Assembly: GCA_965230925.1 (NCBI GenBank)
Contig: OZ246403.1
Location: forward strand, 646,541-710,540
DNA: 64,000 nt
Origin: an uncultured Candidatus Saccharibacteria bacterium
GTDB taxonomy: Bacteria > Patescibacteriota > Minisyncoccia > Phycocordibacterales > JACOZG01
Direction: 5' to 3'
In this document: positions 1 through 64,000 of the stretch, in pieces
Layout of the letters: each line of letters begins with the position of its first letter
How positions within the stretch are numbered: position 1 is the first letter of the stretch
Notes under the pieces: model-generated
Told to the model about the DNA's origin: nothing
The model's input: the letters and a program-made list of their open reading frames with translations, nothing else
Databases searched by the model: none
Position numbers and translations under genes: made by a program

Positions 1-1
1 G

Positions 2-91
2 TCGGGGGAATTTAGTGAGAGTTTGTTGAAAGCAGCGCCGGACCGATCTGGTGATTATTTTAAAGTGAAGAAAATTTTGACGCGAGAATAA
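2..91 (+). CDS. gatC: 3' end of aspartyl/glutamyl-tRNA(Gln) amidotransferase subunit C (partial, runs off window start)
   Basis: Frame-2 ORF is open from the window edge to TAA at 89-91. Its tail ...KAAPDRSGDYFKVKKILTRE resembles GatC C-termini (NAPDHKDGYIRVPSIL). It lies directly upstream of gatA. It is not in the ORF track because it has no start inside the window. Confidence 0.45.
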   Translation, partial: SGEFSESLLKAAPDRSGDYFKVKKILTRE

Positions 92-92
92 T

Positions 93-1364
93 ATGAAGGA
101 TGAGTTTAAAGCGTTTTTAGAAGTTTATTCTGAGCCGATTGTCGGCGGGAAATCTGGTGCGCTTGCCGGTAAGACGATTGCGGTGAAAGATAATATTTTG
201 GTCGAAGGGCAGATTGCCTCGGCCGGTTCGAAAATGCTCGAGAAGTATCGCGCGAGTTATGACGCAACAGTAATTAAGAAACTTAAAGCTGCCGGCGCGA
301 GCTTGGTGGGCCGGACAAACATGGACGAGTTTGCCATGGGTAGTTCAACCGAGAATTCGGCTTATGGTCCCACGCTTAATCCACATGATCCCACACGCGT
401 GCCCGGTGGTTCTTCTGGTGGTTCGGCTGCCGCGGTGGCCGCTGGTCTCGCTTGGGCGGCGCTGGGTTCCGACACGGGTGGCTCCATTCGCCAGCCCGCG
501 GCGCATTGTGGTGTGGTCGGGCTTAAACCGACCTACGGCACAGTGAGCCGTTTTGGTCTTATTGCTCTCGCTTCTTCGCTCGATCAGATTGGCACTTTTA
601 CTACGAGTGTGGCCGATGCCGAAAAACTTTTTGAAATTATTTCTGGCGTGGATGAGAATGACAGCACGACAACTGAAGCACCAAGCACGAAGCGTCAAAC
701 TCCAAACAAATTAAAAATTGGAATTCCCAAAAAATTTTTAGAAACGGGGATTGATCCGGAAGTAAGCGCGGCGTTTGAGGCGACGTTGGCGAAGCTCCAA
801 GAACTCGGTCATGAAATTGTTGATATTGAGATCCCGCACATTGAGCATTCGCTCCCGGCTTATTACATTATTCTTCCGGCCGAAGCTTCTTCGAACCTCG
901 CGCGCTTCGACGGCATGCGCTACGGCACACGGCTTGCGGGCGATGATTTACTCACGGAGTATTTGAAAACGAAAGGCGAGTTATTTGGTCCGGAAGTGCG
1001 CCGGCGCATTATTATGGGTACCTATGTGCTCTCGGCGGGTTACTACGATGCTTATTACGGTCGGGCTTGCGCCGTGCGCGAATTGATTAAAAAAAGTTTT
1101 GCTGACGCGTTTACTAAGGTTGACGCGATTGCGACGCCGACAACCACCGCGCCCGCCTTCAAACTTGGCGAGAAAACGGCTGACCCACTCCAAATGTATC
1201 TTGAAGACGTGCTGACGGTGCCGGCCAACATTGCCGGAATTCCGGGTCTGTCGGTCCCGATGGGTAAAACAAAGACTGGTTTACCGCTCGGCTTCCAACT
1301 CATGTCCGCCCACTTCCGAGAAGACATTTTGTTCCAACTTGGTAAAATGATTACCAATGAATGA
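93..1364 (+). CDS. gatA: Glutamyl-tRNA(Gln) amidotransferase subunit A (amidase signature family)
   Basis: Amidase signature GGSSGGSAAAVAAG and catalytic GSDTGGSIRQPA; conserved GatA blocks (KDNI, TNMDEFAMGSS). Confidence 0.9.
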   Translation: MKDEFKAFLEVYSEPIVGGKSGALAGKTIAVKDNILVEGQIASAGSKMLEKYRASYDATVIKKLKAAGASLVGRTNMDEFAMGSSTENSAYGPTLNPHDPTRVPGGSSGGSAAAVAAGLAWAALGSDTGGSIRQPAAHCGVVGLKPTYGTVSRFGLIALASSLDQIGTFTTSVADAEKLFEIISGVDENDSTTTEAPSTKRQTPNKLKIGIPKKFLETGIDPEVSAAFEATLAKLQELGHEIVDIEIPHIEHSLPAYYIILPAEASSNLARFDGMRYGTRLAGDDLLTEYLKTKGELFGPEVRRRIIMGTYVLSAGYYDAYYGRACAVRELIKKSFADAFTKVDAIATPTTTAPAFKLGEKTADPLQMYLEDVLTVPANIAGIPGLSVPMGKTKTGLPLGFQLMSAHFREDILFQLGKMITNE

Positions 1365-1941
1365 TTCGCCGTTTTTTGATCCGAACTATCTCAACTTAGA
1401 ATATATTTATACTCGGGTGTACCAATGGTGGATCACCCTTAATCTGGAAGAATTTTCTTTTGGTTTATCTGGCAAGCTAACCTTTTGGTTCAGTGTCATT
1501 GTTTACTCAATTTCTATTCTTCTCGGGTTGGCGGCGACCTTTCTCTTGTTAAAATTGCGTCACCTGCGCCATAGCGAGGTCGAGAAGCTCAATGACGCCT
1601 TCGAAGCCTCGGTGAAGAGCGCGAAGGTGAAGAATGAAGAGTGGGAAAAGTCGCTCAAGCTATTGGAGTCAGACAATCCTTCCGATTGGAAGCTCGCCAT
1701 TATTACCGCCGATTCTTTGCTCGATAAATTAGTTCAAATTCTCAATTACCCCGGCGAGAACTTGGGTGAGCGACTGAAGAATGCGGAGCTGAGCGATTTT
1801 ACTACTCTTCAAGATGCTTGGGAGGCTCACAAGGTGCGCAATCGTATTGCTCATGAGCCTAACTTCCCTATTACCAAGCGCGAAGCGCGGCGTGTGCTTG
1901 GCCTTTTCGAAAATGTTTTTCACGAGTTTGACTACATTTAG
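1357..1941 (+). CDS. Membrane-anchored hypothetical protein with C-terminal HEPN-like all-alpha domain (RNxxxH motif)
   Basis: ATGAATGA start/stop overlap with gatA suggests translational coupling. Two predicted TM helices near the N-terminus, then C-terminal ...AWEAHKVRNRIAHEPNFPITKREARRVLG carrying an R-x4-H motif. Confidence 0.5.
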   Translation: MNDSPFFDPNYLNLEYIYTRVYQWWITLNLEEFSFGLSGKLTFWFSVIVYSISILLGLAATFLLLKLRHLRHSEVEKLNDAFEASVKSAKVKNEEWEKSLKLLESDNPSDWKLAIITADSLLDKLVQILNYPGENLGERLKNAELSDFTTLQDAWEAHKVRNRIAHEPNFPITKREARRVLGLFENVFHEFDYI

Positions 1942-1965
1942 CCTTTTGGGGTAGAATCATGTTAT

Positions 1966-2037
<72 letters not shown>

Positions 2038-2097
2038 CAAGTAAGTTTGCCTAAGTTGAGGAATTATGGATAATTTTAAGGCCGGTGGTTTACCCTT

Positions 2098-2171
2098 GCC
2101 GATGTAGCTCAGGTGGTTAGAGCGAGCGTTTCATAAGCGCTAGGTCGGAGGTTCGAGTCCTCCCATCGGCA
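2098..2171 (+). tRNA. tRNA with CAT anticodon (Met or lysidine-modified Ile2)
   Basis: Acceptor GCCGATG/CATCGGC, D arm GCTC/GAGC, anticodon stem AGCGT/GCGCT with loop TTCATAA, T arm GGAGG-TTCGAGT-CCTCC. Confidence 0.8.
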
Positions 2172-2208
2172 TCAGCCTTGAAAACGTTTTTGAATTGAGA
2201 AGTTTTTT

Positions 2209-2282
2209 GCGGCCATAGCTCAACTGGTTAGAGCACTCGCCTGTCACGCGAGAGGTTGCCGGTTCGAGACCGGTTGGCCGCG
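2209..2282 (+). tRNA. tRNA-Asp (anticodon GTC)
   Basis: Acceptor GCGGCCA/TGGCCGC, anticodon stem CTCGC/GCGAG with loop CTGTCAC, T loop TTCGAGA. Confidence 0.85.
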
Positions 2283-2367
2283 CCGTAGAGTGCGTTCTTA
2301 ACAAGAATCGTTGCTTGTGTTAAGTTAGCCGACAGATTTTGATCCAAAAGAAGGGGGGTGAGTCAGG

Positions 2368-2595
2368 ATGAAGATCCCCACTAGTTTCTTCGACGAGAGG
2401 ATGATCGTTCGAATGATCAGTCAGCCGCGGCTTTTTTACACTGGTACGGTTTCCCGTCTGAGTCGTGAAAAAGAAAATCGTCTGGTTCTACAGGACGTCG
2501 TTAATGGCTTTAATCGTAGGCGACTTGATTTTGTTGTCTTGCCATTATCCGAGGTTGTGTTTGAGATTGATCACAACGGCCATCTTTCGCCGTAA
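2368..2595 (+). CDS. Small hypothetical protein (75 aa) inside the tRNA cluster
   Basis: ORF is preceded by a purine-rich SD-like AAGGGGGGTGA about 8 nt upstream of the ATG. No recognisable domain; it could be spurious. Confidence 0.2.
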   Translation: MKIPTSFFDERMIVRMISQPRLFYTGTVSRLSREKENRLVLQDVVNGFNRRRLDFVVLPLSEVVFEIDHNGHLSP

Positions 2596-2659
2596 AAACC
2601 ACCTGTTGTGTCTTTACTGAGACCGGGTGGAGTGTTCAATCTGTTAAATTTTTCCATAC

Positions 2660-2732
2660 GCCGATGTAGCTCAGATGGTAGAGCAACTCCATGGTAAGGA
2701 GTAGGTCGCCGGTTCAATTCCGGCCATCGGCT
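2660..2732 (+). tRNA. tRNA-Thr (anticodon GGT)
   Basis: Acceptor GCCGATG/CATCGGC, anticodon stem ACTCC/GGAGT with loop ATGGTAA, T arm GCCGG-TTCAATT-CCGGC. Confidence 0.85.
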
Positions 2733-2753
2733 CAGGTTTACTTAAATTAAGAA

Positions 2754-2778
2754 AAGCGGGTCGCGATGACCCGCTTTC
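2754..2778 (+). terminator. Weak hairpin terminator after tRNA-Thr(GGT)
   Basis: GCGGGTC-GCGAT-GACCCGC followed by only TTT. Confidence 0.3.
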
Positions 2779-3197
2779 CGGTGATAGGAACAGAACCTAC
2801 CAACCGCCTGGAAAATCTGGAAACATGTTGGCGAGGACTCTCCCAAGAGTATTTTCGGCTAATTGAACAAAGGTTTTTCTGGGACGAGTGTTTCTTTTTG
2901 AAACTGGCGAGGTGGCCATTTCTGCTGGATACATTCCGACGAGTAAGTCACTTTTGCCACCGCTTGGGGCCCCTTTTCGACCTGTTTTTCCTTTGGAACC
3001 ATTTTCCGGTCCCAATCCGTCTAGATTCATAGGCTCAATCCTCCTTGTTTATTGCCTGGTTCCGTTTGTGCTACGCCAGCACTTATTGTAGTATAACTTT
3101 GTCTTTTGTAAAGATTGCCACCTTACCCGCCCGCAACGCCTGAGCGCGTAGCGATGGCGGGCGGGGCTCAGCCTTGGGTTGGGGTGGAGTGTGTTAA

Positions 3198-3270
3198 GCC
3201 GGAGTAGCTCAGTTGGTAGAGCAATGCTTTCGTAAAGCAGAGGTCGCGAGTTCAACTCTCGCCTCCGGCT
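3198..3270 (+). tRNA. tRNA-Thr (anticodon CGT)
   Basis: Acceptor GCCGGAG/CTCCGGC, D arm GCTC/GAGC, anticodon stem ATGCT/AGCAG (one A-G mismatch) with loop TTCGTAA, T arm GCGAG-TTCAACT-CTCGC. Confidence 0.8.
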
Positions 3271-3274
3271 CAAG

Positions 3275-4144
3275 ATGAATAGCGAGGAGACCAAGCAAAA
3301 GTTAGCAGAACTCGAGGTGGCCATGGCGGCGCCCGATTTTTGGGCCGACAAAAATCGGGCGCAAGAACTCGTTCGTGAATATCAGGACTTAAAAGAAGAG
3401 TTAGAAAGTGGTGGCGTTGGTGGCTACGACAAGGGCGACGCAATTATCACCCTTTTCTCTGGCGCTGGTGGTGATGACGCTGAAGATTTTTCTCGCATGC
3501 TCTATGAGATGTATGATAAGTGGGCGGTGGCGCAGGGTTTCGAAATTTTTTTGGTCCACGACAACCAGAATGATCACGGCGGCTATCGCAATATTACTTT
3601 TGAAGTGCGTGGTCGCGGAGCCTATGGTAAACTAAAAACTGAATCAGGCGTCCATCGCTTGGTTCGGGTTTCCCCTTTTAGCGCTAAGAAGTTACGCCAC
3701 ACTTCGTTCTCGCTGGTGGAAGTAATTCCTCGATTGCCTAAGGCAAAGGCGGTAGATATCCCCGAAACGGATTTGAAAATTGAGTTCTCACGTTCATCTG
3801 GTCCTGGTGGGCAAAATGTGAATAAGCGCGAGACAGCGGTGCGCCTTGTCCATATTCCCACTGGTCTCGCGGCGCACTCGTCCAATGAGCGCAGTCAGGA
3901 GCGCAACCGCGAGAAGGCGCTCGAGATCTTAGTGGGCAAGCTCCATAAGCGGCAAGAAGAAGAGCGACTGGCTAAAGAACAAGGAATGTATATTTCTAAA
4001 ACGACGGAAATCGAGTGGGGGAATCAAATTCGTTCGTACGTTTTACATCCTTACCAATTGGTAAAAGATCATCGCAGTGGTGTGGAAGATCGTGATGTGG
4101 AAAAAGTGCTCGGTGGTGATCTCTCAACTTTTATTCCCAATTAA
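3275..4144 (+). CDS. prfB: Peptide chain release factor 2 (compact form, no programmed frameshift)
   Basis: SPF tripeptide (VSPFSAKKLRHTSF) and GGQ motif (SGPGGQNVNK). The ORF begins 4 nt after tRNA-Thr(CGT), so there is no upstream frame-0 mini-ORF. Confidence 0.9.
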   Translation: MNSEETKQKLAELEVAMAAPDFWADKNRAQELVREYQDLKEELESGGVGGYDKGDAIITLFSGAGGDDAEDFSRMLYEMYDKWAVAQGFEIFLVHDNQNDHGGYRNITFEVRGRGAYGKLKTESGVHRLVRVSPFSAKKLRHTSFSLVEVIPRLPKAKAVDIPETDLKIEFSRSSGPGGQNVNKRETAVRLVHIPTGLAAHSSNERSQERNREKALEILVGKLHKRQEEERLAKEQGMYISKTTEIEWGNQIRSYVLHPYQLVKDHRSGVEDRDVEKVLGGDLSTFIPN

Positions 4145-4825
4145 ATGATTTATTTCGAAAAAGTATCTAAAGTTTATCCCGACAGCTTTGCTGCGCTTAA
4201 GGAGGTGAGCTTTGCGGTGGAGCAGGGGGAATTTGTTTCGATTGTGGGGCACTCTGGCGCGGGTAAAACAACTTTGCTCAAAATGATTATTGCCGAAGAG
4301 AAGCCGACCGCCGGCCGCGTTTTCTTCCACTCCACCGATATTCATTCATTGGGGAAAAGCACGATTCCTAAACTTCGCCGGCGCATTGGTAGCGTGTTCC
4401 AAGATTTCCGCCTTTTGCCAAACAAAACGGCCTACGAGAACATCGCCTTTACCATGGAGTCAGCGGGTCGGAGTGATGAAGAAGTGGCATCCGATGTGCC
4501 CCACGTGCTCGAACTGGTGGGTCTTCAGAACAAAATTTACAATTTTCCCCACGAGCTCTCGGGCGGTGAGAAGCAGCGCCTGGCGATTGCTCGGGCCATT
4601 GTGAATCAACCGGACCTTCTCATCGCGGATGAACCGACCGGCAATCTTGATCCGCTCAACACCTTCGAGGTGGTCCAAATTTTCAAAAAAATTAATGATA
4701 TCGGCACGACGGTGATTTTTACCACGCACAACAAGGGCGTGATCGATGAACTGGGTCGGCGAGTGATCACCATGGAGAACGGCGAGATTATTCGCGATGA
4801 CAAGAAAGGTAAGTACGTTCTATAA
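4145..4825 (+). CDS. ftsE: Cell division ATP-binding protein FtsE
   Basis: Walker A GHSGAGKTT, ABC signature LSGGEKQRLAIARA, Walker B LLIADEPTGNLD. The ATG directly abuts the prfB stop. Confidence 0.9.
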   Translation: MIYFEKVSKVYPDSFAALKEVSFAVEQGEFVSIVGHSGAGKTTLLKMIIAEEKPTAGRVFFHSTDIHSLGKSTIPKLRRRIGSVFQDFRLLPNKTAYENIAFTMESAGRSDEEVASDVPHVLELVGLQNKIYNFPHELSGGEKQRLAIARAIVNQPDLLIADEPTGNLDPLNTFEVVQIFKKINDIGTTVIFTTHNKGVIDELGRRVITMENGEIIRDDKKGKYVL

Positions 4826-4831
4826 TAAGCC

Positions 4832-5743
4832 ATGCTCGTAAATACTAAACGCATTATTCGTCTCGGCTTCATTAACTTCTGGCGCAATGGTCTTGTCTCG
4901 CTTGCCTCACTTATCGTAATGGTCATTACGCTTCTCGTGATTGGCGGCAGCGTGCTCTCTCGCGCCTTCCTCCTTGCCTCGCTCGATGAGATTAAGAGCA
5001 AGGTTGATATTAGCGTGGCCTTCCATGAGACCGTGGATGAGGAAGAGGTTCTCGGCCTCAAGCAAGATCTGTCACTCTTGCCCGAGGTAACAAACATTAC
5101 CTACAGTTCGCGTGAGCAAGAACTCGCTGAGTTCCGCGAGCGTAATAAGGACAATGCCCTCCTACTTCAATCGCTTGAAGAAGTGGATAACCCTTTTGGC
5201 GCCCGCCTCAATATCCGCGCCTCGGACCCCAATCGTTACGAGAGTATTGTGAAGTTCTTGCAAGATAAAGATGCGACGGCTGGTGAGCAAGGGATTATTT
5301 ATGACATTAGCTTTAAGAAAGATGTTGTCGACAAGCTCTCGCGGCTCATCGACACCGCCGAGCGCGCTGGTCTCACCATTATTCTGGTGCTCGTCTTTAG
5401 CAGCGTGATCGTCACCTTTGCCACCGTGTCGCTCGCCATTTATGTCTCACGCGAGGAAATTGGTGTGATGAGGCTCGTGGGCGCGCGCGACCAATACATT
5501 CGCGGGCCATTTCTCGTTGAAGGGGCAATCATCGGTCTTCTTGCCGCTGTGCTGGCTCTCATTTTGCTTTACCCTGCTACCATTTGGATTCATCAAGTCA
5601 CGGCGGGGCTCCTGGTGGGCATTAATCTTCTCTCCTACTACCTCAACAATTTTGGACACATCCTTCTCATTTTGCTCGGTTCTGGTATTATCTTGGGTGT
5701 CATCTCAAGCGGTCTCGCCTTGCGGCGACATTTAAAAGTGTAA
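4832..5743 (+). CDS. ftsX: Cell division permease FtsX
   Basis: N-terminal TM helix, periplasmic loop, three C-terminal TM helices; immediately downstream of ftsE. Confidence 0.85.
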   Translation: MLVNTKRIIRLGFINFWRNGLVSLASLIVMVITLLVIGGSVLSRAFLLASLDEIKSKVDISVAFHETVDEEEVLGLKQDLSLLPEVTNITYSSREQELAEFRERNKDNALLLQSLEEVDNPFGARLNIRASDPNRYESIVKFLQDKDATAGEQGIIYDISFKKDVVDKLSRLIDTAERAGLTIILVLVFSSVIVTFATVSLAIYVSREEIGVMRLVGARDQYIRGPFLVEGAIIGLLAAVLALILLYPATIWIHQVTAGLLVGINLLSYYLNNFGHILLILLGSGIILGVISSGLALRRHLKV

Positions 5744-5753
5744 GAAGATAATT

Positions 5754-6311
5754 ATGAATAACAAAGTCTGGTATGTAATTGGTTTGATTATTATCATCGG
5801 TATCATCGTCTTTATGACGTCGAAGGACTCCGAGACCATGCCCGCCGGTCAGGAAGGCAATGTGAGCGGTAGTGCGAGTAGCTTCACCACCAAGGGTGAG
5901 AAGAGCTCGCTCAAGGCGCTCCTCGCTCGCGCTGGCAGTCACAAGTGCACCTTCACCGACACCGCCGAGGGAACGGAGACGTCTGGCACAGTTTACCTTT
6001 CTGACGGTAAACTCCGCGGCGACTTCTCCTCCATGAGCGAGGGTAAGACCGTTATGAGTCACGTTCTGGCTGATGGTTCTGGTGCGACCCAGGTCTGGAT
6101 GGATGACTTTCCTCAAGGCTTTAAAATGAATATGAATGAAATGGAAGCCCAAGCCGCCGAGTCTGGCGCCGTGGACTTCAACAAGGAGCTTGATTACTCC
6201 TGCGAAACTTGGACAGTTGACGCGAATGCGTTCACTGCGCCTGCGGGCATGACCTTCATGGATATGAACGCCATGATGCAAGGTGGCACGCCGGTTCCGG
6301 CTACTCGTTAG
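5754..6311 (+). CDS. Hypothetical signal-anchored secreted protein
   Basis: N-terminal TM/signal anchor (VWYVIGLIIIIGIIVFM), Met-rich C-terminus. Chosen over the antisense ORF 5700..6281, whose product looks low-complexity and Arg/His-rich. Confidence 0.55.
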   Translation: MNNKVWYVIGLIIIIGIIVFMTSKDSETMPAGQEGNVSGSASSFTTKGEKSSLKALLARAGSHKCTFTDTAEGTETSGTVYLSDGKLRGDFSSMSEGKTVMSHVLADGSGATQVWMDDFPQGFKMNMNEMEAQAAESGAVDFNKELDYSCETWTVDANAFTAPAGMTFMDMNAMMQGGTPVPATR

Positions 6312-6335
6312 TTTTACCTAAGATTTTAGACAATC

Positions 6336-6366
6336 AAAAACCCGAGCCACAAGGTTCGGGTTTTTG
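6336..6366. terminator. Bidirectional rho-independent terminator between convergent genes
   Basis: AAAAA-CCCGAGCC-ACAA-GGTTCGGG-TTTTT: 8-bp stem with one G-U, A-run and T-run on either side. Confidence 0.75.
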
Positions 6367-6390
6367 ATTTAAGCACTTGATTCTTAAGGC

Positions 6391-6648
6391 TTAAGATAAG
6401 TGCTTGGAGACAAGCTTGGTCATCTCAAACATGTTGACCATATCCTTGCCACCGAAGACTTTTTTCAAATTCTCGTCAGCGTTGATGTTGCGCTTGTTTT
6501 GGGGGTCTTGGAGATTGTGCTTTTTGATATATACCCACAACTTGCTGACCACTTCTGAGCGAGGCATGGGGCCATTGCCCACCACGGCTGCGAGTTCATC
6601 GCTGACCGTAAGCGGCTTCATAAATGCCGAATTTGTTTTTGTTGCCAT
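6391..6648 (-). CDS. SWIB/MDM2 domain-containing protein
   Basis: 85-aa protein whose pattern (KPLTVSDELAAVVG...RSEVVSKLWVYIKKHNLQDP...LKKVFG...MFEMTKLVSKHLS) is typical of bacterial SWIB domain proteins. Confidence 0.75.
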   Translation of the reverse strand: MATKTNSAFMKPLTVSDELAAVVGNGPMPRSEVVSKLWVYIKKHNLQDPQNKRNINADENLKKVFGGKDMVNMFEMTKLVSKHLS

Positions 6649-6734
6649 TTTTGCTTATTTGATTAATAAACCTTCCGTCCCGGGTATTGTAGCACACTTG
6701 AGTAATTCCAGCATTTCCAGTATTTTATAGCTAT

Positions 6735-6805
6735 TGCCGGATCGTCTAATGGTAGGACATCGCCCTTTGGAGGCGAGTATCTTGGTTCGAGTCCAAGTCC
6801 GGCAG
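6735..6805 (+). tRNA. tRNA-Gln (anticodon TTG)
   Basis: Acceptor TGCCGGA/TCCGGCA, anticodon stem TCGCC/GGCGA with loop CTTTGGA, T arm CTTGG-TTCGAGT-CCAAG. Confidence 0.8.
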
Positions 6806-6825
6806 TTTGTTTTGAGATATCTGAC

Positions 6826-7734
6826 ATGAAATCGGCTACTCCCAAATACGATTACGAGTGGTTCAAGAAAAGAGCTTTCGACTCGCTTTTATCTATCGCC
6901 CCACATGTGTGGGATTATTCTGATTCTTTACTGCTCTACATTTTTTCCGGCGCTGACGCTTACGAAACCCTTCAAGAAAAAGATTCTCCTTACTTTAGAT
7001 TAATTACTAAACCAGAACGAGAGTATCTCGAGGCAATTGCCAAGCAAGTGGTTAATCTGTTGCCCGTAAACTTTAACTACATTGATCTTGGTCCGGGCAC
7101 CGAGCATAAAGAGCAATTCTTTTTTGATGAACTGAAGAAACAAGGGAAGAAGTTTACCTATATTCCCGTTGATATTAGCGAACACTATCTCAAACTGGCT
7201 GAGAAGAATGCGAAAGATCAAGAAATTCCTGTTCGGGCGCTCCAAGCCTCGTTTGAAGAGCTGCCTGAAATTTTGGGAGAAGCGACAGTGCCAAGGTTTG
7301 TGAATCTTGGACTTACCTTTTCTAATTACGAACCACAAACGATTTTGAGTTTGCTAAAAAGTATTGCTGGGAAAAATGGTTATGCTTTTATCAACTCTCA
7401 AATCAGGGACCGTGTGGACATGGCTGCTATTCAAGCAATGTATGCCAAAGATGCGCTAACCTTAGCCGACGATAAACTAAAATTACTTGGTCTCGAACCA
7501 TCGGCAGATGTCACTCAGAGAGAAGCCGATAGTGGAATTAAAGCCTGGTGTTCGATTATTAATCTCTCATCGGAGCTTAAAGAAAGGGGAATTGAGATTG
7601 GAGACAAACTTCTGGTCTTCCAAACCCTTCGCTACACCGTAGAACAATTGGAAGCTGAGCTCAAAAAAGCCTTAAACGATTACCAATTGTTTGACACAGG
7701 GGCCCCGTTTGTAGGAGCGCTTATTAAGACCTGA
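6826..7734 (+). CDS. SAM-dependent methyltransferase, EgtD-like (Methyltransf_33 family)
   Basis: Nucleotide-binding IDLGPGTEHKEQ...; overall resemblance to histidine N-alpha-methyltransferase EgtD. No egtB-like partner gene nearby. Confidence 0.5.
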   Translation: MKSATPKYDYEWFKKRAFDSLLSIAPHVWDYSDSLLLYIFSGADAYETLQEKDSPYFRLITKPEREYLEAIAKQVVNLLPVNFNYIDLGPGTEHKEQFFFDELKKQGKKFTYIPVDISEHYLKLAEKNAKDQEIPVRALQASFEELPEILGEATVPRFVNLGLTFSNYEPQTILSLLKSIAGKNGYAFINSQIRDRVDMAAIQAMYAKDALTLADDKLKLLGLEPSADVTQREADSGIKAWCSIINLSSELKERGIEIGDKLLVFQTLRYTVEQLEAELKKALNDYQLFDTGAPFVGALIKT

Positions 7735-7843
7735 AGAACTTGTGTAAGTTTGGTATGTTTATGAAGCGGAATATTTACCAGAATCCACATTTAGTCGAGA
7801 ACGACAACTGGCAGCAAGAACGCGTCTAAGGTAGGATGGGGGA

Positions 7844-8344
7844 ATGTTTGTCTTGTCTTTCACCGTCGCCTTCTGCCTCCTCTACGGAGTGCTTATTTTT
7901 CTCTATCCTTACTTTTTCACCGGTGCTACGGCTTGGCCGGGGCGGCGGGCTAATTTGTTTTCCCTCCTCGCCATTATTGTAGCCACCTTCGTTATTTTCT
8001 CGCTTGTGCTCAATGTGTCTGATCCAATTCTCGCCAACCGTCTCCAACACGCCCTTGGTGGCGGCTTCATGGCGTTTTTTGTTTGTTTCCTCGCCGCCAC
8101 GCGCAGCGCTATTAGTTTGAGCCGATTCCAATTTTTTTGCTTCAGCTTCCTTATTGTCACGGCGCTTGGCGTGGCCAATGAAGTTTTAGAATTCTTTCTC
8201 CAAAATTATTTTGGTCTTCACTTCGCCAGCGCTGTCAACGACACTTGGCTCGATCTTATTTCCAACGTCATCGGCGCTCTCGTCGCCAGTATTATTTTTG
8301 TCCCCTTTGTGCGTAAAAAAGCGAAGGTGGTTGAAGATAACTAG
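7844..8344 (+). CDS. Hypothetical integral membrane protein (about 5 TM)
   Basis: Highly hydrophobic 166-aa product; no recognisable motif. Confidence 0.5.
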   Translation: MFVLSFTVAFCLLYGVLIFLYPYFFTGATAWPGRRANLFSLLAIIVATFVIFSLVLNVSDPILANRLQHALGGGFMAFFVCFLAATRSAISLSRFQFFCFSFLIVTALGVANEVLEFFLQNYFGLHFASAVNDTWLDLISNVIGALVASIIFVPFVRKKAKVVEDN

Positions 8345-9052
8345 ATGCTCCCAAATTTTTCTCCAATCCAAAATCATATCTTGTCGAAGCTGAAGAATGC
8401 GCAGTCGCTGCGCTATAGCGAGATGCAACCAGAGAAGGTGCCGAACGATCTCTATAATTACCATCTCCAATTTCTGGTGAAGAAAGGTTTTGTCACCAAG
8501 CTCGATGATGGGTATTCGCTCTCAGAAACCGGCATTAAACATGTCGCTGATCCCTATCCGGCGAACGACGCGATCACGAGTCTTTTTAAAATTAATGTGA
8601 TCACGGTGGTTTCGCGGGTGGTAAATGGCCAGATCGAGATTCTCAATCAAGAACGGAAGTCAAATCCTTCCTACGGCAAGATCGGAGTTCCTGGTGGCGT
8701 GGTGTTGAAAGGTGAACTCATTGAGCCAGCCGCGTCGAGAAAGCTCAAACAAGAAACCGGTCTCGAAGGAGAATTTAAACTTATGGGTTGCGAGCGACGG
8801 ATTATGTATAAAGACGGCGAGCTGTTTTCTGATGTGTTGTTTCCGATTTCCTACACTGACACCTCTTCCGGAGAACTTCTCGGAGAAAGTAATTTTGGTC
8901 GCAATTTCTGGTCACCGATTGACGAGGCTATTAAACATGAATCAACCGAATATGATTCGATCAAAAGTATTGTTCATGTTCTTAAGGCGGTGAAAGTCGG
9001 TGTGATTCGAGAGTTACCCTTCTTTTTCGAAGAAACTATTCAAGCCAATTAA
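8345..9052 (+). CDS. NUDIX hydrolase with N-terminal winged-helix-like domain
   Basis: Nudix box GGVVLKGELIEPAASRKLKQETGLEGEF (GX5EX7REUXEEXGU pattern). The ATG abuts the stop of the preceding ORF. Confidence 0.7.
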   Translation: MLPNFSPIQNHILSKLKNAQSLRYSEMQPEKVPNDLYNYHLQFLVKKGFVTKLDDGYSLSETGIKHVADPYPANDAITSLFKINVITVVSRVVNGQIEILNQERKSNPSYGKIGVPGGVVLKGELIEPAASRKLKQETGLEGEFKLMGCERRIMYKDGELFSDVLFPISYTDTSSGELLGESNFGRNFWSPIDEAIKHESTEYDSIKSIVHVLKAVKVGVIRELPFFFEETIQAN

Positions 9053-9135
9053 TTACCGAGGGAGCCCTCGCTAGATTGTTTTTTGAGCTCCAGTAATCTG
9101 GTGGTGGATTACTAGTAATTTTGAAAGGAACAATC

Positions 9136-9969
9136 ATGAACTCACCAATCAGTGATCTCAAAACAAAAGGGTTTGTCACTTTGGAATATCCGCCGGAGTT
9201 GCGAAAGGCAGTTCAGGTGGCAATAGGGGCATGGCAAGGGTTTTTCCAACTGCCGATAGATGACAAGGCGGTTCTGCCCTACAGCAATCAAGCTGCCGGT
9301 GTGGGTTATGAGGTGAAAGTTGGCAATGGTCCTAAAGCCGATCGTAAGGAGAATTTCGATCTCACCATTGCTGGCAAGTCATGGTTGGAATCCAACTTGG
9401 TCCACTTCGAGAATCCGGCAGCGCTCAATTTTGTTAACCGAGCGCTCGGTCTTATTCCGGTCATGAAACCGTTGATTCTTGATTTTGCTCGGCAAGCAGA
9501 AAGTACTTTTGGGCTCGCGGGATTCGCCGACGAAGTTGCGGTGAGTGAGAATGCTTACTTTGTGCGCTTCATTCATTACTTTGGCGGTCGTCAGATGGGG
9601 GATGAAATGGCGACAGCTCACGCTGATCAAAGCGGGTTCACATTACATCTCTTCGAGAGTGATCCCGGGCTTGAGTGTCTCAGTCTGTCTGACAAAAAGT
9701 GGATTGATATGCCGGTGTCGGAAGGCGAAACGGTGATCATTCCAGCGATGCAATTACAATTACGATCACAAGGAAAACTTACCGCGCTCGCGCATCGCGT
9801 CACGGCGCGCCCAGAAACAGTGAAGAAGGGACGCTTCTCGGCCGTGTGCTTTATTCAACTCAAGAACACTTCACAATACGACAAAGCGCGCCACGGCCGA
9901 CTCCAAGAGAAAGAGCCCGGGTTCAATTACGGCATGACTCACGGTGAATTTGCGAAGCTCTTTAAGTAA
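9136..9969 (+). CDS. 2-oxoglutarate/Fe(II)-dependent dioxygenase family protein
   Basis: HxD...H iron-binding pattern (HADQSG ... LAHRV) in a 2OG-FeII_Oxy-like context. Start moved to the ATG with SD GAAAGGAACAATC (the track starts at 9121). Confidence 0.5.
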   Translation: MNSPISDLKTKGFVTLEYPPELRKAVQVAIGAWQGFFQLPIDDKAVLPYSNQAAGVGYEVKVGNGPKADRKENFDLTIAGKSWLESNLVHFENPAALNFVNRALGLIPVMKPLILDFARQAESTFGLAGFADEVAVSENAYFVRFIHYFGGRQMGDEMATAHADQSGFTLHLFESDPGLECLSLSDKKWIDMPVSEGETVIIPAMQLQLRSQGKLTALAHRVTARPETVKKGRFSAVCFIQLKNTSQYDKARHGRLQEKEPGFNYGMTHGEFAKLFK

Positions 9970-10577
9970 TGAGCGTTTGGCCGGATTCAAGCGGTAGCCT
10001 ACGGGCTGCCGCTTTCTTGTCCTTGTGCTACACTAGAGACCATATGAAAAAGAATTTGCCAATTATTATTGGAGTAGCCTTGCCAATTATCTTTATTTTA
10101 GTCATCGCTCTCTTGGCCTTCGGCCCGACCTGGTCCATTAGGCCGGCGCATAACTTTATTTATAGTCACGATAATCGTGATTATTACTATGGTCGGCAAT
10201 ATCGCAATATCTATGATGTCGAGAACGGTAAGGTGGTAATGAAGCCACGCACGATCAATATGGTAAATCGAGAAAATGTGACCTGGGAAGATGCTCCGCC
10301 AATCTTTCTTTATAATGTAAAAAATAATTCTACTCACGAAATTGGTTTGGTTGAGGCCTTGGCACTTAATCTTGACCCGGGACCCACGTCGCCCGACGGT
10401 TACTTAGTAGAATATCGCTCGGGTGATTACGGTGTCTTCGAGCTCTTTGGCTCGAACAATAGCGCCAACGGTTACTATATTACGAAGGACCAAGCGGGGA
10501 AGAAGTTGGCCGGCTTCCAGAACGATCGCTATAGTTACTATGACCGCAATTTTAAGTTTCTTGGTTGGGTAAAATAA
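9969..10577 (+). CDS. Hypothetical signal-anchored secreted protein
   Basis: A more likely start is ATG at 10044 (MKKNLPIIIGVALPIIFILVIALLAF TM anchor). Tyr/Asn-rich extracytoplasmic domain. Confidence 0.5.
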   Translation: MSVWPDSSGSLRAAAFLSLCYTRDHMKKNLPIIIGVALPIIFILVIALLAFGPTWSIRPAHNFIYSHDNRDYYYGRQYRNIYDVENGKVVMKPRTINMVNRENVTWEDAPPIFLYNVKNNSTHEIGLVEALALNLDPGPTSPDGYLVEYRSGDYGVFELFGSNNSANGYYITKDQAGKKLAGFQNDRYSYYDRNFKFLGWVK

Positions 10578-10581
10578 TTTT

Positions 10582-11595
10582 ATGGACAAACAACAAGTAC
10601 TCGATCTCATTAAGCGCCAACTTGATTCCGGCGTTATTTCCTCTGAAGAGTTGCTCGCGGCGGCGCGTGGCGCAAGTGTTACTTCTGTTTCGCCGCCCAC
10701 TTCAACCGGCGCTTCTTCTCATCGTCTGGCCAATGTCTTCTACGCCATCGGTGCCGTGGTTGCTGTGGTCGGAGTGATTATTTTCCTCGTTCAACACTGG
10801 ATGGAGATTGGCTTTCTTGGTCGCGTCCTCGTCACTCTCGGGATTGCCGCTGTCACTTACATTGCTGGGATTCTCTTGCGCGGACCGGCCCATCGCGTGA
10901 TCTCGCAAATTATGTTTACCATCTCGGCTGTGCTCTCGCCGCTTGGGGTGGGGGTAATTCTTTACGAGGCGCGGGTGGCGATTACGCTTGATCTCCAGCT
11001 CATGGTGGCGTTGGCACTCTTTGTGCTCTTCGGCTTTGCTTATTTTCTTGCCCGGCGCAGTATTCTTATCTTGCTCACTCTTGGTTATGCCACCTGGGCG
11101 TACTACGTTTTGCTCATCAAGACATTCAGCTTCAGTTATTACAATTTTAATATTCTCAAGTGGGCCACGATCATTGCGGGGTTGGCCTACATCTTAATTG
11201 CTTATGGCTACGGTCGCTTGGCTTCGCCCGACTCTGGCACGGCCCAGACGGGCACGGCGCGCGAACGGGCCTCGGTTCGTGGGATTCTCTTTGGTCTCGG
11301 GACGCTCGGGGTTTTGGGCGCGGGCATCTCGCTCGGTGGGGGTTGGGATATTATCTTCGTCGCGGTACTTTTTGCCGCTTTTTACGCCAGTGTTTTCTTC
11401 CGGAGTCGGGTGATGCTTATTCTCGCGGCGCTTTTCCTTATGGCTCATATTGTTAAGCTCACTTCGCGTTACTTCGTTGGTTCAACCAGTTGGCCAATTG
11501 CTCTAGTGATCTGTGGTTTCATTATGATCGGTATTGGTTACGGCACCTTCCAGCTTAATCGTAAATATTTAAGCGTTTCATCAAACGCCAGTTGA
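10582..11595 (+). CDS. Hypothetical polytopic membrane protein
   Basis: Soluble N-terminal about 50 aa, then about 9 predicted TM helices; no known motif. Confidence 0.55.
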   Translation: MDKQQVLDLIKRQLDSGVISSEELLAAARGASVTSVSPPTSTGASSHRLANVFYAIGAVVAVVGVIIFLVQHWMEIGFLGRVLVTLGIAAVTYIAGILLRGPAHRVISQIMFTISAVLSPLGVGVILYEARVAITLDLQLMVALALFVLFGFAYFLARRSILILLTLGYATWAYYVLLIKTFSFSYYNFNILKWATIIAGLAYILIAYGYGRLASPDSGTAQTGTARERASVRGILFGLGTLGVLGAGISLGGGWDIIFVAVLFAAFYASVFFRSRVMLILAALFLMAHIVKLTSRYFVGSTSWPIALVICGFIMIGIGYGTFQLNRKYLSVSSNAS

Positions 11596-11655
11596 CCTAA
11601 TTTCCCCAATCCGTTAGCCTGAGTGACGGATTTCGTTATTTTGGGAGAGTTTGGC

Positions 11656-12747
11656 ATGAACTTTGACTTAAACGAATTGGCCGAAGCCTTTTGTAAGGCG
11701 ATGGCCAACGGTTGGTGGGGAGACCATGAAGAAGGTGAAGTTGTGCCCGGCGCTCCTAATTGTCGGTTCACATCATTCAAATTCAAAGGTTTCCGGGTGG
11801 TTGATTGTTGGCGGGTAACGAGAGGTCGGAGAAGTCCGGGTCGAGTTGCCATTTTGTTTGGAGGTAAAATTGTCTGGCAAATGGATTACTGGGAAGCATA
11901 CCCAGACGATCCAGTGGTCATGGATGCCGTGAAGAGAGGGGTGAGAAGCCTCTGTTCAAAGGGGATTTTCTCAGCTAGAGGGCCGAAGGTTCTTGCCTTT
12001 GGGGATGCGAGATACAAGGGCAAGCACCAGAGGTCTAGTCACGTTCTGGTGTACCAAAATTTGTACCGCGGTTCAATCAGGAGATTTTGCGGGGCAGAAG
12101 AAATCAGAAACGGCGACAGTTTAGTCGGTACGACCCAATATCGTGGTGGGCTTACAGAAGTGGGCCTGCCACTACCCATTGGACTAATCGGTCCTATTGG
12201 TGCCGGCAAGGAAGCCTTCTGGAAAATTCTCAGAGAGATTCTTTCTCCCCTCACTACCATTGATCGGTTTAGCACTTCGAATCTACTGGGTGGGGTCTTA
12301 GACATTCTTGGGATCCCGCGCGAGAGGTCCGATTTGCAGCGGGTGGCTCTCGCTTTGGATCGTCATTACTGCAAGGGCGTTGTGAGTCGGGCCGTAGCCA
12401 AGAACATGCTGGATAGCGGAAAAAAGGTGGTTGTCTTTGACTCCATTCGTTGGCCGACCGATATGAAGGCCGTTCGTGATAGAAGTGTGTTTCCGCAGAG
12501 TTTGGTTGTTCGTCTCAGAGCTGACCAAAGAACTCGTTGGGAGCGCGTACAAACCAGAAAGGAAAAACGCGGAGAAAACGGAATTTCTTTTGCGGCGTTT
12601 CAGCGGTCGGAAAGGGTTGGAACGGAAACGTCGATAGCAAGGTTGGCTCGACAGGCCGATGTTGTTATCGACAACGACGGTACTTTCGATGATCTACGAT
12701 CCCGCGTTGAGCAATTCGTTAAAGATCATATCGAACCCAAACTCTAA
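11656..12747 (+). CDS. Two-domain protein: unknown N-terminal domain fused to dephospho-CoA kinase-like P-loop domain (degenerate Walker A GAGKE)
   Basis: C-terminal IGLIGPIGAGKEAF...ARLARQADVVIDNDGTFDDLRSRVEQFV resembles CoaE, except K is followed by E instead of S/T. AGA/AGG/AGT-rich codon usage unlike the neighbours. Start assigned to ATG 11656 behind GGGAGAG (the track begins at GTG 11623). Confidence 0.55.
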   Translation: MNFDLNELAEAFCKAMANGWWGDHEEGEVVPGAPNCRFTSFKFKGFRVVDCWRVTRGRRSPGRVAILFGGKIVWQMDYWEAYPDDPVVMDAVKRGVRSLCSKGIFSARGPKVLAFGDARYKGKHQRSSHVLVYQNLYRGSIRRFCGAEEIRNGDSLVGTTQYRGGLTEVGLPLPIGLIGPIGAGKEAFWKILREILSPLTTIDRFSTSNLLGGVLDILGIPRERSDLQRVALALDRHYCKGVVSRAVAKNMLDSGKKVVVFDSIRWPTDMKAVRDRSVFPQSLVVRLRADQRTRWERVQTRKEKRGENGISFAAFQRSERVGTETSIARLARQADVVIDNDGTFDDLRSRVEQFVKDHIEPKL

Positions 12748-12761
12748 GTGTATTCCTAAGC

Positions 12762-12804
12762 CCCCCAGTTTCGCTGACGCGGAACTGGGGCGCTTTGTTT
12801 TTTC
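12762..12804 (+). terminator. Rho-independent terminator
   Basis: CCCCAGTT-12 nt loop-AACTGGGG followed by TTTGTTTTTT. Confidence 0.8.
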
Positions 12805-12822
12805 TTATGCTACAGTAGGCGG

Positions 12823-13785
12823 ATGTTAATCGACGAGGTCAAAATTAGGGTCTATGGCGGCGCGGGCGGGCGGGGTGCCGTGGCGTTTAATAAGGCGAAG
12901 CTGGCGGTTGGGCCGGTGGGTGGCTCCGGTGGTCGCGGCGGTAATATTACCTTCGAGGGTGTCTCGAACATTAGCGCTCTGATCCAATTTCAAAACAAGA
13001 AAGAAGTCCGTGCGGGCAACGGGCAGAATGGTCGGTCGCAATTCCGCGATGGTGAGTCGGGCAAAGATCTCATTCTCCAGGTGCCGGTGGGTACCGTACT
13101 TACTAATACCGAAACCGGCGCGATGACGGAGATCACTAAGGTGGGCGAGCAATGGCTCGCGGTAAAAGGGGGGAAGGGCGGCAAAGGTAATTTCAAATAC
13201 CGTTCGCCGGTGAATACGAGCCCAATGGAATTCCAAGAAGGTTTGCCCGGTGAAGGGGCCGTGCTCCAACTTGAGCTCAAGATGATTGCGGATATTGGTC
13301 TGGTGGGTCTCCCAAATGCGGGTAAATCGAGCCTTCTCAACGAACTCACAGCGGCGAAGAGTAAGGTGGCTAATTATCCCTTCACTACCCTTGAGCCACA
13401 CTTGGGCGCTTATTACGGACTCATTATTGCGGACATTCCGGGGCTGATCGAAGGTGCTTCTGGTGGCAAAGGTCTTGGCACCAAATTTCTTCGTCACGTC
13501 GAGCGGACAAAAATTATTTTCCACCTGATCTCGGCGGAAGAAGCGGACCCAGTAACCGCTTATCGAACTATCCGAACTGAACTTGCGACGTATAATGAAG
13601 CGCTCGCAGAAAAGCAAGAATATGTTTTTCTCACCAAGACGGATCTCGTCACGCCAGAAGTTTTGAAAGAAAAGCTCGTTGCCCTCAAAAAGCTCAAACT
13701 CAAACCAATTCCATTCTCCATTCTTGATACCGAGAGCCTGGTGGCCGTGAAAAAGATTTTAGAGAAAATTCAGGCGGAAAAGTAA
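12823..13785 (+). CDS. obg: GTPase Obg
   Basis: Gly-rich Obg fold N-domain (YGGAGGRG, GGSGGRGGNI, GGKGGKGN) and G-domain motifs GLVGLPNAGKSSLL, DIPGLIEGAS. Confidence 0.9.
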   Translation: MLIDEVKIRVYGGAGGRGAVAFNKAKLAVGPVGGSGGRGGNITFEGVSNISALIQFQNKKEVRAGNGQNGRSQFRDGESGKDLILQVPVGTVLTNTETGAMTEITKVGEQWLAVKGGKGGKGNFKYRSPVNTSPMEFQEGLPGEGAVLQLELKMIADIGLVGLPNAGKSSLLNELTAAKSKVANYPFTTLEPHLGAYYGLIIADIPGLIEGASGGKGLGTKFLRHVERTKIIFHLISAEEADPVTAYRTIRTELATYNEALAEKQEYVFLTKTDLVTPEVLKEKLVALKKLKLKPIPFSILDTESLVAVKKILEKIQAEK

Positions 13786-13798
13786 GTTATAATTAATT

Positions 13799-14386
13799 AT
13801 GATCAAAATAAAAATTCTGACGGGGTCGGTGAGGCCAAGGCGGTTTAATTCTCAACCAGCCAATTGGATTTATAATCTCGCCAAAGAACGAAAAGATATT
13901 GAAGTTGAGTTGCTCGACCTCGCCAAGATTAATTTACCCTTCCTTGATGAGCCGTTTACGCCGTTCGAAAATAAACCAGAGAAAGAACACACCAAAGCCT
14001 GGGCCAAGACGATCGACGAAGCAGACGGCTTCATCTTCGTGACGCCGGAATACAATCACTCGATCCCGCCGGTGCTTAAGAATGCGGTTGATTACCTTTT
14101 CTGGCAGTGGCATTACAAGCCGCTTGCTTTCGTGAGTTATGGATCTCTTGCTGGTGGGGCGCGAGCGGTGGAGCACTGGCGTGGGGTGGCGGGTGAACTC
14201 AAGATGTATGACCTGCGCGAGCAAATTATGTTACCCAATTATTGGGAGCATCTGAATGAAAAGGGTGAATATCAATTTAACGATCGTCACGTTGCGGCGG
14301 CCAACGCCATTCTCACCGACCTCACCTTCTGGGCTGAGAAAATGAAACCAGCGCGGGAGGAGTTGAAGAAAAGGGAGCAAAAATAA
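13799..14386 (+). CDS. NADPH-dependent FMN reductase family protein
   Basis: Flavodoxin-like fold pattern: ...GFIFVTPEYNHSIPPVLKNAVDYL. Confidence 0.65.
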   Translation: MIKIKILTGSVRPRRFNSQPANWIYNLAKERKDIEVELLDLAKINLPFLDEPFTPFENKPEKEHTKAWAKTIDEADGFIFVTPEYNHSIPPVLKNAVDYLFWQWHYKPLAFVSYGSLAGGARAVEHWRGVAGELKMYDLREQIMLPNYWEHLNEKGEYQFNDRHVAAANAILTDLTFWAEKMKPAREELKKREQK

Positions 14387-14454
14387 AACCCCCCCAGAAC
14401 GCCCGGAGGGGTGAGAATCGCTGATTTTGTTGTTTTATCCGGAAAGCGGAGAAC

Positions 14455-15453
14455 TTAATCGAGATTGTTCAACTCTACTACCTGGTGATCTAGACAAACA
14501 AAGAGCTCATCACTACGAAATCTCCTTGCGTTCGGGTTCTCTTGCAGGACTAATTCGTGGCGTTGCCGAGCTTCAAGTAGAATGTTGTCGTAGAGATATT
14601 GGTCTGTAGCATGCGGGTCGTGGTGGGTAAGGCCAAGTTTCTTGGCTTTTACTGTTGCCGCTACCCGAACGCAAAAACCTGGTGTTCCATGCCCGAAGCC
14701 AGCTTTTCCATTTTGGTATTGTGCCTGAGAATATTGTGCATCCATCACCAAGAGATCAGCGTTGAGCAGGTGACGCTCGAGGTCACCCGGGAGCGCTTCT
14801 TGATTCTCATGATCGGTAAGAAAAACGAAGACTTTACCACTTGGTCGTTCTTCAAACCGATATGAAATCGTCCGTTCGGGGTGGTTGGAGTAATGCATCT
14901 TGATTACCAAACATTCACTGATCGGGTAACTACCCAACTGACCGAAGTTGATAATCTGATTCCCGCACTCGCTACGAGTGAACTCTTCCACTGAGACCAT
15001 CCGAACTCCTCCGGTCTCGTGACAGACAATTACTTGCACGTTGGGGTTTTGAATCCCACGACAAGTAAAACGTGCCGCCACCGCACTGAAGTCGATGGGG
15101 AAGAAAGGCGGCTGCATGATTGTCTTCAAGACCTTTTTTGGGCCATAACCCAATTCGACAGGTCCCCAGCAGGAGAGTTTTACTCTCTTGTTGTGGGTCA
15201 CCGAACCCAAAAGGAGGCCTTGGGTATGATCATGGTGGTAGTGTGTAAACAACACATGAACAAACCCGGTTTTTGTTTTGAACGCTCTATCAGAAAAAGG
15301 GATAAATCCCGTTCCGGCGTCAATCGCGAGGCGCACACCATGCGGCAAACAAGGACTTTCCACTTCCACACATGTCGTGTTCCCTCCCACATTGTGGGAA
15401 AACTTATTAGCTATAGGCACCGAACCACGGGTGCCCCAGAAGGTGATTTTCAT
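14455..15453 (-). CDS. MBL-fold metallo-hydrolase
   Basis: HxHxDH motif THYHHDHTQG; further His/Asp ligands downstream. Confidence 0.75.
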   Translation of the reverse strand: MKITFWGTRGSVPIANKFSHNVGGNTTCVEVESPCLPHGVRLAIDAGTGFIPFSDRAFKTKTGFVHVLFTHYHHDHTQGLLLGSVTHNKRVKLSCWGPVELGYGPKKVLKTIMQPPFFPIDFSAVAARFTCRGIQNPNVQVIVCHETGGVRMVSVEEFTRSECGNQIINFGQLGSYPISECLVIKMHYSNHPERTISYRFEERPSGKVFVFLTDHENQEALPGDLERHLLNADLLVMDAQYSQAQYQNGKAGFGHGTPGFCVRVAATVKAKKLGLTHHDPHATDQYLYDNILLEARQRHELVLQENPNARRFRSDELFVCLDHQVVELNNLD

Positions 15454-15526
15454 TGTTTTCTCCTTTCCCCGGCTTATATCCGGACCAACAAAGTGTCAAC
15501 GATCTCCGGGGATAAAATATAACTTT

Positions 15527-15554
15527 TTGATGATTAAGTCAAATAGTGTATTAT
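15527..15554 (+). promoter_or_regulatory. Sigma70-like promoter (TTGATG-N16-TGnTATTAT) in divergent intergenic region
   Basis: -35 TTGATG at 15527-32, extended -10 TGTATTAT at 15547-54. The predicted start site lies a few nt before ATG 15565. Confidence 0.4.
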
Positions 15555-15564
15555 AGTGATAATT

Positions 15565-16050
15565 ATGATCAAAATAAATTTCTACCCTGATTCAGACAAG
15601 GTTGAATACATCAATGGAGCCGCAGAATATCAAGAAATTTGGGCAACAGAAGGTGAGCGAATTGTAACCACTTGGGAAGCTGTTAGTGACCTGGAGTTTT
15701 CCGAAAAAGAAATTAATGCCGTGATCTTTCATGGAATCAGTCAGACTCCACCCCTAGTCTTGCGCGATGACTTAACATCAGAAAGAAAAAGAGCCGTGTT
15801 GATCCATGAATTGGGCCATCGGTTACTCTACGGTCGAAGATTAGATTTAAGCTCTGGTTTAGAAAGTCATAAAACCTTGTTTTTAGTTCTGCCGGAAGTG
15901 TTTTTGAAATTGTATGACCAAAAATTTCTTGAAAACGCCATTGCTGCAGACAGAAATCTTCCCCGACCATATTATGGCGAGGCTTGGGATTGGGCCTTGG
16001 CATTTACTCCGGAGCAAAGAAAAGAAGAGTTTCGTAAACGTTTGAAATAA
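15565..16050 (+). CDS. HExxH zinc-metallopeptidase-like protein (ImmA/IrrE-like motif HELGH)
   Basis: VLIHELGHRLLYG. Start assigned to ATG 15565, since the track's GTG 15556 overlaps the predicted -10 element. Confidence 0.45.
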   Translation: MIKINFYPDSDKVEYINGAAEYQEIWATEGERIVTTWEAVSDLEFSEKEINAVIFHGISQTPPLVLRDDLTSERKRAVLIHELGHRLLYGRRLDLSSGLESHKTLFLVLPEVFLKLYDQKFLENAIAADRNLPRPYYGEAWDWALAFTPEQRKEEFRKRLK

Positions 16051-16056
16051 CGAACC

Positions 16057-16701
16057 ATGCTCGTCTATCTTGTTCGTCATGGTCAGAGCCAGTTGAATGT
16101 AGAAAATAAGGACCAAGGGCCGGAGGGTGCCCTCTCGGAAGAAGGGCGGAAGCAGGCCAAAGTTTTGGCGGAGCGATTCCAGAAAATTCCTGTAGACCTT
16201 GTGGTGTCGAGTACTTATGAACGGGCCAAGGAAACCGCGGAGATTATTAATGAGCATCTCGGCAAGTCGCTAACCTTCTCGGAACTAATTGCTGAACGAC
16301 GACCGCCAAGTAAATTTATTGGTGTAACCCACGATGATCCCGAGTATATTGCTGCGCACCGATTGATGGCGGAGAAGAGACTTGTTGATCCGTCTTGGCG
16401 TTACTCGGATGAAGAAAACTTTTTAGAGTTGCGCGATCGAGCAAATAAAGCCCTAGACTTCTTTCTCACACTCAAAGCAGAGAAGGTTCTCGCAGTAACT
16501 CACGCTGGTTTTCTTCGACTCCTGTTTGCCGTTATTGTGATGGGGCCAGAAATAAAGTACGAAGAATATTTACGATTTTTCCGTGTCCTCAAAACAGCTA
16601 ATACTGGTATTACGGTAATCAAACATGAAGAGTTGACCTTGCCCTATCAAGGGACTCTTTGGCGTCTCGTCTCCTGGAACGATCACGCACATTTGGGGTA
16701 A
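16057..16701 (+). CDS. Histidine phosphatase family protein (phosphoglycerate mutase-like)
   Basis: N-terminal LVRHGQS catalytic His motif; C-terminal AVTHAGF. Confidence 0.75.
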   Translation: MLVYLVRHGQSQLNVENKDQGPEGALSEEGRKQAKVLAERFQKIPVDLVVSSTYERAKETAEIINEHLGKSLTFSELIAERRPPSKFIGVTHDDPEYIAAHRLMAEKRLVDPSWRYSDEENFLELRDRANKALDFFLTLKAEKVLAVTHAGFLRLLFAVIVMGPEIKYEEYLRFFRVLKTANTGITVIKHEELTLPYQGTLWRLVSWNDHAHLG

Positions 16702-16719
16702 ATTTGGTATATTGAAGCC

Positions 16720-17295
16720 ATGTCTCGGATCATTATTGTTCATCGGTGGGGTGGTGGGGCAGAGGACGACTGGCGACTGTGGTTGAAGGGAGAATTGGAA
16801 AAATTGGGTCATGAGGTGCTTGTTCCCGCGATGCCAGAGACCGAGACGCCAGTGATTGAAAAGTGGGTGGACCACTTGGCGGGGGTGGTTGGCGAACCTG
16901 ATAAGAATACTTATTTTATTGGCCACAGCATTGGCTGCCAAGCAATTTTGCGTTATGTGGAAACACTCATCCAACCAGTAGGCGGTGCGATTTTTGTGGC
17001 AGGTTGGTTTAGTTTAGAAAATTTGGAAGATGAAGAAACAAGAGCGGTGGCCAAGCCGTGGATTGAGGAACCGATTGATCCAGTAAAAGTAAAACAAAAT
17101 TTACCGAAATCAGTTCTCCTTATTTCCGACAATGATCCTTACGGCGCCTTTGAAGAAAATAAAAAGAAATTTGCCGAACTTGGTTCAAAGATTATTGTTG
17201 TTCCAAAAGCTGGTCACCTCACAGCTAATGATGGTTACACCGAGTTTCCGGAATTGTTGGAGGAAATTACGAATTTGCTAGTATTAAATTCATGA
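16720..17295 (+). CDS. Alpha/beta hydrolase, YdeN/RBBP9-like serine hydrolase
   Basis: Nucleophile elbow GHSIG; about 190 aa with the typical Asp/His positions (ISDNDPY, AGHL). Confidence 0.6.
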   Translation: MSRIIIVHRWGGGAEDDWRLWLKGELEKLGHEVLVPAMPETETPVIEKWVDHLAGVVGEPDKNTYFIGHSIGCQAILRYVETLIQPVGGAIFVAGWFSLENLEDEETRAVAKPWIEEPIDPVKVKQNLPKSVLLISDNDPYGAFEENKKKFAELGSKIIVVPKAGHLTANDGYTEFPELLEEITNLLVLNS

Positions 17296-18041
17296 AAAGA
17301 AACATCTTGGTTACCGGGGTATCGCGGGGGATGGGGATGGCAACGGCGCGGCTTTTGGTGGCGGAGGGGGCTTTTGTGTATGGTATATACAACAGCAATG
17401 AAGAGGTGGCTAAGAAGCTCAAAACAGAATTAAAAAATCTCGAAATTTTCCAATGTGATCTTGCTGATCGCGCTCAGATTCATGGTTTGATTGAGAAATT
17501 AAAAGGAATCCAATTCCACGGTCTGGTAAATTGCGCCGGAGCTTTTATGCCCATTGAGTTTGATAATTTTGATGTTGCGACCTGGGACAAAACGCTTGCT
17601 ATTAATCTCAATGCACCGCTGTTGCTGGTGAACGGGCTAAGGGATAATTTGGTCGATGGTGCCTCGATAGTAAACATTTCGAGCACGGACGCTATGGGCG
17701 GTTCGATTACTGGTGTCGCGTATTCTGCGAGTAAGGCAGCCTTGCTCAACCTGACTCAAAGTCTTGCCAACATTCTCGCGCCGCGCAAAATTCGAGCGAA
17801 TGCAATTGCGCCAGGCTGGATCGGTGACGGCATGCAAGCGCCGCCAGAATTATTAAAAGAAGCGGCAGCCTACAATCTTCTTGGTCGTGTGGGCAAGTAC
17901 GAAGAAATTGCCGAGATAGTGAACTTTTTACTTTCCGATAAATCAAGTTACGTGAACGGGACGATGATTGTTGCTGACGGAGGCGACTCAGCCACTAGCT
18001 ACACTTTGCGCAAAGAGGCGGGGATGCAGGTGAAATTTTAA
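17292..18041 (+). CDS. SDR family oxidoreductase
   Basis: TGVSRGMG Rossmann motif and catalytic YSASK. 4-bp ATGA overlap with the upstream gene. Confidence 0.8.
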   Translation: MKRNILVTGVSRGMGMATARLLVAEGAFVYGIYNSNEEVAKKLKTELKNLEIFQCDLADRAQIHGLIEKLKGIQFHGLVNCAGAFMPIEFDNFDVATWDKTLAINLNAPLLLVNGLRDNLVDGASIVNISSTDAMGGSITGVAYSASKAALLNLTQSLANILAPRKIRANAIAPGWIGDGMQAPPELLKEAAAYNLLGRVGKYEEIAEIVNFLLSDKSSYVNGTMIVADGGDSATSYTLRKEAGMQVKF

Positions 18042-18044
18042 GTC

Positions 18045-18647
18045 ATGAACTCGATTTGTATCTTTGGAGCTAGTACAACTTGGGGTGCTTGGGATTTAGA
18101 GAAAGGCGGTTGGATTAATCGGTTGTGGTTACACGCGGCTCAATTTCCCGACGATCGGTATGTGGAAATTTTTAATCTTGGTATTTCGGGGGAAACTGCC
18201 GCGGGATTATTGTCGCGGTTTGAAGCAGAAGCAAAAGCAAGAGGGGCAGATGCTTTAATTTTCCAAATGGGTGGCAATGATGCAGCTTTCGATAATGATA
18301 CTAAGATCGCTCAGATGTCGCTGGAGAAATTTAGGACTAATTTAGAAGAAATTATTGTCCGAGCAAAGCGAGTAACCAGCAACATTATTTTCATTGGGCT
18401 TAAGAATTGTGACGAGACAAAAACTATGCCAGTCTCGTGGTGCAATCTCTGCTACTCCAACGCCAAGCTTCAAGAATACAATGAAGTGATGAAAGAAGGG
18501 TGTGCACAAAAAGGTGTATTGTTCTTGGAGCCACCTCACTTGGATGTAGCCACTGACTTCGACGACGGCTTGCATCCCAATGCCCTCGGTCACGAAAAAA
18601 TTTTCCAGAGTGTCAAAGGTTTTTTGGAAGAGAAAAAGTGGATTTAA
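18045..18647 (+). CDS. SGNH/GDSL hydrolase family protein
   Basis: Block I FGASTT (GDS-like Ser), block III GGND, block V DGLHPN. Confidence 0.7.
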   Translation: MNSICIFGASTTWGAWDLEKGGWINRLWLHAAQFPDDRYVEIFNLGISGETAAGLLSRFEAEAKARGADALIFQMGGNDAAFDNDTKIAQMSLEKFRTNLEEIIVRAKRVTSNIIFIGLKNCDETKTMPVSWCNLCYSNAKLQEYNEVMKEGCAQKGVLFLEPPHLDVATDFDDGLHPNALGHEKIFQSVKGFLEEKKWI

Positions 18648-18650
18648 GTT

Positions 18651-19415
18651 ATGAAACTGATTACCCTTAACTTGTGGGGTGGGATTGTGTATGAGCCGCT
18701 TTTGGAATTTATTCGTCGGGAGGCGGCGAGCACCGACATTTTTTGTTTTCAAGAAATGCTTTTTGGCGACCGGCCGGAGTTTACGTCGGTTCATCGGGCG
18801 AGAGTAAATTTGTTTCAAGAGCTGAGTAAGTTGTTGCCTGAGTTCCAGGCTTATCCGTGGCCGGTTCTCGAGAGTACTCATTTTCGCAGCGAGCCGATTG
18901 ACGGTTTTCATTCTGGCCAAGCTATTTTTATGCGCCAAGGAATAAAGGTGGGGACGAGTGGCGGCTTTCTGACGTATCGGGGCGAGTCACCCTCGGGCAC
19001 CAAGAGCGCTTTACTCACTGGTCGTTGCCAGTGGTTAGAATTCGGGCACAATCAAGAAAAGTTTTTACTGCTCAATATTCACGGCTTGTGGCAGAAGGAT
19101 AAAAATAAAATTGATACCCCGGAACGCTTGGTGCAGTCGGCGATTATTAAAGAATTTCTTGCTTCGAAGTCGGGGAAAATAATTTTTGTCGGGGACTTTA
19201 ATTTAATTCCTGATGGTCAAGCTTTCGCGATTTTGGCCGAGGGCTTTAATGATCTGATCAAGAAGTTTAATGTTCAGTCTACTCGCACTTCGTTTTACAC
19301 CGAGCCGTGTAGGTTTGCTGACTACATTTTAATTTCGCCCGAGATCGAAGTAAAAAACTTTGCCGTTTTGCCCGATATCGTCTCTGACCATTTGTCTCTT
19401 ATGTTAGAGTTTTAA
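18651..19415 (+). CDS. Endonuclease/exonuclease/phosphatase (EEP) family protein
   Basis: LNLWGG..., CFQE, VGDFN, SDHLSLMLEF motifs. Confidence 0.7.
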   Translation: MKLITLNLWGGIVYEPLLEFIRREAASTDIFCFQEMLFGDRPEFTSVHRARVNLFQELSKLLPEFQAYPWPVLESTHFRSEPIDGFHSGQAIFMRQGIKVGTSGGFLTYRGESPSGTKSALLTGRCQWLEFGHNQEKFLLLNIHGLWQKDKNKIDTPERLVQSAIIKEFLASKSGKIIFVGDFNLIPDGQAFAILAEGFNDLIKKFNVQSTRTSFYTEPCRFADYILISPEIEVKNFAVLPDIVSDHLSLMLEF

Positions 19416-19421
19416 TAAGTA

Positions 19422-19871
19422 ATGAAGAAACTGGAAAACGATCTAACTTTTCTTACCACCATTGTTAATCGGCTAAAACAGGCAGGAATCCACATTCTTA
19501 TTTTTGGCGGTTGGGCAGAGGAGATGGGTGGGGCGATTGCGTCGCGGGAACATCGCGATGTGGATTTACTCTATGTTGGGACTGATTTTTTCTTAGTCGA
19601 CCAGTTTATTAAAGATAATGCTGACCTTCAGGAATTGGCTGAAAAACATTTTCCCCACAAACGAGCCTTCTTTTGTAACGGAGTTTTGATTGAAATTACC
19701 TTGGTTGAGCAGCGGGGTAATTTATTCGTGACGAATTTTTGGAATACTTATGAATTTGTGTGGCCGGAGTTAGTTCTTGGTAATTTAGAGTTACCAGCAG
19801 TAACTCCCGCGGTTGTTGATTATTATCGTCGTCATTATATTGAAATTGCCAACGCTAGGTATTGGGCCTAG
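19422..19871 (+). CDS. Nucleotidyltransferase of the ANT(2'')/Lnu (aminoglycoside/lincosamide nucleotidyltransferase) family
   Basis: IFGGWAEE...SREHRDVDLLY matches LDGGWGVD...REHRDIDID of ANT(2'')-Ia/LnuF-like enzymes. Confidence 0.6.
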   Translation: MKKLENDLTFLTTIVNRLKQAGIHILIFGGWAEEMGGAIASREHRDVDLLYVGTDFFLVDQFIKDNADLQELAEKHFPHKRAFFCNGVLIEITLVEQRGNLFVTNFWNTYEFVWPELVLGNLELPAVTPAVVDYYRRHYIEIANARYWA

Positions 19872-19874
19872 AAT

Positions 19875-20564
19875 GTGGAGATGCCTAAGTTGTCATTGAC
19901 GGAAAAGGTTGTTTTGGCCATGGCGATTCTTTTGATCGTTGTTTTGCTGGCGCTGGCGGCGGCCTTGGACCGTCGCGGCATTCTTAATCCGCCCGTGGCT
20001 ACTTCTACTCCAAGTGTGATGACCTCGCTCGGTGGGCTGACCTTTCCGCAGCCGGCGGACTTTGGCCTTGCGGTCACGCCGGAGCAAGTTCTCGTCAAGA
20101 GTTACATTCCGCCGTGCGAGAGTAATTTTGATTATTGTTTCTATTATCTTGGTGATGATTTCGCCGGAACAAATTTTGAAAGTGCCGGAATTCGCGTCTT
20201 GCGTCGATCCGATCTTTCCACCCCTGAAACTTGTCTAAACACCTTACCGTTAGGCTACTCCAACATTTTCCCTACAACCAAAATTACACCAAGCTATTCC
20301 GCCAGCGTTTCCCCAAATCTCGGTGATGCCGCCGCGGGCCATTATACAAACGGCGAATTGTATCGCTTAAACTTGCCCGACACTTGTTTTGAAATTGAGG
20401 TGCGTCGTGGTTTTACGCAGTTTGCTAATTATCCGGCCGGTTCTGTTCGAGAATTTGCTAAAGCTGACCGCGATATTTTAGAGACTAAAGTTAATCAAAT
20501 TATCAAAAACATTACTCTCACGGTTACAGATGAAAAAGTGGTTTGGCCGGAGAATGAAGATTAA
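19875..20564 (+). CDS. Hypothetical signal-anchored secreted protein
   Basis: TM anchor VVLAMAILLIVVLLALAAAL; Cys-containing extracytoplasmic domain; no known motif. Confidence 0.5.
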   Translation: MEMPKLSLTEKVVLAMAILLIVVLLALAAALDRRGILNPPVATSTPSVMTSLGGLTFPQPADFGLAVTPEQVLVKSYIPPCESNFDYCFYYLGDDFAGTNFESAGIRVLRRSDLSTPETCLNTLPLGYSNIFPTTKITPSYSASVSPNLGDAAAGHYTNGELYRLNLPDTCFEIEVRRGFTQFANYPAGSVREFAKADRDILETKVNQIIKNITLTVTDEKVVWPENED

Positions 20565-20656
20565 GAGGCTTGATTTGCCTTTAACTCTGGTTTGACTTAG
20601 GATCAAGCCCGGACCTGTACTTCACATCAACTATTTAGAAAGAAAGGAGGTGGGTG

Positions 20657-21694
20657 ATGCCGCAGGTAATCATTAATTGGGACCTCGCCGAAAGTGTTTT
20701 CGGTACTCTGCTTCAGGCGCTTAAGGAAGGGCGTTATCCGTACAATGTGGTTAAACCACCTCAACGACCCGAAAACATGCCAAATAATTTGGTATGGGGT
20801 AGCGTGGAGCATGCGAGATTTCTTTTTTGCGTGTGTTACTACATGCGCGGAGGAATTGAGAGCGAAACAGCAATTTTAGCTCTCGCTCGCTTGTATGCAA
20901 ATAAACCTGAGATTTTTGTTCCGAAATCTTTTGCTCAGCTTCTTGAGCCAGACAATGAGGCATCGAAGATCAGCGAATTGCTTGCCCAGTATGGCCTGAA
21001 CTACAACGCGACTCACATCGGGCGGTATTGGATACACAACTTCATCAAGCTTGAGCGCGGATGGCAGGGAAATCCGGCGAACCTGTTTACGGGAGTTTCT
21101 GGTTATGACGAAATTTGTCGACGGGTCATTAATAAGCGCGACAAGGAAAAGGGTTCTCAAAAAAACCACGGCTTCTACGGTTTCCGAGAGAAAATGGTGA
21201 GTATGATCATTCACTTTCTCATGGATGCCGAAATTATCCAGCCATTCGTATTTCCGGTACCGGTAGACTTCCACGTTCTTCGTGTCCTTGTTGCCAACGA
21301 GCTCCTCGTGGTGAATGGTTCACAAGCGGGCGATGATCTTTACACCAACGATCTCCAGGCCGCAGCGCGGCGTTTGACTGACACATACTGTCGACAACAT
21401 GCCGTGGACGCTCTGCGTCTTGGAGATGCTCTGTGGTTGCTTTCCGGTAGTTTGTGCCATCTCCATCCGGGCAATCAGATGAAGGTTGGCGATCGAAACG
21501 GTCGCCAAACGGAATTGACACGATTGCGAGTGGTGTGGAACAAGAGTCAGACCGAGCGGTTTCTTCGTTCCTGCCACCTTTGTCCCATTACGGGGAGCTG
21601 TCGTCACAATATTGCGTCGGCGCCCTACTATGTCCAAGGAAAGCTAAAGATTCTTGGACCTCGTGGGGTTCCCGACCAATCCTTTCTTTTTTAA
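20657..21694 (+). CDS. HhH-GPD superfamily DNA glycosylase-like protein with C-terminal Cys cluster
   Basis: GFYGFREKMVSMIIHFL...FPVPVDFHVLRVL parallels the EndoIII/MutY HhH + VDTHVxRV block. C-terminal CHLCPITGSC (C-x2-C-x5-C) resembles the FeS loop. Strong SD AGGAGGTG 6 nt upstream. Confidence 0.5.
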   Translation: MPQVIINWDLAESVFGTLLQALKEGRYPYNVVKPPQRPENMPNNLVWGSVEHARFLFCVCYYMRGGIESETAILALARLYANKPEIFVPKSFAQLLEPDNEASKISELLAQYGLNYNATHIGRYWIHNFIKLERGWQGNPANLFTGVSGYDEICRRVINKRDKEKGSQKNHGFYGFREKMVSMIIHFLMDAEIIQPFVFPVPVDFHVLRVLVANELLVVNGSQAGDDLYTNDLQAAARRLTDTYCRQHAVDALRLGDALWLLSGSLCHLHPGNQMKVGDRNGRQTELTRLRVVWNKSQTERFLRSCHLCPITGSCRHNIASAPYYVQGKLKILGPRGVPDQSFLF

Positions 21695-21710
21695 TTATAG
21701 TTGATCAGGT

Positions 21711-21745
21711 TGCCCGGCACTTACTCGCCGGGCACCTTTTTGTTT
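21711..21745 (+). terminator. Rho-independent terminator
   Basis: GCCCGGC-ACTTACTC-GCCGGGC then ACCTTTTTGTTT. Confidence 0.75.
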
Positions 21746-21761
21746 ATGTTTTTTACACACT

Positions 21762-21797
21762 CAAAAACCTCCGCGAGCTAGTCGAGGAGGTTTTTGA
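21762..21797. terminator. Bidirectional terminator
   Basis: CAAAA-ACCTCC-13 nt-GGAGGT-TTTTGA. Confidence 0.65.
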
Positions 21798-21814
21798 GTG
21801 TCGGGTAAGATCGT

Positions 21815-22321
21815 TTAGTGTTGCACGCCGGAAGCCTTCATCGCCTCAATGCGGCGCATGAGTTCTTGAATCTTGGCCTGCAGTTCGGTGATAGAACCAC
21901 CTTGGCTATTTGGTCCCTTGATCATCGTGGCGGTAATTACGCCATTCGTTTGGTTAATCGTTCCCATGAGTGACACCTGATTGCCCTCGGCTAAGCCGCT
22001 AACACCAGTGCGTGAGGCGTCCACATGGAAGGTGAGACCCCAAATCGAGACTTCAAGATTGGTCCCGTTAATTTCCGAGATTTTCCCACCATTAATTTTC
22101 ATTTCGCCGTTTGGATTAATGACCACATGGTTTTGCATTACCATCGGCCGATTCATCATATTGTCCAGCTTCATCGTCTTGTGTTCCAGACGGTCTTCCA
22201 TGTGTTCCATCCCGTGTTCTTCCTCCGTTTCATGACCAGAGTTGGCGGAAGTAGCTGAGGGAAGGCTAATAATAGAAAACAGAGCCAAAAGACCAACAAA
22301 AGAAAATAAATATTTATTCAT
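21815..22321 (-). CDS. Secreted His/Met-rich protein (possible metal-binding periplasmic protein)
   Basis: Signal peptide MNKYLFSFVGLLALFSIISLPSATSA, then HETEEEHGMEHMEDRLEHKTMKLDNMMNRPMVMQNH. Confidence 0.5.
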   Translation of the reverse strand: MNKYLFSFVGLLALFSIISLPSATSANSGHETEEEHGMEHMEDRLEHKTMKLDNMMNRPMVMQNHVVINPNGEMKINGGKISEINGTNLEVSIWGLTFHVDASRTGVSGLAEGNQVSLMGTINQTNGVITATMIKGPNSQGGSITELQAKIQELMRRIEAMKASGVQH

Positions 22322-22368
22322 ATAAATTTTAAATTACCTTAATAATAGGTCTATTCTACCACGTTTGC

Positions 22369-23928
22369 TCAATGAGCAATAATCACTTTTTCCCCTGATT
22401 CTAAGCCAGAAATTACTTCAGTTTGGGTCGTGCCTTCAAGCCCGGCTTCTATTTCTTGACGGCGAAAGTTGCCATTCTCTAGTATCTTAACAAACTTTTT
22501 CCCATTTTCCATGCTGATCGCCGCGGTGGGAACCAAGAGAACATCTGCCTTACTTTCCGTAACAATATTTGCCTCCACGCTCATGCCGGGCTTCACGCGC
22601 GGATCGCTTGTTTCTAAATTAATTTTAATCGTATAAGTTGCCACGCCGTCATCCACGCTCCCAAGGGTAGAAATTTCGGTGACGGTGCCGTTGAGTTCTA
22701 GGCCCGGAATAGCATCAAGGGTGAGCTTGGCTTGCTGACCGAGTGCCACCTTAGCGGTGTCGACTTCATTAAGGAGAATTTCCACCAAGTGTTCATGGGT
22801 AATGAAAGTTACGGCACTGCGGCCAATGGTGGCGCGGTCACCCACTTTCACGTTTACTTTTGCTGCGATGCCAGAGAATGGCGCACGGATAAAGTAATTT
22901 TGATAAGCTTCTTCCTTTTCTCTTATTTCAAGTTCGGCCGCTTTTATATCAAGCGCATCAGCCCCGTTTTTGAGATCAATAAGCTCTTCTTCAGCCTCGC
23001 GAATAGCGCGACCAGCCGCCACAAGTTCGTCGTCTAAGCGGGCAATATCATTCTCGCTTGTAAGAAGTTCGGCGAGGTGGGTATTGGTTTCTTCGGCGTA
23101 AGTGGCCAGGGAGGCTTGCTCGGTGGTGAAGACTTGTCCCGGATTATCATTACGCTCGGCCATATAGTCTACGAAGTTCCGCAGAGCTTTCACGGCATCA
23201 GCGGCCAGCTTTCCTGTGTTTCGCCCTCGCTGAATCATGGCGTTTATGGCACCCCGTGGTGATTCACGAGTCAACAAGCGATATTCTTTCAAATCGCTTT
23301 GAATTGCTTTATCAGCCTTATAGTAGAGATCGATAGCTTGGTTGCGATACTCACGAGCTTGCTCACTCTCAAGTCGTGCGGCACTGTCGGAGAGGGTACT
23401 TCCGCTTAAGATGTCATCAAGTCCAATCGCCAGATCAGGCAGGTCTAAATATGTATCAACCAAGGCGTTGAAGGCCTCATTATACGCTGCGGCCAAGTCA
23501 GCCGTTAATTCTAATTGATTTTCTTTTGCGTCTTCAGTCGCGTTTTCCGCTTGCAAGAGCTCCAGTGCTTCCGGTGGTTTCTTTAGCTTTTCTAATTGCA
23601 CCTTCGCGTTCTCTAGAGCAATTTCTGCCTCGGTGGCGTCGAGCGCTACAAGAAGGGTACCTTGCGTTACGATTTGACCGTTTTTTACCGGAGTAGAGAT
23701 CACAACGGCGGCCACTTCACTGGCGAGTTCCACCTCGTCATCGGATGAGACTTGGCCACTGCCGATCACGGTTGAGCTAAGAGCGCCGCGCTCGGCGGTC
23801 ACCACAGTGTGTTCCGAGCCTGCTGAGCCACCGTTACCACCAAAGATAAGGTATCCAACAGCAAGAACAACAATGAGAATAATAAAGCTCCAAATTTTGT
23901 GTTTTCTGATCCACTGCATCCTGGACAC
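22369..23928 (-). CDS. HlyD-family periplasmic adaptor (membrane fusion protein), MacA-like
   Basis: N-terminal TM anchor, lipoyl/beta-barrel blocks, long coiled-coil hairpin, C-terminal beta-domain. Confidence 0.7.
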   Translation of the reverse strand: MSRMQWIRKHKIWSFIILIVVLAVGYLIFGGNGGSAGSEHTVVTAERGALSSTVIGSGQVSSDDEVELASEVAAVVISTPVKNGQIVTQGTLLVALDATEAEIALENAKVQLEKLKKPPEALELLQAENATEDAKENQLELTADLAAAYNEAFNALVDTYLDLPDLAIGLDDILSGSTLSDSAARLESEQAREYRNQAIDLYYKADKAIQSDLKEYRLLTRESPRGAINAMIQRGRNTGKLAADAVKALRNFVDYMAERNDNPGQVFTTEQASLATYAEETNTHLAELLTSENDIARLDDELVAAGRAIREAEEELIDLKNGADALDIKAAELEIREKEEAYQNYFIRAPFSGIAAKVNVKVGDRATIGRSAVTFITHEHLVEILLNEVDTAKVALGQQAKLTLDAIPGLELNGTVTEISTLGSVDDGVATYTIKINLETSDPRVKPGMSVEANIVTESKADVLLVPTAAISMENGKKFVKILENGNFRRQEIEAGLEGTTQTEVISGLESGEKVIIAH

Positions 23929-23980
23929 GATAGCCTTTGTTGCCTTGCTCTGTCAAGAAAAGTTGGGTAAACTTAAAGCA

Positions 23981-25015
23981 ATGGATCATCAGAAATTGCA
24001 GCCCTATTTTCTTCTTATTCTCATTTTTGTTCTCGCGGTGCTGGTGTTCTTTCTTCTTAAGCCGGTATTCGCTGGCTTGGTGCTTGCCGCCGTTCTCGCG
24101 GTGGTCTTTCATCCGCTTAAGCAATCGATGCTCATCTTTACTCGCGGTCGGGCGAGCCTTGCGTCTTTCTTTAGCACCGTTTTAATTATTTGTTTGATCC
24201 TTGTGCCGCTTAGCCTGCTTGGTACGCAGATTGTCCGTGAGGCCCAATCTCTTTACCAGAATTTAGCCGTTGGTCAGTGGTCAGCGGGGAAAGTTTTTTC
24301 TCAAGTCTCGGCTGGAGAACTGCAGCAATATTTACAACAGGCTCTCTCTTGGCTCATTAGTCGGCTTGGCTCCATTTTCTCTAGCGTGGCCAAGGTGATG
24401 CTCAACCTCTTGGTTTTCTTTATTGCCCTCTATTATTTCTTGAGGGATGGTGGTCGTTTCAAGCGCGCGGTGGTTCTCTTAAGCCCGCTCTCCGATGCGC
24501 GCGATGAATTTGTCCTCAATCGCCTGGTTCTCGCGGTGAACTCAGTCGTGCGCGGCAATCTTCTCATCGCTTTAATTCAAGGCTTACTCACCGCGATCGG
24601 CTTTTCTATTTTTGGCGTGCCGCACTTTGTTCTTTGGGGACTCATGGCTGCCTTGGCTGCCCTCATCCCGGGTTTTGGTACTGCGCTTGTGATTGCGCCA
24701 GCGATTGTTTACCTTTTTCTCACGGCACACACCGGGATGGCGATTGGACTTCTTATCTGGGGAATTCTCGCGGTCGGTCTTATCGATAATTTGCTTGGAC
24801 CAGCACTAGTAGGTCGGGGAATGCGTTTACATCCGCTCTTAGTTCTCCTCGCGGTGATTGGCGGTCTTGCCCTTTTTGGTCCCACTGGTTTTGTTCTTGG
24901 CCCCTTGGTGATGAGCCTCCTCTTTGCCTTGCTTGATATTTACTCCAACTTGTCGGGGATCGCCCAGAACGGGCTCGCTGAGAAGGAGAATTCCTCCCGG
25001 CCGCAAGTTTCCTAA
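23981..25015 (+). CDS. AI-2E family transporter (PerM/UPF0118)
   Basis: About 8 TM with C-terminal GILAVGLIDNLLGPALVG...GLALFGPTGFVLGPLVMSLLFALLDIY. Start moved to ATG 23981 because the track's 23807 start overlaps the HlyD gene. Confidence 0.75.
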   Translation: MDHQKLQPYFLLILIFVLAVLVFFLLKPVFAGLVLAAVLAVVFHPLKQSMLIFTRGRASLASFFSTVLIICLILVPLSLLGTQIVREAQSLYQNLAVGQWSAGKVFSQVSAGELQQYLQQALSWLISRLGSIFSSVAKVMLNLLVFFIALYYFLRDGGRFKRAVVLLSPLSDARDEFVLNRLVLAVNSVVRGNLLIALIQGLLTAIGFSIFGVPHFVLWGLMAALAALIPGFGTALVIAPAIVYLFLTAHTGMAIGLLIWGILAVGLIDNLLGPALVGRGMRLHPLLVLLAVIGGLALFGPTGFVLGPLVMSLLFALLDIYSNLSGIAQNGLAEKENSSRPQVS

Positions 25016-25663
25016 AATAATTTCTCCAATTCGTAATCTTATCAATCGCGTGACGGTAAGATTAATGTGCGCACACATTCGCCGAATTTGATGTTTCCGC
25101 CCTTCGCGGAGAATAATACGGAAAGTGTGCTCATCGAGGAGCTCGGCTTGAGCCGGGAGTGTAGGACCATCTTCTAAGGTCATACCTTGTTCCAGGGCTT
25201 TGATTTTTGTTTGACTTAAGCTTTCTCGCACTGAGACCTCATATTCTTTTTCCATTTCATGTTCTTCACCAGTCACTTGCCGGGCGAGCACGCCGTCGTT
25301 TGAGAGAAGAAGCAACCCTTCGCTGTCCTTATCGAGCCGACCGAGAATATTTAAATTTTTATACTCAGGCAAGAGATCAAACACAGTTTCGCTTGCCTCG
25401 CCGAAGCGTTGCGAAGGCGGGCCTTCGCTCGAATTCTTCGAGCACACCACGCCACGCGGCTTATGATAAGCCACGGTAATTTTATTTACCCTGAGCGAAG
25501 TCGAAGGGTCTAAGAGCTCAACCTTATCTTTCTCTGGGTCCATTTGCCGACCCAAATCGCGAATCACTTCGCCATTGAGTTTTACGAGCCCGGCCTTCAT
25601 GAGTGCCTCCGCTTCCCGCCGCGACGCCAACCCCTGCTCCGAGAGATACTTTTGAATACGCAT
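24839..25663 (-). CDS. rluB: Pseudouridine synthase, RsuA/RluB family
   Basis: N-terminal S4 domain (RIQKYLSEQGLASRREAEALMKAG), catalytic GRLDKDSEGLLLLSNDG, KHQIRRM; basic C-terminal tail. Confidence 0.8.
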   Translation of the reverse strand: MRIQKYLSEQGLASRREAEALMKAGLVKLNGEVIRDLGRQMDPEKDKVELLDPSTSLRVNKITVAYHKPRGVVCSKNSSEGPPSQRFGEASETVFDLLPEYKNLNILGRLDKDSEGLLLLSNDGVLARQVTGEEHEMEKEYEVSVRESLSQTKIKALEQGMTLEDGPTLPAQAELLDEHTFRIILREGRKHQIRRMCAHINLTVTRLIRLRIGEIILGNLRPGGILLLSEPVLGDPRQVGVNIKQGKEEAHHQGAKNKTSGTKKGKTANHREEN

Positions 25664-25672
25664 CAGCCTATG

Positions 25673-25700
25673 TTGACATAAAAACAGGTCGCGTTACAAT
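25673..25700 (+). promoter_or_regulatory. Near-consensus sigma70 promoter (TTGACA-N16-TACAAT)
   Basis: -35 TTGACA at 25673-78 and -10 TACAAT at 25695-700, inside a 555-bp intergenic region. Confidence 0.5.
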
Positions 25701-25726
25701 GGGGGCGTATGTTAGATTCCGTAATT

Positions 25727-25830
25727 ATGATTTCTGCTTTGCTCCTCACCCTTGGTGCGACGTATTTTTATGCGTGGCATTTTATTATGCGCAAGCAATT
25801 TATCATGGTTGGGGAATTATCTCAGATTTA
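25727..25830 (+). CDS. Candidate 34-aa hydrophobic micropeptide (MISALLLTLGATYFYAWHFIMRKQFIMVGELSQI), or a small-RNA body
   Basis: Lies between the consensus promoter and the terminator at 25856-25890. No clear SD, so it may equally be non-coding. Below the ORF-track size cutoff. Confidence 0.25.
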
Positions 25831-25855
25831 AATTACAAAGTTTAACTAAATCAGG

Positions 25856-25890
25856 ATCAAAACCCCGACCAGAGATGGTCGGGGTTTTTC
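25856..25890. terminator. Rho-independent terminator (bidirectional A-run/T-run)
   Basis: AAAA-CCCCGACC-AGAGAT-GGTCGGGG-TTTTTC. Confidence 0.8.
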
Positions 25891-25999
25891 GGGTCTTGGT
25901 GCCAGAATGTTCCAAAAATGTTTTGACACCAGCACCTGATCGGAGTGGGTCAGAATTGCTGGAGGCCTCGTTAGTTCATTCGTAAAGGAAGAGAGGGTT

Positions 26000-26146
26000 A
26001 TGTTTAGGTACGCACCAGATCCAGAAGTTGTGGTTGAAAAGAAAGAGGATCAGAAAACTAATTCCTTCGATCACGTATCAAGTGTGGACGGTCAAACCGT
26101 ATCCACCCCAAACGAATTGGGAGATTATCGAGGAAATATGGTGTGA
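26000..26146 (+). CDS. Candidate 48-aa acidic small protein
   Basis: Strong SD AAAGGAAGAGAGGG 5 nt before the ATG. Product MFRYAPDPEVVVEKKEDQKTNSFDHVSSVDGQTVSTPNELGDYRGNMV. Followed by hairpin GGGCGCAGT-TTCGA-CTGCGTCCC. Confidence 0.3.
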   Translation: MFRYAPDPEVVVEKKEDQKTNSFDHVSSVDGQTVSTPNELGDYRGNMV

Positions 26147-26218
26147 GTAAAACTTACACCGAACCACCGGGCGCAGTTTCGACTGCGTCCCCATTTATCA
26201 ATTAATAGTCTTCGCAAT

Positions 26219-27514
26219 ATGAATGACTACAGAAAATTATTACAAACATTTGTCGCTTTTCCGAGCATTTCAGCCGATCCAGCACGGAAAGGAGTAATGC
26301 AAGAAACAGCAAATTGGCTGCGCGACCAGTTAAAAGAAAGTCGGTTCAAGACAAAAATCTATCGTGGTTACGGAAACCCTGTGGTTTTCGGCCACTATCA
26401 GGTTAGTCCGAAAGCGCCGATATATCTCATTTATGGTCACTACGATGTGCAGCCGGCGAGTCATGAGGATGGGTGGAAATCTGATCCTTTTACTCTCGCC
26501 GAGCGCGGTAGCCGCTTCTACGCGCGTGGTGTGGCTGATAATAAAGGGCAAATTTTAATCCACTTGCGCGCCGCTTTTGAATTAATTAAAACTAAAAAGC
26601 TTGCTTACAACCTTAAATTTCTGATTGAGGGAAATGAAGAAACTGGTTCGGGGAATCTGCGCCAGCTTTTGGTTGATTATAAAAAAGATTTGGCAGCCGA
26701 TTGCGTAATTATTTCTGATGGCGATATTCCCAACTCTGCCCCAGCTATTGAAGCCAGTTTCCGTGGCACCTTCAATGTTGAACTTACACTTACGACTTCG
26801 AGTAAAGATTTACATTCTGGTCTCTTCGGTGGCACGGTGCCCAATGCTGCTCAAGTCTTGATTGATCTTTTGGCAACACTGCGAACAAAAGAAGGTGAGG
26901 TGGCGATTAATCAGTTTGCCGAAAATTTGCCAGAGGTTTCGGTAAATATCACTTCGCATTTCGAGCGCCGTTTATATTGCGACCTCACGGGTTGCCGCGA
27001 AGTGTTTGTAAATTCAGCAGAAGAACTAATGCGCAAAACTGGTTTGCAATCTGCTATTGAGATCACAGGCTTCAAGACTGGCTATACCGGCGAAGGGTTT
27101 CGTAATAGTATCCCGGCGGTCGCGAGTGCGAAGATTAACGTGCGCCTCGCACCGGGGCAAAAACCAGACGACCTCATTCGGTATTTCCGCTCGCACTTAC
27201 TCAAGAATGTTCCGAGTTATGCCACTCTTAATATTTCAATTACCGAAGGGGTTGCCGGGGTATTGCTTGATACAAATAATCCGCACGCTGTTCGTGCTAA
27301 GAATATTCTCACTGAAGTATACGGTGTCTCACCAATCGCTAAATATAGTGGGGGAACTTTGCCAATAGTTCGCGACTTCCAAGAAGTGTTAAAAATTTCT
27401 CAAGTAATGATCCCGCTCGCCAATGAAGATTGTGGTATGCACGCGGCAAATGAGAACTTCAAAATTGCTAATGTCAAAAAAGGGTTAGCCTTCAGTAAAA
27501 GCTTTTTCTCCTAA
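26219..27514 (+). CDS. M20 family metallopeptidase (dipeptidase / ArgE-DapE-CPG2 family)
   Basis: HYDVQP, GVADNKG, EGNEETGS metal-ligand blocks. Confidence 0.8.
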   Translation: MNDYRKLLQTFVAFPSISADPARKGVMQETANWLRDQLKESRFKTKIYRGYGNPVVFGHYQVSPKAPIYLIYGHYDVQPASHEDGWKSDPFTLAERGSRFYARGVADNKGQILIHLRAAFELIKTKKLAYNLKFLIEGNEETGSGNLRQLLVDYKKDLAADCVIISDGDIPNSAPAIEASFRGTFNVELTLTTSSKDLHSGLFGGTVPNAAQVLIDLLATLRTKEGEVAINQFAENLPEVSVNITSHFERRLYCDLTGCREVFVNSAEELMRKTGLQSAIEITGFKTGYTGEGFRNSIPAVASAKINVRLAPGQKPDDLIRYFRSHLLKNVPSYATLNISITEGVAGVLLDTNNPHAVRAKNILTEVYGVSPIAKYSGGTLPIVRDFQEVLKISQVMIPLANEDCGMHAANENFKIANVKKGLAFSKSFFS

Positions 27515-27560
27515 CTGATATTTGACGTCCCAGGTTTTTTCCCTTACTGTATAGCCTCCG

Positions 27561-29366
27561 ATGGAAATTAGGAATATCGCCATTATTGCTCACGTGGACC
27601 ACGGCAAGACGACCTTGACCGACTTTTTGCTGCGCCAAACGGGCGCGACTGGCGAGGGTGTTTCTATGGACTCCAATGCGCTTGAGCAAGAGCGCGGTAT
27701 CACCATTTATGCCAAGAACGCTTCGGTAAATTATAAGGGGACGAAAATTAATATTGTCGACACGCCCGGTCACGCCGACTTCGGCTCGGAGGTGGAACGC
27801 GTGTTGCGCTCAATTGATTCCGTTTTGCTCGTTGTCGACGCTCAAGAAGGGCCGATGCCACAGACGCGCTTCGTCCTCAAGAAGTCGCTCGAGCTTGGTC
27901 TCAAGCCGATTGTGGTGATTAATAAAATTGATAAACCGGCGGCTGACCCTGCTCGCTGCGAGGAGCAGGTGCTCGAACTTTTCCTCGAGCTCGGGGCGAG
28001 CGATGAGCAGAGTAATTTTCCAGTTGTGTATGCTATTGGTCGTGAGGGTGTGGCCAAGCGCAAGCTCACCGATGATCCGCCAGCTGGCGGAAAAGGTCTT
28101 ACACCGCTTTTGGATGTGATTCTTGAGCATGTGAAGCCAGCGGCAGTTTCTACGCCAGATCAACCACTCCGTTTCCAAGCTTTCAATCTCGGTTATGACA
28201 ACTTCCTTGGTCGCTTGGCCATTGGTCGCATTTATGAAGGCGAGGTTAAGGCGGCGCAAAACGTGTTTGTGAAGAAACCTGATGGCACCGTTCGTTCGGG
28301 TAAACTCACCAAAATTTTTACCTTCCAAGGTTTGAAGAAAGTGGATGCTGAAACAGCGACGAGTGGCGATATTGTGATGATCGCTGGTCTCCCGGATATC
28401 GACATTGGCGAGACGGTGACTACAAGTGAGGCTGCGGAACCCTTGCCTGCTATCGCCGTGGACGAGCCCACAATTACGCTTAATTTCCTCGTTAATAATT
28501 CGCCCTTTGCTGGTCGCGAAGGGAAGTTTGTGACCTCGCGTCAGTTGCGCGAGCGACTCGAGAAGGAGCTTGAGATTAATGTGGGCTTGCGAATCGAGTT
28601 TGATTCGACCGAGAGCTTCAAGGTTTCTGGTCGCGGCGAGTTGCACATCGCCATTTTGCTCGAGAATATGCGCCGCGAAGGTTATGAAATGCAAGTGTCC
28701 CAACCGCAAGTAATTATTCATGAAGTGGATGGCGCGAAGCATGAGCCGTTCGAAGAAGCGATTATTGACTGCCCCAATGAATATCAAGGTGTGGTGATTG
28801 AGCGCCTCGGCAATCGCGCTTTCACTTTGCAAAACATGCGGCAAGAAGGTCACGGCACGGCGGTGCGCCTCACCTTCGAAGGGCCAACGCGCGGTCTTCT
28901 CGGCTATCGCAATCAGTTTGTGGTGGATACGAAAGGCGAAGGGATTCTCTCTTCGCGCTTCATCGCCTTCCGACCTTACGCTGGAGAAATTAAGAAGCGC
29001 GCGGTCGGCTCGATGATCTCAATGGCCACGGGGAAAGCCTTGGGTTACGCACTCTGGAACTTGCAAGACCGCGGTCAGCTCTACATTGGTCCAAATACGG
29101 AAGTGTATGAAGGCATGGTGCTTGGCAATACCTCGAAGGGTGAAGAAATGATGGTTAACCCGACCAAGGGTAAGCAACTCACCAATGTGCGTTCCTCTGG
29201 TAATGATGAAGCGATTGATCTCGTGCCGCCTTACCTTCTCACCATCGAGCGTGGTCTCGAAGTCATGGCCGAAGATGAATATCTCGAAGTTACTCCCAGC
29301 TCAACTCGTTTGCGCAAACAAAAACTAACCGAAACTGATCGATCAAGAGAGAGACGGAAGGCTTAA
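27561..29366 (+). CDS. typA: Translational GTPase TypA/BipA
   Basis: G1 AHVDHGKTTL, G3 DTPGHADF, G4 NKID; EF-G-like domains; length about 600 aa. Confidence 0.9.
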   Translation: MEIRNIAIIAHVDHGKTTLTDFLLRQTGATGEGVSMDSNALEQERGITIYAKNASVNYKGTKINIVDTPGHADFGSEVERVLRSIDSVLLVVDAQEGPMPQTRFVLKKSLELGLKPIVVINKIDKPAADPARCEEQVLELFLELGASDEQSNFPVVYAIGREGVAKRKLTDDPPAGGKGLTPLLDVILEHVKPAAVSTPDQPLRFQAFNLGYDNFLGRLAIGRIYEGEVKAAQNVFVKKPDGTVRSGKLTKIFTFQGLKKVDAETATSGDIVMIAGLPDIDIGETVTTSEAAEPLPAIAVDEPTITLNFLVNNSPFAGREGKFVTSRQLRERLEKELEINVGLRIEFDSTESFKVSGRGELHIAILLENMRREGYEMQVSQPQVIIHEVDGAKHEPFEEAIIDCPNEYQGVVIERLGNRAFTLQNMRQEGHGTAVRLTFEGPTRGLLGYRNQFVVDTKGEGILSSRFIAFRPYAGEIKKRAVGSMISMATGKALGYALWNLQDRGQLYIGPNTEVYEGMVLGNTSKGEEMMVNPTKGKQLTNVRSSGNDEAIDLVPPYLLTIERGLEVMAEDEYLEVTPSSTRLRKQKLTETDRSRERRKA

Positions 29367-29397
29367 TAATAAATTATTTTGGCGCTATAATAAGCGC

Positions 29398-29859
29398 ATG
29401 ACAAAAGCACAAAAGGGTTGGTTAGTTTTAACAAGAATTTCTCTTGGTTGGCTCTTCTTTTATGCTGGCATCACCAAGGTGCTTAATCCAGAGTGGAGCG
29501 CGGCTGGTTACTTAACTGGGGCGAAGACGTTTTCCGGCTTCTTTGCTTGGCTTGCGAGCCCGAGCATTTTACCAATTATTAATTTTATAAACGAGTGGGG
29601 TTTAACCTTACTTGGGTTATCTTTAATTTTTGGTTTCCTTGTTCGCTGGTCTTCCATTCTTGGAGCGGTTCTTATGCTTCTATATTATTTGCCCACCCTC
29701 GACTTTCCGTATCCCAACCCTCACTCCTACTTGGTGGATGAGCACATTATCTACGCGCTTGTTTTAATTTCTTTCTCCGCTCTTAATGTGGGTAGAATTT
29801 TTGGTCTCGATGGACGACGGATTCGGCGCCGGGTGGCCAGCACTCCAGTTGCGGAGTAA
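29398..29859 (+). CDS. DoxX family membrane protein
   Basis: Four TM helices, pattern ISLGWLFFYAGITKV... Confidence 0.65.
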   Translation: MTKAQKGWLVLTRISLGWLFFYAGITKVLNPEWSAAGYLTGAKTFSGFFAWLASPSILPIINFINEWGLTLLGLSLIFGFLVRWSSILGAVLMLLYYLPTLDFPYPNPHSYLVDEHIIYALVLISFSALNVGRIFGLDGRRIRRRVASTPVAE

Positions 29860-29935
29860 CTATTTTTGTGCTATTGTTTTCGTCGGACAAATCGTAACTT
29901 GAACTAAGGCTTTTTAACCAGAAGGGAGGTGTTCG

Positions 29936-30388
29936 TTGGTTGATGCACAAGAGTTTAGTTGTTTCATCGTGAAGCCACCGATGAGCAACCTCGATGAAAT
30001 TCTAGAAATGATTCGGGGTAGTGGCCTAGAAATCACTTATTGTAACCAGTGTGTTTTTCTAACCGAGGAAAACATACTCAATCTCTACCCTGATCTAAGA
30101 TCGGTTTCCAAGCAACCCTTGTGGTGCATTGTTAGAGATCATCTGCGCAGCTCAACGTGTTGCGCTGGGATTGTGGAAGGTGACGATGCGATTGAGCGGT
30201 TGCTAGATATTTCCGGGCGACATCTAAACCCTGGGCTCTGCCTTGGTGGAACTATTCGGAAAGAATATGGGGCACAAGAGCCGATCAGGTCTCCTGGTGG
30301 GATCGTATATTATCCTAATGCGATTCACCGCTCGGCTACACTAGAAGAGGCGTTAGCAAACCACGAACTCATTTTCAGTTTCCCTTAA
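29936..30388 (+). CDS. Divergent nucleoside-diphosphate-kinase-like protein (TTG start)
   Basis: FIVKPP (NDK IKPD), GTIRKEYG (GTIRADF), NAIHRSATLEEALANHELIF (NVIHGSDSVESAEREIALWF): fold and catalytic His conserved. SD GAAGGGAGGTG 6 nt before TTG. Codon usage rich in CTA/ATA/AGA/AGG, unlike neighbouring genes. Confidence 0.5.
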   Translation: MVDAQEFSCFIVKPPMSNLDEILEMIRGSGLEITYCNQCVFLTEENILNLYPDLRSVSKQPLWCIVRDHLRSSTCCAGIVEGDDAIERLLDISGRHLNPGLCLGGTIRKEYGAQEPIRSPGGIVYYPNAIHRSATLEEALANHELIFSFP

Positions 30389-30409
30389 TCCTAACCACAG
30401 TGGTTATTT

Positions 30410-30450
30410 AACACCCGCGTCGTGCGTTGCGACTCGGGTGTTTTCATTTT
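30410..30450 (+). terminator. Rho-independent terminator
   Basis: ACACCCG-17 nt-CGGGTGT then TTTTCATTTT. Confidence 0.7.
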
Positions 30451-30524
30451 GAGTGTTTTTCCTTTTGTGATAAATTGGAACAAGCGTTTTTTTGTTCCAA
30501 TGTTTTTTGCCAAGGAGGGCGACG

Positions 30525-30692
30525 ATGAACGACAATAAGAAAAAAACGGTCGTTTTCCTACGACCCAACCCTTCTCCGCCTAAAACATGCCGGCGTTGTG
30601 GTCAACCATTAGACCGCAAAGCCAGCGGTACTGGTATTTGTCCCAACAGCCAATGTGGGGCGAAGTATTTAGCAAAGGCCATTCCTCAGTGA
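30525..30692 (+). CDS. Small zinc-ribbon protein (55 aa)
   Basis: SD CCAAGGAGGG 6 nt before the ATG. CRRC...(16)...CPNSQC four-Cys ribbon. The leader contains an extended -10-like TGTGATAAAT and hairpin TTGGAACAA-GCGTTTTTTT-GTTCCAA. Confidence 0.45.
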   Translation: MNDNKKKTVVFLRPNPSPPKTCRRCGQPLDRKASGTGICPNSQCGAKYLAKAIPQ

Positions 30693-30724
30693 GGGGGCCT
30701 TTGTTCATTCTTAGGTGGTTTGGT

Positions 30725-31747
30725 ATGATTGCCGGCATGAAAACTGCTTTTTATACGATTGCGGATTGGGAGCGAGAATATTTGGAGGGTAAACTGGCGG
30801 GCGTGGGAGTTGAAGCAGAATATATTTCTACACCGCTGAAGAAAGAAACACTTGCTGGTTCAAGTGACGCTGAAATTATTTCTGTTTTTGTGGACTCGGT
30901 GGTTGATAAAGCGGTACTCGATAATTTTCCGAATCTCAAGTTTATCGCCGCGCGCTCGACTGGCTTTGACCACATCGACCTCGCGACAGCTAAGGCGCGC
31001 AATATTCCGTTGAGTTATGTGCCGAGTTATGGCGAGAACACAGTGGCTGAGCAGGCCTTTGCGCTCTTACTCGCCGTCTCGCGGAAAATTTATCAAGCTT
31101 TTGATCAGATTAAAGAAACCGGGAGCTTTAGCCAGGCTAATTTGCAAGGCTTCGATTTGCGCGGGAAAACGATTGGCGTCGTCGGCACTGGTCGCATTGG
31201 TCGCCATGCCATCCAGATGGCGAAAGGTTTCGGTATGAAGGTGGTGGCGTATGATCCGTTCCCGAACGAAGCGATGGCCAAAGAACTCGACTTTACTTAT
31301 TTACCTTTGCCCGAACTTCTCGCCGCGAGTGATGTGGTGACTTTGCATGTGCCATATATGAAGGAGACGCATCATCTCATTAATGCCGAAACAATAAAAA
31401 ACATGAAGCCAGGCGCGGTTCTTATCAACACGGCGCGCGGTCCGGTGGTAGAAACGGCGGCGCTTGTCTCAGCACTTAAGAATGGCAAACTCGGCGGCGC
31501 GGGACTTGATGTGCTCGAGGAAGAAGGGGTGATTAAAGATGAGTTTGGCTTCATGCTCCACGGCAAGGCGAGCGAACATGATCTCAAGACGGTGCTCGCG
31601 AACCACATCCTCATTGATCTCCCGAACGTGGTGATCACACCGCACAATGCCTTCAATACCAAGGAGGCGATTCAGCGTATCCACGACACCACGATTGAGA
31701 ATATCAAAGCCTTCCTTGCTGGTAATTCCACCAACTTGGTGAAGTAA
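30725..31747 (+). CDS. D-isomer-specific 2-hydroxyacid dehydrogenase (D-lactate/phosphoglycerate dehydrogenase family)
   Basis: NAD-binding GKTIGVVGTGRIGRHA, catalytic-region LINTARG...HNAF. Start taken at the ATG behind AGGTGG rather than the long track ORF starting at 30587. Confidence 0.8.
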   Translation: MIAGMKTAFYTIADWEREYLEGKLAGVGVEAEYISTPLKKETLAGSSDAEIISVFVDSVVDKAVLDNFPNLKFIAARSTGFDHIDLATAKARNIPLSYVPSYGENTVAEQAFALLLAVSRKIYQAFDQIKETGSFSQANLQGFDLRGKTIGVVGTGRIGRHAIQMAKGFGMKVVAYDPFPNEAMAKELDFTYLPLPELLAASDVVTLHVPYMKETHHLINAETIKNMKPGAVLINTARGPVVETAALVSALKNGKLGGAGLDVLEEEGVIKDEFGFMLHGKASEHDLKTVLANHILIDLPNVVITPHNAFNTKEAIQRIHDTTIENIKAFLAGNSTNLVK

Positions 31748-31795
31748 AAAACGGCTCGTGATATAATTTCCGCATTATTAGGTAAGATAAAAACA

Positions 31796-32197
31796 ATGTC
31801 TAAAAGCTTTTTTGATATAACGAGTACGGCTAAGAAGCCCGACCTGGGTCTCCTCATTATCCGGCTCGCGATTGGTGTGATCTTCGTAGCTCATGGGTGG
31901 CAGAAGTTTGGCAACATGGAGGCAACGATTACCTTCTTTACTACCATCAGCCTCGCGCCGTTCTTTGCTTATCTCGTGGCCGCGGTAGAATTCCTTGGTG
32001 GTATAGCAATGATTCTAGGCGTGTGGACGCATTTGGCGGGTTTGCTCCTTGCCATTGTGATGCTCGTCGCGATTATTATACTCAAGGCTAAAACTGGTTT
32101 GGTTGGTGGATACGAACTCGATTTGATCCTGCTCGCTTCTGCTCTCGGTATCAGCATGCTCGGACCCGGTAAACACACAGTCAAGAAACACGGTTAA
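31796..32197 (+). CDS. DoxX family membrane protein (paralog of 29398..29859)
   Basis: LIIRLAIGVIFVAHGWQKF... four TM. Confidence 0.65.
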   Translation: MSKSFFDITSTAKKPDLGLLIIRLAIGVIFVAHGWQKFGNMEATITFFTTISLAPFFAYLVAAVEFLGGIAMILGVWTHLAGLLLAIVMLVAIIILKAKTGLVGGYELDLILLASALGISMLGPGKHTVKKHG

Positions 32198-32282
32198 TCC
32201 CATCTTTTCTCCGCACGAAAAAACGAGCGACTCTCCAGTCGCTCGTTTCGTGTTTTTTGTTTGTCCGAATTTTTGTTCGGTC

Positions 32283-33272
32283 TCATAGTGATTCTCGGAT
32301 GATCTGATACCTTCCGGGAACCGCCGTTTGTGCTAGTGGTTTGGGGTCTCGAGCTCGGGCGTTCTGCCATAGGGTATATACCAGGTCAGACATTTGTCGT
32401 TCGAGGAGTCTGGCTTGCGCCAACTTGAGAAAGGTGGTTGTGAACGGTGTCTCAAGACAGGTTAGGTACTCCCAAACCAGCAATTCCAAATCGTCCTTAT
32501 CTACTTGCCCATGCTCCCCGAGGGAGCTGGCGAAGCGGACAAGGGTGAAGGTTTGGTCCCGGCGCCAACTTACTTTGTCGAGATCAATAATGATTACCCT
32601 GCCGTTATCCCAGAAGAGGTTGCCCGCGTGGGCGCCGTCGAGGTGGAAAGAATAGGGAAGTGTCTTCATTGTCCTTTTGCCGCCTCTAAGTTTCAGCGCG
32701 ACACGTGGAATCAGGGCGACGATTTTTGCGATCCACTCCAAGTTGTCTGGCCTAGGGTCTTGCCACGACGCCTCCCAGATTCTTTTTCCCCAACGAAGGA
32801 AATAACGATCAAAGCCTCGCTTGGTGTACTTTCGCAACAGGGGCAGGTTTGTTGGCTTAATTCCCGCCGCCTGGATTCTCGCAATCGCTTGAGCCGCCCC
32901 TACCAGTTGTCGCCCATCGAGCTTGGCGAATTTGCTCAATGGTTGACCGGATACATATTCTTCCACCATGAACGGGTAGGGGAAATCATCAGCAAAATAA
33001 AGCAACTCCGGCACCACCTCGGTCTCTTGGAGAGCCGTGGCCACCGCATACTCCTCTTCAATTCCGATGAAGGCACCCTTGTGATGCTTCCTGTCCGGAT
33101 GAATCACTCGGATGATGAGGGGTTTCATTCCTCCTGACTGGTTTGTTTCGAAAATCAAATGCTGGCTACCTTCATGGGCGAGCCGGATTTGAGTTTCTTT
33201 GTCTAATCCCGCTGGTTTGTGTATATCGAGATAGTCGCTCAGATCCCTAATTAGTTGTTCAATGTTCACCAT
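32283..33272 (-). CDS. Aminoglycoside phosphotransferase (APH)/eukaryotic-like kinase family protein
   Basis: Catalytic loop HLDGAHAGNLFWDNGRVIIIDLD (HxDxxxxN...D). Start placed at MVNIEQ with SD AAAGGAAAAGAG. Confidence 0.65.
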   Translation of the reverse strand: MVNIEQLIRDLSDYLDIHKPAGLDKETQIRLAHEGSQHLIFETNQSGGMKPLIIRVIHPDRKHHKGAFIGIEEEYAVATALQETEVVPELLYFADDFPYPFMVEEYVSGQPLSKFAKLDGRQLVGAAQAIARIQAAGIKPTNLPLLRKYTKRGFDRYFLRWGKRIWEASWQDPRPDNLEWIAKIVALIPRVALKLRGGKRTMKTLPYSFHLDGAHAGNLFWDNGRVIIIDLDKVSWRRDQTFTLVRFASSLGEHGQVDKDDLELLVWEYLTCLETPFTTTFLKLAQARLLERQMSDLVYTLWQNARARDPKPLAQTAVPGRYQIIRESL

Positions 33273-33379
33273 AACTCTTTTCCTTTTCAGTAAAGCCCGT
33301 CCTCTCGTCCAGTAACCCAATCTGGTGAATTTGATACCATAAAATTAATATCTTTGCAAGCTGTGGTAGTCTAGGGCCA

Positions 33380-33961
33380 ATGAAAAAGATCGCCTACATT
33401 ATTCCTGGTCACGGAGAATCAGTGGAAAACCAGCCGGTGTATAAGAGAATCGCCAAAGCCTTTGCCGAGCGGGGAATTGAGCCGGTGCAAATTACGATTG
33501 ACTGGCATCATCAAAAACCAGCAAAATTTAGTGACTACGTAAAACAGTTTTTACAGCAGCGGAAGAAAGTAAAGAACGCCGAGGTGTATGTGCTCGGATT
33601 CTCTTTCGGTGCCATGATTGCTTTTCTTTCTGCGGCGCGAATTAAGCCAGACGTTTTGATCTTATGTTCCCTTTCACCTTACTTTTTGGAGGATCATAAA
33701 AAGCTGAAACCAGATTGGCTGAAATGGTGGCAGAAATCAATTGCTGATAGCGACTATTTGTTTTCTGATCTTGCTCCCGGGATTACTGCCAAAACATATT
33801 TAATTGTTGGCGATCAAGAGAGTCAGTCTTGTTTAACCAGAGCGCGCCAGGCCAAGAAACAAATTGCTAACAGTAAATTAATTTACGCTCGCGGGGCTAA
33901 GCATCGCATGCGACAGAAAGAGTATTTTAAAACAGTTAAGGATTTAATTTCTAAAATTTGA
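33380..33961 (+). CDS. Alpha/beta hydrolase (esterase-like)
   Basis: GxSxG nucleophile elbow GFSFGA. Confidence 0.6.
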   Translation: MKKIAYIIPGHGESVENQPVYKRIAKAFAERGIEPVQITIDWHHQKPAKFSDYVKQFLQQRKKVKNAEVYVLGFSFGAMIAFLSAARIKPDVLILCSLSPYFLEDHKKLKPDWLKWWQKSIADSDYLFSDLAPGITAKTYLIVGDQESQSCLTRARQAKKQIANSKLIYARGAKHRMRQKEYFKTVKDLISKI

Positions 33962-34255
33962 GATATTGCTTGAAGCCGTTGATTTCACGATAGGGACATG
34001 CTATTTTTTCCTTAGGTCAATTCGACGAGAAGCCTGGATCGGTTCAGCCTTGGCATTTTGTAATGCGCGGCTCACACGATACCATCGGTTTAGCCCCGAT
34101 GGTGGTCCTTCTCATCACGCTCTCTGCGCCCTGCGACTAAAAGTCAACAGTTGCGCAACAGAACCCCAGCACGTTCCTTCCGTCGAATAACCCGCCGGCC
34201 CGATGGTAACTCTCGGGCCGGCACAATTTTGTCTAAAATTTGTTATGATCTGTTT

Positions 34256-34897
34256 ATGAAAGTCACTAAACTCGGGCATTGTTGTTTATTGATTGAGGAA
34301 GCGGGGGTGCGGGTGCTCACGGATCCAGGAACATTTTCGACGAAGCAGGATGAGGTGACGGGGATTGATTTGGTTCTCATTACTCACGAGCACGCCGATC
34401 ACTTACACATTGATTCGCTTAAGAAAGTGATTGCCAATAATCCAACGGCGAAGGTGATTACCAATAGTGCGGTGGGGAAAATTTTGGATCAAGAAAAGAT
34501 TGCCTACACAGTCGTTGAAGACGGAGGCAAATTTTCGCATGGCGATGTAACTATTGAAGGTTGTGGCACCGAGCACGGTTATATTTACAAGACAGTGAAG
34601 GCCGTGATGAACACCGGCTATCTCGTGAACAATAAACTTTTTTATCCGGGTGATGCACTTTATGACCCAAAGCGGCCGGTGGAAGTGCTCGCGCTCCCGG
34701 TGGTCGCGCCGTGGCTTAAGATTAGTGAGGCGATTGATTATGCGAAAGCACTCAAGCCTAAAGCCTGCTTTCCGGTACACGACGGAGCCTTGAGGCCAGA
34801 TCGAGCGGGTTTTGTCCCGCGAGTGATGGGTGACGCCTTGGCATCAACTGAAATAAGATTTGTGCCAATGGCCGAAGGGTCGGTGCAGGAGTTTTAA
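34256..34897 (+). CDS. MBL-fold metallo-hydrolase
   Basis: ITHEHADH motif. Start moved to ATG 34256 (MKVTKLGHCC...) because the 5' part of the track ORF crosses the structured intergenic region. Confidence 0.7.
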   Translation: MKVTKLGHCCLLIEEAGVRVLTDPGTFSTKQDEVTGIDLVLITHEHADHLHIDSLKKVIANNPTAKVITNSAVGKILDQEKIAYTVVEDGGKFSHGDVTIEGCGTEHGYIYKTVKAVMNTGYLVNNKLFYPGDALYDPKRPVEVLALPVVAPWLKISEAIDYAKALKPKACFPVHDGALRPDRAGFVPRVMGDALASTEIRFVPMAEGSVQEF

Positions 34898-34910
34898 AAA
34901 GTAAAAGCAA

Positions 34911-34950
34911 ATCAGCGGCAGTTCCTTTCGGTTCTGCCGCTGTTTATATT
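34911..34950 (+). terminator. Rho-independent terminator
   Basis: AGCGGCAG-12 nt-CTGCCGCT then GTTTATATTTCTTT. Confidence 0.65.
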
Positions 34951-35211
34951 TCTTTCCCGCTCCGTTGTCAGTCAGTCGCTCGATGGGGAAGCGAACAACT
35001 CTTCTTCGTTTGCCGCTGACCACAGAATGTCCTCGAGTGTTTCCGGACCAAAACTTTCCCAAATCAACATGACCGCACTCCTTCGCTTAACGTAGAGAAC
35101 CTTAAGTTTCAGTTAGCCGAGCAATGGCCACAGCCGAAACCTAACTGCCGATAGGTTACCATATTAAATTATATATGTCAAGCATAGATAGGCTTATCAC
35201 TAAGAAACGGC

Positions 35212-35979
35212 TTATTTAAGCCACATAATGACAAAGAGAAGGGCGATGATGATTCGGTAGAGGCCGAAGGGGAGGAGGGTTCGGGTTTGAATAAATTTGA
35301 GAAATGATTTGACGGCGAGGAGAGCGGTGAGGAAGGCGACGAGGAAACCGAGAGCGAAAAGGCGATAATCGTTTGAAGAAAAGGTGAGATTGCTTTTAAC
35401 TAAATCGAAAACGGTGGCCGCGAGAATGGTGGGCACGGCAAGGAGAAAGGAAAATTCTACCGCTGCGCGCCGTGAGAGGCCGAGTACGCGGCCGCCAATA
35501 ATCGCGGCGGCCGCGCGAGACACTCCCGGAATTACCGCGAGGGCCTGAACAACACCAATTACCAGCGCTTGCTTTGGTGAAACCTCGTTAATGAGAGAAC
35601 TTTCTTCTCGACCGCGTTGCCAGAATTCAATCGCAATAATTACGAGTCCGCCGAGGGCGAGTGATAAGATGATGGTGTGTGCACCCTCGAGAAAGATATC
35701 TTTAATCGTGGGATAAATAGAAGCACCGACAATCGCGGTAGGGATGAAGCCGCAGATTATTGGCCACCACAAGCGGCGATTGATTAGGGTTTTGAAATAT
35801 ACTCCCACTACGGCCAAAATGGCGCCGAGTTGAATGAAGATCTGGAAGCTTTTCATCAGCGCCGTTGGTGAGAGGCCAAGTAATTTGCTCGTTACGATGA
35901 GATGGCCGGTGGAAGAAACAGGTAAGAATTCCGTGATTCCCTCAACGACACCGAGAACGACAGCGTGCCACTCATTCAT
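35212..35979 (-). CDS. uppP: Undecaprenyl-diphosphate phosphatase
   Basis: GITEFLPVSSTGHL signature; 8 TM. Confidence 0.9.
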   Translation of the reverse strand: MNEWHAVVLGVVEGITEFLPVSSTGHLIVTSKLLGLSPTALMKSFQIFIQLGAILAVVGVYFKTLINRRLWWPIICGFIPTAIVGASIYPTIKDIFLEGAHTIILSLALGGLVIIAIEFWQRGREESSLINEVSPKQALVIGVVQALAVIPGVSRAAAAIIGGRVLGLSRRAAVEFSFLLAVPTILAATVFDLVKSNLTFSSNDYRLFALGFLVAFLTALLAVKSFLKFIQTRTLLPFGLYRIIIALLFVIMWLK

Positions 35980-36406
35980 GAATTGGAGTTGGAAGACATT
36001 TAATTTTTAGGCCGATGAGGAAGAGAAGAGTTGAAATGAGAGCGGAGCCAAGACAATATAAACACCAAGCTTTAATGAGGAAAGCTTGGGCGAAGATAAA
36101 CCAGAGCGAGGCGAGGAGTCCAATAACAGAAAGTTTGGCCGCGCGCTGGAGCCACACATCATTACTTCCCGCGAGACTTGCGGTGGTGAAGAGGAGAATG
36201 GCGAGATAATAGACAATACCCAAGAGGGCTACTGGTATCGGACCAATGGTTGCGTAGATACTCGAGGTTACTTGTTCGCAACTCCCGATCGCGCAAGGGA
36301 GAATTCCCCCGGTGTAATGGGTGATCGTAAGGTAGGTAGCATCGAGAAAACCGAGGAAACTAAGGAGTGCGTAAGATAGCTTCAATTTGAGATGAGAAAT
36401 CATCAT
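35972..36406 (-). CDS. Vitamin K epoxide reductase (VKOR) family protein
   Basis: Four TM with a Cys pair in the loop (CAIGSC) and CxxC (CLYC) at the start of the last helix. Confidence 0.7.
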   Translation of the reverse strand: MMISHLKLKLSYALLSFLGFLDATYLTITHYTGGILPCAIGSCEQVTSSIYATIGPIPVALLGIVYYLAILLFTTASLAGSNDVWLQRAAKLSVIGLLASLWFIFAQAFLIKAWCLYCLGSALISTLLFLIGLKIKCLPTPIHE

Positions 36407-37004
36407 AATTGCGGGGCATAATTTTCTTACCGTTTAAGAAGAAGGTTGGCGTAGCGCTTACTCCGGCATTGTCGGCTTGTTGGGCGCTCGTTACCACTTT
36501 GGTTTCGAGCTCGCTTCTCGCGCTGTCGGCGGCAAACTTAGTGAGGTCTAAGCCGAGCGTGGTGGCGTAAGTGGTGAATATTGGTTGCGCGTCCGCGAGA
36601 CTTTCCCATTCAGTCTGATTTTCAAAGAGAAGATCGTGCATTTCCCAGAATTTACCCTGGATCCCAGAAGCTTCGGCCGCAATGGCAGCGGCAACGGCGT
36701 TCTCGTGTTGCGGGAGCGGGAAGTGACGATAGGCGAAGGTAATTTCATTGCCATAGCGCTCCATAACTTGTTTGACGATTGGGAAATAAGAAGCGCAGGC
36801 CGGACACTGGAAGTCACTATATTCTATGAGAGATACTTTAGAGTTAGCGGCACCCTTAGCCCAGTCATTTGCAGAAATAGCCGAAACCGAGCCCATATCC
36901 TCGAGCCGCGACTTGGTTCCCGAGTAGATCAGAGCCCCTAAACCAATGAGAATTAAAAGAATAACAATAGCCCACACCATTCCACCCAACTTTTTTGTTT
37001 CCAT
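36360..37004 (-). CDS. DsbA-family thioredoxin-fold oxidoreductase (signal-anchored)
   Basis: FQCPAC active site. Start at METKKLGG; the upstream extension in the track was removed. Confidence 0.75.
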   Translation of the reverse strand: METKKLGGMVWAIVILLILIGLGALIYSGTKSRLEDMGSVSAISANDWAKGAANSKVSLIEYSDFQCPACASYFPIVKQVMERYGNEITFAYRHFPLPQHENAVAAAIAAEASGIQGKFWEMHDLLFENQTEWESLADAQPIFTTYATTLGLDLTKFAADSARSELETKVVTSAQQADNAGVSATPTFFLNGKKIMPRNYDDFSSQIEAILRTP

Positions 37005-37146
37005 GTTGCCAGTGTAGCAAATATCTAGCACCTCAAACTAGACTTGACTAAAATTGCAATTCGTAGTAGCTTCTTGATCAGAGGTATTTTGTTGTTTCTT
37101 TGTTGTCAGCCCTTTAATCGGGGTCTAGATATGGGAGGTAAGAGAA

Positions 37147-37869
37147 ATGGATTTTGCGCTACAAAACTTTCTGCTTTTGTTCCAGGCTCTTGTGAAAATA
37201 AGAGACGAGGCGATTGTGGAGCATCGGGGTTTGTGTCTGAAGATTTCCGAACGCTACAGCCGTCTTTTTCGAAGGAATCGGAAAGAGTGGAAAGAAGATT
37301 TTTTCCAGGAGGCTTGGCTGGGCATTGTTCAGGGTGTTGATTCCTTGTCCTTCGACTCGGAGCGTGGAAAACTGTCTAGTTTTCTTGGTGGTTGTTCAAG
37401 AAACAATATCAGGAATTTTATAGACCTCAATCCGTTTAGGGGCGACTATCAATTGAGTGCCCTGCTTCAGCCAGAGTCTGTGGATGGGTCGGAACAAAAC
37501 ATGGGGTTTATCGAAAGAGAAAGTCCAGACCCGTTTGGGCGCTGCGCCTGGGGAGAGGAACATCAACGAATGCTGGCGTCGGTTGCTACCGTTGTTGATC
37601 TCGTGAAAGGTTGTCACAAGTCCCTTAGAGACAAGCTGATATTTACCTTGCACTACGGTTTGACTGGGTCTTGGGAAATCTGTCCGACTGCTGAGGTTGC
37701 CAGGATGGTCGGTTTGAAAAATCGGCAGCGAGCTGACCAGATTTGCAACGAGGTTTGGGACCAAATTTGTCCTGAACTTGGTTTGGCAAATCGCACTGAT
37801 GCCGATGTGTGGCTGCAACAGGAGGTTGGGAGAATTAGAGCTGTCGAGGACTATCTTGCGGCGGCTTAA
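37147..37869 (+). CDS. Sigma-70 family (ECF-like) RNA polymerase sigma factor
   Basis: Region 2 DFFQEAWLGIVQGVDSLSFDSERGKLSSFL and region 4 HTH HYGL...ICPTAEVARMVGLKNRQRADQ. SD GGGAGG 10 nt upstream. Confidence 0.55.
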   Translation: MDFALQNFLLLFQALVKIRDEAIVEHRGLCLKISERYSRLFRRNRKEWKEDFFQEAWLGIVQGVDSLSFDSERGKLSSFLGGCSRNNIRNFIDLNPFRGDYQLSALLQPESVDGSEQNMGFIERESPDPFGRCAWGEEHQRMLASVATVVDLVKGCHKSLRDKLIFTLHYGLTGSWEICPTAEVARMVGLKNRQRADQICNEVWDQICPELGLANRTDADVWLQQEVGRIRAVEDYLAAA

Positions 37870-37879
37870 CAAGCAGAGA

Positions 37880-37925
37880 CCGAGGCTCGAGTGCATTATG
37901 CGCTCGAGCCTCTTTCATTTCTTGT
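37880..37925 (+). terminator. Rho-independent terminator (perfect 10-bp stem)
   Basis: GAGGCTCGAG-11 nt-CTCGAGCCTC then TTTCATTTCTTGTGTTTG. Confidence 0.75.
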
Positions 37926-37927
37926 GT

Positions 37928-37957
37928 TTGCACCGAAGGGTGAAAAATTTATATAAT
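37928..37957 (+). promoter_or_regulatory. Promoter (TTGCAC-N18-TATAAT) giving a leaderless transcript
   Basis: Perfect -10 TATAAT at 37952-57, 7 nt before ATG 37965. Confidence 0.45.
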
Positions 37958-37964
37958 TAACCAC

Positions 37965-38231
37965 ATGATTTATTTACTCATCTACTTTGTCGCGGGAATT
38001 ATTCAAGATTTTGTGCTCACGCTCAATTGGCAGTTTGTGGCGCGGCACAAGCCATTACCGGCGACATTTTTCTCTTTTCTCGCCACTTTTTTCTCCTGGG
38101 TAATTTTCTACGATGTGCTTACACGGCTTGATGGCGACCGTAGTTTGGTCGCCATCATTGTTTACTCACTGGGTATTGGTGTTGGGACTTATCTTGCGAT
38201 GAAGTCCGGTATCGGAGCGGAGAAAAAGTAA
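37965..38231 (+). CDS. Small membrane protein (88 aa, 3 TM)
   Basis: Hydrophobic product; probably translated from a leaderless mRNA. Confidence 0.5.
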   Translation: MIYLLIYFVAGIIQDFVLTLNWQFVARHKPLPATFFSFLATFFSWVIFYDVLTRLDGDRSLVAIIVYSLGIGVGTYLAMKSGIGAEKK

Positions 38232-38232
38232 T

Positions 38233-38865
38233 TTAGGGTTGGAGAATACCTTCTGTTTTGCCGTTTACTGAAATTACGACTGACTTTACGTTCGAGAACT
38301 GCTTCAAGGTTTCAGTAATTTGTGAGCGGATATTGGTAACGCGGCAAGCACCGGCAACGCCTGTATTAAGACTGGCGCTGAGGTCAACGTGGGCTACTCC
38401 ATTTTCAATTTTTAGACTATTAACTTGAGTTCCTTCGTTAATGGAGGTGTAATAACCTTCGGCTGATTCACTCGCCGTGACGCCACGGAGCGTTTGTTCC
38501 ATTGCCGCGCGGGCCACGGTGGTGGTGCGGGGAATTGTTCGGGCTACTGGATACACCGCCTCGCAAACTAGCGAGCTCGGATTTTCTACACTATTACCGA
38601 AGAAGGCTCGCACCATCATTGTTTCCCCGGTCGCCATGCTTGTGCCGGTGCTTCCGCTACCTACCGTCATGTTGCCGCTTGGGGTGTTGCCACTGCCTAC
38701 GCTAATAGTGCTCGTGCTACCGCTAGTCGTTGTGTCGGTGGTGGTAGCGGTGGTGGTAGTGTCCTCACCGTTGTTTGTGTTTTTCCGGCCACTCAACTTC
38801 GGCCAAGCAATCAGAACGATTACTAAAACGACGACAATACCTAAAAGGATATTATTTTTGTTCAT
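38233..38865 (-). CDS. GerMN domain-containing secreted protein
   Basis: Signal anchor plus Thr/Ser/Gly-rich linker, then the GerMN-like pattern VRAFFGN...CEAVYPVARTIP...AAMEQTLRG...EGYYTSI. Confidence 0.6.
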   Translation of the reverse strand: MNKNNILLGIVVVLVIVLIAWPKLSGRKNTNNGEDTTTTATTTDTTTSGSTSTISVGSGNTPSGNMTVGSGSTGTSMATGETMMVRAFFGNSVENPSSLVCEAVYPVARTIPRTTTVARAAMEQTLRGVTASESAEGYYTSINEGTQVNSLKIENGVAHVDLSASLNTGVAGACRVTNIRSQITETLKQFSNVKSVVISVNGKTEGILQP

Positions 38866-38947
38866 AAATCAGCTAAAATCGGGTCTAATCATTAATAAGC
38901 GTACTAGACTTGTATTATAGGAATAAATCACTTATAGTCAAAGTCTA

Positions 38948-40084
38948 ATGCAAAAAATAATCGTTATTTTGGCTCTATTGCTAGCTATTTTACTACCTGC
39001 GACGGTCTCAGCTGCTGCCATTAATGGTGGACGAGAGTACACGGTGCCAGCCACTCAGACGGTTAATGATAATCTCTACTTAGCTGCGGGGAACCTGGTG
39101 GTCCTCGGTAATACCCTTCGCGACGCCGTGTTTGCCGCCGGTAATCTCAACCTTGATGGTCGGATTGGTCAAGATTTGCTTGCCGCTGGTGGCATGCTCA
39201 ATCTTAGTGGTCAAGTGATTGGTGATGGTCGTTTCGTGGGTGGTAACTTAAGTCTCACGGGCCGCGTGCTAGGAGATTTCCTTTTCGCGGCGGGTGAGGC
39301 TCATCTTGCTTCTGGCTCTCGGGTGAATGGTGATTTGATCGCCGCCGCCGGCCGCTTGGTGGTAGAAGGCGATGTTGCCGGCAGTTTGCTCGCGGCCGGC
39401 GGCGAGGTGGTTATCAATGGCCATGTGGCCGGTCCGGTGAATGTGTGGGCCGAACACGTGGTGCTTGGTGAGAAGGCGGTGATTGAGGGTGATTTGGTTT
39501 ACCATTCGGCCAACCAGGCGAAGGTTGATCCAAAGGCCGTGGTGCGTGGAGAAACCACCTTCCAGTCTGTGAAGGATTACCCCGTTTTTGCTGAGGGCAC
39601 CTTCCTTAATCTTTTGAATACTTGGCGGCTCATCTTCCTCTTCTCTCTCGCTATTACTGGTCTTGTGCTCTTTTACCTCATGCCGCGGATTTTCCGTGGA
39701 GTGGTGCTCACCGGACTTGAGGTTCCGGGCAAAGCCATTCTTTGGGGTATTCTCGGTTTCCTCTTCCTGCCTTTTGTTGTGGCCGCGCTCTTCTTTACTT
39801 TACTTGGTTTACCGCTCGGTATTTTGGTAGGTCTTACTTATCTCAAATTATTGCTGGTCGCTAAGATTTTTGCCGGTACCATCTTTGGTGTTTGGTTGAT
39901 CCGCTTGGCGTTCCGTAGTTCGGACTATGAAGTTAATTGGCAGGCGGTGGTAGGCGGTTTACTCCTCCTTTTTATTCTCGGTCGTGTGCCGTACCTCGGC
40001 TTTGCTCTCACTGCCATTTTCTATCTCCTTTCCTTTGGTTCTTGTATAATCTTTATCTATCGGCGGTTCTTGAATCGCGGATAG
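38948..40084 (+). CDS. Beta-helix repeat (bactofilin/DUF4097-like) protein with C-terminal 4-TM domain
   Basis: Signal peptide, then about 12 degenerate 18-19 aa repeats (AAGNLxLxGxVxGDL), then four TM helices. Confidence 0.5.
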   Translation: MQKIIVILALLLAILLPATVSAAAINGGREYTVPATQTVNDNLYLAAGNLVVLGNTLRDAVFAAGNLNLDGRIGQDLLAAGGMLNLSGQVIGDGRFVGGNLSLTGRVLGDFLFAAGEAHLASGSRVNGDLIAAAGRLVVEGDVAGSLLAAGGEVVINGHVAGPVNVWAEHVVLGEKAVIEGDLVYHSANQAKVDPKAVVRGETTFQSVKDYPVFAEGTFLNLLNTWRLIFLFSLAITGLVLFYLMPRIFRGVVLTGLEVPGKAILWGILGFLFLPFVVAALFFTLLGLPLGILVGLTYLKLLLVAKIFAGTIFGVWLIRLAFRSSDYEVNWQAVVGGLLLLFILGRVPYLGFALTAIFYLLSFGSCIIFIYRRFLNRG

Positions 40085-40091
40085 TATATTA

Positions 40092-41348
40092 ATGCGACGA
40101 TTTCTCACGGCGCTCGGAGTGGGCTGGTTCCTCGGCCTTCGGGATATTCGACGGGCTAATCCTTGGACCACGCTTCTCATCATTTTGGTAATGACGCTCA
40201 CCTTTCTCAATCTCATTGTGGTGAGTGGTATTCTGGTTGGCTTGATTCAAGGCTCGAGTGATGCTAACCGCGACTATTACACCAGCGACTTAATAGTTTC
40301 TAATTTCCAGTCGCGCGAGTACATTGACCGGACGAGCGAAGTTGTTCAAGCGGTAAATAATTTGCCCGGCTTGCGCGCCTACACCAGTCGTTACATACAA
40401 GGTGGCCGGGTGGAAGCGGGTTACAAAACGCAAATCAATGAACGCGACGTGGTTGATAATTCCGGCGGTCTGGTGGCCGGCATTGATCCGGTGAAAGAGG
40501 ATAAGGTGACGAATCTCTCGCGCTTCGTGGTTGAGGGTGAGTATCTCGAGCCAGGTGATTACGACCAGGTTTTACTTGGTTCCAATATGCTCTACCGCTA
40601 TGCGCCAATTGATTCTCCGGGCCTGCAAACGCTCGACAAGGCGGAAGTTGGTTCGCGGGTGCGTCTCGTAATTGGTGATCAGAAACGTGAGGTAACGATT
40701 AAAGGAGTGATCAAGAGCAAAGTGGGTGAGAATGATCAACGGATTTTTATGATTGATCGCGAGCTCCGTCAGCTTATTGGTCGCACTGATTACAATGTGG
40801 ATGAAATTGCTATCGCTCTTCAACCCGGCACTTCACCCGTAACGGCTAAAGCTTGGCTCCTCGAGCGTGGTGTGGGTCGTTACGCCAATATTCAAACTTG
40901 GGAAGAAGCTCAGCCAAAATTCCTCACCGATATCAAACTCACCTTCGCCCTTCTCGGCAATGTGATTGGTACTATCGGTCTCGTGGTGGCCTCCATCACT
41001 ATTTTTATTGTTATTTTCGTCAACGCGATTACTCGCCGACGATATATTGGGATTGCCAAAGGCATCGGCGTCTCGAGTCTCGCGATTGAATTCTCGTACA
41101 TCGTGCAATCGATTTTTTACGCCCTCGGTGGAATTATTTTAGGTTTGCTTTTGGTTTATGGTCTTATCAAGCCTTACTTTGATTTGCATCCGCTTAACTT
41201 TCCTTTTAGCGATGGAATTCTTGTGGCGCCGTGGTCGGGGAGTTTGCTCCGCGCGGGCATTCTTCTCTTGGCGACCATTATTGCTGGCTACATTCCGGCC
41301 AAGATTGTGATCCGTGGCAATACGCTTAGCGCCATTCTTGGCCGTTAA
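40092..41348 (+). CDS. ABC transporter permease, FtsX-like/MacB-type
   Basis: N-terminal TM, about 220-aa periplasmic domain, three C-terminal TM helices. Confidence 0.75.
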   Translation: MRRFLTALGVGWFLGLRDIRRANPWTTLLIILVMTLTFLNLIVVSGILVGLIQGSSDANRDYYTSDLIVSNFQSREYIDRTSEVVQAVNNLPGLRAYTSRYIQGGRVEAGYKTQINERDVVDNSGGLVAGIDPVKEDKVTNLSRFVVEGEYLEPGDYDQVLLGSNMLYRYAPIDSPGLQTLDKAEVGSRVRLVIGDQKREVTIKGVIKSKVGENDQRIFMIDRELRQLIGRTDYNVDEIAIALQPGTSPVTAKAWLLERGVGRYANIQTWEEAQPKFLTDIKLTFALLGNVIGTIGLVVASITIFIVIFVNAITRRRYIGIAKGIGVSSLAIEFSYIVQSIFYALGGIILGLLLVYGLIKPYFDLHPLNFPFSDGILVAPWSGSLLRAGILLLATIIAGYIPAKIVIRGNTLSAILGR

Positions 41349-41351
41349 ATT

Positions 41352-42032
41352 ATGATTATTCGCACCCAACGTTTAACGAAGAGGTTTGGCCAAGGTGAGA
41401 CTGAAATCTTGGCAGTGAATGATATTAATCTCACCGTGAAAGCAGGGGAATTTGTGGCGATTACCGGTCGCTCCGGCTCGGGCAAAAGTACGCTCTTGTA
41501 TCAACTGGGTTTGCTTGATCAACCAAGCTCGGGAGAAATTTATCTTGAAGAGAGACCAGTGGGTCAACTCTCGGGTAATGAGCGGAGTGAATTGCGCTTG
41601 CGCGAGTTGGGCTACGTTTTCCAAGATTATGCGATTCTCCCGGCGCTCACGGCGCTGGAGAACGTGGCTCTACCGCTTCTCGCACTTGGCTTGGCTCGGC
41701 CAAAGGCTTTTGCCAAAGCTCGCTTAGCGCTCGAGAAAATTGGCTTGGGTCATCGACTCAATAACTTGCCGAGCCAGCTCTCGGGTGGCGAGCAACAACG
41801 CGTTTCCATCGCTCGCGCTATTGGTCATGAGCCAAAAATTATTTTCGCCGACGAGCCGACGGCCAATCTCGACTCCGAGACCGCCCAGGTGGTGCTCAAT
41901 GCCTTCCTTGACCTAAATCGTGAAGGCCAGACCATTATTATGGTGACTCATGAAGAAGAATATGCCGAACTTGCCAATCGTCGGATCATTCTCTCTGATG
42001 GCAAAATTGTGGAGGAGCGAAAATCTAAGTAA
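41352..42032 (+). CDS. ABC transporter ATP-binding protein (MacB/LolD-type)
   Basis: Walker A GRSGSGKST, signature LSGGEQQRVSIARA, Walker B IIFADEPT. Confidence 0.85.
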   Translation: MIIRTQRLTKRFGQGETEILAVNDINLTVKAGEFVAITGRSGSGKSTLLYQLGLLDQPSSGEIYLEERPVGQLSGNERSELRLRELGYVFQDYAILPALTALENVALPLLALGLARPKAFAKARLALEKIGLGHRLNNLPSQLSGGEQQRVSIARAIGHEPKIIFADEPTANLDSETAQVVLNAFLDLNREGQTIIMVTHEEEYAELANRRIILSDGKIVEERKSK

Positions 42033-42094
42033 GATTCTTTCTCGTCAGCCGTCTCGACTTGTGATAGCATTACTAGAGTTAAAATATTAGATAT

Positions 42095-42898
42095 ATGAAC
42101 GAAAGAACAAAAAACTATTTAGGTTGGGCTTTGGTCATTGCCGTGCTTGTTATTGCGTATTCAGCTTTCAGTTATGTCAACACCTATGCTGATTCCACTG
42201 AGCCGGGCAATTTCAAGAGTTTCGCCGTTACGGGTGAGGGTAAGGTAGCCTTAAGGCCGGATGTGGCAGAGTTCAACTTCGGTGTAGTTACCGAGGGCGG
42301 AACCAATATTGGCACGCTCCAAGAACAAAATACGTCGAAGGTAAATAAGGCGATTGAGTTCTTGAAAGGCTTAGGTATTGATGAGAAAGATATTAAGACC
42401 GAGAATTACAGCCTCGAGCCGCGGCAAGAATATTCTAATTGTGGTCGTTATCCTTACGCTGGTGGGGTAGAAACTTGTCCTCCGCCACGCATTGTGGGTT
42501 ACACCGTGCGCCAAGGGGTAGCAGTGAAGATGCGTGAAGCGCAGTTCGACAAGATTGGTGAAGCGCTCTCTGGCGTGGTGACCAATGGTGCCAACACTGT
42601 GTCTGGTCTCAACTTTACCGTGGATGATCGACTGAAGGCCGAGAATGATGCTCGTGCGCTCGCGATTGAGCAGGCAAAAATGAAGGCTGAGGCCACGGCT
42701 GATGCTGGCGACTTCTCGCTCGGTGAACTTCTCTCGATTGATGAAGGTTATGCCGGTCCATATTACAATAAATACAGCATGGCTGGCGGCATGGCCATGA
42801 GTGACCGGGCAGAGTCAGCCGCAATGCCGGCCCCGGCTATTGAGCCAGGTTCGCAAGAAATTATCATCAATGTTACCTTGCGCTACGAAATCGATTAA
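42095..42898 (+). CDS. SIMPL domain-containing protein (DUF541)
   Basis: Signal anchor; length and pattern (ALRPDVAEFNFGV...NYSLEP...GYTV...) typical of the SIMPL family. Confidence 0.6.
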   Translation: MNERTKNYLGWALVIAVLVIAYSAFSYVNTYADSTEPGNFKSFAVTGEGKVALRPDVAEFNFGVVTEGGTNIGTLQEQNTSKVNKAIEFLKGLGIDEKDIKTENYSLEPRQEYSNCGRYPYAGGVETCPPPRIVGYTVRQGVAVKMREAQFDKIGEALSGVVTNGANTVSGLNFTVDDRLKAENDARALAIEQAKMKAEATADAGDFSLGELLSIDEGYAGPYYNKYSMAGGMAMSDRAESAAMPAPAIEPGSQEIIINVTLRYEID

Positions 42899-42972
42899 AT
42901 TCCTTCTCAGAATAACTTTGAAGAAAAGTCCCGTTTTGCTCTCGCGGCAAACGGGATTTTTCTTTTATTAAT

Positions 42973-43620
42973 ATGCTTCACTTTGGTTTACAACACATGC
43001 TTGAGAGCTTGATCCGCGATGGAGTACTTGATGATCTCAAACTGCGCGGCGCCTTCCTCACCATTGACCGCCTCGACTTTGTGCCAGAAGATTCGCGAGC
43101 GCAGGCCTATCTCAACGAGGCCTTACCTCTTGGTTATGGCGCCACTCTTTCTCAACCGTGGACCATTGCCTTCATGCTTAACTTGCTTGAACCACAGACG
43201 GGTGATCACGTGCTTGATGTTGGTTCTGGTTCGGGTTATCAAACAGCCTTGCTTGCGTATTTAGTAAATTATGAAGACCAGCGTCGCAAAGGGAAGGTGA
43301 TTGGTCTCGAGCTTGTGCCAGATCTCGCGCGGCAGAGTTTGCGCAACTTGGCCAAATATAATTTTATTCGCCATAGGGTTGTCGAGATCCATTCATTAAA
43401 CGCCGTTCATGGTTACCCCGCCGCCGCGCCCTTCGACAAAATTATTTCCGCCGCCGCAGTAAAAAACATTCCCCAAGCTTGGAAAGATCAACTTAAAGAG
43501 GGTGGTCGCATTGTCGCGCCAATTGGTAACGAAATCGTCCGCCTCACCAAAACTGGCCCCAACCAATTTACCGAAGAACGCTTCCCGGGCTTTGCGTTTG
43601 TACCGTTTCAGGAGGAGTAA
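42973..43620 (+). CDS. pcm: Protein-L-isoaspartate O-methyltransferase
   Basis: SAM motif VLDVGSGSGYQTALLA and ...RIVAPIG. The true start may be the internal Met at 42997. Confidence 0.8.
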   Translation: MLHFGLQHMLESLIRDGVLDDLKLRGAFLTIDRLDFVPEDSRAQAYLNEALPLGYGATLSQPWTIAFMLNLLEPQTGDHVLDVGSGSGYQTALLAYLVNYEDQRRKGKVIGLELVPDLARQSLRNLAKYNFIRHRVVEIHSLNAVHGYPAAAPFDKIISAAAVKNIPQAWKDQLKEGGRIVAPIGNEIVRLTKTGPNQFTEERFPGFAFVPFQEE

Positions 43621-43623
43621 AAT

Positions 43624-43651
43624 TTGACATAATTATAAAACCATGTATACT
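43624..43651 (+). promoter_or_regulatory. Near-consensus sigma70 promoter (TTGACA-N16-TGTATACT)
   Basis: -35 TTGACA at 43624-29, extended -10 TGTATACT at 43644-51. SD AGGAG lies before ATG 43704. Confidence 0.5.
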
Positions 43652-43703
43652 CACGGGAGCGTTTCTTGTTCTTCACATCCAACCTCTTTTTAGGAGTACT
43701 TAT

Positions 43704-44618
43704 ATGCAAATGGGTTTGGGTCTTACTTTGACACAAGGTCACTTCGGTGACGACGATGATCTGAGTTATGTTGGCCAAATTATCGTCAACCTTCTGGCTT
43801 TTGTCAGCTCGAAACTTAATCTGTCGCAGACGCATTACGACATGGTTAACGGCGAAGAAGTGGTTGCCGCCGAGATGTTTATTCGCTACGGCTCGCGCTG
43901 GTTCGTTCGGAGCGAGTCCTTGCCTGCAGACATGTCGTTGAAGGCGATTGGCTTTGACTCTCGGGCGATTTATATCGAAACTTCGCCGATTGATGGATCA
44001 GCCATGATGGAGTTTATTGTGGAAAGAAATCAAATTTTTTCCTACGATAGTTCAGGCGGAACGATTCACAATCAAAAAAGCTCGGTGGTGGGTCGAGTTA
44101 GTAAGCTGGAAAAACCCCGTGTTGGTGAGAACGAACTTTCTCCTCGAGTTTGCTGGGTGATTCCTTTCGGGCCCACACTTCGTGACCGCGAGCAAAAACT
44201 TGTTCGTTTCATCGATCAAGCCTTCGAGGCTGGTGTCTTTTTGATTGAAGACGAACCCGCGATCGACAAAGTTCCTACCGGTGAAATGGAACTGAAACAG
44301 AACATGCAGATGGTTCAGCGGCTCCAGATCGAACAGCGACCGGTCCTCGCGCTTCAGGGTGTGGGTCAGATGGACGCGGCAATGAGACAGACTCAAGTTC
44401 AGAGACTTTTGGCAATTCAACAGCGAGTCATCCGAATGACTCCTGATGAAATGACCAAATTTGCCGCTGAAAAGCTGGTCGAGCTCGGTGAGCGAAAAGT
44501 TCATCAACTCTTCCTTTTCATTCTGGCCGGTCATCTGCGGCGGGCGAAACCGACCCTGACTTGGCCTCAAGCGCGCGAGCTTGCTCACAGGGTGCAAAAT
44601 GGTGCCGTGAGGTTGTGA
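43704..44618 (+). CDS. Hypothetical protein (304 aa, Gln-rich C-terminal half)
   Basis: Strong promoter and SD; no recognisable domain. Confidence 0.55.
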   Translation: MQMGLGLTLTQGHFGDDDDLSYVGQIIVNLLAFVSSKLNLSQTHYDMVNGEEVVAAEMFIRYGSRWFVRSESLPADMSLKAIGFDSRAIYIETSPIDGSAMMEFIVERNQIFSYDSSGGTIHNQKSSVVGRVSKLEKPRVGENELSPRVCWVIPFGPTLRDREQKLVRFIDQAFEAGVFLIEDEPAIDKVPTGEMELKQNMQMVQRLQIEQRPVLALQGVGQMDAAMRQTQVQRLLAIQQRVIRMTPDEMTKFAAEKLVELGERKVHQLFLFILAGHLRRAKPTLTWPQARELAHRVQNGAVRL

Positions 44619-44626
44619 TTCGGTCG

Positions 44627-44665
44627 AGTCCCTTTTTGGGTGGTCACATGACCACCCTTTTTCTT
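44627..44665. terminator. Bidirectional terminator
   Basis: CCCTTTTT-GGGTGGTC-ACAT-GACCACCC-TTTTTCTTTTTTT. Confidence 0.8.
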
Positions 44666-44675
44666 TTTTTAAAGA

Positions 44676-45128
44676 CTACTTCAAAATTTTCTCGACAGCG
44701 GCTTTGACGAGCGAACCATCAGCTTTGCCTTTGAGATCTTTCATTAGAGCTTGCATAAGTTTGCCAGCATCGGCTTTTGTGGTTACGCCAAGTTCGGTGG
44801 CTTTGGCTTGCGCCGCGGTTTCAATTTCGATTTCTGACATTTGGGCGGGGAGATATTTTTCGATTAGTTTAAGTTCGGCGGCTTCGCTCGCGGCCAAGTC
44901 TTCGCGACCACCGGCGCGGAATTGTTCGATAGAGTCTTTGCGCTTCTTGGCCTCGCGACTAATTACCGTGAACACTTCTTCGTCGGTTAAAAATTCATCC
45001 GGCTTTTTCTTTTTCGCCAATAATTCATTGGTAAAAGCCGCCACGAGCCCGCGCACCACGCCGAGCTTCTCGGTATCCTTCGCGAGCATCGCCACCTTAA
45101 TTTCTCCCTTAATATCTTGATGTAACAT
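44676..45128 (-). CDS. GatB/YqeY domain-containing protein
   Basis: 150-aa all-alpha Lys/Glu/Ala-rich product matching the YqeY pattern. Confidence 0.7.
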   Translation of the reverse strand: MLHQDIKGEIKVAMLAKDTEKLGVVRGLVAAFTNELLAKKKKPDEFLTDEEVFTVISREAKKRKDSIEQFRAGGREDLAASEAAELKLIEKYLPAQMSEIEIETAAQAKATELGVTTKADAGKLMQALMKDLKGKADGSLVKAAVEKILK

Positions 45129-45165
45129 CTTTTCATCCTAGCAGAATTACCTCTATAATGCGAGA

Positions 45166-48054
45166 GTGAAAGATGAGGCGAAATTTCTTAAGCTTTATAA
45201 ACAGCTGAATCCGGCGCAGAGGGAGGCGGTGGATCAGATTGATGGGCCGGTTTTGGTGATTGCCGGGCCGGGGACGGGGAAAACGCAGATTCTGACCTTG
45301 CGAATTGGGAATATTTTGCGCCAGACTGACACCTCACCAGATTCGATTTTAGCTCTCACTTTTACCAATTCTGGCGTTTACTCGATGCGCCGACGCTTGG
45401 TCGAGATTATTGGCGCTGCGGGTTATCGTGTGCCAATTTACACTTTTCACGGTTTTGCCAACCTCGTGATTCGCCGCTACCCCGAATATTTCCCGGCGAT
45501 TATTGGCTCCGCTCACGCCTTGCTCGTCGATCAAGTGCGCTTGCTCGAGCAAATTATTGATCAGGGGAAATTTAAATGGCTTAAGCCCTATGGTGATCGC
45601 TTCTATTATCTTAAGCCGATCTTGAGCGAGATCGAGCGGCTGAAAAAAGAAAATTTATCACCCGCTGATTTCCGGAAATTATTGAAGACTGAACCGGGGA
45701 AAGACGAAAAACTTTTGGAGAAAAATCTTGAGCTCGCCAAGGTGTATGACGAGTATGATAAGGCTTTGCGTGCGGCCAAGCTTTATGACTTCGCCGACAT
45801 GGTGATGACCGTAATTGCGGCTCTGAAAAAGCACAAAGATTTGCGTTTGCGCCTGCAAGAAGAATATCAATATGTCCTCGCTGATGAACATCAAGATGCC
45901 AATCAGTCGCAAAATGATTTACTCGCTTTGCTCACCGACTACGATGTTTCACCCAACCTCTTTATCGTCGGCGATGAGAAGCAGGCAATCTTTCAATTCC
46001 AAGGTGCATCGCTCGATAACTTCGAGTATTTTAAAAAATTATATCCCACGGCCAAGGTCATTACGCTCGGTGAGAATTATCGCTCGCATCAACTTATTCT
46101 TGACGCGGCGCATAGTGTGATTGCTCGGAGTAGTTTTCTTCCCTCCGAATCACTTGCCGAGTTGCGTGGTCAGGCGAAGGGGGAACACAAAATTAATCTG
46201 CGAGCATTTGCGAGTGACGCCGCCGAGCTTGCTTGGGTGGCGAGTGATTTGCGAGAGAAAATTAAAAACAGTGTTCCGGCGAATGAACTCGCCGTGCTCT
46301 ATCGCGACAATAGCGATGCGCGAGAGTTGGTGGCCGAGCTCGAGCGGCAAGGTCTTCCTTTTGTTATTTCCTCAGAAGCCAATGTTCTCCACGATCCAGA
46401 AATTAAAAAGTTAATCCTGATTTTCCAAACCATTCATCACTTCGGCGATGACGATAAACTTCTTCATCTTTTGCATCTCGATTTGTTTCACTTCTCGGCT
46501 TTAAAAATTCATCGCTTCGTGACCAAGTGTCGACAAGAAAAAAAGACTTTGTGGGAGAGTTTGGCGACTTCGCCAATTTTTAAATCGCTCGGGAGCAAAT
46601 TGGAGAAGTTGCGGCAAGAGAGTTTTAATTCGAGCTTCAGCGACTTTTTTGGCTCAGTGCTCGCGGAAACTGGCTTCATTGCTCACTTGCTCAAGCAAAG
46701 CGCGGGTCCAGAGAAATTGGCTAAGCTCCAAGCTTTTTTCGGTAATATCAAGAATTTACTTGCGAGCAAACCGCACTTTTCTCTCGCCGATTTTATTGCC
46801 TATCTCGACTTGCTCGAAGAACATCATTTGGCGATTAATGTGCCGGTGGATGAGAAATTGGAAGGTGTACGCTTGATGACTTGTCATCGCGCCAAAGGTT
46901 TGGAATTTGATCACGTTTATCTTATCAAGGCCTTCGATGGTCACTTTGGCGGTAAGCGCGAGCGTCGAACATTCCAGATTCCGTTCCGCGGTCTGGCTAA
47001 ACTCGAAGGTGATAAAGACGATGATGATCGACGACTTTTCTATGTGGCACTTACGCGTGCACGGCTTGGGATGAATTTAAGTTATGCGAAAACGGGGAGC
47101 GAAGGGGAACTCCGTTTGCCAAGCAGATTTATCGAAGAAATTGATAAACACTTAATCACTGAAGTGGCGCCGCCCGATGTCCCGCCGATAGAGCATGAGT
47201 GGCAGAAGCGGCAATACACGGGGCCCAAACTCACCGACCAGGCTTATCTCAACAAACTCTTTTTCGACCAAGGACTCTCGGCCACGGCGCTCAATAATTA
47301 TCTTGATTGCCCTTTGAAGTATTTTTTCAACAACCTTTTGCGGGTGACGCGCGCGCAAGGCAAAGAGCTTATCTACGGCACGGCGGTGCACCTCACGCTC
47401 AAAGAATTTTTTGACCAATATCGTGAAGGCAAGATGTGGCCGGAAAAGAAGCTTTTAACCCAATTTCAGACGAGGCTTAAAGAATTACCCCTCACGTCAA
47501 ATATCTTTAAAGAAACTTTGGCGAAGGGTAAAAGAGCGCTTGGTGGCTGGTATCAAACTTATAATAAGAGTTGGCCACGCGAGATTATTAATGAATTCAC
47601 GATCAAAGGTGTGCTTATTGATCCGCCTTCAGTCGGACAAGTGGCAATTCGCTTGCGCGGGCAGATTGATAAGATAGAAATGTTGGGTAAAAACAATGAA
47701 GTCAAAGTGGTGGACTATAAAACCGGAAAACCCAAAAGTCGCAATGAAATTCTGGGACAAACGAAGAATAGTACGGGTGATTACTTCCGGCAACTTGTTT
47801 TCTATAAAATTTTATTGGAAGGTTTTGATCGGGGAAAATATAAAGTGATGACCGGCGAACTTGATTTCATTGAACCCAATCCGAGCGGCAAATATAAAAA
47901 AGAGCAATTCGAACTCACTCTCGATGAAGTCAAAAACCTCATTGAAGTGATCAAAAAAACCTCGAGCGACATCCTCGACCTTTCCTTTCTCCGTCACGGT
48001 TGCGGCCACTGCGACTCCTGCACCCTCTGGCAAATGATGGGACGGAAGGTGTAA
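45166..48054 (+). CDS. UvrD/PcrA-family helicase fused to C-terminal PD-(D/E)XK (Cas4/AddB-like) nuclease domain with Cys cluster
   Basis: Walker A AGPGTGKTQ, motif II ADEHQD, helicase motif VI TCHRAKGLEFD...LFYVALTRAR. C-terminal ...DYKTGKP...GHCDSC. Confidence 0.8.
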   Translation: MKDEAKFLKLYKQLNPAQREAVDQIDGPVLVIAGPGTGKTQILTLRIGNILRQTDTSPDSILALTFTNSGVYSMRRRLVEIIGAAGYRVPIYTFHGFANLVIRRYPEYFPAIIGSAHALLVDQVRLLEQIIDQGKFKWLKPYGDRFYYLKPILSEIERLKKENLSPADFRKLLKTEPGKDEKLLEKNLELAKVYDEYDKALRAAKLYDFADMVMTVIAALKKHKDLRLRLQEEYQYVLADEHQDANQSQNDLLALLTDYDVSPNLFIVGDEKQAIFQFQGASLDNFEYFKKLYPTAKVITLGENYRSHQLILDAAHSVIARSSFLPSESLAELRGQAKGEHKINLRAFASDAAELAWVASDLREKIKNSVPANELAVLYRDNSDARELVAELERQGLPFVISSEANVLHDPEIKKLILIFQTIHHFGDDDKLLHLLHLDLFHFSALKIHRFVTKCRQEKKTLWESLATSPIFKSLGSKLEKLRQESFNSSFSDFFGSVLAETGFIAHLLKQSAGPEKLAKLQAFFGNIKNLLASKPHFSLADFIAYLDLLEEHHLAINVPVDEKLEGVRLMTCHRAKGLEFDHVYLIKAFDGHFGGKRERRTFQIPFRGLAKLEGDKDDDDRRLFYVALTRARLGMNLSYAKTGSEGELRLPSRFIEEIDKHLITEVAPPDVPPIEHEWQKRQYTGPKLTDQAYLNKLFFDQGLSATALNNYLDCPLKYFFNNLLRVTRAQGKELIYGTAVHLTLKEFFDQYREGKMWPEKKLLTQFQTRLKELPLTSNIFKETLAKGKRALGGWYQTYNKSWPREIINEFTIKGVLIDPPSVGQVAIRLRGQIDKIEMLGKNNEVKVVDYKTGKPKSRNEILGQTKNSTGDYFRQLVFYKILLEGFDRGKYKVMTGELDFIEPNPSGKYKKEQFELTLDEVKNLIEVIKKTSSDILDLSFLRHGCGHCDSCTLWQMMGRKV

Positions 48055-48056
48055 TT

Positions 48057-48923
48057 TTATTTCATTCCCCAATAACCAAAAACGTAGCCGGTGGTGTAGT
48101 CAGAATTGGGAACAAAGTCTTCGGTGTTGAGAACCTGGAGATTAGCTGTGGCGAGTGCTTGTTTAGTCTTCATGGCGGTGAGAAAAGTGAGGAGCGCGGC
48201 ATTTGAATCAGCTTCAACCAAGTTAATTGATTCGCTGTCGAAGTTGTTGAGAATTGCTCCGGAGAGCTGGTCGAGCGGTGCCGCTTGATCTGGCGTGAGA
48301 TAGTGAGAGAAGTCCACGCTCGCAATGAGCACCGTCTCTTTATCGAGCCTTGACGCTAAGAATTCGCCGAGTTGTTTGGCTTCGGCTTGACTCGTGTTAG
48401 AACGGAGAATAATTGGTGTAAGACGAGCTTCTGGGAACAGACGACTAATGAGAAGAGTTTGGGTACCAATTGAGTGTTCGTTGTCGAACGGTTCTTCTTC
48501 GATGGACGCGATTTTTTCCTCACTTAACTTCTCGGCTAGGCCTGGGATTGGCTTCAGCTCGCCATAAGTACTCAAGAAGCTGGCGGCAGAAACGGTGATC
48601 GGTGTTTGCCCTGCATTAGTATGATCAGGTCCGAGAATAATAAAATTCTTAACCGTTTGCTTGGCTTTGAGCCCACGATAGAAGTTCAGGAGCTCGGGAA
48701 TAGTAGTGGGAATATGGTGAGGAACAATGCCGCCAGAGATATGTGAGAGAGAAATTGGTTCAGGTGATTCCGGATTTTCGAGAGCAGTCTCAATTAGCGG
48801 TGTATATTCATTCCAGAGTGATTGGTGGTAAGTGAAAATCTTTTCCTCGCTGGCACTACCAGTGAAGTAGGCCAGGGCAAGAGCCAGTAGTACGAGAACA
48901 CTAGCGAATAGTAACCGTCGCAT
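48057..48923 (-). CDS. Memo1/AmmeMemoRadiSam-system-protein-B family protein with N-terminal signal anchor
   Basis: ISGGIVPHH, ILGPDH and SVDFSHYL blocks (Memo GPSH/DFSHY). N-terminal MRRLLFASVLVLLALALAYF. Overlaps the 3' end of the upstream giant gene by 23 nt. Confidence 0.6.
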   Translation of the reverse strand: MRRLLFASVLVLLALALAYFTGSASEEKIFTYHQSLWNEYTPLIETALENPESPEPISLSHISGGIVPHHIPTTIPELLNFYRGLKAKQTVKNFIILGPDHTNAGQTPITVSAASFLSTYGELKPIPGLAEKLSEEKIASIEEEPFDNEHSIGTQTLLISRLFPEARLTPIILRSNTSQAEAKQLGEFLASRLDKETVLIASVDFSHYLTPDQAAPLDQLSGAILNNFDSESINLVEADSNAALLTFLTAMKTKQALATANLQVLNTEDFVPNSDYTTGYVFGYWGMK

Positions 48924-51900
48924 TCTGAGAAATTGTCATGCTGGCTAGACTCTTGAGTGACTGGAGAATGGCTGGCTCAGCCTGATAGCGACCCTTCGAC
49001 ACCACGCGCGCCGTATAAGAAATTGAGCGGGGAGGATTCTTGCTAACGACGAAGGCTACTTCTTGATTTTCAATTTTTATGGGGTAATGCATCAGAATAT
49101 CTTTACCGCCGAAGGAGCGGCTGGCTTCCGGACTCACGGCGCGTAAACCGCTCGGTAAGTAATCCGTGAGTTTATAGGCGCCATCAAGAGATTGGGGGCC
49201 AAAACTTGGTGTGAGGTATACGGTCACAAGATCACCATCTTTGAACTCGGTGGTGGGAACACCGTTTACCGAGTATGAGCGCGTAAGTGTGAGATTAGAA
49301 TCTTTAACAACATCTTTTGGTGACGACGGCATTTCATATTGAGTTGTGAGACCGAGATTACCTTTTACCTCATTTAGTTTGAATGATTTTAATTCTTCTG
49401 CCGAGAGATTGAGAACCAGAGTTTCATTATTGCTTAGGGTTTTGTTCTCAGTTTTATTTCCTAGCTGATAACTGAACTTTGTTTCGGCGGCCTCGGTGTG
49501 AGCGAGAGCGCGGCTGAGGTAAATGAGTTCAGGGAAACTGTTGAGAATTTCTCGAGGATTATTGGTTTTCCCATAGAGGGCAAGGGCTGCCGCTTCCTTC
49601 TCTTCCAAACCAGCCGCTAGTGCCGCGGCGAGGGCGGTGGCCGTAATTGTTTCATCTGGTGGCAGATTTCTTACATATGCATATGAAGCTTGTTGGGTAA
49701 TCTCGGGCAGAATGGCGGTGCGATAATATTGCCGAGCATCTTCTTTAGCGCCAAGTGTTTCAAGGGCGAGGCCGACAAAGATTTTTTCGGTGATGGCGAG
49801 GGAAGTATCTTTGGCAAGAGTTTGGAGTTTGGGAAGAATTGGTTCACGGAAAGCACTGAGGCCAAAGAGGGCGCGGACACTGCGCGATCGATCTGCTTGT
49901 TTGTTTACGAGATTGTCGTGAAGATACTTTCGCAAGGCAACTCGGTTTATTGTCTGATCGTTGAAGAGATGAGCGCCGAGGCTCGAGATTTCAAGTTCAT
50001 CACCGGAGTACGGTAAGAGTTGTAAACCGCCGGAGTAAGATTGATATCGTTCACTTGGGAAAAGTTCATAAGGTTGCTCCTCAGCAAAATATTTTTTAAG
50101 CAATTCTTTCGCCGCGAATGTGGCACCCACTTGATCCAATCTTGGTCCGCGGTCGAGGGTGAGATGCTTGAGGTCTCGATACAGAGTGCCACGACCCGCT
50201 TCGCTGAAGGTGAGCGTGGTGTAGCCACTTGTCTTTGGTTCAATGGTCAAGCCAGCTGTTCCTTGGTAGAAATCAGCCGTGTTTTTATTGAAGTAACTTT
50301 CCACCACGTGAAGTGGGCTCACTAATCCATCAGTTGAGTTCCCGTTCTGAGCTCTCGCCGTAATTTTATGATCGCCGACGGTCAATTTTCCAAGGGCGAG
50401 ATCGATAATTGCACCGCCAATTTGTTCAATTTTCTTGAAGGGCAGAGTGGGGCTTTCCGCGCTGTACTTAGTGCTGTCCGAGATAACACCAGAGCCGAAG
50501 GTGCGCAGGCGCAGAGTGAGTTCGTCGCCAGCGAGATAAGTGTTATTAAGTGTGGTGTCGACGAAGAAGGGCAATGAGACGGGGATGAAAGAGACTGTTT
50601 TTCCGGCAAACAAGTCTTGAGTTACCGCCTGACTGGTGAGCCGCCACGAGGTAATGTTTTCCGGTAATTTGAAGTTTACTTTTGCGTGACCAGATCCATT
50701 GGTTACTATTGAGCGGAAAATAGCCGTTTCTTGAATATCGGAGCGCGGTGAAAGGCCTTCGCCGCCACCCATTTCTGCCCCGCCGCCACCACGGCCATCA
50801 TCGCGCGGTGGTCGGTGAGAAGAACGGAGCGTAAGCGATTGGAAGACGTCTCGGTAGAGAGATTGGGTAATGTCTTCTTCATTTGGTCGGAGAGAAAAGA
50901 CGGCCTCATCAATGGCCGAGAGATTTACTTCCGCTTTAGTGGGAGCTCCGGCGGCGTCGGTAACGCGGATATCAAGTTCTATGTTTTGACCGGGCATGAA
51001 GGAAGCTTGATTTGGGGTTACCGCAACGTTGAGTCGCCGTGTTTCGGCATTGAAGGAGAGGTTCTCGCGATAACTATTGTGGAAGCGGCCGCCGCTAAAC
51101 CACCCAGCCCACAGGTTAGCGTTCGGAATAAACTTGTTTTGGAAGGTTACCTGATAGGCGGGAGAATCCTGGATTTTGTAGGTGAGTTCATTGTTGTTTG
51201 CCACCGTGATGAAGATAAACTTATTTGATCCTGGTAGAAGGGTTTCGTCATTAGAATTGCGGATATTCAGGTTTACTAATTCGCCCAGTTGGTAGCCATT
51301 CTTTTTTTCTTCCAGTGGCCTAATTTGATAAGAGTAATCCTCATTTCCTTCCAGTCTAGGACTCTCGCCGTAGATATAACGGTCAGTTTTGAGCTGGCGA
51401 CCAAATTCGTCGTTGGTAGTAAAGGTGAGACTGTAGGTTTTTTTCTCTTCTGGTGAAAGAGAAAACTGAGCAATGCCACTAGCGTTGGAGGTGACCGTGC
51501 GGGTCTCGAGGAATTTTTCTTCTTTCGAATATTTATAAATTGGTTCGGTGGTTTTACTAATCGGATTATAGCGCGTGCCTGTTTGGTTTTTATGCTGAAT
51601 TACTTCGGTTACAGTAACCACTGTTTCTAGGTTAGGGACAGGGGCACCGAGATACTTTGTAGTGTCCCAAGAAGGCGTGCCTGAAGTAATATTACCTAGA
51701 GTAATAATATTATTTTTCAGCTCGAAATTTGTTTGGCCGCCTACTTTCTTCTGAGTAATCGTTTGATGAATATGCGGTCCAAAAATGAATATCGTGGCGC
51801 TGGTATTAATTTCTCCAGCTTCCGCCTGGGTGGGCCGGACACTTAAGTTGAAATGATTTGGCCAGTAGCGTTCCTCACCAGTGTAGGCGGTTGGAATAGT

Positions 51901-53727
51901 AATTGTGCCTTCGCCGCGCCCATCCAGAGTAATAATCCCGTTCCGTTGCTTGTTAATGAGGTAGCCTGAGTAAGTAAGGCCGAGATTTGTGACCGGTGTG
52001 CCGTCGAAGAATTCCCCCTTCACTTTGAAGGTGGCAGTTTCTCCAGCGAAGATGGCTGGTTTTTCCGGGCTTAGGGTTAATTGATAGGCCGGCTTAATAT
52101 ACTCGCTTATCGAGAGACCTTCTTGGGCAATAATTTCTTCACCTCGGCGGAGAGTGAGATAGTAAAATCCGGGCGAGAGATTCTCATAGGCTATTTCCCC
52201 AGTCAGGGTGTGATAGTCAGAGAGTTTGAAATTTTTGGTGGCGTAGATGGTTTTATTTTTTTCATTATCTGACCAGTAAACATTGCTTAAAGTGGCGGTA
52301 ATTTCTTCACCCGTGGCACTGTCTGCTCGCGGCTTGGCAATAGCCCAGAAGCGAATGATGTCGCTTGGGAGATAAATTGTTTTGTTGAGAGAAATATAAT
52401 CCCACCAAGTGTCTTGCTCATTGAAATCGGGTCGGTAACCATAGTCATTTTCTACCGGAATAACCACACTACCGCCAGGAGCTTCAGCTAAGAAGAAGTT
52501 CTCATCTTTAAGAATCTCGGGAGGGGTGGTGAAGATGGCGACTCCATCGGCGCCGGTCCGGGCGACTTCTTTTCCTCTCACTCGAATTGGCACATTGGCC
52601 AAACTGTTTTCTGTAGCGGCATTTTTGAGCCAGATCAATGATTGACCATTTCCCACCGCGGCTAAACTGGCTACCGGGCTCACTTGGAACCAGGCCATGT
52701 CGGTGTTGTCATTGGCGGTCAGAGCTATGGCGTAATAACCGACAGCGAGGGAGTTTGGGAGACGGACGAAACTGTTGTAACCTTCATTTGTTTTAATAAT
52801 TGGTAAAGTGGCGGAAAATGTTTTTTGTGAGGCAATTGCGTCGAGATCAGTATAGCGATGGTAGAAAGCCCAGGGATCTTGTTTCTTCGCTTGCGAAAGA
52901 AGTTCTAGAAATTGATTGGCAGAGTCAAAACGGTAAACCGCGGCCACCGCTTCGCTTACATTGCTACTAACATTGAATTCAATTGGTGAATCTGGTTTAA
53001 ATTCAGCAAAGGAGGGGTAAAAGTGGATGTATGGACCGCGCGCGTTCCCGCCCGCCTGCGTGGTCTCAAACCGGATAATTTTTTCTTCCCCTAGTTTTTC
53101 GCTCGAGCCTTCGGTGCCGAGCTCCGGCTTAACGGTAATGGTGTAAATGGTTTGTGGCTTCAAAGTGAGTCTTGGGATAAAACGAACTTTATTTCCCGAA
53201 AAGTCGAAGTCACCATCTGTCTTTGGAGTAATTTCAATATGTTTTGCCGGATCGTTGATGTTTTCACGATTAAATTCAATTTCAATTCCGGTATTGAGGG
53301 GGACATTGTTGGCTTGATGGCGAGGGAGAGAGCTCGTGATCGCGAACGGTGCCTTCACTTGGTAAGCCCAAGAGTAATCACGGTTCGAGAGTTCGCCACC
53401 GGCGATAGCGAGAGTGTAAATTTCATTAGTGTTGAGAGGAACTGTAGGGATAATTTCAAAGGTATTTCCAGAATCAACCTTCTTAACCTCGAAATCAGTT
53501 TCTGGAACAATCTTCAAATTATCTTCAATTGTTCCTACACCGAGGGGGGCTGAGGAGGTGAGAATAAAGCGGCTTTCGGCGTTAATCCCATTCGCATCAG
53601 CCGTGCTCGCGGTGAGGGTGAAGTCCGAGACGACCACCGGCCCTCTGCCTTTCATCCGAGGCCAAAAAACTACCGCCGCGATAATTAAAATCACGACCGC
53701 ACCTACCAAATAAGCTTTTTGTTTCAT
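48901..53727 (-). CDS. Giant secreted multidomain protein, alpha-2-macroglobulin (A2M/YfaS)-like, thioester-less
   Basis: 1608 aa. Signal anchor, many beta-sandwich (MG/Ig-like) segments, and an alpha-helical toroid-like region (AITEKIFVGLALETLGAKEDARQYYRTA...ATALAAALAAGL) where TED would sit. No CxEQ motif found. Confidence 0.5.
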   Translation of the reverse strand: MKQKAYLVGAVVILIIAAVVFWPRMKGRGPVVVSDFTLTASTADANGINAESRFILTSSAPLGVGTIEDNLKIVPETDFEVKKVDSGNTFEIIPTVPLNTNEIYTLAIAGGELSNRDYSWAYQVKAPFAITSSLPRHQANNVPLNTGIEIEFNRENINDPAKHIEITPKTDGDFDFSGNKVRFIPRLTLKPQTIYTITVKPELGTEGSSEKLGEEKIIRFETTQAGGNARGPYIHFYPSFAEFKPDSPIEFNVSSNVSEAVAAVYRFDSANQFLELLSQAKKQDPWAFYHRYTDLDAIASQKTFSATLPIIKTNEGYNSFVRLPNSLAVGYYAIALTANDNTDMAWFQVSPVASLAAVGNGQSLIWLKNAATENSLANVPIRVRGKEVARTGADGVAIFTTPPEILKDENFFLAEAPGGSVVIPVENDYGYRPDFNEQDTWWDYISLNKTIYLPSDIIRFWAIAKPRADSATGEEITATLSNVYWSDNEKNKTIYATKNFKLSDYHTLTGEIAYENLSPGFYYLTLRRGEEIIAQEGLSISEYIKPAYQLTLSPEKPAIFAGETATFKVKGEFFDGTPVTNLGLTYSGYLINKQRNGIITLDGRGEGTITIPTAYTGEERYWPNHFNLSVRPTQAEAGEINTSATIFIFGPHIHQTITQKKVGGQTNFELKNNIITLGNITSGTPSWDTTKYLGAPVPNLETVVTVTEVIQHKNQTGTRYNPISKTTEPIYKYSKEEKFLETRTVTSNASGIAQFSLSPEEKKTYSLTFTTNDEFGRQLKTDRYIYGESPRLEGNEDYSYQIRPLEEKKNGYQLGELVNLNIRNSNDETLLPGSNKFIFITVANNNELTYKIQDSPAYQVTFQNKFIPNANLWAGWFSGGRFHNSYRENLSFNAETRRLNVAVTPNQASFMPGQNIELDIRVTDAAGAPTKAEVNLSAIDEAVFSLRPNEEDITQSLYRDVFQSLTLRSSHRPPRDDGRGGGGAEMGGGEGLSPRSDIQETAIFRSIVTNGSGHAKVNFKLPENITSWRLTSQAVTQDLFAGKTVSFIPVSLPFFVDTTLNNTYLAGDELTLRLRTFGSGVISDSTKYSAESPTLPFKKIEQIGGAIIDLALGKLTVGDHKITARAQNGNSTDGLVSPLHVVESYFNKNTADFYQGTAGLTIEPKTSGYTTLTFSEAGRGTLYRDLKHLTLDRGPRLDQVGATFAAKELLKKYFAEEQPYELFPSERYQSYSGGLQLLPYSGDELEISSLGAHLFNDQTINRVALRKYLHDNLVNKQADRSRSVRALFGLSAFREPILPKLQTLAKDTSLAITEKIFVGLALETLGAKEDARQYYRTAILPEITQQASYAYVRNLPPDETITATALAAALAAGLEEKEAAALALYGKTNNPREILNSFPELIYLSRALAHTEAAETKFSYQLGNKTENKTLSNNETLVLNLSAEELKSFKLNEVKGNLGLTTQYEMPSSPKDVVKDSNLTLTRSYSVNGVPTTEFKDGDLVTVYLTPSFGPQSLDGAYKLTDYLPSGLRAVSPEASRSFGGKDILMHYPIKIENQEVAFVVSKNPPRSISYTARVVSKGRYQAEPAILQSLKSLASMTISQNATVTIR

Positions 53728-53745
53728 GGTTTAAATAGTAGCACC

Positions 53746-54903
53746 TTATCTCGTATCTTTTAATTTGAAGCTGAAAAAGACGCCGAGGAGGGTGACAAGG
53801 CCGAGCATGGTGAAGAGCGCGGCGAGAGGGAAGAAAAAGAGCATTACACTTGCGACTATTGGTGCGATTAAGTAAGCGAGCGGCAAGAGGTTGCGTGAAA
53901 GAGAGAGAACATCCACGTCTTTGGCGTCAATTTTTTTAAATAAATAAGTTTCTTTCATAATCTCGATTGTCGCCGCGCCGACGCGAGTGAGGAAGAGAAG
54001 ACTTGCCCAGAACCAGAGATTTTTAATTTCCAATTGCGCGAGCCACAGGGTGGCGAGTCCCATTATGAAGAAACCCGCGATCAGTAATTCTTTCTCGCCC
54101 AGTTTTCGGTCCGCGAGCCAGCCAAGTGGGTAGGTTACGATCACGAACGGCAAAAGCATGACAGTCAGAATGATGCCAATTTCTGGCCAGGTGAAACCGA
54201 GGGTGTTGTGAAGATGAAGCGGCAAGTAAATTACCATCACAGCGTAAAAAAAGTTGAGCAAGAAGTCGATCGAGAGAATGTGATAAAGATCGCGATAGTG
54301 ATTATTGCGATGGTTGAAAATTTTTCCTACTGTTTGGAAGAATTTTCCACCCACTGGTCTGGCGGTAACCGCGCGCATGGTGCTAATTAAGTAAATGGCT
54401 GGGAGCAAGGCGAGGCCTGCTAAAATGTAAATTTGGCGATAATTCTCAAATTGCCCAAGGAGTGTTCCCACCAAGAAAGGCGAGAGAAACCAGGCTATGT
54501 TGGTGAGAGTTAGGAAAAGACCTCGAACTCGACCAGTTTCGGTGTCCCTTGTAATGTGTTCGAGATACAAGTCGAGATTAAATCGAGCCAAGTATCCGAG
54601 AGCGTCGTAAACAATGAAGGCGATAACGAGGACTAGAGGAAACTGGAGTTTGGCGAGAAGAATAATCGCGACAATTTTTCCCACGAGGAAGGCAATACTC
54701 AAACCCTTCAAACTTCGCGGATAAGCCCGCAAAACGGCAGGCAAGAGCGCGAGTGCTCCGAGGAGCACAAGTGAAGATAGGGCATAAACCGGACCTATTA
54801 AACCCTCGCCACCCACAGCACTTAAGAAAAGCGAGTTAGTGTAGGCCGAGAAGGCGAGCGCGACGTTGAGGAAGAAAACGGCCCAGTATAAATTTTTTCT
54901 CAC
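53746..54903 (-). CDS. MFS transporter
   Basis: 12 predicted TM; MFS loop 2-3 motif-like GRVRGLF. Confidence 0.7.
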   Translation of the reverse strand: MRKNLYWAVFFLNVALAFSAYTNSLFLSAVGGEGLIGPVYALSSLVLLGALALLPAVLRAYPRSLKGLSIAFLVGKIVAIILLAKLQFPLVLVIAFIVYDALGYLARFNLDLYLEHITRDTETGRVRGLFLTLTNIAWFLSPFLVGTLLGQFENYRQIYILAGLALLPAIYLISTMRAVTARPVGGKFFQTVGKIFNHRNNHYRDLYHILSIDFLLNFFYAVMVIYLPLHLHNTLGFTWPEIGIILTVMLLPFVIVTYPLGWLADRKLGEKELLIAGFFIMGLATLWLAQLEIKNLWFWASLLFLTRVGAATIEIMKETYLFKKIDAKDVDVLSLSRNLLPLAYLIAPIVASVMLFFFPLAALFTMLGLVTLLGVFFSFKLKDTR

Positions 54904-54915
54904 CCAACTATTATA

Positions 54916-56730
54916 TTAGACCTCAATCAGAACCGGAAGGACAATTGGTCGGCTATGTGTTTTCTGAAACAAGAATTTCCCGATTTCTTCTCGAAGGACA
55001 TTGCGCACATAGTCCAGGTTAATGGGGTGCATGCGCGCCGTTGAGTCCTCGATCTTTTTCTTGGTCACAATGCGTACTTGGCGGAGCAGATCCTGCGCTT
55101 CTTTAAGATACACGAAGCCGCGCGAGATAATATCTGGCGATTTGATCACTTTGCCGGTCTGAATATTGATGATCGCAATGATCACGAAGATGCCTTCTTG
55201 AGCGAGCATCATCCGGTCGCGCACCACCACTTCTTTCACGTCGCTATTGCCGATGGAGTCCACCATAATCACTCGGCTGGCCGCTTTCTCCTTTAGCATC
55301 ACAATCTTTTCTCCGTTGTCTTGAATTTCAATCACTGAGCCATTGTCGGGAACAATAATGTTTTTCTCTGGCATACCGAGTTCCATGGCCACATCGGCGT
55401 GAACGCGCAGTTTCTGATGCCAACCGTGAATAGGAATAAAGAATTTTGGCTTCACCTTCTTGTGTAGCCACTCAATTTCGCCGCGATTACCGTGACCAGA
55501 GGAGTGAATAAACACTTCCGAGCTGCGGTAGTGAATAATCTTGGCGCCTTGGCGGGCAATATTGTCTTTAAGCTTTTGCACCGTGAGCTCATTGCCCGGC
55601 ACAATTGAGGAAGAGAGGAGAACGGTGTCGCCTTTCTTAAATTTGAGATATTTATGAGTCTTATTGGCCATGCGCATGAGGGCGGCAAATTCTTCGCCCT
55701 GAGCTCCAGTGGCGAGGATCACCAGGTTGTCTTCCGGGTATTTATCGGCTTCGGTAATGGGGATAATGGTATCTTTTTTCACCTTCAACAGACCAGCTTC
55801 GGCTGCCACTTCCACGTTTGTCTTCATGCTCCGGCCTTCGACAATAATTTTGCGGCCATATTTCTCTACCACCCCAATGATTTTAATCATTCGTTCAAGT
55901 TGAGAGGCGAAGGTGCCGATAAAGAGACGACCTTTGATGTTTTTGATAATCTCTTCAAGATTTTTATGAGTCTCTCGTTCGGGGATTGAGAAGCCGGGAT
56001 TCTCGATATTTGTCGAGTCGGTCATTAGGAGCAAGGTTTTTTCACGGTCGAAGACGCTGTATCGTTCCTCTTCTTCCGCCGTTGGATCACCGTCCACCTT
56101 TTCAAGATCAAGCTTGAAGTCGCCTGGATTTACGATGAGACCGTAAGGGGTTTCAATAAGAACGCCGAAAGAGTCGGGAATGGTGTGAGTGACGCCGAAG
56201 AAACGGACGGTTTGCTCGCCGAGTTTGAGCTTGGCATTATTTTCCACCACGATCATATTAAGAGCCGGCAAGTGGGGGAATTCCGCCATGCGCTTCTTAA
56301 TGAAAAGCGAGGTGAGGTTCCGAGTATAAAGCGGCGGATTGCCAATACGACTCATCACATAAGAAATACCGCCAGTGTGGTCAAGGTGACCGTGGGTAAT
56401 AATGACACCGCGGATTTTCTCTTTATTTTGCTCAAGATAAGTGACGTCGGGGATAATGTAATCTACTCCTGGCATTTCATCAGTTGGGAAGGCAAAACCA
56501 ATGTCGATGACAATAATGTCATTGCCAATTTCGATAGCGGTGCAGTTTTTGCCAATTTCTTCCACGCCGCCAAGCGGGATAATGCGGATATTGCCTGCCG
56601 CTAGTGGTGGAATGGGCTTACTTACCTCTTCCTCAGGTCGTCGAGGTAAGCGCGGGCGGTGACGAGGTGGTGGTCGACGATTACTTGAGGCAAATGGTCT
56701 CGGAGCTGAATTCGGTGTTGGGTTAATCAT
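54916..56730 (-). CDS. rnj: Ribonuclease J (beta-CASP MBL family)
   Basis: HGHLDHTG, beta-CASP motifs, about 600 aa with a Pro/Arg-rich N-terminal extension. Confidence 0.85.
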   Translation of the reverse strand: MINPTPNSAPRPFASSNRRPPPRHRPRLPRRPEEEVSKPIPPLAAGNIRIIPLGGVEEIGKNCTAIEIGNDIIVIDIGFAFPTDEMPGVDYIIPDVTYLEQNKEKIRGVIITHGHLDHTGGISYVMSRIGNPPLYTRNLTSLFIKKRMAEFPHLPALNMIVVENNAKLKLGEQTVRFFGVTHTIPDSFGVLIETPYGLIVNPGDFKLDLEKVDGDPTAEEEERYSVFDREKTLLLMTDSTNIENPGFSIPERETHKNLEEIIKNIKGRLFIGTFASQLERMIKIIGVVEKYGRKIIVEGRSMKTNVEVAAEAGLLKVKKDTIIPITEADKYPEDNLVILATGAQGEEFAALMRMANKTHKYLKFKKGDTVLLSSSIVPGNELTVQKLKDNIARQGAKIIHYRSSEVFIHSSGHGNRGEIEWLHKKVKPKFFIPIHGWHQKLRVHADVAMELGMPEKNIIVPDNGSVIEIQDNGEKIVMLKEKAASRVIMVDSIGNSDVKEVVVRDRMMLAQEGIFVIIAIINIQTGKVIKSPDIISRGFVYLKEAQDLLRQVRIVTKKKIEDSTARMHPINLDYVRNVLREEIGKFLFQKTHSRPIVLPVLIEV

Positions 56731-56742
56731 GTTTTTATTTTT

Positions 56743-58371
56743 TTAATTATTATTTTCTGTTGCAAACATCGGCCATACTTTCTCTGTCTCAATATACCAA
56801 TTGTGGATATTGGCAAAGCGTTCGCTTGGCACATTGAGTGTTGGCAATGACGCTCCTACCACCTTCTTTGGCAAGAGATAAAGAAAGTCGGGAGTGTAGA
56901 GAAAGATGGCTGGTTGTTCAGCCGTCACCAGATCCACAAACTTGGTATATAAAGCCAGGCGCTCGGTGCGGTCGATAGTGCCACGGGCTTCCTCGAGAAT
57001 TTTATCTGCTGTTGCATTGGTGTAGAGCGCAATATTTAAACCAGGGTCAAGTCTCTGAGAAGAATGCCAAAAAGCAAAAGGATCCGGTTCGCGGCCCACG
57101 ATTTCGCCAAAGAGTAAGGCTTCATATTCACGTGGGCGGATAACCTTTTCATTGAGATCTCCGGTCTCGAAGACCTTAATTTCTACCTGAGCACCAAGTT
57201 TTTCCCAATCAGCTTTCACGATTTCAGCCACTGCCTTGAGTTCTGGAATATCCGCGGTGGCGAGGGTAAAGGTTAGATCGGTTTGAGCCGGTAGTGTGGG
57301 GGTTGAAGTGCTGATTGACTTGGGAGCGAAGGCTTCTCCGGGAATGGGGGAAAAAAGTGGTTTGCCGAAGCCGGCGAGCACGTTGTCTACGAGGTATTTT
57401 CGATCAATAGCTCGACTCAAGGCTTGGCGAACCTCTTTCTTGGTAAATAAACTATTTTGATTGTGGTTGAAAAAGATTCCAAAAACGCGTGGCAAAGAGG
57501 AGCGTAGCAGGGTTGAATTATTTGATTCAAGCCCGGCAATAAAATTTGGATTTGCTGTTGAGAGGGACTCGGTTTCACCGCTCTCATATGATTCAATCAA
57601 CTTGTCTTCACTAGGATAGAAACGAATGGTGAGCCTCTTAATCTTTGGAGTACCGAGGGCAAAGCGAGTGAAAGCGGCGAGTTCGTAATACTCCTTAATT
57701 TTGTCGCCATCCTCTTTAATTTTTTTTACGACATATGGCCCGGATCCGATCGGTTCGATGTTAAGCGGACTGAAGGGGAAATTCTCGGCCGCCACTTCTG
57801 ACCAAAGATGCTTGGGAAGAATTCCAAGAGTTAAATTTTCTAAAAAGGCGGCATAGGGTTGCTTGAGGGTGAAAATAATGGTTTTTTCGTCCGGTGCAGA
57901 AACTTCTACTCCGTCCCAGTTGGGGAGGCGTGGACTTTTGATCACCGGATTTTTGATTTGAGTAATGGTGAAAGCGACGTCGTGCGCGGTGAGTGGCTTG
58001 CCGTCATGCCAGTGTAGGTTCTCTTTGAGAGTAATGGTGTAATTGAGATGATCCTCGCTGATAGTTAGGTTTTTTGCCAAATCTGGTTCCAATTCGCCCT
58101 TTGTTCCCAGGCGGAAAAGGCCAGAGTAAATAAGACTAGTAAGGTCACGGTCGGTATCAGAAATAGCGAGCACGGGGTTAATAAAGCGAGGGGAACCAAC
58201 AACTCCCTCAGTGAGACTGCCGCCAGTTTTTGGAATTTCTACTAAATACTGGGCGCTCCATTGCCAGCCAATACCGAGCAGGCTGAGACAGAAAACAACC
58301 ACCAAAAGAGAAAGTAGCGCTAATTGGCGGCCCGAAAAAGAGCCTAAAACCGAAGGAAGAGTTTTGTTCAC
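56743..58371 (-). CDS. ABC transporter substrate-binding protein, family 5 (peptide/nickel)
   Basis: Signal anchor plus an SBP_bac_5-like sequence of about 540 aa. Confidence 0.7.
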   Translation of the reverse strand: MNKTLPSVLGSFSGRQLALLSLLVVVFCLSLLGIGWQWSAQYLVEIPKTGGSLTEGVVGSPRFINPVLAISDTDRDLTSLIYSGLFRLGTKGELEPDLAKNLTISEDHLNYTITLKENLHWHDGKPLTAHDVAFTITQIKNPVIKSPRLPNWDGVEVSAPDEKTIIFTLKQPYAAFLENLTLGILPKHLWSEVAAENFPFSPLNIEPIGSGPYVVKKIKEDGDKIKEYYELAAFTRFALGTPKIKRLTIRFYPSEDKLIESYESGETESLSTANPNFIAGLESNNSTLLRSSLPRVFGIFFNHNQNSLFTKKEVRQALSRAIDRKYLVDNVLAGFGKPLFSPIPGEAFAPKSISTSTPTLPAQTDLTFTLATADIPELKAVAEIVKADWEKLGAQVEIKVFETGDLNEKVIRPREYEALLFGEIVGREPDPFAFWHSSQRLDPGLNIALYTNATADKILEEARGTIDRTERLALYTKFVDLVTAEQPAIFLYTPDFLYLLPKKVVGASLPTLNVPSERFANIHNWYIETEKVWPMFATENNN

Positions 58372-58413
58372 TGAACCTAAAAAAAGTTAATTACCTCGTT
58401 TACTAATGTAAGC

Positions 58414-58650
58414 CTAGACGTTGAGAAAAAGTTGCAGAATAGCCACAAGAAGGAATAAGACAGCCAAGACAACGCTGCCGAGAAAGAGTGTTTTCTCTAG
58501 TCCACGCTTGGTATGGAAGTTACTCGAAGGATTCGAGCCTCCGAAAGCGCTGCCAAGACCCGCCTCACTCTGTTGTAAGAGGATCGCGGTAATAAGCAGC
58601 AACGACAAAACTATTTGGATCCAGGGAAGAATTCCCTGCAGAAATAGCAT
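58414..58650 (-). CDS. secG: Preprotein translocase subunit SecG
   Basis: MLFLQGILPWIQIVLSLLLITAILLQQSEAGLGSAFGG; the track ORF's N-terminal extension was trimmed. Confidence 0.75.
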   Translation of the reverse strand: MLFLQGILPWIQIVLSLLLITAILLQQSEAGLGSAFGGSNPSSNFHTKRGLEKTLFLGSVVLAVLFLLVAILQLFLNV

Positions 58651-58722
58651 TGCCGAGCATTCTAGCAGAAAACTTTTCCCCAGGCAAGAAGACCACCCAG
58701 GGGCTATACTTATCTTAGTTAA

Positions 58723-60960
58723 ATGATTACAAAGTCCCACCCTCTCTTTTGGGGCAGTATTTTTTCCCTTTTTTCACTGTTATTTTTTGTTTCTAGTGTT
58801 TTTGCCGTGGTTAATCCGCCCGCTGGTTGCCCGGCAGTTTCCTTCGATAGTGATAAGAATTTTGTGGTTAACGGTGAAAAGTATTTCCCTTTTGGTTTCT
58901 GGGCTTTTTCCGGTGGCGCGGCTAGTGGCAATTGGAGCGGTTATTCTGGTTCTTTCAACGCCGTGGTTGATGGCCCCACCATTAGTAGTGAGGGCACTCT
59001 CACTAGTAATAATCTCAAACTTTTTGCTCAGGTCGATGGTGATGCCGGCCTTGCAGAAAGTCACGACGATAATGAGGGAATTATTGCCTGGGAAGTAATG
59101 CATGAGCCAAACAGCTTAGGACTTAGTGGCTCAGCGGTGGCGGCCCAAGCGAGCGCAATGCGCGCCGCCGATGATTGTGGCCGACTAATTTTCGTTACTC
59201 CGAGCTTGGGCGGTATTGCTGAAGGTTATGTTAATCAGGTGCGTAATGCGGTTGATTTTGCCGCCATTGAGACTGGTTATTTGGTGCCGCAATTACCGAT
59301 TGAGGAGGTGGGGGAACTTTTTAGCGAGGGTGCTGACGCGATGGCGGCCGTGGGCAAGCCGTCAATTTTCTTGGCGCGGGTAGGTGGTTATCAACCCGCT
59401 CGTTTCCGTGACACTTTCCGTGAGTCAACCGTGGCCGAGCTAAGAGCGCAAATTTTTGATGCCATTATTCGTGGAGCGAAAGGGGTTTTTCTCTGGCCAT
59501 TTGAGAAAGGGGTAATTTTGAGTGATCTCCAGCCTTTTGAGCCCGCTAATGCGATTTATGATATGGAAGATAGTTCTTCAGCTGGCCTCTATGGTGGGAT
59601 TAAAAATCTGGCTTCGGAGATTGCCGAACGGGAAGAAATTTTCACGGCGCCGGTATCAAGCGGTGTGGGGGTGTCTAGTAACAATTCTGACGTGAAGTGT
59701 GGTTGGCGGACACTTTCTGGAGAGCGACGGCGTTTAATTTGCGTTAATTTGTCTCAAGATCATTCACCGTATTTCGACTATGGTAGTGGCGAGACGGTTT
59801 GGCGGCTTAAAGCACGAGCGATTACGCCTGGAGCGGAATCTTTTCCCACGGACTATGCTAGTGGCAGTTTCATTGCACGAGACTTACTTCCCGGGACGGT
59901 GGCGGTTCAAGATTTGTCTACTGGTTTAACCAATCAAAACAAACTGATGACGACAGTGGAAATTGATTTTGACACTGTTCCAACTGGCGCCACCTTTACC
60001 TACGCTGTTTATGCAGACAACTCTCGTGATCAGGCGCCAGATACGAGAATCTTTCTTTCCAATGAACTGGCGATTAACGGCTCTGGACCACAAACCTTTC
60101 CGGTGGTTGGAGTAACTCTTGAGCACACCAAGAATTATTACTTGTTGATTCAAACCAATACAGCCGGAGTGCGGGTCAGGGCGCGAGACGTGCGAGGCGG
60201 CGTGCGACCTAAAGATGACTCTACTGCAGTGCCACTTGCCGAGAGCTTCGAAGATCTGCACGTGGGCGACAGTGCGAGCAATGTTCGCCTCACACTAAGT
60301 GGCGATGAGTTTAGTGCTTATTGTGTTGAGAAAAATTTTGGTAATTGCGCGAATGGAAGTGTGGCTGGCGGCGTACTCACAGATTCTTTCAGTGAATATG
60401 CCGTACATATTTATCACTTTGAGCCGGCAGAAGAAGAGTTGCTCGATACCACCGACACCACAGACCCTACGGTTCCTGATGAGCAATCGGATATTTTGCC
60501 ACCCAATTTACCCCCCGATGAACCACCACCCCTTTTGCCGCCGCCGACTGTTCCCACGACCCCTCTTAGCTCAACACCATGCGCGCCAAGCACCGGAACT
60601 GTGTTACCGGCCGTGGTTGGACCGCTCTCTTTGGGGATGAAAAACAATGCGCAGGTTAGTGCCCTTCAGCGTTTGCTTGCTACCGACCGCACCCTTTACC
60701 CTGAAGGAATTGTTTCTGGTTATTATGGTCCGCTCACTCGTGAGGCGGTGAAGCGTTTCCAGCTTCGTTACAGTTTGGTGAATCTTGCGACCACTGACCC
60801 GTCACTTATTGGCTTCGCTGGCCCCGCCACCCGCGCCAAGATGAATGAAGTTTTGCGCCAGACTAGTTCGGTTTGTTCTTTAGTCAACTTGCCCGAGCAA
60901 ACTCGCTTACAATTAATTCAACTTTTGCACCTTCTTGCTATAATGTTGAATTCTCGATGA
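58723..60960 (+). CDS. Secreted TIM-barrel glycoside-hydrolase-like protein with C-terminal peptidoglycan-binding (PG_binding_1) domain
   Basis: Signal peptide; IIAWEVMHEPN resembles the GH5-type xEP acid/base block; Pro-rich linker; C-terminal LQRLLATDRTLYPEGIVSGYYGPLTREAVKRFQ PGBD motif. Confidence 0.5.
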   Translation: MITKSHPLFWGSIFSLFSLLFFVSSVFAVVNPPAGCPAVSFDSDKNFVVNGEKYFPFGFWAFSGGAASGNWSGYSGSFNAVVDGPTISSEGTLTSNNLKLFAQVDGDAGLAESHDDNEGIIAWEVMHEPNSLGLSGSAVAAQASAMRAADDCGRLIFVTPSLGGIAEGYVNQVRNAVDFAAIETGYLVPQLPIEEVGELFSEGADAMAAVGKPSIFLARVGGYQPARFRDTFRESTVAELRAQIFDAIIRGAKGVFLWPFEKGVILSDLQPFEPANAIYDMEDSSSAGLYGGIKNLASEIAEREEIFTAPVSSGVGVSSNNSDVKCGWRTLSGERRRLICVNLSQDHSPYFDYGSGETVWRLKARAITPGAESFPTDYASGSFIARDLLPGTVAVQDLSTGLTNQNKLMTTVEIDFDTVPTGATFTYAVYADNSRDQAPDTRIFLSNELAINGSGPQTFPVVGVTLEHTKNYYLLIQTNTAGVRVRARDVRGGVRPKDDSTAVPLAESFEDLHVGDSASNVRLTLSGDEFSAYCVEKNFGNCANGSVAGGVLTDSFSEYAVHIYHFEPAEEELLDTTDTTDPTVPDEQSDILPPNLPPDEPPPLLPPPTVPTTPLSSTPCAPSTGTVLPAVVGPLSLGMKNNAQVSALQRLLATDRTLYPEGIVSGYYGPLTREAVKRFQLRYSLVNLATTDPSLIGFAGPATRAKMNEVLRQTSSVCSLVNLPEQTRLQLIQLLHLLAIMLNSR

Positions 60961-60970
60961 TGTTTTTTCT

Positions 60971-62512
60971 ATGGAAAGTAAAATAAAAATCAAGCTCACT
61001 ACTTTAGTTTTTGCTTGGATTTGTTTAACCTTTAGCATTTTTTACATTATCGGAGAGCAACTTTATGTTTTAGATAGTGGTTCGCAATTGTCACGAACAA
61101 GTCCCCAGATCCGTGAAATTTCTGAATTTCAAAGTCCAGAGCTTGAGCTGAAACTTGATTTTGACCAAGGAATTTCGGGAGACATAGAAAGATTTCCTCT
61201 TTTCAATTTACCGCCCGAGGCAAAAGATTCAAGCTACTTAGCTCAAAAAGAAAATACTCTTGTTTTTATCATGGAGGCCACTGATTCCGATGATGCGCAG
61301 CTAATTTTTTCGATTACCAACCCGCCTGATCATGGCAACCTTGGTGGCATTGAACCGTTTGGTAATAAGAAGGCGCGGATTACTTATACGCCGGCTCATG
61401 GATATAAAGGGGTTGACCGGTTTAATTTTCGGGTAACAGATGCGAGTGGAAACAGTGATACTGGAGTCATTTCTCTTCGTGTTTTGCCGGAACTTATTCC
61501 GTGGACAGAAATAAATGTCCCGGATTGGCCGGCGCTTGAGTTTTATACTGAAGAAGATGGTGTTGAGCCCGGGATGACGGTTCTCGATTTTGCTCTTGAA
61601 GCTTTGCCTGACTGGTCGACAGTGGCTAATCGGGTCATCCTTACTACCCGACACGAGTACGCGTACACTGATCTATATGAGGAAATAAATGAGCGCAAGC
61701 CGGCGGGCCTCAAGATTATTGGTGGGATCAAGACTCTTTCTGCTATGCCGCCACCATTACCTCCACTCGCTGGTGATACTCATCCGAGATATGATTTTGT
61801 TAATACTGTCGCATGGCAAGAAATTGCTTCTGCTGCCATTACGATTTCTGAACAAACAGGGAGCAAAGAAGTAGTTCTCGAAAACGAAGCAAACTTGCTT
61901 TTTTATAATTTTGATAACCAACCTATTGATTATGTTGCGTTTGCCCAGGCGCTTGCTCCGCTTGCGGCCGCAGCCAATAACTACGGGATTGAGTTTTGGT
62001 GGTGGTTGCCTCAGACTCTGCCCGATTTTTCCCCGAGTGACGGTTTCGACCAAACAGCGTGGACGGCCAGTCTTATGGAGGTGGTTAAAAATACGGTGCC
62101 AAATTCGAAGATTATTACGCTTAATGCTGCGCGTTATTGGTGGTATGAGCCTGATGAAGCGGCGCGAAGCCTTGTCATTTCTTCAATGGGACTTGATAAT
62201 GTAGTCGAAGATTTGTGGGTCGTTGATTGGGGGCCAGCTCCTAGTCCGGAAGAATGTGGTTGGAGTACACCACAGCCCGACGGCGCCTTTTGGTTCTGTT
62301 CCCGAATGTATTCTACAGGGGAAGCCTTGCAACAGCTCGAGAGTTATTTTCCTCGGTGGCCGGGCGATAACAACACCCGTCAAATTTTAGCGAAACGAGT
62401 TGCTATTTATCCTCAAGGTGGCCACGATTGGATAAAGATTGCTGAAGAATTTGCCAACACTTTGCCAACTGTGGGACTTGCTCTTGATGAGCTTATAAAC
62501 TATGACCCTTAA
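60971..62512 (+). CDS. Secreted protein with N-terminal cadherin-like/Ig-like domain and conserved WWWLP/ARYWW domain
   Basis: Signal anchor; IFSITNPPDHGNLGG...YTPAHGYKGVDRFNFRVTDASGNSD cadherin-like block; paralogous to the following gene. Confidence 0.55.
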   Translation: MESKIKIKLTTLVFAWICLTFSIFYIIGEQLYVLDSGSQLSRTSPQIREISEFQSPELELKLDFDQGISGDIERFPLFNLPPEAKDSSYLAQKENTLVFIMEATDSDDAQLIFSITNPPDHGNLGGIEPFGNKKARITYTPAHGYKGVDRFNFRVTDASGNSDTGVISLRVLPELIPWTEINVPDWPALEFYTEEDGVEPGMTVLDFALEALPDWSTVANRVILTTRHEYAYTDLYEEINERKPAGLKIIGGIKTLSAMPPPLPPLAGDTHPRYDFVNTVAWQEIASAAITISEQTGSKEVVLENEANLLFYNFDNQPIDYVAFAQALAPLAAAANNYGIEFWWWLPQTLPDFSPSDGFDQTAWTASLMEVVKNTVPNSKIITLNAARYWWYEPDEAARSLVISSMGLDNVVEDLWVVDWGPAPSPEECGWSTPQPDGAFWFCSRMYSTGEALQQLESYFPRWPGDNNTRQILAKRVAIYPQGGHDWIKIAEEFANTLPTVGLALDELINYDP

Positions 62513-64000
62513 AAGAGTTTTTATTTTATTTTTTTTGGCTCTTGCTGGAGCAATTTTCCTTTTCGGTTACTTTTTTTGGTCCGGAACTTTTTCCTTTAAT
62601 ACCTCATCCCAGCTTGCCGTACCTGGTGATGGTGGTAATGACTGGAGCGAAGGCACAAGTTTCTTGGTTCAAGAAAATCAGCAAATGCGACTTAGTATCA
62701 ACGCCCCGGGATCTAGTGGGGCGACCTTCACCGTGGTAACACCGCCGTCCCACGGCAGCTTGAGTCATTTTGTAGTGGGGCAAGGTGGTGGCACAGCTGA
62801 AGTTCTTTATACTCCGTCAAATGGTTTTCGCGGAGAAGATTCTTTTACTTTCAGAGCAGAGTCTGGTGGGCAACTTCTGGCTCCTATTACGGTGGAACTT
62901 ATGGTTTTACCCAAACTTGTTCCCTGGCTCGAAATTAATTTACCTGTAGAACAAGTATTATCCATTTGGCCCGATGCTCCCGGGGCGACTGCTAATATGG
63001 ACGAACTTGATTTCGGTATTCTTGGTCTTGATGATTGGTCAGAAGTTACCAATGAGGTGATCATTACCACGGCCCCTGGTATTTCCGAATACGTTTATCC
63101 CGAACTAATGAATCGAAAACCAAGCAATGTTCGCATTGTGGGTGGATTAAAAACCGTTAATATTCTTCCGGTCGTAGGACATGACAATAGCACCGGGAAC
63201 GATAGTTACGATTTTACCGATTTGGCCTCGTGGCAAGCGCTTGCCGCTGAAGCTAGAGAAATCGTAGAAGAAACAGGGACGAATATTGTCGTGTGGGAAA
63301 ATGAGACGGCGCTTTGGAATTACCACTTCGGCACCCACACCGTCGACTTTACTGAATTAGCCCAGGTGCTCACTGCCACCGTGAAGCCGCTTGACGATGA
63401 TGGAATCGTCACTTGGTGGTGGTTGCCAAACTTTTTTGCCGATATTCCTGCCCTTAATCCGGTGGCGCGTAACACAGAATTTGTAAACACAGTGAAGTCG
63501 GTATTACCCAAGGCCGTTTTCATGGTTCCTTACTCAGCTCGTTACTGGTGGAATGACGGTGATGAGGCCGAAAGAACGGAAATGACAAACTTAGTCGGTT
63601 TGTCGAAAATGATCGAAGCTCTTTGGATCTCGGAAAATGGTTTTATTGGTATTGGCCAAGTCTACACTCCAGCTCAAGCTATTGAGCAATTGCTTGGGAC
63701 AATGTTGCGCACTGGTGAAACAACACAGCCAAATTTTGTATTAACACCAGTCGTCGAACTTTATCCTCAAGGCAAAGAGTGGCTTGCTACAAGCGCAACA
63801 TTCAACAGTATTTTGCCTAATTTAGCTTCGGCTAATATTGCCGATTTTCCGCCGCCTAGTGAAGAAGATCCAGAGGAAGATGATCCACCGCCTAATACTG
63901 GAGGCGGCGGAGGTGGGGGTGGAGGCGGCGGTTCCAATAATTCTGGTGTTGGTGGTGATTCAGAACCCGATGTATTACCTCCGCCTCCGGCTCCAATTAT
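62502..64000 (+). CDS. Paralog of 60971..62512 (partial, runs off window end); not in ORF track
   Basis: ATG 62502 opens a frame with no stop up to 64000. Same architecture: MTLKRVFILFFLALAGAIFLF anchor, FTVVTPPSHGSLS...YTPSNGFRGEDSFTFRAESGG, WWWLP, ARYWW, YPQG; ends in a Pro/Gly-rich linker. Confidence 0.55.
   Translation, partial: MTLKRVFILFFLALAGAIFLFGYFFWSGTFSFNTSSQLAVPGDGGNDWSEGTSFLVQENQQMRLSINAPGSSGATFTVVTPPSHGSLSHFVVGQGGGTAEVLYTPSNGFRGEDSFTFRAESGGQLLAPITVELMVLPKLVPWLEINLPVEQVLSIWPDAPGATANMDELDFGILGLDDWSEVTNEVIITTAPGISEYVYPELMNRKPSNVRIVGGLKTVNILPVVGHDNSTGNDSYDFTDLASWQALAAEAREIVEETGTNIVVWENETALWNYHFGTHTVDFTELAQVLTATVKPLDDDGIVTWWWLPNFFADIPALNPVARNTEFVNTVKSVLPKAVFMVPYSARYWWNDGDEAERTEMTNLVGLSKMIEALWISENGFIGIGQVYTPAQAIEQLLGTMLRTGETTQPNFVLTPVVELYPQGKEWLATSATFNSILPNLASANIADFPPPSEEDPEEDDPPPNTGGGGGGGGGGGSNNSGVGGDSEPDVLPPPPAPI

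Follow-up and report, generated by a model that had tools for sequence, protein, structure and literature searches.

The locus described here lies within a 64,000-nucleotide stretch of DNA (hereafter, the window) from an uncultured Patescibacteria (CPR) bacterium; the named homologues of its flanking genes all come from Patescibacteria, and public Logan contigs, as well as an NCBI contig of 715,934 bp, carry the identical sequence. The genome is highly compact. When the 58 ORFs of at least 110 aa in the window are mapped, most intergenic gaps span less than 120 bp, and the 555-bp gap between the genes for an RluB/RluF-type pseudouridine synthase and an M20 family metallopeptidase is the largest one that holds no tRNA. 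The former gene is transcribed divergently from a promoter-terminator unit in this gap, and the M20 gene is followed by typA/bipA. A search for repeats around the unit revealed none of note on its flanks, and a mobile-element or repeat origin was dropped on these grounds. The features of the locus are the following:

24839-25663, minus strand: RluB/RluF-type pseudouridine synthase gene (ORF list; S4 and PseudoU_synth_2 Pfam domains on the identical Logan contig; homologues at most 61% identical)
25673-25700, plus strand: sigma-70-type promoter, TTGACA, 16 nt, TACAAT (-35 at 25673-25678, -10 at 25695-25700; 11/12 match)
25707-25709, plus strand: predicted transcription start (by geometry, 7-9 nt past the -10 box, at the ATG or 2 nt before it)
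25709-25831, plus strand: ORF40, 40 codons, MLDSVIMISALLLTLGATYFYAWHFIMRKQFIMVGELSQI, stop codon TAA at 25829-25831 (ORF list, codon log-odds)
25715-25731, plus strand: region 1, 5′ arm of a predicted long-range stem, holding a second ATG at 25727 (MFE and centroid folds)
25802-25818, plus strand: region 2, 3′ arm of the same predicted stem (folds, duplex energies, masking tests)
25859-25889, plus strand: intrinsic terminator (regions 3 and 4), 13-bp stem and T-run (inverted repeat and fold energy)
25985-25997, plus strand: purine-rich SD-like run AAGGAAGAGAGGG, 5′ of ORF48
26000-26146, plus strand: ORF48, a 48-aa acidic ORF, called as a gene in public assemblies, of ambiguous coding status
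26140-26160 and 26169-26190, plus strand: a pair of neighbouring hairpins separating ORF48 from the M20 gene (z = -4.26)
26193-26205, plus strand: 13-mer ATTTATCAATTAA, 13 nt 5′ of the M20 start
26219-27514, plus strand: M20 family metallopeptidase/dipeptidase gene (long start backed by homologue N-termini)

The unit opens with a promoter and closes with a terminator, both of which had been singled out in an earlier note written from the sequence alone (TTGACA-N16-TACAAT at 25673-25700 and a textbook terminator at 25856-25890), and both are indeed present. The promoter matches the TTGACA/TATAAT hexamers of sigma-70 at 11 of 12 positions, with a spacing that lies within the 16-18 nt typical of this class, and, judged by its sequence, appears to be very strong and near-consensus. 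Sites of this quality occur four times on the two strands of the window versus 0.68 +/- 0.8 expected from first-order Markov simulations, a 6-fold enrichment, and the remaining three are located directly 5′ of gene starts. The terminator consists of an inverted repeat of 13 bp without mismatches, AAAACCCCGACCA / TGGTCGGGGTTTT (25859-25871 / 25876-25888), with a GAGA loop and a T-run, TTTTT, extending to 25889, that is, a GC-rich stem-loop followed by a U-run at the end of a transcription unit, with an estimated free energy of about -18 to -23 kcal/mol. A scan of the window for hairpin-plus-T signals yielded about ten sites of this kind, each of them located between genes at the end of an operon; therefore, this organism uses intrinsic terminators, and 25859-25889 is typical of them. 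The automated terminator scan overlooked this particular site, probably by extending its stem into A/T tracts.

Conceivably, a promoter-like site, an ORF and a terminator serving some other purpose could lie next to each other by chance or as relics, without forming a functional unit. Such a juxtaposition would fit the lack of conservation evidence of any kind, the two-way look that an A-tract on the 5′ side lends to the terminator, and the 0.68 promoters of 11/12 quality expected randomly in the window. However, there is no minus-strand gene to the right for the terminator to end, and the convergence of a promoter, a leaderless ATG, gene-like codons, a stop codon 27 nt before the terminator stem and an unusually long gap in a compact genome is unlikely to arise by chance, and we regard this explanation as improbable. 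We agree with the earlier claim that the promoter-terminator pairing goes beyond chance, and the segment 25673-25889 is very probably a real, self-contained unit.

Leaderless starts are the commonest type among the genes of the window. A -10-like box is located 5-9 nt 5′ of the start codon in 28 of the 58 genes, with a peak at 6 nt, and only about 5 of the 58 have a convincing SD, a combination that is the signature of leaderless mRNAs. ATG 25709 shows the same arrangement, being positioned 8 nt after TACAAT with no SD, and an identical gap separates TAGAAT from the ATG of the SecG gene (58650-58414; Pfam, 1.4e-12). With 8 nt, ORF40 is close to the upper limit of the leaderless gaps, whose peak is at 6 nt, and in the predicted folds a stable stem that starts 6 nt past AUG 25709 could hamper initiation. 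The earlier note had placed the start of this frame at ATG 25727, yielding 34 aa (25727-25830). The frame does exist, but that start is not upheld: ATG 25727 lacks a ribosome-binding site and lies hidden within the stem, whereas the in-frame ATG 25709 has the geometry of a leaderless start and lengthens the product to 40 aa. Thus, the ORF is best read as 40 codons (25709-25831), with ATG 25709 the more likely start of the two.

ORF40 also bears the codon usage of its host. Using a codon log-odds score trained on the 58 window genes, we obtained a value of 0.30, which ranks at the 56th percentile when compared with 40-codon windows taken in frame from real genes and exceeds the scores of all 217 ATG-started spurious ORFs of 30-70 codons; just 0.2% of the shuffles of the ORF40 sequence itself match this value, and the two other frames over ORF40 have negative scores. 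Synonymous usage alone places ORF40 at the 76th percentile of real genes, a level reached by none of 2000 uniform-synonymous recodings. An open 40-codon frame within 150 nt is, by our estimate, not rare (roughly 5-10%), and hydrophobic frames arise easily from T-rich sequence. In the public assemblies of the same organism, ORF40 is not called.

The predicted peptide consists of a single hydrophobic helix (residues 4-27), followed by R28 and K29 and an 11-residue tail. Its GRAVY is 1.03 and its best 19-aa Kyte-Doolittle window scores 1.71 (residues 4-22); the hydrophobic segment has the length of at least about 19 aa required to cross a membrane and is predicted to do so. Within the helix, a cluster of aromatic residues and His, YFYAWHF, extends from Y19 to F25, and tandem identical codons are absent. 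Other small leaderless genes for membrane proteins also occupy gaps in the window, namely, at 37965-38231 and, in the case of the SecG gene, at 58650-58414.

We propose, with a probability of about 0.5, that the unit stands alone as a leaderless gene and encodes a micropeptide of 40 aa that crosses the membrane once. The promoter, the terminator, the ORF with its codon bias and hydrophobic helix, and the leaderless geometry are all directly visible in the sequence, and from them we infer transcription, translation, membrane insertion and, possibly, a partner. Under this scenario, the near-consensus sigma-70 promoter would start transcription at about 25707-25709, and the transcript, beginning at or within 2 nt of AUG 25709, would be translated as a leaderless mRNA. 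The resulting 40 residues would include one helix that spans the membrane (residues about 4-27), with the acidic N-terminus facing outward and R28, K29 and the 11-residue tail remaining in the cytoplasm, and transcription would end at the intrinsic terminator, the stem of which starts 27 nt past the stop codon. Most likely, such a peptide would sit in the membrane as a small accessory to, or modulator of, some other membrane protein.

Database searches define the unit as an orphan within known classes. A phmmer search of 1.84 billion representative proteins found no homologues of ORF40, the two matches returned both being artefacts of tandem repeats or hydrophobic stretches; Pfam and NCBIfam gave no match for either micro-ORF or for two overlapping ORFs, and exact look-up in the protein collection retrieved neither the 40-aa nor the 34-aa product. 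No paralogues of ORF40 were detected in the window or in the 89-93 loci fetched from other genomes, and blastn and tblastn comparisons of the gap and both peptides with the window and the 89 loci fetched by then produced no match apart from a 13-nt motif 5′ of the M20 gene. The earlier note had proposed an Rfam scan as a check for an RNA family; at the gathering threshold, the unit has no match, and the window as a whole yields only tRNAs. Relaxing the cutoff to E <= 10 for the region brought up only terminator look-alikes such as DsrA, C0465 and the rnk leader, with at most 24 bits and thus well short of the gathering threshold. A literature search on sRNAs and riboswitches of CPR bacteria found no papers.

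The RNA of the unit is predicted to be strongly and asymmetrically structured. The plus-strand transcript 25707-25892 folds at -63.7 kcal/mol versus -39.8 +/- 4.1 kcal/mol for shuffled sequences (z = -5.8), and the transcript body without the terminator retains a z of -3.6 on the plus strand versus -0.6 on the minus strand. Combined with the clean promoter-terminator pair and the failure of gene finders to call ORF40, this strand-specific structure, seen in both the full transcript and the body, would be compatible with a non-coding, trans-acting sRNA of about 180 nt (25707-25889) in which the ORF is incidental. Such an sRNA nevertheless appears unlikely: codon usage is gene-like in one frame only, the ATG is found exactly at the leaderless start position of this genome, no Rfam family other than the terminator look-alikes emerges even at E <= 10, and no candidate target pairing was identified. 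The earlier note had left the choice between a small regulatory RNA of about 180 nt and a membrane micropeptide; its self-contained unit stands, and of the two products the micropeptide is better supported than the non-coding RNA, by codon usage, the leaderless start and the single hydrophobic helix.

A structured mRNA encoding a small membrane peptide also evokes the type I toxin-antitoxin modules, in which case the 40-aa product would be a membrane toxin, its folded mRNA would be inactive, and an antisense transcript would counter it. ORF40 encodes a small single-pass peptide with a charged tail, and the predicted pairing between the 5′ and 3′ parts of its mRNA is analogous to the long-range 5′-3′ stems of the hok and aapA1 mRNAs. 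On the minus strand, ATGATA-16-TAAAAT at 25806-25779 might drive an antisense RNA, which would also form the 5′ UTR of the rluB-like gene, and a 16-nt inverted repeat within the unit region (25677-25692 / 25757-25772) could fold such an RNA. This antisense promoter, however, matches the consensus at only 9 of 12 positions, a level attained 7 times versus 4.1 expected in 4 kb; the peptide has no similarity to known toxin families and no extra copies; and the promoter of ORF40 itself is very strong. Type I toxin mRNAs typically have 5′ UTRs and are not known to be leaderless. Taken together, we consider this reading very unlikely.

The strand-specific structure, along with the complementarity described below, would be superfluous for a plain coding gene and points to a function at the RNA level. 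In the predicted folds, region 1 pairs with region 2 to form a long-range stem of about 16 bp (duplex, -18.3 kcal/mol). The core of region 2, UGGUUGGGG (25806-25814), is also complementary to the 5′ arm of the terminator, CCCCGACCA (25863-25871), so that, by the folding model, region 2 can serve as an antiterminator strand. The best duplex of the terminator 5′ arm with the upstream 150 nt has an energy of -17.5 kcal/mol versus -9.6 +/- 2.2 kcal/mol for dinucleotide shuffles, none of which (0/300) reached the real value, and estimates for the 2:3 duplex span -17.5 to -18.5 kcal/mol. Such complementarity is not a general property of terminators in the window: among 13 control arms, including that of the same terminator on the minus strand, the real value was equalled by at least 109 of 300 shuffles in 12 cases, and by 8 of 300 in the thirteenth (21791, plus strand). 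When the nascent RNA is folded up to 25876, the 1:2 stem forms, but masking of region 1 or of the middle of the ORF, mimicking a ribosome, makes the 2:3 antiterminator the MFE structure; in the full-length RNA, the terminator fold is favoured (-63.7 versus -48.8 kcal/mol). The predicted folds thus contain a terminator, a mutually exclusive antiterminator and an anti-antiterminator, and the pairings 1:2, 2:3 and 3:4, with ORF40 spanning regions 1 and 2, have, in this model, the layout of a classical attenuator, which the earlier note had not noticed.

As the main rival reading, the unit may tentatively be viewed as a translation-coupled transcription attenuator, i.e., a leader for ORF48 and possibly for the M20 peptidase, a reading that is compatible with the micropeptide one and that we consider possible, at odds clearly below even. 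By default, 25715-25731 would pair with 25802-25818, the 3:4 terminator would form and transcription would stop at 25889; a ribosome located or stalled in the first two-thirds of ORF40, possibly at the aromatic cluster Y19-F-Y-A-W-H-F25, would free region 2 to pair with 25863-25871, resulting in read-through. The asymmetry of the body structure between the strands, the comparable strengths of the 1:2 and 2:3 duplexes, the distinction of the real terminator arm from shuffles and from 12 of the 13 controls, and the switch to the antiterminator upon masking all argue for this mechanism. Against it, the equilibrium always favours the terminator, by the above energies, ORF40 has no run of identical regulatory codons, and its gene-like codon usage and transmembrane helix are atypical of a leader peptide.

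The earlier note had described a 48-aa acidic ORF (26000-26146) with a strong SD and a hairpin of its own; the ORF and a purine-rich, SD-like run are present, but the hairpins number two rather than one, and the case for coding is weaker than stated. The codon log-odds of ORF48, 0.18, falls at the 25th percentile and is exceeded by 6% of spurious ORFs, and its synonymous usage is poor, at the 11th percentile of real genes. A word-based search for relatives returned only ORF48 itself, and exact look-up retrieved it from the same organism only, leaving an orphan of ambiguous coding status. Homology of ORF48 to the small proteins with the pattern 'GEWP...SGPGHRDTI' that are encoded ahead of the M20 gene in relatives was ruled out by BLASTP and hhalign. 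The second hairpin (26169-26190) has the structure GGGCGCAGU-UUCG-ACUGCGUCC. The adjacent 13-mer ATTTATCAATTAA is identical and in the same place in two fetched loci (L005/L006), and a third (L003) has the core 11-mer TTATCAATTAA (12/13 positions).

No plus-strand promoter matching at least 9 of 12 positions occurs between 25700 and 27252, as expected if ORF48 and the M20 gene depended on transcription from the ORF40 promoter. The 110 nt between the terminator and ORF48 nonetheless leave room for a promoter, and there is a weak extended -10 candidate, TGcCAGAAT, at 25900-25908, 91 nt 5′ of ORF48, a distance within the 50-92-nt range of the SD-led genes of the window. The M20 gene has only a poor -10-like box (AATAGT, 9-nt gap). 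With no promoter of at least 9/12 and with weak -10 candidates, read-through from the strong promoter is possible but not required.

In genome, metagenome and protein collections, the closest homologue of the M20 protein is 51% identical and that of RluB 61%; in the nearest sequenced relatives, the products of the flanking genes are only about 50-60% identical and synteny is absent. Synteny searches with M20, TypA and RluB found the unit in no relative, and the locus is also missing from L088, the TypA of which belongs to the same 90% cluster. The nearest relatives are, therefore, too distant for conservation, which the earlier note had proposed as a refuting test, to either confirm or refute the unit. 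A clade comprising L003, L005/L006 and L090, with M20 proteins 58-62% identical to each other, is nevertheless informative. In L003, L005 and L090, a terminator closes a leader of about 150 nt, after which come small ORFs led by an SD, then a hairpin and, last, the M20 gene; the leaders are located as follows:

L003, 3088-3237: leader of the M20 cluster
L005, 3540-3690: leader of the M20 cluster
L090, about 1506-1668: leader of the M20 cluster

These leaders share 78-92% nucleotide identity versus 71-73% for the M20 coding DNA. Each opens with a leaderless ORF of 29-32 codons (M..KNHYCF...RTDFCAL.N) and is predicted to form a 1:2 stem of 10 bp as well as an antiterminator, the energy of which (-16.6 to -18.8 kcal/mol) was reached by at most 2 of 300 shuffles. 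The leader has no match in Rfam, and a scan of viral contigs did not detect its motif. Homology between this leader and the unit was rejected: the local alignment score equals that of shuffles, and the covariance model R1, for which the three leaders served as input, has no match at 25664-25900, its best hit in the window being elsewhere (E = 0.15). In build, the two are alike: they occupy the same relative position and combine a leaderless short ORF with a predicted 1:2 stem and with antiterminator pairing (2:3) at about -17 to -19 kcal/mol. They differ in that the ORF of the relatives is basic, whereas that of the window unit is hydrophobic and gene-like, and in that the terminator of the relatives is only 25-30 nt from the next SD, compared to the 110 nt that separate the terminator of the unit from the next ORF. 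The like design at the same relative position, 5′ of small ORFs and the M20 gene, lends more weight to attenuation, although the leader of the relatives is not detectably homologous to the unit by alignment or covariance model and a -10 box seems to precede their M20 gene directly, 6 nt from the ATG.

The two functions might be combined. ORF40 could yield a membrane peptide by translation and, at the same time, serve as sensor for an attenuator that depends on the ribosome and gates read-through into ORF48 and the M20 dipeptidase gene, an idea that we consider doubtful. The progress of the ribosome through the transmembrane and aromatic segment would then choose between the 1:2 stem with the terminator and the 2:3 antiterminator, and slowing could be caused by scarce aromatic aminoacyl-tRNAs or by limited membrane-insertion capacity. 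If so, a Patescibacteria bacterium auxotrophic for amino acids would possess an attenuator of the leaderless type, parallel to the unrelated but similarly designed and strongly conserved leader that its relatives have at this position.

The stand-alone micropeptide gene is thus the preferred reading. Little of the small-protein and regulatory-RNA repertoire of Patescibacteria has been charted, given that these bacteria are uncultured and that ORFs so short escape gene callers. The locus is a clean, testable case of a micro-gene overlooked in a small genome (about 0.7 Mb) with little wasted space. Should attenuation prove true, classic ribosome-coupled transcription control would operate from a leaderless ORF, tying nutrient or membrane status to a peptidase in an amino-acid-scavenging organism. 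Unless one of these roles is confirmed by expression data or by closer genomes, existing knowledge is changed only modestly.

Several known systems resemble the unit in part. Like the trpL, pheL and hisL attenuators, it combines a short 5′ ORF, three mutually exclusive predicted pairings and an intrinsic terminator, with the stop codon of ORF40 just after region 2. In contrast to these leaders, however, ORF40 is leaderless, 40 codons long, hydrophobic and devoid of tandem regulatory codons, and, whereas trpL, pheL and hisL control biosynthetic operons, here a tiny acidic ORF and a peptidase gene follow, with 110 nt between the terminator and the next ORF. Similar to Hok, TisB, Fst and AapA1, ORF40 is a small hydrophobic peptide on a structured mRNA with predicted 5′-3′ pairing, but the unit differs from these toxins in having a leaderless mRNA and in lacking a convincing antisense RNA gene, homology or multiplicity. 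As in SgrS/SgrT, RNAIII/hld and SR1/SR1P, a small ORF is carried by a structured RNA, here of about 180 nt, that has a promoter and a terminator to itself; this is an analogy only, with no known target pairing or homology. With regard to micropeptides of less than 50 aa, such as AcrZ, KdpF, CydX and SecG-sized subunits, ORF40 has no sequence similarity to the AcrZ, KdpF and CydX families, matches no Pfam or NCBIfam model and has no obvious adjacent partner complex; its YFYAW segment may resemble the motif of CydX, a likeness not backed by Pfam. Nevertheless, ORF40 has the build of these small membrane proteins, namely, 40 aa forming one helix followed by basic residues, and it is encoded under its own promoter and terminator in a gap that gene callers missed.

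Leaderless starts look predominant among the genes of the window. Across its 58 gene starts, a -10-like hexamer (at least 4 of 6 matches, with A2 and T6 required) lies 5-9 nt upstream of 28 start codons, most commonly at a distance of 6 nt, and a convincing Shine-Dalgarno sequence (SD) is found in only about 5 genes. Several apparent SDs (7844, 45128) were rejected as TAGGAT boxes located 6 nt before ATG. Owing to its cut-off of 110 aa, the gene map lacks two small leaderless membrane-protein genes:

58414-58650, minus strand: SecG, 78 aa (Pfam, 1.4e-12); TAGAAT, 8 nt, ATG
37965-38231, plus strand: DUF5698-like protein, 88 aa (24.5 bits, just under the Pfam cut-off); TATAAT, 7 nt, ATG

The rluB-like pseudouridine synthase gene is convergent with an AI-2E-family transporter gene, with a 177-bp overlap (24839-25015). 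Its product comprises 274 aa, compared with about 223-266 aa in homologues, and the homologue alignments cover only 81-88% of its length, which suggests a lysine/glycine-rich C-terminal extension of ~40 residues. On the opposite side of this gene, a 16-nt inverted repeat (25677-25692/25757-25772, 14/16 complementary) connects the promoter spacer with the middle of ORF40, the putative leaderless micropeptide ORF; by a rough estimate, its distinction from chance is borderline. The minus strand carries a promoter-like ATGATA-16-TAAAAT (25806-25779), and in a putative minus-strand transcript from ~25772, the inverted repeat would form a long-range stem within a 109-nt 5' UTR of the rluB-like gene.

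Between ORF48, the acidic 48-aa ORF, and the M20 gene, two neighbouring stable hairpins (26140-26190, z = -4.3) were detected, the first covering the ORF48 stop codon and the second carrying a UUCG tetraloop; a hairpin precedes M20 at the equivalent position also in the relatives L003, L005, L007, L090, L091 and L092. Directly 3' of a hairpin, 13-19 nt before the M20 start codon, lies ATTTATCAATTAA, which recurs unchanged between genomes with an M20 protein identity of no more than about 49%:

window 26193-26205: exact
L005 3971-3983: exact
L006 306-318: exact
L003 3972-3982: core 11-mer only, TTATCAATTAA (12/13 positions)

This element may be an operator or a promoter-proximal element, its significance resting solely on the common position. 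The NCBI M20 protein has 405 aa and presumably starts at ATG 26297, 3' of GGAAAGGAG. Given that homologues align with the 431-aa form from residue 1 (KLL..FV...S.S.DP, window 26219-26297), the annotated protein probably starts too far downstream and is too short.

In several Patescibacteria, the gene directly 5' of M20 encodes a member of a small-protein family with the C-terminal signature ...DG.TV...P[DE]GEWP.I..GG...[IV].SGPGHRDTI:

L005 3715-3912
L003 3479-3907 (C-terminus)
L091 1800-2015
L092 1-60
L090 2230-2423

A Pfam search with the L005 member yielded no match. Kinship of this family with ORF48 was considered and rejected, the two being unrelated.

Elsewhere in the window, two successive hairpin-plus-T sites (30389-30586; T-runs at 30441 and 30503) separate the NDK and 2-hydroxyacid dehydrogenase genes; the second could be an attenuator instead of a back-up terminator.

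Upstream of the small-ORF cluster and M20, other Patescibacteria share a conserved leader of ~150 nt:

L003 3088-3237
L005 3540-3690 (= L006)
L090 about 1506-1668

Among these three loci, the nucleotide identity of the leader reaches 78-92%, compared with 71-73% in the adjoining M20 coding sequence. The leader contains a leaderless ORF of 29-32 codons (M..KNHYCF...RTDFCAL.N), a 10-bp 1:2 stem, GCAAAAAUCA:UGAUUUUUGC, and an antiterminator, GAGAGGACUG:CAGUCCUCUC, of -16.6 to -18.8 kcal/mol; in its terminator, a single base change is compensatory. Rfam yielded no match to it. This leader is a candidate for a new attenuator or riboswitch-like element.

Follow-up and report, generated by a model that had tools for sequence, protein, structure and literature searches.

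Among described enzymes, the canonical NDP kinase Ndk (EC 2.7.4.6; PF00334, NF001908) stands closest to the protein reported here, and the two share fold, size, catalytic His and the Lys, Tyr, Arg105 and Asn residues of the nucleotide site. Mutagenesis of the Dictyostelium and human NDKs indicates that Arg88 is important for canonical activity. The protein reported here differs from the canonical enzyme in having Leu in place of both Arg88 and Thr94, HRSA in place of HGSD, an invariant Cys after an NP motif and an insertion of about ten residues before the strand that bears the catalytic His, and it is 19–26% identical to the solved NDKs.

Two further systems invite comparison. Among solved structures, the closest match by sequence was to the Group II/NME7-like NDK domains of eukaryotic cilia (PDB 8g2z chain 1M, E = 1.4e-5), which have likewise diverged, with altered residues in the active site and a Cys in strand β3. 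However, the similarity is weak and limited to residues 7–112, the eukaryotic proteins are multidomain and axonemal, and sequence comparison gives no evidence of a specific kinship beyond the common superfamily. The prokaryotic viperin pVip–kinase pairs join a nucleotide-kinase-type gene to one for a nucleotide-acting radical SAM enzyme, as does one clade of the subfamily described below. Unlike in those pairs, the radical SAM protein of that clade is MoaA-like and the kinase adopts the NDK fold; PADLOC gives no match to the NDK-like protein, and the locus studied here is without any radical SAM partner.

Organization of the locus

The window, by which we mean the whole 64,000-nucleotide stretch of DNA analysed, carries on its forward strand, in this order, genes for an M20 peptidase, BipA, DoxX1, the NDK-like protein, a 55-aa ORF, a D-2-hydroxyacid dehydrogenase and DoxX2. 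The features of this neighbourhood are as follows.

27561–29366, forward strand: BipA
29398–29859, forward strand: DoxX1, 153 aa (Pfam DoxX, 34 bits)
29924–29929, forward strand: Shine-Dalgarno sequence GGGAGG of the NDK-like gene, six bases 5' of the TTG (read directly)
29936–30388, forward strand: NDK-like coding sequence, TTG start, 150 aa (Pfam NDK, family alignment, AF2, Foldseek)
30410–30452, forward strand: intrinsic-terminator-like hairpin, 13 pairs, G+C-rich, followed by UUUUCAUUUU (fold)
30474–30509, forward strand: second hairpin, 11 pairs, followed by GUUUUUUG (terminator scan and fold)
30512–30518, forward strand: Shine-Dalgarno sequence AAGGAGG of the 55-aa ORF, with a six-base spacer
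30525–30692, forward strand: orphan 55-aa ORF, ATG start, CxxC-x14-CxxxxC
30725–31747, forward strand: D-isomer-specific 2-hydroxyacid dehydrogenase, 340 aa (Pfam 2-Hacid_dh_C, 201 bits; gene call on L002)
31796–32197, forward strand: DoxX2, 133 aa (Pfam DoxX, 74 bits)

A 345-aa gene without known function comes after DoxX2 on the reverse strand, and a PDB sequence search with its product (orf345) returned no match. The same DNA is also present on several public contigs, the longest of 715,934 bp.

The layout agrees with a first-pass annotation made from the sequence alone, which had placed here a 150-aa NDK-like ORF starting at TTG behind a strong Shine-Dalgarno sequence, then a terminator, a hairpin-containing leader and a 55-aa four-Cys ORF, followed by a dehydrogenase gene. 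The database copy of the NDK-like protein (P0001) is shorter, at 135 aa, being called from an internal ATG at 29981. We rejected this ATG as the true start, as its use would drop strand β1 and Lys13-Pro14, which are kept in every full-length family member. In the family alignment, the N-terminus encoded from the TTG (EFSCFIVKP) aligns with strand β1 and the conserved Lys-Pro of all relatives, and we therefore take the TTG start to be right and P0001 to be truncated.

Downstream of the coding sequence, the stretch 30380–30530 folds at -48.1 kcal/mol, well better than shuffled sequences (z = -4.4), and no Rfam family was matched in this structured intergenic region. The hairpin at 30410–30452 is predicted to close the NDK-like transcription unit. 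The hairpin at 30474–30509 ends directly before the Shine-Dalgarno sequence of the small ORF; it represents a tandem terminator or else a leader element. With its own Shine-Dalgarno sequence and TTG start, and terminator-like hairpins on either side, the NDK-like gene is, to judge by these signals, a monocistronic unit.

Fold and active site of the NDK-like protein

Residues 8–148 matched the Pfam NDK model (PF00334) with 41.1 bits, above the gathering score of 27. On the NCBIfam ndk equivalog NF001908, the protein scored 33 bits against a cut-off of 155, so the gene is not an ordinary ndk. Modelled by AF2 from 45 sequences, the protein reached a pLDDT of 95.1 and a pTM of 0.88, and the top 50 matches in a Foldseek search of the PDB were all NDKs (TM 0.72–0.88, 19–26% identity).

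Residues K13, Y51, R108, N128, H131 and S133 align with E. coli K11, Y51, R104, N114, H117 and S119, and E138 is also kept. H131, aligned with the canonical H117/H118, is the catalytic His, and the nucleotide-binding residues Lys12, Tyr52, Arg105 and Asn115 (canonical numbering) are all retained. The phosphate site is remodelled. Canonical Arg88 (E. coli R87) is replaced by Leu90, with Leu, Val or Phe at this position in the family; canonical Thr94 (E. coli T93) is replaced by Leu97, where 46% of the family has Thr; and canonical Gly119, beside the catalytic His, is replaced by Arg132. The HGSD motif reads HRSA in the window protein and HR[SP]K in the family, and the insertion before the strand of the catalytic His spans residues 115–124. 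Arg132 may stand in for the lost Arg88. Given these replacements, the substrate range or regulation of the protein may differ from those of canonical NDK.

The protein contains seven Cys residues, against a family median of three, and includes the motifs SSTCCAG and CNQC. Features private to the window protein are Pro15, an inserted Cys36, an insertion at 55–58, four extra Cys residues, Cys76 (Glu in the family) and Leu97 (mostly Thr in the family). The description of the product as a highly divergent, Cys-rich protein that retains the NDK fold and catalytic His thus holds.

A rare subfamily of NDK-fold proteins

A word-index homologue search with the single protein returned only the protein itself, and an exhaustive HMMER search was therefore needed to find the family. 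Across 1.84 billion representatives, this search returned 232 cluster representatives at E ≤ 1e-3, nearly all of 130–170 aa, the best being 43% identical to the window protein. The subfamily has a signature not found in canonical NDK, comprising IIKPEG, LYP, CExGIVEG, G-x3-[ND]P-x2-C-x2-GTIR-x2-[FY]G and YYxNAIHR[SP]K.

Conservation was calculated over 185 family sequences, drawn from the window copy, the exhaustive-search representatives and the metagenome loci described below. Arg108 is conserved in 100% of these, Cys102 and Gly94 in 99%, His131 in 96%, Tyr51 in 95%, Asn128 in 93% and Arg132 in 80%. The window protein has the family-invariant L31, G94, P99, C102, R108 and N128, together with Y125, H131, R132 and the 115–124 insertion, and every position conserved in at least 90% of the 185 sequences is kept in it. 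On the family profile, members scored 137–170 bits, the window protein 139 bits and canonical NDKs at most 67 bits, leaving a clean gap. The conserved positions and the profile score argue for an intact member of the family rather than a decayed copy.

No dedicated subfamily model exists in NCBIfam, where all 34 of the 34 family members tested fell far below the cut-offs. The NDK-like protein matched no PADLOC model and nothing in the phage and plasmid collections. By sequence, it is assigned to a rare, uncharacterised subfamily of the NDK superfamily with a patchy distribution. At 232 clusters, and 39 confirmed genes in the pattern scan below, the family is too rare to be the general ndk of Patescibacteria. 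No canonical ndk, adk or pyk was found within the 64-kb window, which covers about 9% of the 716-kb genome. We found no account of the subfamily in the literature, and on NDK in Patescibacteria nothing except a comment in PMC4508563 about adenylate kinase. Databases name these proteins just "NDK" or nothing, although they are a group apart, marked by an invariant Cys of their own.

Codon usage and probable acquisition of the gene

The gene had been described as codon-atypical, and comparison with a background of 57 proxy genes from the window bears this out. The codons CTA, ATA, AGA and AGG make up 11 of its 150 codons, against 1.6% in the window background (binomial P = 4e-5), giving it the top rare-codon fraction among the 57 genes; CTA accounts for 7 of its 18 Leu codons. 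Its synonymous-codon likelihood was the third lowest of the 57 (z = -2.0), and DoxX1 (z = -2.08) and the 345-aa gene (z = -2.1) rank alongside it. DoxX2 scored -1.25, and the dehydrogenase gene, at +0.8, is typical. The G+C content of the NDK-like gene is not atypical, and the block from DoxX to DoxX lies at 0.45–0.55, as do its surroundings.

The atypical codons are consistent with a separate acquisition of the gene. Together, the monocistronic layout, the CTA-rich codons and the patchy distribution of the family suggest that it arrived alone, by horizontal transfer. The rare codons may also signal very low expression, and we considered whether the gene is a decaying or silent passenger, horizontally acquired, poorly expressed and drifting. 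Such a history would account for the rare codons, the extra Cys residues, the insertions at C36 and R55–S58 and the loss of Thr94 and Glu76. It fits the top rare-codon fraction in the window, the want of any relative above 43% identity and the departures from the family consensus at P15, C36, 55–58, C76 and L97. However, the reading frame is intact and preceded by a good Shine-Dalgarno sequence, all positions conserved at 90% or more are retained, the fold prediction is very confident, and the family-profile score falls inside the range of other members, so that we judge a passenger gene to be decidedly improbable.

Neighbouring genes

The first-pass annotation had also viewed the block as an inserted module bracketed by two DoxX paralogs, with a zinc-ribbon protein as partner of the NDK-like enzyme. 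Both flanking genes do match Pfam DoxX, but they are not close paralogs, as BLASTP of DoxX1 against DoxX2 gave only a remote similarity (E = 0.13). A DoxX1 homologue, 57% identical, is present in a related locus (L053). The window belongs to a Patescibacteria genome of Paceibacteria/Parcubacteria type, and its BipA is 64–79% identical to the BipA proteins of MAGs labelled Patescibacteria, Adlerbacteria, Niyogibacteria, Vogelbacteria and others. Within ±8 kb of BipA in 80 related genomes, the DoxX/NDK-like/small ORF/dehydrogenase/DoxX arrangement was absent from all 80 and no neighbour was conserved. The block contains no flanking repeats beyond chance-level ones of 14–23 nt, no integrase or mobility genes and no tRNA. 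A bracketed module is thus unsupported, given the remote similarity of the two DoxX proteins, the absence of repeats and mobility genes and the lack of conserved neighbours. In a Vogelbacteria genome, a homologue of the dehydrogenase gene lies directly after ppsA, without a small ORF upstream.

The 55-aa ORF adjoins the NDK-like gene, but nothing ties the two together, and two terminator-like hairpins lie between them. Against zinc-ribbon Pfam models its best E-values were 0.004–0.05, under the gathering scores, and against NCBIfam RpoP it scored 21.7 bits, with a cut-off of 63. No homologue was found among 5.8 billion proteins, and neither the phage collection nor PADLOC gave a match. Of two identical contigs, just one carries a gene call for it, and its single-sequence AF2 model was poor and uninformative (pLDDT 64). 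A small Cys-pair ORF occurs within 600 nt of the family gene in just 1–2 of 50 family loci, and these are of unrelated sequence. We consider the 55-aa ORF probably a real small protein. The RNA of 30520–30740 is strongly structured (z = -3.6), with an 8-bp pairing between 30587–30594 and the dehydrogenase start region at 30729–30736, and this stretch may, instead or as well, act as a structured leader for the dehydrogenase gene.

For a five-gene inserted module made up of DoxX, NDK-like protein, zinc ribbon, dehydrogenase and DoxX, with the zinc ribbon as functional partner, one can cite the adjacency of the genes, the many Cys residues in the NDK-like protein and the small ORF product alike, the strong Shine-Dalgarno sequence of the small ORF and the atypical codons of the NDK-like and DoxX1 genes. 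The intervening hairpins, an orphan small ORF that does not stand beside other family members, the distance between the DoxX proteins, the typical codons of the dehydrogenase gene and the placement of its Vogelbacteria homologue all speak against it, as do the missing repeats, integrase and tRNA and the arrangement's absence from the BipA surroundings of the related genomes. The module and its zinc-ribbon partner are thereby largely refuted and, in our estimate, most improbable; the evidence suggests that the NDK-like gene lies next to DoxX, the small Cys ORF and the dehydrogenase by chance.

Genomic contexts of the subfamily

A degenerate DNA pattern for G-x3-[ND]P-x2-C-x3-TIR-x2-[FY]G was scanned over 241 million metagenome records, yielding 46 loci, 39 of which encode family members. 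Look-ups of seven further relatives added 11 more loci. Gene context tracks the family phylogeny, as represented by an NJ tree. In one clade, comprising 12 of the 39 metagenome loci, a MoaA-like radical SAM gene lies directly upstream on the same strand, often itself preceded by a gene for a membrane protein with a receiver-like (REC) domain. The radical SAM partners scored 92–97 bits on moaA (cut-off 284) and 45–68 bits on the viperin model, all under the cut-offs. Their cassettes, found in genomes of 31–63% G+C, adjoin genes for Eco57I-type methylases, an ORC/CDC6-like ATPase, HNH, a T4SS coupling protein, SIR2 and TIR, and by gene content some of these neighbourhoods look like defence islands.

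Other contexts recur. A CYTH gene is adjacent to the family member in six loci, and in five the family member stands before TsaD. HD domains are linked to the family through one locus in which the family gene follows an HD gene (L115) and through five NDKL-HD fusions; there is also one TauD-NDKL fusion, and a NUDIX gene comes after the family gene in two loci (L135 and L136). The association with radical SAM, HD, CYTH and NUDIX proteins in other clades points to a role more specialised than bulk NTP synthesis.

In the NJ tree, the window protein does not group with the radical SAM clade; its own, loose clade also includes P0002, P0003, P0004, P0006, P0007 and P0129. The contexts of this clade are compact housekeeping neighbourhoods (rplU-NDKL-RecR-DnaB-CysS; DnaE; TopA; RuvB/PilB), and also include two with CYTH and one with NUDIX. 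Searches of the 64-kb window by tblastn and Pfam found no radical SAM, HD, CYTH or NUDIX partner. With three radical SAM partners as tblastn queries, the best match in the 64 kb had E = 0.07, and the gene upstream of the NDK-like gene is DoxX. A weak CYTH tblastn match at 57202–57531 proved to be a solute-binding protein. The nucleotide-converting link suggested by the first-pass annotation thus finds backing in the subfamily at large, in its placement beside MoaA-like radical SAM, CYTH, HD and NUDIX genes, but not within the window.

These contexts bear on a further explanation, in which the protein is a specialised nucleotide-modifying or signalling accessory enzyme that phosphorylates or dephosphorylates unusual nucleotides. 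It would feed NTP to, or process the products of, a MoaA-like radical SAM enzyme, an HD phosphohydrolase, a CYTH triphosphatase/cyclase or a NUDIX enzyme, and the window copy would act alone, its partner gene having been lost or lying at another site in the genome. The recurrent radical SAM, CYTH and NUDIX neighbours, the HD and TauD fusions, the remodelled active site (HR[SP]K, the invariant Cys102, the lost Arg88) and the agreement of context with phylogeny all favour an accessory enzyme. However, the window lacks such a partner, several members of its clade stand partnerless among housekeeping genes, and an ordinary NDP kinase would be equally expected to adjoin nucleotide enzymes. We regard an accessory role as possible, if rather unlikely.

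A broader proposal is that the NPxxC/HR[SP]K proteins constitute a distinct class of His-phosphotransferases for unusual nucleotides, rather than housekeeping NDP kinases, which work in partnered cassettes and of which the window copy is a solo derivative captured by an episymbiont. In such a class, the MoaA-like radical SAM and membrane REC proteins may form with them a new viperin-like anti-phage or nucleotide-signal cassette in many bacteria, HD, CYTH or NUDIX enzymes may be the partners elsewhere, and the invariant Cys102 and the extra Cys residues of the window protein might serve in redox or metal regulation. We put this proposal forward tentatively and think it quite unlikely as a whole.

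Proposed function and implications

On balance, and with modest confidence, we favour an intact His-dependent phosphotransferase of the NDK fold, solitary and monocistronic, probably horizontally acquired and used in NTP salvage. Weighing against it are the loss of Arg88 and, in this copy, of Thr94, the rarity of the family, the rare codons and the enzyme associations seen in other clades. By analogy with the ping-pong mechanism of canonical NDK, the γ-phosphate of an NTP would be transferred to His131 and then on to an acceptor, either a nucleoside diphosphate or a nucleotide related to it. To our knowledge, Patescibacteria are without de novo nucleotide synthesis. In a biosynthetically poor cell of this kind, phosphotransfer through His131 would help to balance the scavenged nucleotide pool.

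The locus itself offers one odd gene and no module, and its interest lies mainly in the undescribed subfamily and in the radical SAM cassettes outside the window. The links of the subfamily to MoaA-like radical SAM, HD, CYTH and NUDIX proteins open a testable route towards new nucleotide chemistry. For Patescibacteria, an NDK-fold enzyme as atypical and patchily distributed as this one, its phosphate site remodelled, is a concrete candidate for part of the interconversion of scavenged nucleotides.

Start site and codon usage of the NDK-like gene

The public protein record of the NDK-like gene (135 aa, window 29981-30388) begins at an internal ATG. Strand beta1 and the conserved residues Lys13 and Pro14 are missing from this shortened product, which makes the upstream TTG at 29936 the preferable start.

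Two more genes of the window, for an AAA_18/DUF5680 protein and a sigma-70 region 2 protein, are also rich in the rare codons CTA, ATA, AGA and AGG:

11623-12747, +, 6.2% rare codons
37147-37869, +, 5.9% rare codons

In rare-codon content, the NDK-like gene thus forms the end of a tail and does not stand alone as an outlier. Codon usage is likewise atypical (z = -2.1, 5.5% rare codons) in a 345-aa ORF at 32283-33320 (-), for which neither a Pfam match nor a PDB sequence match was found. By eye, its HxD...N / IIDLD stretch is reminiscent of kinase-like phosphotransferases.

Predicted RNA structure at the small ORF

The RNA of window 30520-30740, covering the four-Cys small ORF, is strongly structured (z = -3.6). 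Folding predicted an 8-bp pairing of AUGCCGGC (30587-30594) with GCCGGCAU (30729-30736), a helix that would mask the dehydrogenase start region (gene at 30725-31747, +). This pairing may serve translational coupling or a leader function, or may have arisen by chance.

Neighbouring genes in the window

Further genes are as follows:

29398-29859 and 31796-32197, two distant DoxX-family membrane proteins
35212-37031, -, BacA, VKOR and one DsbA/thioredoxin-like gene, after the annotation of L001, an identical contig
48901-53727, -, alpha-2-macroglobulin-like protein of 1608 aa with A2M and bait-region domains

Together, the BacA, VKOR, DsbA/thioredoxin-like and two DoxX genes give the neighbourhood a thiol/quinone-redox flavour. 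The alpha-2-macroglobulin-like gene is large for a genome of ~0.7 Mb.

Genomic context and fusions of NDK-like relatives

In six loci (L085, L088, L089, L124, L131 and L133), two of which belong to the closest relatives of the window protein, the NDK-like gene adjoins a gene for a CYTH-domain protein (class IV adenylate cyclase/triphosphatase-like, ~183 aa). Another relative (L135, L136) carries a NUDIX hydrolase gene 3' of the NDK-like gene. Fusions to an HD phosphohydrolase domain occur in five database proteins (P0013, P0057, P0089, P0117 and P0127), and P0050 is a single fusion with a TauD-type dioxygenase. One operon combines HD and radical SAM genes:

L115:251-3170, MoaA-like radical SAM, HD, NDK-like and second radical SAM genes

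In a recurrent cassette of three genes, the NDK-like gene accompanies genes for a receiver-like-domain membrane protein and a MoaA-like radical SAM enzyme:

L097:2696-4562
L118:7547-9752
L107:3919-6180
L103:1060-3310
L127:3490-4922
L106:3289-5868
L093:50-2105

The hosts are varied contigs outside Patescibacteria, with G+C contents of 31-63%. PADLOC models gave no match to the NDK-like or receiver component. Genes near the cassette encode Eco57I-type methylases, an ORC/CDC6-like ATPase, HNH, a T4SS coupling protein, SIR2 and TIR-HAD. We regard the cassette as a candidate for an uncharacterised system of defence or mobile elements.

Follow-up and report, generated by a model that had tools for sequence, protein, structure and literature searches.

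Why should a giant protein of the alpha-2-macroglobulin (A2M) family be encoded directly ahead of a small protein of the Memo family? This question is raised by two ORFs, for proteins of 1608 and 288 aa and both starting with ATG, that were listed on the minus strand of the window, i.e. the whole stretch of 64 kb of DNA analysed here (Table 1). The 23-nt overlap between the Memo-like gene and the end of the A2M gene, which the sequence-only reading had claimed, was borne out when the coordinates were read off the sequence: the ATG of the Memo-like gene lies at 48923-48921 and the TAG stop codon of the A2M gene at 48903-48901. This arrangement suggests translational coupling of the two genes. 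According to the Pfam neighbour list, the genes on this strand encode SecG, SBP_bac_5, RNase J, MFS, A2M and Memo, with the MFS gene upstream of the A2M gene. Gaps of 12-18 nt separate the SBP, RNase J, MFS and A2M genes. Because the genes of this region are so tightly packed on one strand, adjacency alone is weak evidence. Genes for AMMECR1 and radical-SAM proteins, already reported missing, were indeed not found within +/-10 kb of the pair. The same interval contained no transglycosylase or transpeptidase gene, no wall enzyme gene directly adjoins the pair, and no CapA homologue was found in the entire window.

Table 1. Features of the A2M-Memo locus (positions counted from the first letter of the window; residue numbers refer to the encoded protein).
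Feature	Position	Strand	Evidence
CDS, 1608-aa membrane-anchored thioester-less A2M-family protein	48901..53727	-	Pfam, profile versus PDB, hhalign, AF2, Foldseek
N-terminal transmembrane anchor, residues 5-22, AYLVGAVVILIIAAVVFW, preceded by MKQK	53662..53715	-	Sole hydrophobic 19-mer in the protein
Big_5 Ig-like domain, residues 126-202, N-terminal region	53122..53352	-	Pfam PF13205, E=1.8e-09
A2M bait-region domain (A2M_BRD), residues 806-946	50890..51312	-	Pfam PF07703, E=2.2e-10, above cutoff
Gly-rich bait-region-equivalent loop with GGAExGG motif, residues 966-994, TLRSSHRPPRDDGRGGGGAEMGGGEGLSP	50746..50832	-	AF2 disorder, ECAM alignment
A2M (MG7) domain with PENITSWR signature, residues 1001-1074	50506..50727	-	Pfam PF00207, E=2.9e-09
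Helical TED-like domain, residues 1179-1409	49501..50193	-	AF2, all-helical model residues 760-990; collinear with ECAM TED (hhalign)
Degenerate thioester site PRLDQ, residues 1195-1199, aligned to ECAM G-C1187-L-E-Q	50131..50145	-	hhalign column mapping
C-terminal MG10-like domain, residues 1492-1590	48958..49254	-	Weak Pfam bMG10, E=1.1e-3; profile match to ECAM C-terminus
Gene overlap, 23 nt (A2M gene end, Memo gene start)	48901..48923	-	Read off the sequence
CDS, 288-aa exported or anchored Memo-like protein	48057..48923	-	Pfam Memo, TIGR04336, AF2, Foldseek
N-terminal signal peptide or signal anchor, MRRLLFASVLVLLALALAYFT, followed by GSAS/EE	48861..48923	-	Sole hydrophobic segment; AF2 helix 2-21
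Putative metal site His69, His101, Asp239 (nearby His150, Asp204, His207)	48717-48719, 48621-48623, 48207-48209	-	Mapping to MEMO1

The large protein is a full-length, membrane-anchored A2M homologue. Its A2M_BRD, A2M and Big_5 domains scored above the Pfam cutoffs and bMG10 weakly, in an order that is right for an A2M. The MG7 domain aligned to MG7 of human and frog A2M, and the NITSWR motif is kept across the family. Comparison of the family profile with the PDB gave ECAM/YfhM (E=2.2e-27) and Salmonella A2M (E=3.4e-24) as top matches, covering three collinear stretches in the N-terminal, middle and C-terminal parts; at the C-terminus, profile positions 1446-1623 match ECAM 1414-1608. By hhalign, residues 444-1607 correspond to ECAM 389-1650 (Prob 99.35, 1115 columns). 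The AF2 model (pLDDT 84.7) retrieved ECAM (3.3e-48) and Salmonella A2M (7.8e-48) as best Foldseek matches over about 1350 columns, followed by complement C4b, CD109, A2ML1, TEP1 and C5, and all of the top 50 matches were A2M, C3, C4, C5, TEP or CD109. The protein thus shows the collinear MG array, bait domain, MG7, CUB/TED insert and C-terminal MG domain of the A2M/complement C3 superfamily, and the proposed A2M topology stands against that of a generic Ig-repeat adhesin. A hydrophobic segment is present at the N-terminus of 77 of the 81 family members. Since the protein contains no Cys, it has no lipobox and is not anchored as a lipoprotein. The AF2 model was closer to protease-activated ECAM (4ziq, TMq 0.62; 4rtd, 0.57) than to native ECAM (5a42, 0.32), which may point to the lack of a spring-loaded native state or may be a modelling artefact.

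Without any Cys a CxEQ thioester is likewise impossible; its absence had already been noted. C1187 of ECAM is replaced by Arg (R1196), so that PRLDQ stands at the position of GCLEQ. RLDQ is the family consensus at this position; CxEQ was found in none of the 81 family members, compared with 15 of 34 more distant A2Ms. Several A2Ms of Patescibacteria that carry YPYGCxEQ also have a Memo gene next downstream. One of them (L038) retains YPYGCMEQ and a Pfam TED domain and is nevertheless Memo-paired. Consequently, the pairing is not tied to the loss of the thioester, and the earlier suggestion that it is a trait of thioester-less A2Ms had to be given up.

In the AF2 model the Gly-rich loop (model residues 547-572) has pLDDT values below 50 and is disordered; it aligns to the ECAM stretch between BRD and MG7. 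Of 81 homologues, about 45 have the GGAExGG motif at the corresponding position, among them close relatives from Patescibacteria and a Peptococcaceae protein. A conserved motif is not what a hypervariable, promiscuous bait would show; a dedicated processing site explains it no less well than a lure for proteases does. In some relatives the bait loop is occupied by a self-cleaving HINT domain. The insertion was found in at least 19 homologues, exactly at the loop, after GAExGG and with a Gly|Cys-Phe junction. A Memo gene is still located downstream of HINT-bearing A2M genes at L013, L014, L017, L019, L038 and further loci.

The small protein was assigned to the Memo family by Pfam (PF01875, E=4.9e-20, 72.3 bits versus a cutoff of 27) and by TIGR04336, AmmeMemoRadiSam system protein B (81.3 bits versus a cutoff of 26), the name that its homologues bear in public annotations. 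It has, according to its AF2 model (pLDDT 92.9), the MEMO1 fold: Foldseek matched the model to MEMO1 with E-values of about 1e-14 to 2e-14 and a TM-score of about 0.7 to 7kq8/3bcz, followed by extradiol dioxygenases with a weaker fold likeness (TM about 0.55). The family profile matched MEMO1 with E=9e-13, at a sequence identity of only about 15%. Mapping to MEMO1 paired H69 with H49, H101 with H81, H150 with H131, D204 with D189, H207 with H192 and D239 with C244. The last pair is a putative equivalence, obtained by profile alignment to a MEMO1 sequence that agrees with the PDB alignments over residues 23-210 and has the expected residues at positions 49, 81, 189, 192 and 244. No variation at H69, H101, D204, H207 and D239 was seen among 43 sequences with identities as low as 24%. 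In MEMO1, the ligands of Fe/Cu are H49, H81 and C244; in dioxygenases, the third of these positions is occupied by Glu (PMC11081632). The Memo-like protein contains no Cys, and the position of the Cys244 ligand is taken by the invariant Asp239. By alignment, His69, His101 and Asp239 occupy the positions of the LigB-type triad, and His207 corresponds to MEMO1 H192. The putative metal site thus appears to be rebuilt as 2-His-1-Asp, and the conserved residues support the earlier idea of a metal-dependent accessory protein. The postulated signal anchor was also recovered by hydrophobicity, at the N-terminus and in 110 of 120 homologues; the remaining ones look like N-terminally truncated gene calls. 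Hence, the Memo-like protein is probably exported or membrane-anchored, with an extracytoplasmic topology.

In order to judge the linkage, 80 related loci from different species, each with a Memo homologue, were compared. An A2M homologue is the immediately upstream gene on the same strand in 48 of them, and at three more it lies one or two genes away or is cut at a contig edge. The gap between the paired genes is mostly -25 to +22 nt, an overlap of 3-55 nt being the commonest arrangement. Wherever a Memo protein is at least 36% identical to that of the window and upstream sequence is available, the locus is A2M-paired. Paired loci were found in Patescibacteria, Bacillota, Dehalococcoidia and one Acidobacteria MAG, i.e. 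in at least four phyla, with differing flanking genes. Cultured Bacillota with the pair are Pseudobacteroides cellulosolvens ATCC 35603, Brassicibacter mesophilus DSM 24659 and Tepidanaerobacter sp. GT38. No conserved partner other than Memo was detected across the 80 loci, where AMMECR1 and radical-SAM genes are not conserved neighbours either. The A2M-Memo linkage is far beyond chance. The expectation that relatives would share the pairing therefore held, and no published description of it was found. At one locus (L089) A2M, Memo and CapA are encoded by three consecutive genes, and a canonical Memo-AMMECR1 fusion and a radical-SAM gene occur separately. Thus, the A2M-linked Memo is a distinct paralogue.

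How does the pair relate to known systems? The A2M-PbpC pairing of diderms connects A2M with peptidoglycan enzymes (PMC5764988), and yfhM and pbpC are linked in E. coli. The pairing with pbpC, named earlier as the context of bacterial A2M genes, is not the sole one known, since thioester-less Type II A2Ms are already described, represented by MagD of Pseudomonas aeruginosa, which traps a protease non-covalently after bait cleavage (PMC5764988). The protein of the window shares with Type II (MagD and the E. coli YfaS class) a full-length A2M fold without CxEQ, dedicated partner genes and, probably, membrane association on the extracytoplasmic side. However, MagD is periplasmic and is encoded in Gram-negatives within the six-gene operon magABCDEF, whereas the protein of the window belongs to a small-genome, monoderm-type Patescibacterium, is anchored by its own N-terminal helix, has a Memo-fold protein as its only conserved partner and belongs to a family with the conserved GGAExGG in the bait-equivalent loop. 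Judged from the Pfam neighbour lists, the partners MagA, MagB, MagC, MagE and MagF (yfaA-yfaT-type) have no obvious counterpart within +/-10 kb.

Type I A2Ms (ECAM/YfhM, Salmonella A2M) gave the best profile and structural matches, collinear over about 1100-1350 positions, and yfhM-pbpC resembles the present pair in its single, tightly linked downstream partner gene. In contrast, ECAM is a lipoprotein, has a GCLEQ thioester and has PbpC, a peptidoglycan synthase, as its partner; the protein of the window has PRLDQ, no Cys and a transmembrane anchor, with Memo in the place of PbpC. CxEQ, lipoprotein anchoring and, within +/-10 kb, a pbpC operon are all absent. The Memo-like protein shares with MEMO1 the fold and the equivalents of His49, His81, His131, Asp189 and His192. 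MEMO1 is cytosolic and has the Cys244 ligand (PMC11081632), whereas the Memo-like protein is probably exported or anchored and has the invariant Asp at this position; its 2-His-1-carboxylate arrangement is closer to that of dioxygenases, with Glu at the third position, than to MEMO1. Although it passes the TIGR04336 cutoff, it has an N-terminal anchor and, within +/-10 kb, neither AMMECR1 nor radical-SAM partners, and the paralogy at L089 points the same way. Hence, the name AmmeMemoRadiSam system protein B denotes a family match and not membership in that system.

We propose, at about even chances, that the A2M traps proteases at the cell surface or acts as a shield there, with a metalloprotein outside the cytoplasm as its obligate partner. 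The proposal draws on the families and folds of both proteins, the loss of the thioester, the conservation of the putative metal site and the gene linkage across phyla. On this view, translation of the two genes would be coupled and their products would form a module at the surface of a monoderm Patescibacteria cell, with the N-terminal helix keeping the A2M on the outer side of the membrane. Lacking a thioester, the A2M would most likely follow the non-covalent mode of Type II A2Ms, of which MagD is an example: once the loop is cut, a change of conformation would cage or block the attacking protease and shield the envelope. We infer that the two proteins interact physically or functionally, the Memo-like protein being an obligate, roughly stoichiometric partner. 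As such a partner, it might be an enzyme that needs a metal and has the envelope or the A2M as its target, or else serve as a stabilising or locking subunit, the counterpart of PBP1c or MagB in diderm A2M systems.

A rather unlikely alternative reverses these roles. The Memo-like enzyme, which in many cases is fused to, or a neighbour of, a CapA/PGA_cap metallophosphatase-like domain, would be the core of an envelope maintenance system and act on a wall or capsule polymer, with the A2M as interchangeable scaffold or shield, by analogy with the 'defence plus repair' idea for ECAM-PBP1c. Indeed, the Memo-like family is always present, and what changes from locus to locus is the partner: besides the 48 of 80 loci with A2M, members without any A2M occur beside an unrelated, uncharacterised protein ('C2', at 17 of the 80 loci) or consist of a Memo-CapA fusion on its own, and fusions of this type are present at about 25 loci. 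The function of the Memo-like family is thus not strictly A2M-specific. The three consecutive genes at L089 and the A2M-PbpC precedent of diderms also fit envelope maintenance, as do genes for a YkuD L,D-transpeptidase or an S11 carboxypeptidase in or beside the module at about 8 of 80 loci. However, since YkuD genes are frequent in these genomes, chance may account for their position near the module, and the window offers neither CapA nor a directly adjoining wall enzyme.

That the giant MG/Ig protein is an adhesin by which an episymbiont attaches to its host cell, having lost its trap function with the thioester and with Memo as a maturation accessory, is clearly unlikely. Patescibacteria are generally described as symbiotic or episymbiotic, and a large array of beta-sandwiches, anchored at the surface, with Big_5 domains and without a thioester would suit this role. 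But all A2M domains are retained in their order, the TED-like and MG10 domains among them, with no reduction to Ig repeats, thioester-bearing A2Ms have the same Memo partner, and the same pair occurs in Dehalococcoidia and in cultured Bacillota. Because of its presence in cultured Bacillota, the host-interaction role suggested by the sequence-only reading has no specific support.

The conserved loop motif, contrary to what is expected of a bait, leads to a very unlikely but distinct explanation, in which GGAExGG would be a maturation site, cut by the Memo-like metalloenzyme acting as a hydrolase in HINT-less proteins such as that of the window and, in relatives, by the inserted HINT domain, yielding a two-chain, deployed form. 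The exact placement of HINT after GAExGG and the resemblance of the AF2 model to cleaved ECAM are consistent with this. Moreover, a dioxygenase role of the Memo-like protein would be unexpected, since the lineages carrying the pair are described as obligate anaerobes or fermenters. On the other hand, HINT-bearing A2Ms keep their Memo gene, and therefore Memo is not simply a trans-acting substitute for HINT. Furthermore, the Memo/LigB superfamily is not known to include peptidases. In its widest form, a long shot, A2M-Memo(-CapA) would be a third, mainly monoderm class of bacterial A2M systems, with the bait loop turned into an activation site (GGAExGG). Some members, with a thioester that is still live, would fire it themselves by a Hedgehog-like HINT domain at the Gly|Cys-Phe junction; in the others, the exported Memo-type 2-His-1-Asp metalloenzyme would trigger the A2M, or conjugate it, in trans. 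If so, a complement-like protein would be deployed by enzymatic triggering on the bacterial surface or on a partner cell rather than serve as a passive trap.

That coincidence in a compact genome has brought together two functionally unrelated genes, one for a generic repeat protein and one for a cytoplasmic Memo with a wrong annotation, is effectively refuted by the full A2M topology seen with Foldseek, the N-terminal anchor of the Memo homologues and the linkage in so many species with different flanks. Some A2M-like relatives have no Memo at all, and the relatives include anti-sigma-fused A2M-like proteins.

The 23-nt overlap between the Memo-like gene and the stop of the A2M-like gene, claimed in the sequence-only reading, was borne out when the codons were read in the sequence. 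The Memo-like gene starts with an ATG 23 nt before the A2M-like gene ends with its TAG stop. On the same strand 5' of the pair genes for an MFS transporter, RNase J and an SBP_bac_5 solute-binding protein follow each other with gaps of just 12–18 nt, and a convergent UvrD/PD-(D/E)XK helicase-nuclease gene lies 3' of it. A promoter and terminator scan of the region 47.5–59.5 kb performed no better than shuffled sequence (11 versus 12.6; 16 versus 14.3). Rfam and tRNA scans of the window detected six tRNAs only, all far from the A2M-Memo locus. The closest homologues of both proteins are found in Paceibacteria-type Patescibacteria (Taylorbacteria, Vogelbacteria, Minisyncoccia). A cluster look-up returned no public names or accessions for either protein, and neither matched the PADLOC defence models. 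The gene for a 745-aa protein with a PG_binding_1 domain is divergent from the gene string SecG-SBP-RNase J-MFS-A2M-Memo.

Features of the window and of related loci in other genomes (L, gene locus of a relative, with coordinates in that locus; P, homologue of the A2M-like protein; C2, another upstream partner)
Feature	Position or locus	Strand	Basis or remark
A2M-like CDS, 1608 aa	48901..53727	minus	ORF
Memo-like CDS, 288 aa	48057..48923	minus	ORF, 3' of the A2M-like ORF
Big_5	A2M-like residues 126-202		Pfam, above threshold
A2M_BRD	A2M-like residues 806-946		Pfam, above threshold
A2M	A2M-like residues 1001-1074		Pfam, above threshold
bMG10	A2M-like residues 1492-1590		Pfam, weak
Bait-equivalent loop	A2M-like residues 966-994 (window 50746-50832)		insertion point of HINT domains in relatives
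304-aa ORF	window 43704-44618	+	between PCMT-type methyltransferase gene and yqeY-like gene; no Pfam/NCBIfam match
745-aa protein	window 58723-60960	+	sole Pfam match C-terminal PG_binding_1, residues 642-686
Five-tRNA cluster (2x Met, Asp, 2x Thr) and tRNA-Gln	window 1966-3271 and 6734-6806	+	Rfam/tRNA scans
Thioester-bearing A2M	L038 (3843-8789)		Pfam MG2, bMG3, BRD, A2M, TED_complement, bMG10
Memo-like domain with CapA/PGA_cap metallophosphatase-like domain	L003, L004, L005 (9956-11737), L011, L013, L014, L016, L017, L021, L025, L027, L035, L044-L046, L053, L061, L067; L089 (9233-11153)		separate genes in L089
Canonical Memo-AMMECR1 fusion	L089 (899-2461)		adjoins radical-SAM gene (1-12)
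C2 upstream of Memo-like gene	L022 (8131-9936), L028 (8563-9849), L052, L080 and 13 other loci		
YkuD and/or S11 neighbours	L003, L005, L013, L039, L043, L053, L075, L079		
HINT-bearing A2M-like proteins	P0144, P0146, P0150, P0153, P0162, P0170 and others; L013, L014, L017, L019, L021, L065		insertion at the bait-equivalent loop
A2M-like proteins preceded by ECF sigma-factor gene	L084 (5466-10956), L085 (5432-11343), L087 (3342-9253), L090 (3411-9088)		

The A2M nature of the large protein was examined by profile and structure comparison. NCBIfam contains no model for this protein. In a PDB search with a 48-member family profile, ECAM/YfhM of E. coli (E = 2.2e-27) ranked first and Salmonella A2M (3.4e-24) second. 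Insect TEP1, CD109, human A2M and complement C3/C4/C5 came next, and the matches covered N-terminal, central and C-terminal stretches. Alignment of the family profile with ECAM of E. coli K-12 by hhalign (Prob 99.35, E = 6.5e-21, 1115 aligned columns) paired residues 444–1607 of the window protein with ECAM 389–1650. An AF2 model of residues 420–1608 (window 48904-52470; mean pLDDT 84.7, pTM 0.73) consisted of serial beta-sandwich domains, a disordered loop at 966–991, an all-helical domain at 1179–1409 and terminal beta domains. The top 50 Foldseek matches of this model all belonged to the A2M/complement family, with ECAM (3.3e-48) and Salmonella A2M (7.8e-48) first. Thus, the Pfam domains together with the profile and structure matches rule out a generic Ig-repeat adhesin. 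The best global superposition was obtained with protease-activated ECAM (4ziq, TMq 0.62; 4rtd, 0.57) versus 0.32 for native 5a42. This may reflect a modelling bias, or it could hint at a thioester-less protein without a spring-loaded native state.

The absence of a CxEQ thioester, also claimed beforehand, was found as well. The A2M-like protein contains no cysteine, and the thioester pentapeptide G-C1187-L-E-Q of ECAM aligns to P-R1196-L-D-Q. RLDQ is the family consensus at this position. CxEQ was present in 0 of 81 family members, compared with 15 of 34 more distant A2Ms from the same search. Since there is no cysteine, the protein also lacks a lipobox. Its sole hydrophobic segment comprises residues 5–22 behind MKQK, and such an N-terminal segment occurs in 77 of 81 relatives. 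Most simply, a single segment of this kind without a lipobox would make the A2M-like protein a type-II membrane protein, of which five residues remain in the cytoplasm and approximately 1585 form the ectodomain. The bait-equivalent loop, which includes RPPRDDGRGGGGAEMGGGEGLSP, is located between the bait-region domain and MG7, is disordered in the AF2 model and aligns to the matching ECAM stretch. About 45 of the 81 homologues have the motif GGAExGG at the corresponding place; all close Patescibacteria relatives and a Peptococcaceae protein are among them. Such a conserved motif is unusual for a bait.

The small protein was assigned to the Memo family by Pfam (Memo, E = 4.9e-20) and by TIGR04336 (81.3 bits, cutoff 26). 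Single-sequence phmmer against the PDB gave nothing meaningful, and P0106 gave no match either. MEMO1 was reached by family profiles only (profile alignment E = 9e-13). The AF2 model (29 homologues, pLDDT 92.9) matched iron- and copper-bound MEMO1 and apo Memo best in Foldseek (E ~2e-14, TM ~0.7); the next matches were extradiol dioxygenases for DOPA, gallate and aminophenol (E ~1e-7 to 1e-8, TM ~0.5–0.55). Residues H69, H70, P99, H101, V203, D204, F205, H207, Y208, A214, D239 and Y280 are invariant in 43 homologues down to 24% identity.

By hmmalign, H69, H101, H150, D204 and H207 of the window protein correspond to H49, H81, H131, D189 and H192 of MEMO1. Local-mode hmmalign ended short of the C244 region, and the correspondence of D239 to C244 was taken from global hhalign. 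The MEMO1 sequence used in these steps is presumably the correct one; it reproduces the PDB alignment and carries the expected residue at all five positions checked. MEMO1 binds Fe or Cu via H49, H81 and C244, and the dioxygenases have Glu at the third position (PMC11081632). Consequently, the Memo-like family has a 2-His-1-Asp arrangement as its putative metal site. The protein of the window contains no cysteine. The signal-anchor segment noted in the sequence-only reading corresponds to the N-terminus MRRLLFASVLVLLALALAYF-TGSAS-EE, the sole hydrophobic segment of the protein and a helix in the AF2 model. A hydrophobic N-terminal segment is present in 110 of 120 homologues, and the ten exceptions resemble truncated gene calls. 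The segment may be cleaved, with a possible site between S-A-S and E, or retained.

Conservation of the pair was analyzed by scanning GTDB species, each represented by one genome, and this yielded 378 Memo-like relatives. Among the best 80 of these 378 loci, 48 contain an A2M homologue as the immediately upstream, same-strand gene, mostly at an intergenic distance of −25 to +22 nt. In three further loci of the best 80 the A2M gene is either truncated at the end of the contig or located upstream at a distance of one or two genes. All loci of this set with a Memo-like protein at least 36% identical to that of the window and with upstream sequence present are paired. The paired loci include many Patescibacteria lineages, among them Paceibacteria-type, Kerfeld-, Wildermuth-, Zambryski-, Moranii-, Woese- and Levybacteria as well as WWE3. 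Outside this group the pair was found in one Dehalococcoidia MAG, one Acidobacteria MAG and several Bacillota, including the cultured Pseudobacteroides cellulosolvens ATCC 35603, Brassicibacter mesophilus DSM 24659 and Tepidanaerobacter sp. GT38. The flanking genes are wholly different between taxa; in P. cellulosolvens RecJ and RelA follow the pair. Pairing at this frequency and the A2M-fold evidence rule out chance adjacency. A2M-Memo is an old cassette of two genes that has been conserved, and genome compaction does not account for it. Clustered at 50% identity, the Memo-like family comprises 626 clusters at E ≤ 1e-30; at E ≤ 1e-10 the number is 3337.

Among the more distant Memo-linked A2Ms, nine carry the thioester motif YPYGC[VMIA]EQTTS (L024, L026, L034, L038, L039, L049, L056, L068, L078). 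They originate from Moranii-, Zambryski- and Woesebacteria, WWE3 and unclassified MAGs. Therefore, the association covers thioester-bearing and thioester-less A2Ms and is not tied to thioester loss.

At least 19 A2M-like homologues contain a HINT domain of about 150 aa (PF07591, PF13403 or PF05203) placed immediately behind GAExGG. This insert begins with Cys-Phe and ends with VHN, and the next residue is E, Q, D or A, not Cys, Ser or Thr. From this bacterial-intein-like pattern cleavage and not splicing would be expected, so the insert probably cleaves itself. The junction of G with CF resembles the Hedgehog autoprocessing site. The Memo gene is still located downstream of HINT-bearing A2Ms. 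Seven of the nine thioester-bearing Memo-linked A2Ms have HINT in the bait region and are potentially self-activating thioester proteins.

Further partners of the Memo-like protein were found in the relatives. A CapA/PGA_cap homologue is present in approximately 25 of the best 80 of 378 loci, mostly as a C-terminal fusion to the Memo-like domain (PF09587, E = 9e-77 in L005). In L089 the A2M, Memo and CapA genes are separate and consecutive, and a canonical Memo-AMMECR1 fusion adjoining a radical-SAM gene is encoded a few kb away. Thus, the A2M-linked Memo is a paralogue separate from the AmmeMemoRadiSam Memo, and both coexist in this genome with different partners. In 17 loci of the best 80 the upstream gene encodes, instead of an A2M, the uncharacterized exported protein C2 of 340–600 aa, whose C-terminal domain of about 185 aa is conserved (CGKPVIYLYP...YPYLFWEG...YYFITF...). 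C2 had no Pfam match, and hhalign showed its family to be unrelated to the A2M and Memo profiles (Prob <1%). A tblastn search of the window found neither C2 nor a CapA domain. YkuD L,D-transpeptidase and/or S11 D-Ala-D-Ala carboxypeptidase genes occur in or beside the module in about 8 of the best 80 of 378 loci. They recall the E. coli A2M-PbpC link, and may be there by chance.

In the best-supported reading the A2M-type protein of the pair would be anchored at the surface as a non-covalent protease trap or as a shield, with an obligate exported Memo-fold partner. MagD is the precedent for non-covalent trapping by a thioester-less bacterial A2M (PMC5764988), after which the surface-anchored A2M-like protein would trap protease non-covalently or shield the envelope. 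The Memo-fold protein, a putative metalloprotein, would interact with it as its obligate exported partner and would be made in fixed proportion via translational coupling. The Memo-like protein could be an envelope-acting enzyme, as PBP1c is for A2M, and the Memo-CapA fusions and occasional YkuD or S11 neighbours speak for this role. It could also be a stabiliser or lock, like MagB. An enzyme acting on the conserved A2M loop is a weaker option because HINT-bearing A2Ms retain Memo. A dioxygenase role would be unexpected, as these lineages are described as fermenters or obligate anaerobes.

To our knowledge, work on bacterial A2Ms has been confined to the periplasm of Gram-negatives and to two contexts: PbpC accompanies Type I, and Type II, the MagD class, is encoded in the mag operon. 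The large protein is a member of the A2M superfamily and lacks the thioester, the lipoprotein anchor and the pbpC partner of Type I. With Type II it has only the absent thioester in common and does not share the mag operon. Its partner belongs to the Memo family by HMM and fold but lacks the Cys ligand of MEMO1 and the genomic context of the AmmeMemoRadiSam system. The automatic name "AmmeMemoRadiSam system protein B" is misleading for the A2M-linked subfamily. The A2M-Memo locus represents a widespread third context of bacterial A2Ms in Patescibacteria, Bacillota, Dehalococcoidia and an Acidobacteria MAG. Here, the A2M would be exposed on the surface of cells without an outer membrane, with a presumed exported Memo-fold metalloprotein as constant companion. 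The enigmatic Memo/AmmeMemoRadiSam-B fold gains a concrete, probably extracellular partner and a testable putative metal site. The cultured P. cellulosolvens, Brassicibacter mesophilus and Tepidanaerobacter sp. GT38 offer systems for a complement-like protein on a monoderm surface. Within its partial coverage, the full-text literature described no A2M-Memo pairing, no A2M with AmmeMemoRadiSam and no A2Ms in the candidate phyla radiation, and contained nothing relevant on Memo with CapA.

The relatives P0187 and P0189 have neither Memo nor an ECF sigma-factor gene. The more distant, thioester-less A2M-like proteins P0164, P0178, P0195 and P0199 lack Memo and are preceded by an ECF sigma-factor gene which abuts or overlaps by 4–8 nt. 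The ECF-linked proteins have an N-terminal cytoplasmic region of 45–95 residues ahead of the TM helix, and a zf-HC2 anti-sigma motif was detected in P0178 and in P0198, the latter known from its protein sequence alone. This arrangement resembles an anti-sigma factor that carries an A2M ectodomain and may sense proteases. Neither HINT- or intein-like-interrupted A2M bait loops nor anti-sigma-A2M fusions are described in the literature searched, again with partial full-text coverage. Both variants suggest that A2M ectodomains were repurposed, for self-activation with HINT and for signalling with the anti-sigma region.
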